Of a stretch of DNA of 25,168 bases, positions 1 through 25,168 are shown piece by piece (within the stretch, counting starts at the first letter, position 1; the number at the start of each line of letters is the position of its first letter). The stretch lies in NCBI GenBank assembly GCA_040289575.1, contig PSLL01000005.1:86309-111476 (forward strand), read 5' to 3'. Under the pieces are notes generated by a model. The model saw nothing but the letters and a program-made list of their open reading frames with translations. It was not told the DNA's origin and ran no database searches. The translations under genes and the position numbers were made by a program. This stretch comes from Candidatus Dadabacteria bacterium (GTDB lineage Bacteria; Desulfobacterota_D; UBA1144; Nemesobacterales; CSP1-2).

Positions 1-81
1 GACATAGGCCAGAGGGTAAGGGTAAGGGTTATTGAAGCCGATGTAGAAAGAAGGAGAATTATGCTGGAGCTAATTGAGTAG
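1..81 (+). CDS. 3' end of an S1-domain protein (RNase R-like C-terminus), partial
   Basis: Frame 1 reads DIGQRVRVRVIEADVERRRIMLELIE* (TAG 79-81). This resembles the end of an S1 domain (G..V.V.V...D...R.I.L). Only 26 aa are visible, so Tex or other S1 proteins cannot be excluded. Confidence 0.55.
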   Translation, partial: DIGQRVRVRVIEADVERRRIMLELIE

Positions 82-87
82 TATTGC

Positions 88-103
88 TGTGTAGGCCTAC
101 ACA
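88..103. repeat. Perfect 16-bp palindrome between convergent genes (possible terminator or binding site)
   Basis: TGTGTAGGCCTACACA is its own reverse complement and lies between the stops at 81 and 138. Confidence 0.45.
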
Positions 104-137
104 CATAATTCCGTTGGCAATCCGCGCTTCGCCATAA

Positions 138-773
138 TCATTTAATTGATAAGAATTCCCTTATCAATTTCTTTAGCTCTTTAATCTTCTCTAAATCAAT
201 CATCGGTGCTACGGCGTAAGCACCTGACATTAGATACTCAGCGGCCTCATAGGGACTCATCATGCCGGTTGGAATTAGTTTTATTCTTGGAAGTATTTTT
301 CTAAGAAATGCAAGCCAGCTTAATCCTCCCATTTTTCCGCATGGGAAAAGGCTTATTGCATGTGCTCCTAAATCGTAGGCATTTAAAATCTCGGTTGGGG
401 TAAACGCGCCTGAGGCATGAAACACCTTCTCCTCCTTACACCTTCTTATAATTCCTCTATCTACATTCACGGAGAAGATAAATGTCGCTCCTGTCCTTAT
501 CGCAATCCTCGATTCCTTCTTTGTCGAGATGGAAAAGGCACCCATATTTCTCTGTCCCTGTCTTCTAAGGGACTTGAGCAAGTCCTTAGCACCGTGGGTT
601 TGAAAATCAACTCCAATAAGATTAAATCCAATCTCCCGGATTATATTAGACGCTTCTAATAGGGATTCGGTTGAACCCCCGGTAAGTAAAAAGAATATTC
701 TTTCCTTTTCGATTAACTCTAATGTTCGCTTGTAGATTTCTTTAGGCGTGGGTTCAATCTGTTTTTTTGACAT
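138..773 (-). CDS. KDPG/KHG aldolase (Eda)-fold protein lacking catalytic residues
   Basis: Likely start is ATG 773 (MSKKQ..., 211 aa), because the longer ORF extension runs through palindromic repeats. Eda-like blocks: GATFIFS, GAFTPTEI..A..LGA, LFP, GG..W, KLIPTG, EYL..GA.AV. Confidence 0.75.
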   Translation of the reverse strand: MSKKQIEPTPKEIYKRTLELIEKERIFFLLTGGSTESLLEASNIIREIGFNLIGVDFQTHGAKDLLKSLRRQGQRNMGAFSISTKKESRIAIRTGATFIFSVNVDRGIIRRCKEEKVFHASGAFTPTEILNAYDLGAHAISLFPCGKMGGLSWLAFLRKILPRIKLIPTGMMSPYEAAEYLMSGAYAVAPMIDLEKIKELKKLIREFLSIK

Positions 774-781
774 ATTTTTTA

Positions 782-985
782 GCCACAAATTTACACGAAT
801 GAAAAGAGATGCAGTTACCGTCACAATGGTACTGCATAGTTTTGCCATACCCAAGTGTAGTAATTGGGAATCCATGAATGATAATGGATTCCCACTAAAT
901 ACGTGCAGGAATGACAAATAAAAACATTATATTGTGGTGTCGTTGCGATTGAATTAATTCGTGCAAGTTTGTGTTCATTTGTAGC
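782..985. repeat. Outer imperfect inverted repeat built from ~10-bp units (GCCACAAATTTACACGAAT ... ATTCGTGCAA-GTTTGTGTTC-ATTTGTAGC)
   Basis: The reverse complement of 782-800 (ATTCGTGTAAATTTGTGGC) matches 957-975 and 967-985 with a few mismatches. Confidence 0.5.
843..916. repeat. REP/dRS3-like palindromic element, copy 1
   Basis: Perfect inner 11-bp inverted repeat TGGGAATCCAT (865-875) / ATGGATTCCCA (884-894). Outer arms are TGCCATACC / GGAATGACA. It shares GGATTCCCACTAAA and GGAATGACAA with the copy at 19815-19927. Confidence 0.7.
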
Positions 986-1004
986 GAATTCAACATTACT
1001 TAAT

Positions 1005-1092
1005 CGGAGGGGGTGGGATTCGAACCCACGAGGGCCCAAAGGACCCTACCGATTTTCGAGACCGGCGCTTTCGACCACTCAGCCACCCCTCC
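1005..1092 (-). tRNA. tRNA-Ser(CGA)
   Basis: Minus strand reads GGAGGGGTGGCTGAGTGGTCGAAAGCG-CCGGT CTCGAAA ATCGG-long variable arm-GTGGGTTCGAATCCCAC-CCCCTCCG. Anticodon CGA, discriminator G, CCA not encoded. Confidence 0.96.
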
Positions 1093-1110
1093 CAATATAG
1101 AAATTCTTAA

Positions 1111-1119
1111 ATTATACCA
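1111..1119 (-). promoter_or_regulatory. Extended -10 promoter for tRNA-Ser
   Basis: TGGTATAAT (TGn-TATAAT) on the minus strand, 18 nt upstream of the tRNA 5' end. Confidence 0.6.
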
Positions 1120-1219
1120 TTTCATTCTCGAAATTGTTTGGAGAAGGAGGGCGACGATAAGTTAATTCTATCACCGAATATTTTGGAAAACCCATCGGGT
1201 GTGTTAACTTTTTCCTACT

Positions 1220-3724
1220 GTGCAGAGGAATTCTCTTTCAGAAAAAGCAAGAGAGAAGATAGAGGAAACCATAAAGGAGTCTCTGGAAAACGAGGTCTTT
1301 TTTGCAGGCTCTCTTGATGAGAATGGAGTCGTTGATAACATAAGGGTCATCGCTCGTGGAAACGATTATTCCGTTCCTGCCGTAGTTGATTCCGTCAAAT
1401 CAGGTGAAGTTGTAATCCATAATCATCCCTCTGGGAATTTGACCCCTTCGGATGAAGATATACGCATGGCAGGGGTATTTGGAAACCTAGGGGTCGGTTT
1501 TTACATAGTAAATAACAGTGTGTCAAAGCTCTACGTTGTAGTCGAACCGTTTGCGAAAGAGGAACTGAAAAAACTTAATACAGAAGAGATAAAAAAAACC
1601 CTCCTTCCCGAAGGCGAGATTTCAAAGGCGATGGGTTCCCAGTATGAGCTTCGCCCAGAGCAATTGGATATGGTCGAAGCCGTGACCTCTGCTTTTAATG
1701 AGGGATTAATATTGCTTATTGAGGCCGGGACAGGAACAGGAAAAACACTCGCCTATTTAATCCCCGCAATCTACTGGTCTCTCATAAACGGTCAAAGAGT
1801 AGTTGTCTCGACCAATACAATTAATCTCCAGGAACAGCTTATACAGAGGGACATTCCACTTGTCCACCGCAGTTTATCCGAGAAATTTAAATATTCGCTT
1901 GTAAAGGGGATGAGAAATTATCTCTGTCTTCTCAGAGTCGAGACGGTTACGGACGGGCTTTTAGACCTTGCCGATGATGAGGAGATAGATACACTGAGGA
2001 GTATTGTCGAGTGGTCAAAGGTCACTCAGGACGGCTCTCTTTCGGATTTAAATTTCAATCCTCCTGAGGACGTTTGGGATAAGATTGCCGCCGAGAGCGA
2101 GAGTTGCCTTCGCGCAAGATGTCCCCATTACTCAAGGTGCTTTTTCTATAAGGCGAGAAGGGAAATCTCTTCGTCTCAGATTCTTGTTGTAAATCATCAT
2201 CTGCTTTTTTCCGACTTGTCTATAAGAGGAGCAAGCGAAGAGAGTGAGACGGGGATTCTGCCGGCATATAAAAACATCATTTTTGATGAGGCCCATCACA
2301 TTGTAGATGCCGCAACATCCCATTTTGGAATGAGGACTACCAAGTATGGGATTATAAGGATGCTCAGGCGTCTTAAGAGAAGAGGAAGCGGTGGCGAGAT
2401 GAAGGGTCTCATATTCTATACGGTATCCCTTGCAACAAAGCTTCAGAAATATTTTAGAAAGGGAATCTTAAGCGCCGTGCTAAGGAGGGTAGAGGAGATT
2501 CTCTCGCCTCAGGTTGATAGGACTGAAGAATATGTGAGAGACGCCTTTGATACCCTTTACTATTTTGTAGTTCCCATGATAAAGGATGGAGGCACAGAAG
2601 AAATTAATATCAGAATCACGGATGAGGTGAGAGAAAAGGGAGGATGGAAGGAGATTGATAAGAAATTTTCTCTCCTTAGAATCAGATTGGAGGAGTTGCA
2701 CGAAGAGATAAAGGCGTTTGTAGATGTGCTCGCGGACTACGAAATTGAGCCTGATGTTGCAAGGGTTCTCGTGGAGTTTAAAGGGACTGCAAATAAGATT
2801 AACTTTTACTCGGAGGTGATCCGTTCTTTTCTCGATTCAGGAGACGACGGATACGTAAGGTGGGTTGAAGGAAGGATAAGGAGGGGAGAGGTCATATCCG
2901 GAATTGGGCTTTCGCCCCTTGATATTTCCCCTCAATTGAAAGAGAGGCTCTATTCAAGATGCCGGGCGATTGTGATGACCTCAGCCACGCTTGCCGTAAA
3001 GAGGAGTTTTAACTTTCTAAAATCTAGCCTCGGCTTAGAGGGAAACGAAAGGGTAATGGAGATTATTCTTCCCTCCCCTTTCAACTATAAAGAGCAGGTG
3101 ATTCTTGCAATTCCTACAGACATTCCGGAGCCGATGGAAAGGGGATATTCTGAAAGTCTCTCTCCGATTATATTGGAAGCCGTAAAGGCCTCCCAGGGGA
3201 ACGCGCTTATCCTCTTTACGTCTTATTCTCTTCTTGATTCAGTTTATAAGAGGATTGAAGAGGAATTAGCAGAACTCGGAATTATCCCTTTAAAACAGGG
3301 GAACCTTCCGAGAGCCAGGCTTCTTGATAGATTTAGAATCGAGGATAATTCTGTTCTTTTTGCAACCGATAGCTTCTGGGAGGGTGTAGATGTTCCGGGC
3401 GATGCGCTGAGGCTGGTTGTAATCACAAGGCTTCCGTTCAAGGTTCCCACAGAACCTATACTAGAAGCGAGGGTTGAACACATGGAGAGTCAGGGCATAA
3501 ATTCGTTTATTGAATATATAGTTCCCGTTGCAGTACTCAAATTCAAGCAGGGTTTTGGAAGGCTCATAAGAACCAAGACGGATAGGGGCGCAGTTTTGGT
3601 TCTCGACAAGAGAATCATAACCAAGCACTACGGAAAATTCTTTCTCGATTCACTTCCGGAGTGTAAAAAGGTTATTGGATTGGCTGAAGATGTGGTGGGG
3701 GGGATTAAACTTTTATTTCAATAA
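1220..3724 (+). CDS. dinG: DinG/XPD-family Fe-S helicase with N-terminal RadC-like JAB/MPN domain
   Basis: N-terminus has NEVFF...HNHPSGNLTPSDED (JAB metal motif). Helicase features: Q motif RPEQ, Walker A AGTGTGKT, Fe-S cysteines NYLC...ESCLRARCPHYSRC, FDEAHH, TSATL, SFWEGVDVPG, QGFGRLIR. Confidence 0.92.
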   Translation: MQRNSLSEKAREKIEETIKESLENEVFFAGSLDENGVVDNIRVIARGNDYSVPAVVDSVKSGEVVIHNHPSGNLTPSDEDIRMAGVFGNLGVGFYIVNNSVSKLYVVVEPFAKEELKKLNTEEIKKTLLPEGEISKAMGSQYELRPEQLDMVEAVTSAFNEGLILLIEAGTGTGKTLAYLIPAIYWSLINGQRVVVSTNTINLQEQLIQRDIPLVHRSLSEKFKYSLVKGMRNYLCLLRVETVTDGLLDLADDEEIDTLRSIVEWSKVTQDGSLSDLNFNPPEDVWDKIAAESESCLRARCPHYSRCFFYKARREISSSQILVVNHHLLFSDLSIRGASEESETGILPAYKNIIFDEAHHIVDAATSHFGMRTTKYGIIRMLRRLKRRGSGGEMKGLIFYTVSLATKLQKYFRKGILSAVLRRVEEILSPQVDRTEEYVRDAFDTLYYFVVPMIKDGGTEEINIRITDEVREKGGWKEIDKKFSLLRIRLEELHEEIKAFVDVLADYEIEPDVARVLVEFKGTANKINFYSEVIRSFLDSGDDGYVRWVEGRIRRGEVISGIGLSPLDISPQLKERLYSRCRAIVMTSATLAVKRSFNFLKSSLGLEGNERVMEIILPSPFNYKEQVILAIPTDIPEPMERGYSESLSPIILEAVKASQGNALILFTSYSLLDSVYKRIEEELAELGIIPLKQGNLPRARLLDRFRIEDNSVLFATDSFWEGVDVPGDALRLVVITRLPFKVPTEPILEARVEHMESQGINSFIEYIVPVAVLKFKQGFGRLIRTKTDRGAVLVLDKRIITKHYGKFFLDSLPECKKVIGLAEDVVGGIKLLFQ

Positions 3725-4145
3725 TGGATTGACCACCTGAAGATCATCAAAACGAGAAAAATCTTTATCCGTTGTGTAAAGCTTAGCTCCCTGTTCAATC
3801 GCCAAAGCAGCCAGATGGGCATCCATTACCAGTGGACCATTTGCCTGTCCATCTTTAAGCAGTTTTGAAAGGACCGTCTAGTGACGCTCTGTAGGGTGTA
3901 ACACATCAACTATTGGGTGATCAAGCCACTCTTGAACTATTGAGGTTGCCTCAGATATTGTGAAAGGATTCTCAAATATTCTATGATTTGTTGATATTAT
4001 CAGAAATGTCAATAATTGTGACCCATGCCATCCTAATCGGTTGAGGCTCTGAAAGAACCTTTTCCAACCAGATACACGCCTTGTTATGATGCTCGCTGGA
4101 ACTATCATAGGAGTAGAGCAATAGATTCGCGTCAGTGATTATCAT
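3713..4145 (-). pseudogene. vapC: VapC/PIN-domain toxin pseudogene
   Basis: Reconstruction: MIITDANLLLYSYDSSSEHHNKACIWLEKVLS...AWVT / frameshift ~4010 / LTFLIISTNHRIFENPF...HPTERH* (TAG 3878-3880) TVLSKLLKDGQANGPLVMDAHLAALAIEQGAKLYTTDKDFSRFDDLQVVNPLLK*. The PIN acidic motifs D.N, DAHLAA and TTD.DF are present. Confidence 0.88.
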
Positions 4146-4154
4146 TTACAAAGG

Positions 4155-4382
4155 TTATTCTATTTGCTCTAGAAGTTCACCGATATTATCGTAATTGACT
4201 GTAATTCGTGGGTTCAATTTTTTAGGATGAACGTTGAAAGGTTCGATTTTATGTTCCTTGGGCATGTTTAGTCCATTCGTAAGACTGCATTCACCGTTTC
4301 TTTGAAGGATTGCCCGCTACGCCTCATCTCTTCCTTTAGCTTAGCAGCTATATCATCGTCTAATGTTAATGTTGTTCATCAT
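4155..4382 (-). pseudogene. vapB: VapB-type ribbon-helix-helix antitoxin pseudogene
   Basis: Reconstruction: M(R)TTLTLDDDIAAKLKEEMRRSGQSFKETVNAVLR / GLNMPKEHKIEPFNVHPKKLNPRITVNYDNIGELLEQIE*. Indels occur right after the ATG and near 4277. It lies directly upstream of vapC. Confidence 0.8.
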
Positions 4383-4417
4383 ATCATGATGATGCTATAG
4401 AGACATCGTGATATCAA
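4381..4417 (-). promoter_or_regulatory. Putative vapBC operator inverted repeat overlapping its promoter
   Basis: ATATCATGATG (4381-4391) / CATCGTGATAT (4404-4414) is an 11-bp inverted repeat with 1 mismatch. On the minus strand, TTGATA-N17-CATCAT overlaps it. Confidence 0.55.
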
Positions 4418-4506
4418 GAGTCTTAAGAGGGGATAATAATGTACATTTAGATTGACAATATTCCGAGCCTCAGAAATACTTAATTAACCCATTTTATTGA
4501 GGAATC

Positions 4507-5754
4507 GTGTTATCCCATAAATTAATCATAAAATATCTCACTATTATTGGAGTTACTGTATCCAAAGAAGGAGCCAAAGCGACCTCCGCAATATGGACGT
4601 TTCCTTCGGTTATTATTTCTGCAATGCTGATTGCCTGGGCGGCAGAAGCGGCTCAGTTTCTTATCTCTCAGGGGCTTGCCCTTGCTATACTCGCGTGGCT
4701 CCAGACGCTTCCCGAATTTGCTGTAGAGGGTGTAATTGCCTGGACTGCAGGAAAAGACCCCGCAAAGGTTCATCTCGCTACTGCCAACCTCACAGGTGCA
4801 ATAAGACTTCTTCCAGGGCTCGGCTGGCCCCTTATTTTCTTTACAGCTTTTATCTTTAACAGGATTAAAAATAAAAGGAACCTCAAGGAAATAGTCTTGG
4901 AAAAAGAGCATTCTGTAGAGGTTCTCTCTCTACTTCCTCCTCTTATTTACTTCGGAGTGATATTTCTTAAAGGTACTTTCAACGTAATAGACAGCTTGGT
5001 GCTTATTCTTATCTACTGCGCTTATCTCTATTGTCTAAATAGAGTTCCGCCTCAAGAGGCTGAAGGAATAGATGAACTCGAACCCATTCCCAGAAAAATA
5101 CTCTTTCTTAAGCCACTCTTTAGAAACTCTACGATCGTCGGGCTGTTTTTTGCGGGCGGCTTAATCTTATTTTTTGTAGCGGAGCCTTTTCTCCAAAGCA
5201 TGTTGGGTCTTGCCCTGACATTGGGGGTTTCCGAATTCGTCTTTGTACAATGGGTTGCTCCTTTCCTATCCGAGTTTCCGGAGAAGGTCAGCGCATTTTA
5301 CTGGGCAAGGCAGGTAAAAAAGGCACCTATCGCTCTGATGAATATGGTTTCATCCAACATCAACGAATGGACGATGCTTGCCGCTGTGATTCCGATTGTA
5401 TTTAGCATAAGCTCTGGCAGCTTCTCTACAATACACTTCGACCATCTCCAGCTTACAGAAATTCTCCTTACAATGGTTCAGTCATCTCTTGCATTCCTTC
5501 TTCTTCTTAATATGAGATTTAGCTGGTATGAGGCTCTGGGGCTTTTTCTTCTCTGGGCGATTCAACTTGTAGAACCGCACTTAAGAGAGGAGATAATATT
5601 TATTTATGTTGCCTGGATAGTATTTTGTTTTATTGAAATCCTAATCGGCTGGAGAAAGCCCCAGGCTTTTACGGATTTCTCTGAGATTTTAAGGAACCAT
5701 ATTTTAGTCCCAAGGCTGTCATCGGACGGAGTAAATCCTGAGAAAAGAAAATAA
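4507..5754 (+). CDS. Ca2+:cation antiporter (CaCA, Na+/Ca2+ exchanger family) membrane protein
   Basis: About 10-11 hydrophobic helices in two halves, with alpha-repeat motifs QTLPEFAVE...ATANLTGA and LSEFPEK...MNMVSSNIN. Confidence 0.8.
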   Translation: MLSHKLIIKYLTIIGVTVSKEGAKATSAIWTFPSVIISAMLIAWAAEAAQFLISQGLALAILAWLQTLPEFAVEGVIAWTAGKDPAKVHLATANLTGAIRLLPGLGWPLIFFTAFIFNRIKNKRNLKEIVLEKEHSVEVLSLLPPLIYFGVIFLKGTFNVIDSLVLILIYCAYLYCLNRVPPQEAEGIDELEPIPRKILFLKPLFRNSTIVGLFFAGGLILFFVAEPFLQSMLGLALTLGVSEFVFVQWVAPFLSEFPEKVSAFYWARQVKKAPIALMNMVSSNINEWTMLAAVIPIVFSISSGSFSTIHFDHLQLTEILLTMVQSSLAFLLLLNMRFSWYEALGLFLLWAIQLVEPHLREEIIFIYVAWIVFCFIEILIGWRKPQAFTDFSEILRNHILVPRLSSDGVNPEKRK

Positions 5755-5825
5755 ATAAGAATCAGGATACGGTATATAGGATGCAAGAGATGGAAGTCAG
5801 AAGTATTTCCCTATATTCTGTATTT

Positions 5826-7466
5826 TCATTCTGGGATTCTCTCTCTTGCTTCTAGCACCTTTGCTGCTACCGCTTCTATATTCTCTTCGTCTACAAAAGG
5901 CGAAAGTATATGAGATTTTAGCGCGACTACCGGCTCGCCGTATGTCGTATGGCGGTAGCAATCGGTAAACGAAATCACTGCACCCCGACCAGCCATTGCC
6001 TCATCATGGATGTATTTCGCAATACGACGGTTGTAGTCGTTGTAACGAATAAGTGTGTCGCGGAATGCCGGGTCGGTTAACTCTTGTTCCTTAATCTTGA
6101 ATGTATCTACGCCATCGGGATATACCCTAAAGAGGGTTACAGTGCCGAAGTTATCGCGATTGAGCACGGTTGTGTAGGCATGTCCTTCTAAGTGCTCGCG
6201 AAGGAGCTGCGTCATCTCGACAATGTGTCCCAGAATTGATCTCAATCCCTGTTTCCCGAACAGTTTCAGATTAGCAAGGGCTGCAAGCACGCCCGTTCCG
6301 CTTCTTGATGTTTCAAGTGTATACATTCCCGGTCTGTACTCACCAAAGCGGTATAGATATGGCATCCGCTCGTAAGAGCGCATGAGGAGTTCTATATCTT
6401 TTTTATCCTTAAAAATCACAAGGCTCGATATGTAGGGTGTAAAACCCGTCTTATGAAAATCTATCCCGACTGAGTCGGCAAGGTACAGATGGCGAATTCT
6501 GTTACATGCGCCCGCAAGTGCACGGACGGTGCGGGGTCGAAAGCCCAGAGGATTCGTCTCAAAGGGATAATCGTTAAACACAGACCATGCCCATCCAATC
6601 ACGGCATCTGCATGAACGTGAGGGCGATAGGGTAATTTAAACTCTTCTACCAAACCGTCGCGCAGTTTTACAACTTCTTCTATGTCGTCGAGGCCGAACG
6701 CATCTGTCGTACCCATAGTGCATATAAAACCCGCGATCTTTCTGCCCTCTAAGAGCGCCTCATGTGCCGCCTTGCTAAGCGCATTAGTATCCATTTCATT
6801 TCTCATATTTGTCGGAATTGTAACTAGATTTTTTGTGCCTAATCCCAACCAGCCTGCAACATTGTAACGGCAGTAGTGGCTGCAATCGCTTCCAAAGATC
6901 ACAGCATCCTCGCGCACCCCATTTTCCATCGCATTTGGAATTGCCTTTTCAATCCCCACCTTTATCCCATACAACTCCGTGCCCGTGCCGCCGAATGTGA
7001 ACACACCGGATGACTGCGTGGGATCATATCCTATCAGCCTTGATGTCATCCCTGCGACCTCAGTCTCGGCAAGTGCAATCTTATAGCTGTGTTCGTCTGA
7101 TGCCAGATTTGGGTTTGCGAGCCCCGACAAAAGGATGCCGACCAGAGAGGCAATTGAAAGCGGCGGTACGACATTCTGCTGTGTATGCGGATGTCCCCAG
7201 ATTGTCATACCTTCCAGGTAATCGACGAGCGCCTCTGTCACGTCTTCTAAAGTTGATGCCTCTTCGGGCAGATGTGCTACTTGTGCTGCCGTGTAATTTA
7301 ACCTTTCCCGTGTGCCTAATATTGGCAGTTCACCCTTGAGCGCGTCCACACCGTCCAACGCACGCATGACGGTATGAACCAGATATGAGTCGTGGATGCG
7401 GTCACTTACGGGCCGTGGGAAGTTAATACGGATTTTATTGAGCATATTGCGGTAGGGTACAGGCAT
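5826..7466 (-). CDS. Group II PLP-dependent amino-acid decarboxylase (GAD/DDC/DABA-DC family)
   Basis: GVFTFGGT, SHY, TMGTTDAFGLD, HVHADAVIG, DSVGIDFHK (PLP lysine), TLETSR. The substrate cannot be determined from sequence. Confidence 0.88.
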   Translation of the reverse strand: MPVPYRNMLNKIRINFPRPVSDRIHDSYLVHTVMRALDGVDALKGELPILGTRERLNYTAAQVAHLPEEASTLEDVTEALVDYLEGMTIWGHPHTQQNVVPPLSIASLVGILLSGLANPNLASDEHSYKIALAETEVAGMTSRLIGYDPTQSSGVFTFGGTGTELYGIKVGIEKAIPNAMENGVREDAVIFGSDCSHYCRYNVAGWLGLGTKNLVTIPTNMRNEMDTNALSKAAHEALLEGRKIAGFICTMGTTDAFGLDDIEEVVKLRDGLVEEFKLPYRPHVHADAVIGWAWSVFNDYPFETNPLGFRPRTVRALAGACNRIRHLYLADSVGIDFHKTGFTPYISSLVIFKDKKDIELLMRSYERMPYLYRFGEYRPGMYTLETSRSGTGVLAALANLKLFGKQGLRSILGHIVEMTQLLREHLEGHAYTTVLNRDNFGTVTLFRVYPDGVDTFKIKEQELTDPAFRDTLIRYNDYNRRIAKYIHDEAMAGRGAVISFTDCYRHTTYGEPVVALKSHILSPFVDEENIEAVAAKVLEARERIPE

Positions 7467-7588
7467 AGAATTCTTACTTAAGAATATATCAAATTGAGGT
7501 TTGTATCAAAAGGCTGAAGCAGTTTATAAAACGAGTAGGCAGGAACACTTTCCATCTGATTGGTGATTCCTCTAAACCCCAGTTTTCT

Positions 7589-7617
7589 TTGACACCCAGT
7601 TGCCGCTCGTATAAACT
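7589..7617 (+). promoter_or_regulatory. sigma70-type promoter of gyrA
   Basis: TTGACA-N17-TAAACT, followed by Shine-Dalgarno AGGAGGT before ATG 7659. Confidence 0.65.
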
Positions 7618-7658
7618 TTATAGGTCTTTTATATAGATATTAGGAGGTGTGTGTTTAG

Positions 7659-10084
7659 ATGGCGACTGCTTCGCAGATAGTGCCCGTAAACATTGAGGAT
7701 GAGATGAAAGAGTCCTATCTTAGCTACTCAATGAGCGTCATAATTGGGCGCGCACTTCCCGATGTAAGGGACGGATTAAAACCCGTCCACAGGCGCATTC
7801 TCTACGGTATGTATGAGTTGGGTAATGAGTGGAATAAGCCGTATAAAAAGTCGGCGAGGATTGTCGGGGATGTTATGGGTAAATATCATCCGCATGGGGA
7901 TGCGGCGATATACGATACACTCGTGAGAATGGCTCAGGATTTTTCAATGCGGTACCCGCTTGTAGACGGTCAGGGCAACTTCGGCTCTATTGACGGAGAC
8001 CCGCCGCTATGCGATACACTGAGGTAAGGCTTGCAAGAATCGCAAGCGAGATGCTGGATGATATAGACAAAGAAACCGTGGATTTCCTTCCCAACTACGA
8101 TGGAAGTGCTGTTGAACCCGTAGTTCTTCCGGCAAAGATCCCCAATCTCCTCTTAAACGGCGCCTCCGGAATCGCAGTCGGCATGTCAACGAATATTCCC
8201 CCCCACAATTTAGGAGAGCTTGTAGATGCCGTAATTGCTCAGATTAAAAAGCCCGATATCTCACTGAGTCAGCTTATGAAATATATCCCCGGGCCTGATT
8301 TTCCAACAGGCGGATTTATTTGTGGAAGGGAGGCAATAAAAGAGGCCTATGCTACGGGTCGTGGGATTATTAAGGTCCGGGCTAAGGCAAAGATTGAGAG
8401 ACAAAAGAAGAATGATAGGGAAAGCATTACAATTACGGAGATTCCTTACCAGATCAATAAATCAAAGTTGATTGAGCGAATTGCAGACCTTGTAAAAGAA
8501 GAAAAGATTGAGGGTATTTCAGATATACGCGATGAGTCTGATAGAGAGGGGATAAGAATCGTCATAGAACTAAAACGGGGTGAGAATCCGGAGGTCATAT
8601 TGAATCAGCTCTATAAACATACCCCCATGGATACGTCTTTTGGAATCATAATGCTTGGACTTGTGAGGAATCAGCCGAGGATTCTCTCTCTTAAAGAACT
8701 GATAGCTCAGTTTATAGAACACAGAAAGGAGATTGTAACTAAAAGAACTGAGTTTGAGCTTCGCAAAGCCGAAGAGAGGCTTCATATATTGGAGGGCCTA
8801 AAGATTGCACTTGATAACCTCGATCGGGTGATTTCATTGATTCGAAACTCTGCAAGCCCCAATGAGGCAAAAGAGGGACTGATTTCTAAATTCTCTCTCT
8901 CAGATATACAGGCTCAGGCGATTTTAGATATGCGTCTTCAGAGGCTCACTGCACTTGAGAGGGAGAAAATTATTGAGGAGAGGGATGGATTAATTAAAAC
9001 AATTAAGCACCTACGAGAAGTTCTCGAAAAGGAGGAGCTTCTTTTCGATATTATTGTCAACGAACTTGAGGATATTAAAAACCGATACGGCGATGAGAGA
9101 AGAACTGAGATTATTGATAACATTGAGGAGATTTCATTAGAAGACCTAATTGCCGATGAAGACATGGTTGTGACGGTTACACATGAGGGTTATATAAAAA
9201 ATACCCCTCTTAGTGTTTACAGGAGCCAGAGAAGAGGCGGGAAGGGCAAAACGGGGATGAGCACAAAGGATACGGATTTTGTAGAGACTATATTTGTTGC
9301 TTCTACGCACAGCTATGTCCTGTTTTTTACAAATCTGGGACGGTGCTACTGGTTAAAGGTCCATGAGATTCCCGAAGCCGGTCCTACGGGAAAGGGGAAG
9401 GCCGTAGTAAACCTCCTCAATCTCTCGTCTGATGAGAAGATAGCCGCAGTCCTTCCGGTGCGTGAGTTTAAAGAAGATAAGTTTGTTATTATGGCTACAA
9501 AAAATGGAATGGTAAAAAAGACAGAGCTTATGGCATATTCAAACCCGCGTGCAGGAGGCATAATAGCCGTAAATGTACGCGACGGCGATGAGCTTATTGG
9601 CGCTGAAATTACGGGCGGAAACAATGAAATCCTTCTTACAACCCGATTCGGTCAGGCCATTAGGTTCAGTGAAGAGGAAGTGAGAGAAACCGGAAGAGGA
9701 GCAACGGGCGTTATAGGAATTAGGCTTGAGGATAATGATGAGGTTGTCAGCCTTGAGGTAATTGAGAACCAAAATGCTCAGATCCTCACCGTTACCGAGA
9801 TGGGATATGGGAAGAGAACCCCCGTTTCTGAGTATAGACTTACGGCGCGAGGGGGGAAAGGGGTCATTACAATTAAAACCACAGGGAAAAATGGTCGCGT
9901 GGTAGGTGCCTTCCAAGCGACAGATGATATGCAGGTAATACTGATTACGACTCATGGAAAAATAATTCGAATGGAGGCTTCGGAGATTAACGTTTACGGA
10001 AGAGGCACGCAGGGTCTTAGACTTATTGATCTTGAACCGGAGGAAAGGGTTGCTGCTGTGGCAAAGGTTATTGATAGGGATTAG
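7659..10084 (+). CDS. gyrA: DNA gyrase subunit A (apparent frameshift at ~8001-8008, probably an assembly error)
   Basis: [40 protein letters not shown] (catalytic Tyr), GyrA-box QRRGGKG and beta-pinwheel repeats. The two ORFs (7659-8027 and 8009-10084) join at GDPP[AA]MRY. Confidence 0.97.
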
Positions 10085-10847
10085 ATTTGTAATCCCTATA
10101 ATTGTCATACTTGCATGCTCCTCTCAAGATTCCGGTTCGCTTTTTAATGACGGACAGAGGCTCTGGCAAATGGGCGAGTATGAAAAGGCGGTTCATAAGT
10201 TTGAAAAATCCGTTGAGGCGGACTCTTCGGGGCCGCTTGTGCCGGAAGCGCTCTTCATGGTAGGTACGATTTATTACAATCTGGATAAATATAACAAGGC
10301 CATTAAGGCTTATGAGAGGCTAAGGACGGATTTCCCGGAGGATAGGAACATACCGCGTGTCAATGAAAACCTGGGGAAAATGTATATGGACCTTAAAAAT
10401 TATGAAAAGGCCATCCCGCTTTTTGAGGAACTTCTGTCCAGATTTCCGCTTTACGATAGGAGAAATCAGGTAAGACTCTTCCTTGCCGAGAGCTATCTCA
10501 AATCTGGAAGGGCACAGGAGGCAAAAAGCGCATATAGAGGGCTTTTAAATTCTGTCTTCCGTGCTCAGGCGCTCTTTGCACTTGCTACAATTTACCAATC
10601 CGAGGGGAATTGTGAGGAGGCAGTGGGCCTGTTTGAAGAGGTTTCAAAGGATAGCCCGTATTATTTGGATGCCAAACTCTCCGAAGCCGATTGCCTCGAA
10701 GAGGATAAAAAGGTGGATGATGCGATACGTGTTTTAACTGACCTCACCGCCGAGGCCCCACAGTATAAACCGCTTATAGAACTCCAAATTAGCCGTATAA
10801 AACAGAAGCATTCGGGAGTTCCTATAGATACCGAGGAAAAGAAATAG
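10050..10847 (+). CDS. TPR-repeat lipoprotein (BamD/CpoB-like)
   Basis: Likely TTG start at 10050 after GGAGG. Hydrophobic signal with lipobox ILAC, then multiple TPR units (EALFMVGTIYY, KAIKAYERL..DFP, LAESYLK.G...EA). Confidence 0.75.
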   Translation: MLLWQRLLIGIRFVIPIIVILACSSQDSGSLFNDGQRLWQMGEYEKAVHKFEKSVEADSSGPLVPEALFMVGTIYYNLDKYNKAIKAYERLRTDFPEDRNIPRVNENLGKMYMDLKNYEKAIPLFEELLSRFPLYDRRNQVRLFLAESYLKSGRAQEAKSAYRGLLNSVFRAQALFALATIYQSEGNCEEAVGLFEEVSKDSPYYLDAKLSEADCLEEDKKVDDAIRVLTDLTAEAPQYKPLIELQISRIKQKHSGVPIDTEEKK

Positions 10848-10940
10848 ATTCCGAGATATTAAGGCTGAGGTTTATAGATTGATTATTTAACTGCCTCTAT
10901 TTATTCATGCCCAAATTAATTTCAAACCTTTGGGAAAATC

Positions 10941-11435
10941 ATGATTCGAGAAATAGAAAACGTCTTTGCCAAATTGCAGGGATACAGATGCTTTGGCTGT
11001 GATCCGACAAATGATTTGGGGCTCAGAGTAAGGCTATTTGCCGATGATGAAAAGGGAGAGGTTTTTGCAACAATAAAGCCCGAGGAGCGTCTGTCCGGTT
11101 TCCCCGGTGTTCTTCACGGTGGGATTCAGTGTGTTTTAATTGATGAGGTGGCGTTCTGGGCAATGTTCGATAGAATAAAGAGAATAGGGGTTACAGTTAA
11201 AATTGAGATGGAGTTTTTAAATACCGTCAGAATCTCCTCTCATATAGAGGTCAGGGGCAAGATAGATAGGATTGAAGGAAGGGACGTTTTCATCACGGTA
11301 GAGATATTGAATAACAATAACGAAGTCTGCACCCGCGGCAGGGTTGTTTATCATATTGCTAAAAAGGAGACCGTATTTAAGGTATTGGGGAAAGAGAGAT
11401 TCATCCCAGAGTTTTTGAAATACTTAGAGGATTAG
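10941..11435 (+). CDS. PaaI-family hotdog-fold thioesterase
   Basis: CFGCDPTNDLGL and GFPGVLHGG...LIDE motifs. Confidence 0.88.
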   Translation: MIREIENVFAKLQGYRCFGCDPTNDLGLRVRLFADDEKGEVFATIKPEERLSGFPGVLHGGIQCVLIDEVAFWAMFDRIKRIGVTVKIEMEFLNTVRISSHIEVRGKIDRIEGRDVFITVEILNNNNEVCTRGRVVYHIAKKETVFKVLGKERFIPEFLKYLED

Positions 11436-11437
11436 AA

Positions 11438-12040
11438 ATGATTAAGCTCTACGACCATCCAATATCGGGGAATTGCTACAAGGTTAGACTTGCCCTCAGC
11501 CAGATTGGAATAAGATATGAAAAAGTAAATGTAGATATTTTTAAAGGGGAGCAGAGCAGACCTGAATTTGTAATGCTCAATCCAAACAAGAAGATACCTG
11601 TCCTTGTTGACGGAGATTTTATTCTATGGGAATCGAATGCAATACTTCTTTATATCGGAAGGAAATTTGCTCCAAACCCCCTTTATTCGGAAGAACCAAG
11701 GGTTTTTGGCCTAATCTCCCAGTGGTTATTCTTTGGAAAGACAACAATTGACCCCAGCCTTGCGAGGGCGCGTTTTATTACCAGGTTTATTCCAAAGGAG
11801 AGTCAGAACGAAAAGGAGCTTATAGGGCTTCGCGAAGCGGGTAGGGCAGCGCTTCAGATTTTAGATGACCATCTTAAGAAGAACGATTTCTTAGCCGGTT
11901 CTTATTCAATAGCCGACATAGGATGTTATGCCTATGTGCACATCGCCGAAGAAGGCGAGGTTAGTCTTGCTCCATTTTCTGCCGTCCGTGAATGGTGTAA
12001 CCGAATTCGCTCTCAGTCGGGATATGTGCCTATTTATTAG
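11438..12040 (+). CDS. Glutathione S-transferase family protein
   Basis: SGNCYKVRL, NPNKKIPVLVDG, LWESNAILLY, YSIADI. Confidence 0.93.
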   Translation: MIKLYDHPISGNCYKVRLALSQIGIRYEKVNVDIFKGEQSRPEFVMLNPNKKIPVLVDGDFILWESNAILLYIGRKFAPNPLYSEEPRVFGLISQWLFFGKTTIDPSLARARFITRFIPKESQNEKELIGLREAGRAALQILDDHLKKNDFLAGSYSIADIGCYAYVHIAEEGEVSLAPFSAVREWCNRIRSQSGYVPIY

Positions 12041-12088
12041 AAAAACGGTAGCCCTGAGAGGTACAGACTATTTTCTACGGAATTACAG

Positions 12089-12925
12089 TTAAGTTGGAGA
12101 TGGTATATCTCCTGGAAGTCCTGTATGCCTTATGTAGACACGAGTAAACTTTCCATGCGTTACATTAACCATAGCAGGAACATTAATAGGGTCTGCTATC
12201 TGGGCGTTTACTAGGTCAATGCCCATCACGGACCCGTGTGTGCCGTCCATAGTGAGCATAGGGTTTAATCCGCTTTCATAATAAGTCAAGCCGTTTATGA
12301 AAAGCGCCTCTTGAGCGTTCTGATTGACCTGAGCATATAACTTAATCCCCTTTGCCACTATTATAAATCATTCAGATAAGCTAATCCCGAATCAAGACCA
12401 ATACTTGTAGTCTTAGTAAAGAGGATTGTCGAATCTGCAGAGCCTTGTGTTGCAAACACGCAATATCTTATCCATATCCAGAAAAAGGCATCAAAGACTA
12501 TAGAAGGCTGAACAGAATCTGGTGAATTTAGGATTGCGACATTCTCAGGTGTAAGAAGTGCCCCATCTTTGGCGCGGAGGGAGTAATCATAGCTACGGCC
12601 TTCTTCTGGAACTGTAATGGTTAACCGCCGTCTAATCCTTCAATCGCCATATGGTTACCCAATTGGAAGGTTATTGTAAATCTCCATGAACTATTATTGT
12701 GTAAGAATAGGGAACTGAAGGTACTGTAATATTTTAATATTTCCGGAGACACATTGATCTTCAAGAAGAAAAGTACCTTCTTTATTACCGACAGAATTTA
12801 CGGCGTTTTGTATGGTGGATGTATCATCCCGCCACATTTAATAACAACAATATCGGCAAAAGCATATGAGCTAACTAAGGGGTTTTGAAACAGGTTCTAA
12901 CTAGAATTAGAATAAAGTTCTTCAT
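12089..12925 (-). pseudogene. Heavily degraded secreted protein gene with pectate-lyase-3/beta-helix-like N-terminal motif
   Basis: SD GGGGAAG plus ATG 12925 (MKNFILILV...). Fragments in shifting frames: VSSYAFADIVVIKCGG / DDTSTIQNAVNSVGNKEGTFLLEDQCVSGNI / ...ENVAILNSPDSVQPSIVFDAFFWIWIRYCVF... / AKGIKLYAQ...LFINGLTYYES. Multiple frameshifts and stops. Confidence 0.5.
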
Positions 12926-13147
12926 AGGTTACTTCCCCTAACTGGTTTGATATAATGGGCATAGGATATGAGAGTGATCAAGCTGTATTCTCATAAAAGA
13001 GGGTCGGCAGAGAAAAGGGCAATTGATAAATGAGTCGGCTTAATTTTGGAAGTTATGGACGCCTCATTGGACACCAACAAAAAACCACAATCCTCCACAG
13101 TTGCTGACTTATCAATCGTAAGTGTAGGAAAGTAGGTGATTATTCGC

Positions 13148-13224
13148 TGGAGCGGGAAACGGGACTCGAACCCGCGACCCTCTCCTTGGCAAGGAGATGC
13201 TCTAGCCAACTGAGCTATTCCCGC
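13148..13224 (-). tRNA. tRNA-Gly(GCC)
   Basis: GCGGGAATAGCTCAGTTGGCTAGAGCA-TCTCC TTGCCAA GGAGA-GGGTC-GCGGGTTCGAGTCCCGT-TTCCCGCTCCA. Anticodon GCC, CCA encoded. Confidence 0.98.
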
Positions 13225-13234
13225 TCTAATTCAT

Positions 13235-13263
13235 AAGATAGCAAGGTAAGGCGGTATTGTCAA
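13235..13263 (-). promoter_or_regulatory. sigma70 promoter of tRNA-Gly
   Basis: TTGACA-N17-TATCTT with a TGn extension, 10 nt upstream of the tRNA. Confidence 0.75.
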
Positions 13264-13425
13264 GAAACCACTAAACTACTCTGTGCTTTTTGTGTAGAAT
13301 TACTGATATATTATACAGTTCGTTTAATTGATGATGGGGAAGCGAATAAGTAATTGCAAAGGGGGTGTTTTCTAGTTTCTATCGGTTGCTTGTAAATAGA
13401 GTTTAATAGGTTGGTGTTGATTTTC

Positions 13426-14565
13426 ATGAGAAATAGGGATAGAAAGGCCCTGATTTCACAGGCAAAAAGGGTAGTAATCAAAATAGGAAGCAGCGTTCTC
13501 ACAAACGAGTACGGTGAGATTTCCGAAGGCGTGTTTGATGAGATTGCAAGAGAGATTTCTAATGTTAAATCGAGAGGGGTAGAGCTTGTTGTAGTCTCTT
13601 CCGGGGCTATTGCTGCGGGGATGAAAAAGCTCAGGCTTAGGGAAAAGCCCAGGGATGTTTTAATGAAACAGGCTGTTGCCGCATGCGGGCAGAGCACACT
13701 TATGTGGTACTATGAAAAAGCGTTTTCAGCCTTTGGTGAGAGGGTCGCTCAGATTCTTCTTACTCACGACGCGCTTTCAATAAGAAAGAGATTTCTAAAC
13801 GCACGCAAGACCCTTTTTACGCTCCTTGAAATCGGCGTAATTCCGATTGTAAATGAAAACGACACGATCGCCGTAGAGGAAATCGTCCTTGGCGATAATG
13901 ATAGGCTTGCCGCCCTTATTACTAACCTCGTAGAGTCGGACCTGCTTATTCTCCTCAGCGACATTGACGGTCTCTATAGTAAGGATCCGAGAAACCACAG
14001 AGACGCCGAACTGATATCGGTAATAGACGAAATAGACGAGAGGATTGAAGAAATCGCGGGGGAGACCCTTGGGAAAACCACAACCGGAGGAATGAAAACA
14101 AAGATCGAGGCATCAAAAACCGCTGCCGCGTTCGGAATCCCCACTATTATCGCGAATGGAAAAAGACCGAACACCCTCTCGGGGATTTTTTCTGGAAAAG
14201 AGATTGGGACGCTTCTTCTTCCGGCAAAAGAGAGCCTCAGTAGTAGAAAGCACTGGATAGCATTTACACTTAAACCATCGGGGGAGATCGTAATTGATGA
14301 TGGGGCAAAAAGGGCTATCGCTTCATTGGGGAAGAGTCTTCTTCCATCGGGAATAAAAGATATATTCGGGGATTTTGAGATAGGTGAGCTTGTAAGGTGC
14401 GTTGATGAAAGGGGAATTGAAGTAGCAAGAGGACTTACCTCTTACAGTTCTGATGAGATAAGAAAAATAGCGGGAGCTAAGACCTCTGATATAGAAAAGA
14501 TACTCGGATATAAATACAGCGACGAGGTAATCCATAGAAATGATTTGGTTGTTATGCCGACCTGA
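13426..14565 (+). CDS. proB: Glutamate 5-kinase with PUA domain
   Basis: VVIKIGSS, VSSGAIAAG, QAVAACGQ, PIVNENDT, GDNDRLAA, TGGMKTK, C-terminal PUA (DDGAKRA...SLLPSGI...VIHRNDLV). Confidence 0.97.
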   Translation: MRNRDRKALISQAKRVVIKIGSSVLTNEYGEISEGVFDEIAREISNVKSRGVELVVVSSGAIAAGMKKLRLREKPRDVLMKQAVAACGQSTLMWYYEKAFSAFGERVAQILLTHDALSIRKRFLNARKTLFTLLEIGVIPIVNENDTIAVEEIVLGDNDRLAALITNLVESDLLILLSDIDGLYSKDPRNHRDAELISVIDEIDERIEEIAGETLGKTTTGGMKTKIEASKTAAAFGIPTIIANGKRPNTLSGIFSGKEIGTLLLPAKESLSSRKHWIAFTLKPSGEIVIDDGAKRAIASLGKSLLPSGIKDIFGDFEIGELVRCVDERGIEVARGLTSYSSDEIRKIAGAKTSDIEKILGYKYSDEVIHRNDLVVMPT

Positions 14566-14678
14566 AATCCTCTTTAAAGTGTTGTTGACTCTAATACTCT
14601 GCTGAAAAGGATTCTATAAAAACAAATTATAACTTATGAACTTCTCAAATTGGCGGTGAAAATCAGGCGGGATTTTTG

Positions 14679-15938
14679 CTAGAATTTTTCTTCAGAATTT
14701 TTATAAGCCCAGTCGATTAATTCCACTATATGTAACACTTCCATTTTCAATTTGTGTTTTTTTATTCCACTTTTAATCTGAATCATGCATCCTGGATTTG
14801 GGGCTACGACGACATCTACTCCGGTTTTTTTAATTTTTTCTATCTTCTCATCCAAAATTACCTGAGACATCTCGGGATGTGTAATATTATAAATCCCCGC
14901 ACTTCCGCAGCACCTGTTTGACGATTCCATCTCTACAAGTTCAACCCCAGGGATTGATCGGATTAAATCTCTCGGTTGATTTATTATCCTCTGCCCATGT
15001 GCAAGGTGACAAGGGTCTTGATATGTAACTCTCAGGTTTAGTCTGATTGGGTCTCGGGCTAATGGAATCCCGCAGAGGAATTCGCTTATGTCCTTTATCT
15101 TACGGCTAAATATCTCTGCTTTTTCGGAATATCTCGGATCGTCTCGCAAGAACTCTCCATATTCCTTTAGCATTGCGCCGCATCCGGCCGAGTTGGCTAT
15201 TATTGCATCGAGATTCCTGCCCAAGAAGGCATCAATATTTCTCTTTGCCATCTCCTTTGCGACCCTTGTTTCTCCATTATGCACATTAAGCGCGCCGCAG
15301 CAGGTCTGGTTTTTAGGGATTACCACTTCGCATCCGTTTCTTCTCAAAACCCTGGCGGTTGCCTCATTTACGTTACCGAACAGAATACTCATCACGCATC
15401 CCGATATAAATCCCACGCGAAATCTTTTTTTGCCTAGGGGTAAGAGCGTTTCCTCCTCTGGGGAGAAGAATTTCTCCGGTATGTCGGGAAGAAGCGATTT
15501 GGCTTGAATGAGGCTATCCGGCAGAAGGTTGTGTAGGGGGGTTCTGAGAGGGCTTTTTTGGTAGAGTCTAAGAATACGGGCGAGTATCCTGAGCCTTGTG
15601 GGGGAAGGGAGGAGCCTTTTGAGGGCAGTGTTTGTAAGGAAACGGCCAAGCGGCGAGCCTGTGGGGCCGATTATTTCCCTTGCGGACTCGAGTATCTTTC
15701 CAAACCTCACCCCCGAAGGACAAACGCTCTCGCAGGCCCTGCATCCGAGGCAAAGATAAATGTGTTCCTCGAACCTATCATTCGGTTCGATTCTGCCCTC
15801 GGCAACGGCTCTTGAAAGGTGTATTCTCCCCCTTGGAGACTCGGTCTCAAGTTTGGTAACCCTATAAGTGGGACACTCGGGAAGGCATATTCCACAATGA
15901 ATGCACTTGTATATCTCATCAAGCCCTGCCTTTATCAT
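14679..15938 (-). CDS. glcF: Glycolate oxidase iron-sulfur subunit (GlcF-like; two 4Fe-4S motifs plus CCG domains)
   Basis: CIHCGICLPECPTY, ESPRGRI, CLGCRACESVCPSGV, GCVM, TCCGAL, NSAGCG, YQDPCHLAHGQ, CCGSAGIYN, NPGC. Confidence 0.88.
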   Translation of the reverse strand: MIKAGLDEIYKCIHCGICLPECPTYRVTKLETESPRGRIHLSRAVAEGRIEPNDRFEEHIYLCLGCRACESVCPSGVRFGKILESAREIIGPTGSPLGRFLTNTALKRLLPSPTRLRILARILRLYQKSPLRTPLHNLLPDSLIQAKSLLPDIPEKFFSPEEETLLPLGKKRFRVGFISGCVMSILFGNVNEATARVLRRNGCEVVIPKNQTCCGALNVHNGETRVAKEMAKRNIDAFLGRNLDAIIANSAGCGAMLKEYGEFLRDDPRYSEKAEIFSRKIKDISEFLCGIPLARDPIRLNLRVTYQDPCHLAHGQRIINQPRDLIRSIPGVELVEMESSNRCCGSAGIYNITHPEMSQVILDEKIEKIKKTGVDVVVAPNPGCMIQIKSGIKKHKLKMEVLHIVELIDWAYKNSEEKF

Positions 15939-15992
15939 ATAACAAATAGATTAACACAGGAGCGGTTATGCGCCTAATATTGAATTTGAGTT

Positions 15993-16618
15993 TTACTTAA
16001 TTTTTCCCCCTTGAATAAATATGCTTCTATCCTGTTGGGGACGCAGGCCCGGAATATTCAAACGCATCCGGTATAGACTGCTACGCCCGCAGAGATATAG
16101 CGTTTTGCCGTCTTCATCGCCCCATGCCATGTTGTGGACGTACTTGGAAGTAATAATTGTGCCGAGGGGTTTCCCTTCGGGTGAGATTATCCAAAGCCCG
16201 CCGGGACCTGAGACATAGAGATTGCCATTCTGATCTACTTTAATTCCATCAATTCCATCCTCTCCGGGTGCGCTCGTCATATCGAAAAAGACCTTGCCGT
16301 TCTTGAGTGTGCCGTCCGTCTGCACTTCGTAGCGCATAATGACCTTTCCATTTTCGCCCAACTTGCTAACGGGATCATCGTCCTTACGTGGGTACTGACC
16401 GACTAGAGAGCGGGGCCAGTTGCCTACATATAAATATTTCTCATCGGGTGAAAATGCAATGCCGTTCGGTCCGGAGAGGTCTTTGCTGACGGGCTTAATC
16501 TGACCGTTGATCAAAGCGAATACACCGCTGAATCGAATCTCCTTGCGGGGATCATCAAAGAACTTTGGAAGCCCAAAGGGTGGATCGGTAAAATAAAGCG
16601 TCCCGTCGGAGCGGTAAA
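15993..16618 (-). pseudogene. SMP-30/gluconolactonase family gene, 5' part deleted
   Basis: YRSDGTLYFTDPPFG, GPNGIAFSPDEKYLYV, DGIKVDQNGNLYVSGPGG, NMAWGDEDGKTLY. The N-terminal blades are absent and the upstream sequence is aquaporin coding. Confidence 0.85.
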
Positions 16619-17360
16619 ATAAATCCAAAGCGCCATCCAAACATTAGCTGGTAGGGCCGATCCGAATGAGCGTGCGGGATTCATGCTCATTCCGGAGAGG
16701 GGAGCCTCAAGCGTTATATATATATTGCCACCAGCGCTCCGGCAAATAGACCCGTAAACCGCGCAATGCTTAAGGTGTTAGATACCGTCAGTATAACGGA
16801 CATGAGGACAAAAGAGATAATCAATTCAGCCACGAATGCGACACTGGTGCCATCCATGCCTGGGATTGTGACGGCATAATTGACGGAAGGGTGTGCGATT
16901 GCATCTCTAATCACCGCCGCGGTAATCAAAACCCCGACCAGTCCGCCAATGAATTGCGCGATGACATAGAAGAATGCGTCCCAGGGCTTAACCTTGGATT
17001 TATATGTGCCCCCGATTGCTTTCCCCAAGGCGAGTAGATAATACCGATTGCTGTAAGACCCATTGCTATGCCTATCAGCATACGCCTCAAAAATGGATCA
17101 GCGATTGCGTGCCGGACGGGCGAATCCGGGTGTTCAAGGATTATGGTAAATAGACTTGCCGAAACCATGAATATACCAAGCCCTGCGGCCTCCATCATAT
17201 ATTCGGGCCAGTGGTGCCTTAGCCTATTGAGCATATCAGAGCTTGGGTGGGCACTTGATTTGGAAAACGGCTTCAAATCAAGCTTTTGCATGTCGGAGGA
17301 CTGCTGAAGGATTAAAGCCCCCTGTCCAGGCATTGGGTCGAGTCTTTTGTCTTCGTTCAT
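16608..17360 (-). pseudogene. Aquaporin/MIP family gene (disrupted, C-terminus lost)
   Basis: ATG 17360 overlaps the NDH-2 stop (ATGA); an alternative ATG is at 17234. HWPEYMMEAAGLGIFM...SGAHINP / deletion at 16995-16996 / KVKPWDAFFY...GALVAIYI / extra TA in (AT)n 16715-16725 / TLEAPLSGMSMNPARSFGSALPANVWMALWIYFTAP, which then fuses into the lactonase. Confidence 0.9.
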
Positions 17361-18716
17361 ATAATTGCCCTCTCTTTGACCGGAGCGGGGTTTGATATAT
17401 GGTCGGCCTCTTCTTCGGAATGAGAAACGGTCGGAGCGCGAAACGTAATGAATTGAACAAGGTCCTTTGAGAATATCAGGTCTAACGTCCAGTCCAATGC
17501 AACGCGCAGTTTTTTTCAAATCGTGGCAGTTTACTGAGGTATATTGTCCACCACAGCCACCAGGCAATAAACCCTGAGAAATTGATTCCCATGATATTGG
17601 CAACGCCAGTGCGTCTTCCAATTGCTGCCAACTGTCCAATGGTTGAAAAGACAAACGGTTTTTTCTTTCTGTTACTGATCGCCGATATAATATTTTGGGT
17701 AACGACTTTTCCCTCACGCAGTGCGTGTTGGGCTGTAGGCGGACAGTATTGTCCGGTCTTACGGTTGGGAATCAGGGCACAGTCTCCGAGTGCCCACACA
17801 CCAGGCCAATCCGGGACCTCCATATACTCGTTGACTATCAACCTGCCCCGTTCCTTTTTACAGGGAAGTGTATTCAAAAGCGGGTTCGAGGATGTTCCTG
17901 CTGTCCAGACAATCATATTCGTTCTTATCATCGTCCCATCGCTGAGTTCCACACCATGGTCTGAAACCCCTGTTACCTTGGTGTTGACTTGGATTTCCAC
18001 CTTTCGTTCAGACAGTTTTTTCTGTGCATAGGCGCCGAGCTTTTCGCCGAGTTCTGGTAGAATCACGGGTCCCGGGTGTACGAGTACCACTCGGACAACA
18101 TCTCGGACAACATCCTCGTTCAGATGTGGATAGAATTTGATGGCTTCACGAATAAAGTCATTTACAGAGGCAATGGTTTCAACCCCGGCGAACCCTCCGC
18201 CGGCAACGACAAACGTAAGCAGAGGCCCGCGCATGAGAGAGCAGCACTCTGTATCGGCTTCTTCTAGGTGTACAATCAGGCGATTGCGCAGGTGGATTGC
18301 ATCGCCCAGTGATTTCATTGTGAGTGCACGCTCTTCTAGCCCCGGCAGGTTATAGAAATTCGTGATGGAGCCAAGGGCGACTACTAGATAGTCGTACTCA
18401 AGATAATGATGGTGATGGTCGAACCAATGAGAGACAGTCACACACTTGGAGGGCAGGTCAATGTGCTCAACGTCACCTTCAAAGAACTTTACACGCCTCA
18501 GGAGCCTGCGTACCGGATTCACAATGTTTGTCAGGTCTATGTCGCTCGCCGCCACCTCATGGAGCATAGGGGTGAAGAGAAAAAATTATCCCTGTTTACC
18601 AGTGTTACCTCCGCGTTTTGATTGCGGGCGAGCCATTTTTCCAATTCTATGGCCGCATACAAACCTCCAAAACCGCTGCCCAAAATCAAAACCTGTTTTC
18701 GTCCGTCTTGGCTCAT
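17357..18716 (-). CDS. ndh: Type II NADH dehydrogenase-like FAD-dependent oxidoreductase (two homopolymer frameshifts)
   Basis: VLILGSGFGG, F(L)FTPMLHEVA, YDYLVVALGS, VVAGGGFAGVE, WTAG, WALGDCA, PPTAQHA, K(K)LRVALDWTLDLIFSKD. Frameshifts at A6 18580-18585 and T7 17510-17516. Confidence 0.88.
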
Positions 18717-18760
18717 AAGAGGCATTCTCCATCTAGTGCGTTTATCCAATATCTCGTTTA

Positions 18761-18788
18761 TTAGACAAGTGGAAATTATAAATAGATT
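18761..18788 (-). promoter_or_regulatory. Putative ECF sigma promoter (copy 3) upstream of ndh-aquaporin-lactonase operon
   Basis: Minus strand AATCT-N16-TGTCTAA, with the same spacing as the copies at 22535-22562 and 22929-22956. It lies 45 nt upstream of the ATG. Confidence 0.55.
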
Positions 18789-18858
18789 TATTGATTGGAA
18801 TCCTATTATCAGTGCTTGGCAATTATACAAACTTGATGTAACATAGACGGAGATCAGT

Positions 18859-19777
18859 ATGATACCGGCGGATGAAACCTTCCATGGAACCTTCCCATTT
18901 AGGCCGCATTTTTGCGAGGCGGCCGGGTTTCGTATGCACTATGTTGATGAAGGAGAAGGAGAACCGATCATCTGTCTTCACGGCGAGCCGACATGGGGGT
19001 ATATATATCGTAGATTCATTCCGCCTCTTTCAAAGACGCACAGGGTGATCGTGCCGGATCACATGGGTTTTGGAAAGAGTGAAACGCCTCAGGGTAAAGA
19101 ATATACACTTCGCACACATGTAGAGAACCTATCGGCGCTCATAGAAGAGCTCGACCTTTGGGACATTACATTCGTCTCCCAGGACTGGGGCGGTCCCATA
19201 AGTGGTGCCTATACAGTTCGCTGCCCCGATCGCGTCAAACGCTTTTGTTTGATGAATACACTCCTCGGTTATAGCCCGTTTGTAAAAAATGCGCCCAAGT
19301 TACCGTACTTACACACTTCACCCTGGTTCACTTGGATTGCCGAGGGACTAAAGGACGGTTCGTATTATGAGGTGATGGGTAATCTGGGAAGTACCGTTCT
19401 CAGTGTCATGAAGATCTTCGGGTTTGAAAATTCCGCAGTTGTTGATGAAACCTGGCTCCACGCATATTCCGCGCCCTTTGAGAATAAAGAGGAGTGTAAA
19501 GGTGCCATTGAGTTCCCCCCTCGATGTTGCCCTACAAAGGGTGGCCGATTATGTCAAGGAAGGAACGGGCGGCATTGAAGAGTTGCGAAATAAACACGTC
19601 ATGCTTGCCGAGGGGATGCGTGATCGGGCTATTCCTCCAGAAAGGGCTATCACGGACTTTAGAACCCTATTTCCCAAGGGACCGGTAGTTGAATTAGAAA
19701 ACGTTGGCCACTTCTGTCAGGAGGATGCGCCGGAGACACTGGTTGCTTTGGTACGGCAGTTTATTCAGATGACCTAG
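18859..19777 (+). CDS. Haloalkane dehalogenase-family alpha/beta hydrolase (frameshift at C6 19515-19520)
   Basis: MHYVDEG, LHGEPTWG, PDHMGFGKS, nucleophile motif QDWGG, GHFCQED. Removing one C joins EFP to LDVAL. A possible promoter TTGGCA-N17-TAACAT lies at 18816-18844. Confidence 0.87.
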
Positions 19778-19814
19778 AGCGAATTGCGTTTGCATATGTG
19801 GGATTTAAAGTATT

Positions 19815-19927
19815 CGTCATGCCCGTTTCCCGGTTTAACCGGGGAATCAATTGATCATTCAAAATTACTGGATTCCCACTAAAGCTTGTCCTCACATGTA
19901 TTAAGTGGAGAACATACGGGAATGACA
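19815..19927. repeat. REP/dRS3-like palindromic element, copy 2
   Basis: Outer arms GTCATGCCCGT (19816-19826) / ACGGGAATGAC (19916-19926). Inner arms GGGAATCAA / CTGGATTCCC. It sits between convergent genes. Confidence 0.72.
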
Positions 19928-19984
19928 ACTCTATAGTTGATACGCTTAATGACAAACCGCACTCTTTAGTCAAAACACAATACC

Positions 19985-20284
19985 TTACCCCAGATACTTT
20001 TCATATGTGTCCCTAATCCAGAATATATCCGTACCGGAAGAAAGCAGGGCGGTCATCATAATAGTCTCCGCAATCTCTTCTTTACTTATCCCCAGGGCAA
20101 TGGCCTTCTTTATACGGGATTCCGAGCAGTGTGGGCAGCGACCGTGAACAGCAATGGAGACAGCGATTAGGGCCTTTGTTTTCTTATCTAAAGCGGTTTC
20201 ACCCTCGACCGCATTATAAAAGTCCCCCCAGCCCTTTGCCATCTCCGGGGCTCGCTTCTCAAACCACCTTTTTTCATCTGCCAT
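19985..20284 (-). CDS. Carboxymuconolactone decarboxylase/AhpD-like protein with CxxC
   Basis: ALDKKTKALIAVSIAV..RCPHC....IKKA...GISKEEIAE. Strong SD AAGGAGG. Confidence 0.9.
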   Translation of the reverse strand: MADEKRWFEKRAPEMAKGWGDFYNAVEGETALDKKTKALIAVSIAVHGRCPHCSESRIKKAIALGISKEEIAETIMMTALLSSGTDIFWIRDTYEKYLG

Positions 20285-20328
20285 TTTCTTTAACCTCCTT
20301 TTTTGTTTTTTACTCTTGTAGGTTTCCT

Positions 20329-22106
20329 CTAACCCCTTCCCTTGGGCCGCTTTTCAAAAATAACCCTATTATACGCCGTGATTAAATCCCTTCTTGAAAG
20401 CAATCCTACAATCTTTCTCGAACCGCTCGATTCGACTACAGGAAGAATCTCTACGGTTTTTTTAGCCCATTTTTTAAGGACGGTATCAAGCGTCTCATCC
20501 GGGGTTACTGTTATTACATTTAGCGTAGCGACCTCCTTAACAACAATCAAATCCTCCAGAGACTCTTCAAATATCCACTCTCTCAGGTCTTGAATTGAGA
20601 TTATTCCCGTGAGAAGCCCTTTTTCATCTACGATCGGAAATGTTGTGTAGTGGCTTTTCGGTATATACTCTATTAGCTTTCTGAGGGTCGCATTCTCTGG
20701 TATGGCTTCGATATCTCGAGTCATGACGTCCTCGACTCGAATTAGGCCTAAATCACCTGTTTCCAATTTTTCCTCTATATCTATACCCATCCTCTTAAAT
20801 TCTATGCTCTCAAGTGAACCTCCGACTAAGAGTCGTGCTACCACACTTCCGAGAACTGAGCTAATCATTATCGGGACCACAACCTGATATGTCTGTGTCA
20901 TTTCAAATATTAGAAATATCGATGTAAGCGGGGCTTGTGTGACCGCTGCAAGAAAGGCTCCCATTCCGACAGTTGCATAAGCACTACTGAGACCAACCGT
21001 TCCCGGGAAGATAATCTCGACAACCTTCCCAAATGCGCTTCCTACCATTACTCCTATAAAAATGGAGGGTGCAAATATCCCACCCGGCCATTCTGAACCG
21101 AGTGTGATGGAGGTCGCAATAGGTTTCAGAAGGATTAATCCGAGTATTACCCAAAGCGGTAGTTCACCAAGCAGTGCCTTTTCAACATGTTCGTAACCGT
21201 TTCCAAGTACATAAGGAAGAAATATTCCTATTAGGCCTATTATGCACCCCCCTAAAATGGGCTTTACTCTTGGGGGGGGAGCTCTAATCTAACAAAGGTG
21301 TCTTTTGTCCAATAAAAGAGCTTAATAAAGCCCGATGCGAGGAGTCCTGTAACGAGTCCCAAGGTCGCGTAAAAGAAAAGCTCCTTGTAGCTTACAAGCC
21401 TATAGAGAGGCACCCTAAATATAGGCGTATCTCCTCTCAGAGCACGTGATGTGATTGTGCCTATTGCCGATGAAATCACAATTGGAACAAAGCTTTCAAT
21501 CTTAAAATCCCTAAGAAGGGCAATCTCTTCGGCAAAAAGAACACCGGTAATCGGAGCGTTAAATGTTGCCGCTATTCCTGCCGCAACCCCACAGGCAACA
21601 AACACACGGATTTTGTTTCTAGAGATCCTTAGAATCTGTCCGACAAAGCTACCCACCGCACCGCCTATCTGTGCAATTGGCCCTTCCTGTCCTGCCGAGC
21701 CGCCAAATCCGAGTGTTACACATGACGCAACTGTTTTTGCTATCGTTTCCTTTGGCTTTAGTACTCCGCCCTTTAGGTTTATTCTCTCAAGAAACTTTGG
21801 GAAACTGTAGCCTAAGGCCTCAGAGGGGGGAAAAATAAAGGAAAGGAGAATTAGAATAAGTCCTCCGCCTATGGTTGATACTATTACAAACGGTGAACCC
21901 CAAAGGGGCATAACCGCTTTGGAATAAATAAATTGATAGCTTTCTATGAAAGCGAAATTCGTAAGCTCACCGAGAAACCCTATTAGAATCGCTACGAATA
22001 TAAAAAACGTATACTCATTTGAAAATAGCAAATAGATGCGATGCACCAACCGCCTAAAATTACTCTTAATTGGTTCAGAGCTAGATTCTTTTTGCGATTC
22101 TTCCAT
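20329..22106 (-). CDS. CLC-family chloride channel/transporter with C-terminal CBS pair (frameshift at G8 21272-21279)
   Basis: GGSAGQEGP, CGVAAGIAATFNAP, VLGNGY, GGIFAPS, MGAFLAAVTQAPLT, plus two CBS domains. The intervening region 21049-21270 is open in the frame of the downstream ORF. Confidence 0.92.
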
Positions 22107-22287
22107 TGCTTAATCTGGCTCTTTCATGACAAATCTAGTCTCACCGATACCCTTGGAAATGGGGGTGCAGCCCTTATTTTAAGATTCTTATCATTTAAAT
22201 CCACTGACGGTTCGAAGGCTCGGCGGTCTCTATGCGAGCAAGCTTGAATCAAATAAAGAAAATACTATACATAATGAGGCATTTTAA

Positions 22288-22503
22288 TTATACCGTAATT
22301 AGAACATGTGCGTGAGGCGGCAACTTATCGCAGGGGCCGTTTGATATTACAGGCTTAACGTTTCCTTTATTGTAATCCGGCAGCAGGCATATTACATTAC
22401 CCTCTATTGTCTGCATTCCCTCCTCATGCGCCGAGAATGCGGATGAGACCGCAAAAGCAAGAACCAGCATTAAAGATAGAGTAAGTAGGCTAACTCTCTT
22501 CAT
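22288..22503 (-). CDS. Small secreted protein with Cys/His motif, possibly truncated
   Basis: SD GGAGGT. Signal peptide MKRVSLLTLSLMLVLAFAVSSAFSA, then EGNVICLLPD...GPCDKLPPHAHVL. Confidence 0.65.
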   Translation of the reverse strand: MKRVSLLTLSLMLVLAFAVSSAFSAHEEGMQTIEGNVICLLPDYNKGNVKPVISNGPCDKLPPHAHVLITV

Positions 22504-22534
22504 TTCTTACCTCCCTAATCTTGATTTTGTCTAG

Positions 22535-22562
22535 TTAGACGTTAGGGAGGAGGAAAGGGATT
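22535..22562 (-). promoter_or_regulatory. Putative ECF sigma promoter (copy 2)
   Basis: Minus strand AATCC-ctttcctcctccctaa-CGTCTAA, 32 nt upstream of ATG 22503. Confidence 0.7.
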
Positions 22563-22596
22563 TAAAAATTTGACGGTGTTGAGAATGACGGGCGGA

Positions 22597-22892
22597 TTAA
22601 CCCTTAGTTGAGAATCCTTTAATCTTCTTTTGAATAAATTCTCTCACCCGATTTTTTGCCTCTGGCGGAATATCCTCATATCGTAAAGATCGTGTGGATT
22701 GTATGGTTTTTTGTATGTATTTAAAAAGGCTACACAGTCCGGACAGAGACTTAAATGCTCCTCAAACGCCTGGGTCGCTCTGGGATCCATCTTCCCCTTT
22801 ATGTAGTCCATAATCAGAGACACAACCCGCTTACAGGTTATCTTGGCTCCATTTGATAATTTCTTTCACCGGACTGGATTTTGCTTAACCAT
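22597..22892 (-). pseudogene. Soluble zf-HC2 (ZAS) anti-sigma factor, frameshifted; missed by the ORF track
   Basis: ...KLSNGAKITCKRVVSLIMDYIKGKMDPRATQAFEEHLSLCPDCVAFLNTYKK / TIQSTRSLRYEDIPPEAKNRVREFIQKKIKGFSTKG*, with the Hx3Cx2C motif. Frameshift at T6 22707-22712 and another near the start. Confidence 0.85.
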
Positions 22893-22928
22893 TAAGGATT
22901 GGACTGAATGTAAATATTCTAATTGACT

Positions 22929-22957
22929 TTAGACGTTAGAAAAGAGTGTTTGGATTC
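22929..22957 (-). promoter_or_regulatory. Putative ECF sigma promoter (copy 1)
   Basis: Minus strand GAATCC-aaacactcttttctaa-CGTCTAA, 37 nt upstream of the anti-sigma ATG. Confidence 0.7.
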
Positions 22958-23020
22958 GGGTTAGAGGTTTAATTTGAGGACGCGGTTTTCTATCCTGCAT
23001 CATGAATCATGTATCTTGTA

Positions 23021-23713
23021 TCATTTTACATAATTGTGTCCAAGGGATTCCGACAGTTTACCGCGCAGAAAGAGTCGCGCTCTATGGAGTCGCGCCTTAA
23101 CTGCCTGGATGGTTAATTCCAGAGCCTCTCCAACCTCGCGGTTTGACATATCTTCGAGATCGCTCATCACTACCACAGTCCTGTCTACAGGCGAAAGCTG
23201 ATCCAGAGCCTGGTGTATAATCTGACTGATTTCATTGCCGGCGACGAGTTTATCAATGTCTTGAGACCAATCAATCACGGGCATAAGATGATGGCCGTCC
23301 TCCTTAAATTTGAGCATATAGTCATCCAATGAGACCTCTTTTTCTCTTTTACACCGACGGAGTTTTGTGAGGGCTGCATTCACAGTAAGACAGTAGAGCC
23401 ATGTTGAGAACTTCGATTTGCCTTGAAAGGTCTTTGCCTTCCTATAAGCCAGCAGGAAAACCTCTTGGACAACATCTTCTGCGTCGGCCTCGTTTCCTGT
23501 AAGCTTTAGCACCTGACGATACACCCTGCTGACATAGCGATCGAAGATTAATTCGAAGGCTCTATGGTCCCCCCCCTTGACACGCTCTATGAGCGATCGC
23601 TCTTCGTCGGATGGAATCACTAGCGTAATGTCTTTTGGGTATGCGCTGACCATAGAGGAATCATAATGGATTTCATTTTTTATCTTTTCAACCCCCGTGT
23701 TAACCTCTTCCAT
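23021..23713 (-). CDS. ECF-family RNA polymerase sigma factor
   Basis: Start at ATG 23713 after AGGAGGG. Region 2: DAEDVVQEVFL...FQGKSKFSTWLY. Region 4: LEDMSNREVGEALELTIQAVKARLHRAR. Confidence 0.95.
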   Translation of the reverse strand: MEEVNTGVEKIKNEIHYDSSMVSAYPKDITLVIPSDEERSLIERVKGGDHRAFELIFDRYVSRVYRQVLKLTGNEADAEDVVQEVFLLAYRKAKTFQGKSKFSTWLYCLTVNAALTKLRRCKREKEVSLDDYMLKFKEDGHHLMPVIDWSQDIDKLVAGNEISQIIHQALDQLSPVDRTVVVMSDLEDMSNREVGEALELTIQAVKARLHRARLFLRGKLSESLGHNYVK

Positions 23714-23761
23714 CTTTTCCCTCCTTCTGGGCATTAAAAATCCCACCCATGCGATTTTTTT

Positions 23762-24049
23762 CTATTCTCTGTCGTTACTTATCAATTTGTTTGCTTCTAG
23801 GAGCGTTTCAATGAATAGAGAGTAATTGACTATTAATACCCGATTATCCTTTATCCTCTTTAGTACTTTTAGGCTATTATTATCAATGAAAGCCACACCG
23901 GAGAGATCCAATACAACGGTTTTGCCTTTTTCATCCCTGTAATGTAGACATAACTCTTCTAAATCCGATGCCGATGTCCCAACCATTTTGTCATCCAATT
24001 TCAGGGCTATCGTTTTTTCATCCTCAGAGGTTTCTGTAATTCTAAGCAT
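23762..24049 (-). CDS. STAS-domain-like small protein (putative anti-sigma antagonist)
   Basis: MLRIT...LKLD..MVG....LEELC...VVLDLSGVAFID...L. Confidence 0.75.
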   Translation of the reverse strand: MLRITETSEDEKTIALKLDDKMVGTSASDLEELCLHYRDEKGKTVVLDLSGVAFIDNNSLKVLKRIKDNRVLIVNYSLFIETLLEANKLISNDRE

Positions 24050-24078
24050 TCCTGTAATTTCTCCTACGCTGTTTTATT

Positions 24079-24095
24079 CGCAAAAGGTGTGCCAA
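24079..24095 (-). promoter_or_regulatory. sigma54 (-24/-12) promoter driving STAS-ECF operon
   Basis: Minus strand TTGGCAC-ACCTT-TTGCG matches TGGCAC-N5-TTGC exactly and lies 30 nt upstream of ATG 24049. Confidence 0.85.
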
Positions 24096-24202
24096 TATTG
24101 TAGGGGCAATTCATGAATTGTCCCTACTCTAGTCTAATTAGCTCAACTTATACGATTAATTGATTTCCTTTCCGTTATTTGTCTTTTATTTACTAATTCA
24201 AT

Positions 24203-24237
24203 CCACGAAATATCGTGGCCGCCACGAAATATCATAG
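24203..24237. promoter_or_regulatory. Tandem palindromic enhancer-like sites (candidate bEBP UAS)
   Basis: CCACGAAATATCGTGG (24203-24218, arms CCACGA/TCGTGG) and CCACGAAATATCATAG (24222-24237), about 110-140 bp upstream of the sigma54 site. Confidence 0.7.
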
Positions 24238-24397
24238 CAGATGGGACTTATGTTTAATCCGGATTCAACTTATGAACCTCAAATCCCTTTATACATGCCA
24301 ATAAGGCTGTGTATTGTACTGAGGTCTTGAACCTTGATTCACATCGGTTTGAAAGCTATATTGTATGTAATAGCTAAGCTTCTATGACAGACAAGTC

Positions 24398-25168
24398 ATG
24401 AAAGACATTGATGGGAAGGAAGAATCGGATCGAATCAGAGAAATTGAACAAAATGTTCAAGAATCCAACGAGAGACTGTCCGCAGCGGATTCGGAATTGC
24501 TTCGGCACCTTGCGGCGGGGACGGCATCATCTCTGGCGCCGATTTTTTTTTCAATTCGCTTGTCTGCTATGTTGCCTCCGCGCTCCGCGTGCGTTACGCC
24601 TTCGTTACCGAGTGTACGGATGCAACAGTGACAAGGGTTCGTACGCTCGCCTTTTGGATGGGCAAAGGCTTTGGCGACAACTTCGAGTACGCTCTGGCTG
24701 ACACCCCCTGCGAAAATGTAATCGGCGGTGATATGCTATTATCCAAAGGACTTACAGATACTCTTTCCCAAGGATAAAGGACTGGTCGAGTGGAGGGCAG
24801 AGAGTTTTCTGGGAATACCGATCCGCGATTCGAGGGGTCATATTTTGGGTCACCTAGCTGCACTCGATGATAAACCCCGCGGAGTGTCTATTTTGCGGAT
24901 TTTTGCTGCCCGGGCAGGTATGGAACTGGAGCGCAAGCGGGCGGAGGAGAAATTGCTGGGAGCCTACAACGATCTGCGTCGCGTAACCGCGGAACTCAGT
25001 GTCCTGCTCGACGTTAACCGGGCCATCAGCCGACATCTCGAACGCGATGGGCTGTTCGGTGCTTTGGCCAGTTGCCTACGGGGTCTTTTGCGGATTGACC
25101 GGTTCGGAATAGAGCTTCCTCTCGGTGATGACAAACTGCAGGGGCATCTGCTGATACCGCGCGGCGGG
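24398..25168 (+). CDS. Tandem-GAF sensor protein, probably an FhlA-like sigma54 activator (partial; two frameshifts)
   Basis: Reconstruction: LRHLAAGTAS / GADFFFNSLVCYVASALRVRYAFVTEC...VRTLAFW...FEYALADTPCENVIGG / CYYPKDLQILFPKD...ESFLGIPIRDSRGHILGHLAALDDKP..ILRIFAARAGMELERKRAEE...LLDVNRAISRHL. Frameshifts at ~24530 and ~24733. The AAA+ domain is outside the window. Confidence 0.75.

Follow-up and report, generated by a model that had tools for sequence, protein, structure and literature searches.

A sigma54-to-ECF transcription relay predicted in several phyla and decayed in a Candidatus Dadabacteria genome

The 25,168-nucleotide stretch of DNA analysed here (the window) ends in the remains of what is likely a transcription relay of two tiers, which is intact in relatives but no longer works in this strain. 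In the first tier, as conservation between genomes suggests, an FhlA-like activator (bEBP) with interchangeable GAF, PAS or REC sensors would bind two palindromes that are 19 bp apart and sit some 110-130 bp upstream of the -24 element, and would open a sigma54 promoter to give a STAS-ECF transcript. In the second, the ECF sigma factor would recognise G[GA]ATCC-N16-C[GA]TCTAA promoters and transcribe its own soluble zinc anti-sigma, giving delayed negative feedback and hence a pulse. It would also transcribe a secreted Cys/His protein and scattered protective genes (ergothioneine-like, glucose dehydrogenase, DM13, SnoaL, VOC and glycoside hydrolase). The module, consisting of activator, tandem palindromes, -24/-12 promoter, STAS and ECF, recurs in four phyla.

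An earlier sequence-only reading of this DNA had described a perfect sigma54 promoter and two tandem sites, and both are present. The -24/-12 promoter, TGGCAC-N5-TTGC, lies at 24080-24095 on the minus strand with a predicted start near 24068, and its pattern occurs once in the window against 0.05 occurrences expected by chance. The predicted enhancer consists of a promoter-proximal palindrome, CCACGA-N4-TCGTGG (24203-24218), and a second, imperfect palindrome 19 bp from it (24222-24237); in the 3.06-Mb genome the repeat CCACGAAATATC has just two exact copies, those starting at 24203 and 24222. Both kinds of element were kept upstream of homologous STAS-ECF pairs, as that reading would predict. 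The -24/-12 site was kept in all 28 own-phylum STAS-ECF loci, and 46/63 STAS-ECF loci had the consensus on the coding strand, against none (0/63) on the opposite strand; it was present in 11/25 Methylomirabilota and 1/4 Acidobacteriota STAS-ECF loci. These counts were made with an untrained pattern, as the sigma54 matrix had been trained on own-phylum sites, and leave out L052, which contains Ns. An enhancer motif at -145 to -95 was seen in 27/29 own-phylum promoters versus 1/29 in a control window, and in other phyla in 11/26 versus 3/26. Its offsets in 25 of the 29 loci (the other four gave poor matches) were -118 to -120 (4 loci), -128 to -132 (19) and -140/-141 (2), and the helical phasing (R 0.83) mostly reflects this clustering. 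An IHF consensus between enhancer and promoter occurred in 7/29 loci versus 3.9 expected, which is unconvincing. Since the -24/-12 site and the tandem palindromes are kept at homologous STAS-ECF pairs, the proposal that the ECF is switched on through sigma54 is well supported by cross-genome comparison.

The divergent GAF gene (24398-25168, plus strand) is an FhlA-like bEBP pseudogene, of which the window holds the 5' part. It has the order GAF-GAF-AAA+-Fis HTH and runs on along the contig, where an N gap lies after 25168, to window-equivalent position 26503. Pfam searches of the contig extension found an AAA+ domain (PF00158) and then a Fis HTH (PF02954) past the window edge, confirming the supposed AAA+ activator with a Fis-type HTH. 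The expected GAFTGA motif gave a divided result: it is present in relatives (67/70 readable bEBPs), whilst this copy alone reads RAFTGA (1/70). The intact 717-aa orthologue L031 (genome G002) and nine further orthologues combine PF00158, GAFTGA and a Fis-type HTH, placing the relatives in the sigma54 bEBP family; this copy has neither an intact frame nor the GAFTGA loop. The cassette bEBPs form one clade (FastTree on AAA, support 0.989), outside which the other bEBPs of this genome (G000) fall. The tandem GAF, AAA+ with GAFTGA and Fis HTH are shared with FhlA-type activators. Unlike FhlA, however, the cassette bEBP falls under the equivalog cut-off (best NCBIfam match NF011958, FhlA, 424.9 bits versus 830), its sensors vary, and its targets are STAS-ECF genes rather than formate hydrogenlyase. 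Because the N-terminal input part differs between loci (GAF, PAS or REC), the idea of a specific GAF-sensed signal was not supported. The palindrome sequence varies with the HTH helix of the activator (PNTLR with CACGA-N4-TCGT, PTTLE with CCCAA-N4-TTGGG, PDTLR with CGGGA-N4-TCCCG), suggesting an HTH-to-palindrome code. A candidate sigma70-like promoter ahead of the activator (TTGATT-17-TATATT; 24334-24362, plus strand) is weak alone (6 such patterns found versus 5.5 in shuffles); it aligns in G001 and G002, and most divergent loci have a similar site.

To follow the STAS-ECF-zfHC2 synteny in other genomes, as had been suggested, a set of 95 STAS loci was used. The activator lay within about 5 kb upstream of STAS in 74/95 and an ECF directly 3' of STAS in 64/95; all three genes stood together in 22/95, the loci where an anti-sigma was found by a detection model trained on the own phylum. 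No ECF follows STAS in 5/34 own-phylum loci. The STAS gene stands before ECFs of at least three clades, as judged from a quick tree with long branches in which the L058 row is wrongly labelled ZAS, and before RND efflux operons. The set excludes L005 and L063 (STAS 3' of the ECF, no -24/-12 site seen), weak own-phylum matches and 1/29 Methylomirabilota matches (G346:C153), and its counts include kin, so that loci are not independent of each other. A metagenome scan gave one weak locus.

Control of an ECF by sigma54 is itself already known. In Pseudomonas syringae, HrpR/HrpS and sigma54 drive hrpL (ECF32) in a characterised cascade (PMC5263251, PMC8999054), and the earlier statement that no characterised system has such wiring does not hold, though this precedent, in the parts of those papers available, lacks STAS and anti-sigma partners. 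There, as predicted for the cassette, the ECF gene is expressed from a sigma54 promoter that a bEBP switches on from upstream, and the output of the ECF feeds back negatively. The ECF under a -24/-12 promoter with a bEBP enhancer is common to both, in the cassette by sequence conservation only. HrpL is described in the same material with GGAAC/CCAC promoters and a T3SS context, whereas the cassette has the G[GA]ATCC/CGTCTAA motif and a zf-HC2 gene. It further differs in its one multi-sensor FhlA-like bEBP, co-transcribed STAS, ECF-driven zinc anti-sigma and stress-type regulon. A description of a bEBP-STAS-ECF arrangement was not found in the literature searched, most subscription journals being outside its reach. 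By this comparison, sigma54-to-ECF cascades would no longer be confined to one plant-pathogen case but would include a module of at least four phyla. Testable parts come with it: an enhancer, an HTH code, promoters of two types, a candidate regulon and a STAS family still to be explained. Cassette parts could serve synthetic biology as orthogonal parts.

Downstream of the sigma54 promoter, the gene order first read, STAS > ECF > zf-HC2 anti-sigma > secreted protein, has every named part. The ECF sigma factor (PF04542 and PF08281; 23021-23746, minus strand, start uncertain between 23746 and 23713) is open as assembled, and its best NCBIfam match, PRK11922, scores 156.6 versus a cut-off of 204. 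The soluble anti-sigma (PF13490; 22597-22892, minus strand) has the zf-HC2 His/Cys motif and the +1 position of ZAS proteins, and is broken in this copy by a stop at codon 9 and a frameshift near 22710; its orthologues as called in G001 and G002 are 98-104 aa long. The last gene (22288-22503, minus strand) encodes a signal-peptide protein with no Pfam family, of which 71 of 115 aa are left, and its family has invariant Cys/Cys/His-x-His. Because a separate ECF target promoter is predicted for the anti-sigma (GAATCC-N16-CGTCTAA; 22929-22957, minus strand) and for the secreted gene (AAATCC-N16-CGTCTAA; 22535-22563, minus strand), the reading of all four genes as a single sigma54 operon was not supported; the predicted placing of the last two genes under ECF-type promoters of their own is new.

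The ECF-type motif stands before the anti-sigma in 15/15 loci of relatives, and elsewhere before ergothioneine-like, glucose dehydrogenase and DM13 genes. With a matrix built from 12 relatives, the window's two sites ranked 1 and 3 genome-wide, and in 61 genomes the pattern gave 113 matches versus 21 for the reversed pattern (summed). Enrichment by the matrix was modest (9 matches at a score of at least 17 versus 0-8 in 20 permutations; 14 at a score of 15 versus 3-21). With such promoters before both anti-sigma and protective genes, the ECF probably controls the expression of its own inhibitor and of a stress regulon. G005, G007, G008, G011 and G022, in which no STAS gene was found, have the motif as well, and it may therefore be read by paralogous ECFs. 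It was not seen after six Nitrospirota ECF-ZAS loci, whose ECFs are of a different clade. The matrix match before the anti-sigma on contig C126 and some egtD-like matches fall within coding sequence and could have arisen by chance. The pairing of G[GA]ATCC with CGTCTAA was assigned to no ECF group among the promoter descriptions searched in the available part of PMC7826278.

Soluble ZAS anti-sigmas are described for ECF11, 12, 14, 270, 271 and 293 in the available parts of PMC7826278 and PMC8999054. These groups share with the cassette a soluble zinc-finger anti-sigma at +1, and ECF19s7/s18 also have STAS at -1; the ECF19 anti-sigma, as far as those parts describe it, carries a fused mycothiol isomerase domain, in which the cassette differs. 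In contrast to the ZAS and ECF19 groups, the cassette ECF gene has no promoter of its own type upstream, whilst a separate predicted ECF promoter precedes the anti-sigma.

The stand-alone STAS protein (95 aa, PF01740; 23762-24049, minus strand) belongs to a family of 569 clusters at E 1e-10 or better. In partner switching the phosphorylatable Ser lies in a D-S-x-G motif. Here that position is Asn57, and Asp20 and Ser59 stand where the family has glycines. The predicted fold of the G002 orthologue has RsbV and SpoIIAA as its nearest structural matches (PDB 6m36_B and 1tid_B; Z 12.8, with an rmsd of 2.0 over 90 residues). This likeness, the ECF19s7/s18 arrangement (PMC7826278, available part) and the 22 loci that hold all three genes speak for a partner-switch-like layer in which STAS would act as an anti-anti-sigma, binding the ZAS protein and so releasing the ECF. 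Such a layer is nevertheless unlikely. Ser occupies the phospho position in 6/68 family members and 1/45 rows of a second set, and a ZAS was not detected in 42/64 STAS-ECF loci. SpoIIE phosphatase (PF07228) was absent from all three genomes of the genus (G000, G001 and G002, 92-95% complete) and present in 2/2 of another family; PF13581 matches in the same three were weak and in ORFs of at least 225 aa, not RsbW-sized. The cassette STAS thus shares the fold of SpoIIAA/RsbV, but is shorter and lacks the conserved phospho-Ser and a linked kinase and PP2C phosphatase (TIGR00377, 23.5 bits versus a cut-off of 53.45). With no phospho-Ser and no SpoIIE in the genus, the partner-switch layer first proposed, and a phosphorylation-controlled anti-anti-sigma role for STAS, are not supported. 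Capture of ZAS by STAS may occur free of phosphorylation.

STAS is most likely made together with the ECF as its partner, and may bind it. Among 46 longer STAS homologues, eight are STAS-ECF fusions and none is a STAS-bEBP fusion; 27 are fused to TolC, and fusion may therefore mirror gene adjacency. A predicted model of a natural STAS-ECF fusion reached a pTM of 0.34, from 8 sequences. The absence of STAS-bEBP fusions weighs against another role for STAS, that of a feedback regulator of the bEBP/sigma54 step with the ECF as one of several cargoes. HycA acts on FhlA as a feedback regulator, and HrpV inhibits HrpS. That role, which we regard as possible but doubtful, would suit STAS as the first gene of the sigma54 transcript, with a bEBP more often its neighbour than an ECF and with varied ECF clades and efflux operons behind it. 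Efflux-linked STAS, however, looks like another subfamily, mostly without -24/-12 (7/31 loci without an ECF). Returning to STAS as an ECF partner, we tentatively suggest that the cassette might be a plug-in stress relay of uncultured soil phyla. A swappable-sensor bEBP clade with its HTH-palindrome code would act through sigma54 on STAS-ECF, the phosphorylation-free STAS would be a new kind of protein acting directly on the ECF (as chaperone, co-activator or anti-sigma), and the ECF-made zinc anti-sigma would shape a pulse in a general or oxidative stress system.

The local cassette, read from its sequence, is a pseudogene cluster, with activator, anti-sigma and secreted gene broken. In alignment with relatives, the activator has 1 nt missing after 24532, T9 in place of T6 at 24543-24551, 2 nt missing after 24731, 15 nt missing after 24873, and RAFTGA in place of GAFTGA at window-equivalent 25797; its first frame ends after 77 aa. 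The ECF is probably broken as well: three of four runs (X1-X3) have one base fewer in its C-run at 23569-23576, which would bring a stop after 55 aa. It is very improbable that the local copy still works, either because the lesions are assembly errors or because an N-terminally shortened activator is made. The assembly does disagree with the run contigs at two homopolymers, one being the ClC break at 21272 (280 versus 591 aa), which is an assembly artefact. The promoter and enhancer remain close to perfect, the genome has an intact rpoN, an open frame covers the AAA+-HTH part, and in NorR certain substitutions of the second GAFTGA glycine are tolerated. Against this, contigs of X1 and X2, from two studies, cover all lesions of the activator, anti-sigma and secreted gene without a difference, and X1-X3 add the ECF frameshift. 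RAFTGA is unique among the 70 bEBPs, no second copy of the cassette bEBP clade was found in G000, and the paralogous STAS and ECF-ZAS pieces, which lie on C88 and C126, are likewise damaged. A working system in this genome, as first envisaged, is thus not supported, given lesions on which the run contigs agree; the window's own copy is unfit for experiments, and that of G002 (L031) is intact.

Between enhancer and -24 element lies a REP-like 28-bp palindrome (24100-24127), which adds about 10 bp to the spacing and by alignment is present in G001 and not in G002. The earlier reading had overlooked it, as it had the gene lesions and the two ECF-type promoters. It has 10-19 genome copies, 10 of them within 4 mismatches. 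GTAG REP elements are extragenic multicopy palindromes of 20-40 bp with a GTAG end; here GTAG pairs with CTAC, whereas in those elements it is described as unpaired (PMC3733652).

All parts of the cassette named by the sequence-only reading (a GAF regulator, tandem repeats, a sigma54 promoter, STAS, ECF, zf-HC2 and a secreted frame) were seen in the window. The window covers 86309–111476 of contig C12 of the source genome, G000. The STAS gene (23762–24049) and the ECF sigma gene (23021–23746) are frames on the minus strand; behind the ECF gene on the same strand follow a zf-HC2 frame and one of 71 aa with a signal peptide. The -24/-12 site at 24080–24094 is the sole one in the window (0.05 expected by chance), and the 12-mer repeated at 24203 and 24222 has no further exact copy in G000, where rpoN was also found. 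On the contig beyond the window, the divergent GAF gene goes on to encode an AAA+ domain and then a Fis HTH, and its end lies at window-equivalent position 26503; this domain make-up bears out its proposed identity as a sigma54 activator (bEBP).

The STAS family was detected in 28/120 genomes of the phylum of G000. In the phyla to which a Nitrospira, a Methylomirabilota and a Terriglobia record belong, 15/151, 24/121 and 10/151 genomes, respectively, carried it at E 1e-12. Ninety-five STAS loci were read with their flanks (34 from the phylum of G000, 20 Nitrospirota, 28 Methylomirabilota, 13 Acidobacteriota). A bEBP gene lay upstream in 74 of them (29/34, 13/20, 24/28 and 8/13, in that order), an ECF gene directly followed STAS in 64 (29, 6, 25 and 4), and 22 carried a soluble zf-HC2 anti-sigma gene (ZAS; 15, 6, 1 and 0). 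An untrained pattern placed a coding-strand -24/-12 site before 46/63 STAS-ECF pairs (28/28, 6/6, 11/25 and 1/4), an opposite-strand site before 0/63, and a site in 7/31 STAS loci without an ECF. The enhancer motif occurred at -145 to -95 in 27/29 promoters of the phylum of G000, versus 1/29 in a control window, and in 11/26 versus 3 in the other phyla. On these counts the promoter and the palindromes recur upstream of homologous STAS-ECF pairs, as the proposed cascade would have it, and tier 1 (bEBP, enhancer, sigma54 promoter, STAS, ECF) is conserved.

The cassette bEBPs form a single clade, encoded divergently or co-directionally depending on the locus. Enhancer palindromes varied with the activator recognition helix across phyla, with misses in GC-rich genomes: PNTLR pairs with CACGA-N4-TCGT, PTTLE with CCCAA-N4-TTGGG and PDTLR with CGGGA-N4-TCCCG. 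Input domains were GAF, PAS or REC, with an adjoining histidine kinase at one locus; the signal is therefore not fixed, and a specific GAF-sensed trigger such as a small molecule or redox signal is not supported. GAFTTA replaces GAFTGA in one family of cassette bEBPs, f6 (L046:4059–5597, L061:3424–4971). At a further locus (L354:6237–7364, G055:C45) the ECF 3' end is joined directly to the AAA+ part of the activator, with STAS, promoter and both 5' ends missing through deletion or misassembly.

The STAS fold is RsbV-like. The residue after the conserved Asp, which in RsbV/SpoIIAA is the phosphorylated serine, was Ser in 6/68 alignment rows. The three genomes of the genus (G000, G001 and G002) gave no match to a SpoIIE phosphatase. 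Both results weigh against the suggested partner-switch-like layer. The 46 longer STAS homologues comprised 8 STAS-ECF fusions, 27 STAS-TolC fusions and 11 others, and the ECFs 3' of STAS fell into at least three clades in a quick tree. Our first guess is that the STAS protein would bind the ECF, and our second that it may feed back on the bEBP. In Nitrospirota and Acidobacteriota, members of a related STAS subfamily stand 5' of RND efflux operons (L149, G121:C9:66608; P0179–P0219) and are fused in frame to the TolC N-terminus, before an apparent signal peptide.

A second tier had escaped the sequence-only reading: the motif [GA]AATCC-N16-CGTCTAA was present in both intergenic gaps 3' of the ECF gene (22929–22956 and 22535–22562). 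It preceded the ZAS gene at 13/15 loci by strict pattern and at 15/15 by matrix, 12 of the 15 being the training set; a matrix trained without G000 ranked the window's two sites 1st and 3rd in that genome. Across 61 genomes there were 113 matches versus 21 for the reversed pattern; for the 12 genomes carrying a cassette of ZAS type the figures were 73 and 3. As limits, enrichment with the matrix over the whole genome was modest, some matches fell within genes, and some lay in genomes where STAS was not detected. No convincing copy was seen in the STAS upstream regions inspected; the ECF therefore seems not to be autoregulated. Among the genes read 3' of the motif (40 selected stretches, 30 loci and G000's 10 matches, out of the 113) were those for a PF10017 methyltransferase (6 genomes), DM13 (4), glucose dehydrogenase, SnoaL and VOC proteins (3 each), and a DinB/FGE-sulfatase protein and a GH63/MGH1-like hydrolase (2 each). 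The methyltransferase and DinB/FGE-sulfatase genes are presumably egtD and egtB, and we infer a regulon that resembles one for general or oxidative stress.

Genes for a GH63/MGH1-like hydrolase, glycogen debranching enzyme and 6-phosphogluconate dehydrogenase recur near ZAS-type cassettes (loci L041, L043–L045, L048, L049, L052, L059 and L065), hinting at a link to carbon storage or osmolytes. The secreted 115-aa family (L031:6897–7241 in the intact G002 cassette, and homologues) has an invariant C-x18-C-x5-H-x-H and is possibly metal-binding; it had no Pfam match and a weak DUF5818 lead (11% of one cluster).

A two-tier relay, in which bEBP and sigma54 would drive the STAS-ECF transcript and the ECF would drive ZAS, the secreted gene and the regulon, is quite probably the wiring. 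In the parts of PMC5263251 and PMC8999054 consulted, HrpRS-sigma54-hrpL likewise has a bEBP driving an ECF, followed by negative feedback; the cassette differs in not being ECF32. It resembles ECF19s7/s18 in its STAS and soluble zinc anti-sigma, but in the portion of PMC7826278 available no sigma54 link is described for those groups. The titles and abstract beginnings searched yielded no paper on a bEBP-STAS-ECF module. What this analysis adds is the predicted ECF promoter, the probable separate transcription of the anti-sigma gene, a candidate regulon and the HTH code. The claimed sigma54-to-ECF cascade is well supported by the cross-phylum comparison as regards activator, promoter and STAS-ECF pair, and the cassette is a real, conserved variant of a known cascade type; the lack of precedent did not hold, and the G000 copy is broken.

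Relative to G001 and G002, the G000 activator gene is frameshifted at two sites and has lost 15 nt, the ZAS gene combines a frameshift with a stop at codon 9, and the secreted gene lacks 44 residues. The activator is alone among 70 copies in having RAFTGA in place of GAFTGA, a motif whose substitutions are treated at the second glycine only in the available part of PMC2941729. The contigs of four runs, which come from two studies (one possibly the source of the assembly), gave no correction at the activator, ZAS or secreted-gene lesions. The ECF C-run was one base shorter than in the assembly in three of the four runs, and the G-run (21272–21279) splitting a ClC/CBS chloride-channel gene (20329–22106, minus strand) was two bases shorter, opening a 591-aa frame. 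The assembly therefore seems to overcall homopolymers. The ClC/CBS break is an assembly artefact, because the contigs of both studies read in frame; for the open ECF frame, an artefact or a difference between strains is the probable cause. Four of 21 ortholog matches examined were split, with polA and other long genes whole. Judged by its sequence, the G000 cassette is a dead pseudogene cluster.

Aquaporin-like, NADH-dehydrogenase-like and alpha/beta-hydrolase genes at 16714–19777 are each broken across several frames in the assembly. Paralogous pieces on G000 contigs C88 and C126 were likewise broken, with an ECF gene then a frameshifted STAS gene on C88 (L063:5225–6329, a decayed paralogue) and a broken ECF gene then an intact zf-HC2 gene on C126 (L064:10298–11240).

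A REP-like palindrome at 24100–24127, common to G000 and G001, displaced the enhancer by roughly one turn of the helix; the REP features used for comparison are those given in PMC3733652. Its insertion probably predates the decay, because G001 retains intact STAS, ECF, ZAS and secreted genes. The palindrome family, GTAGGGGC...GCCCCTAC, occurs in G000 at this and 9 other sites (10 close copies, 19 of the general form). Directly after the window end at 25168 lies an N gap of 110 bases, which run contigs span with 106 letters, and the G001 contig stops at the same spot.
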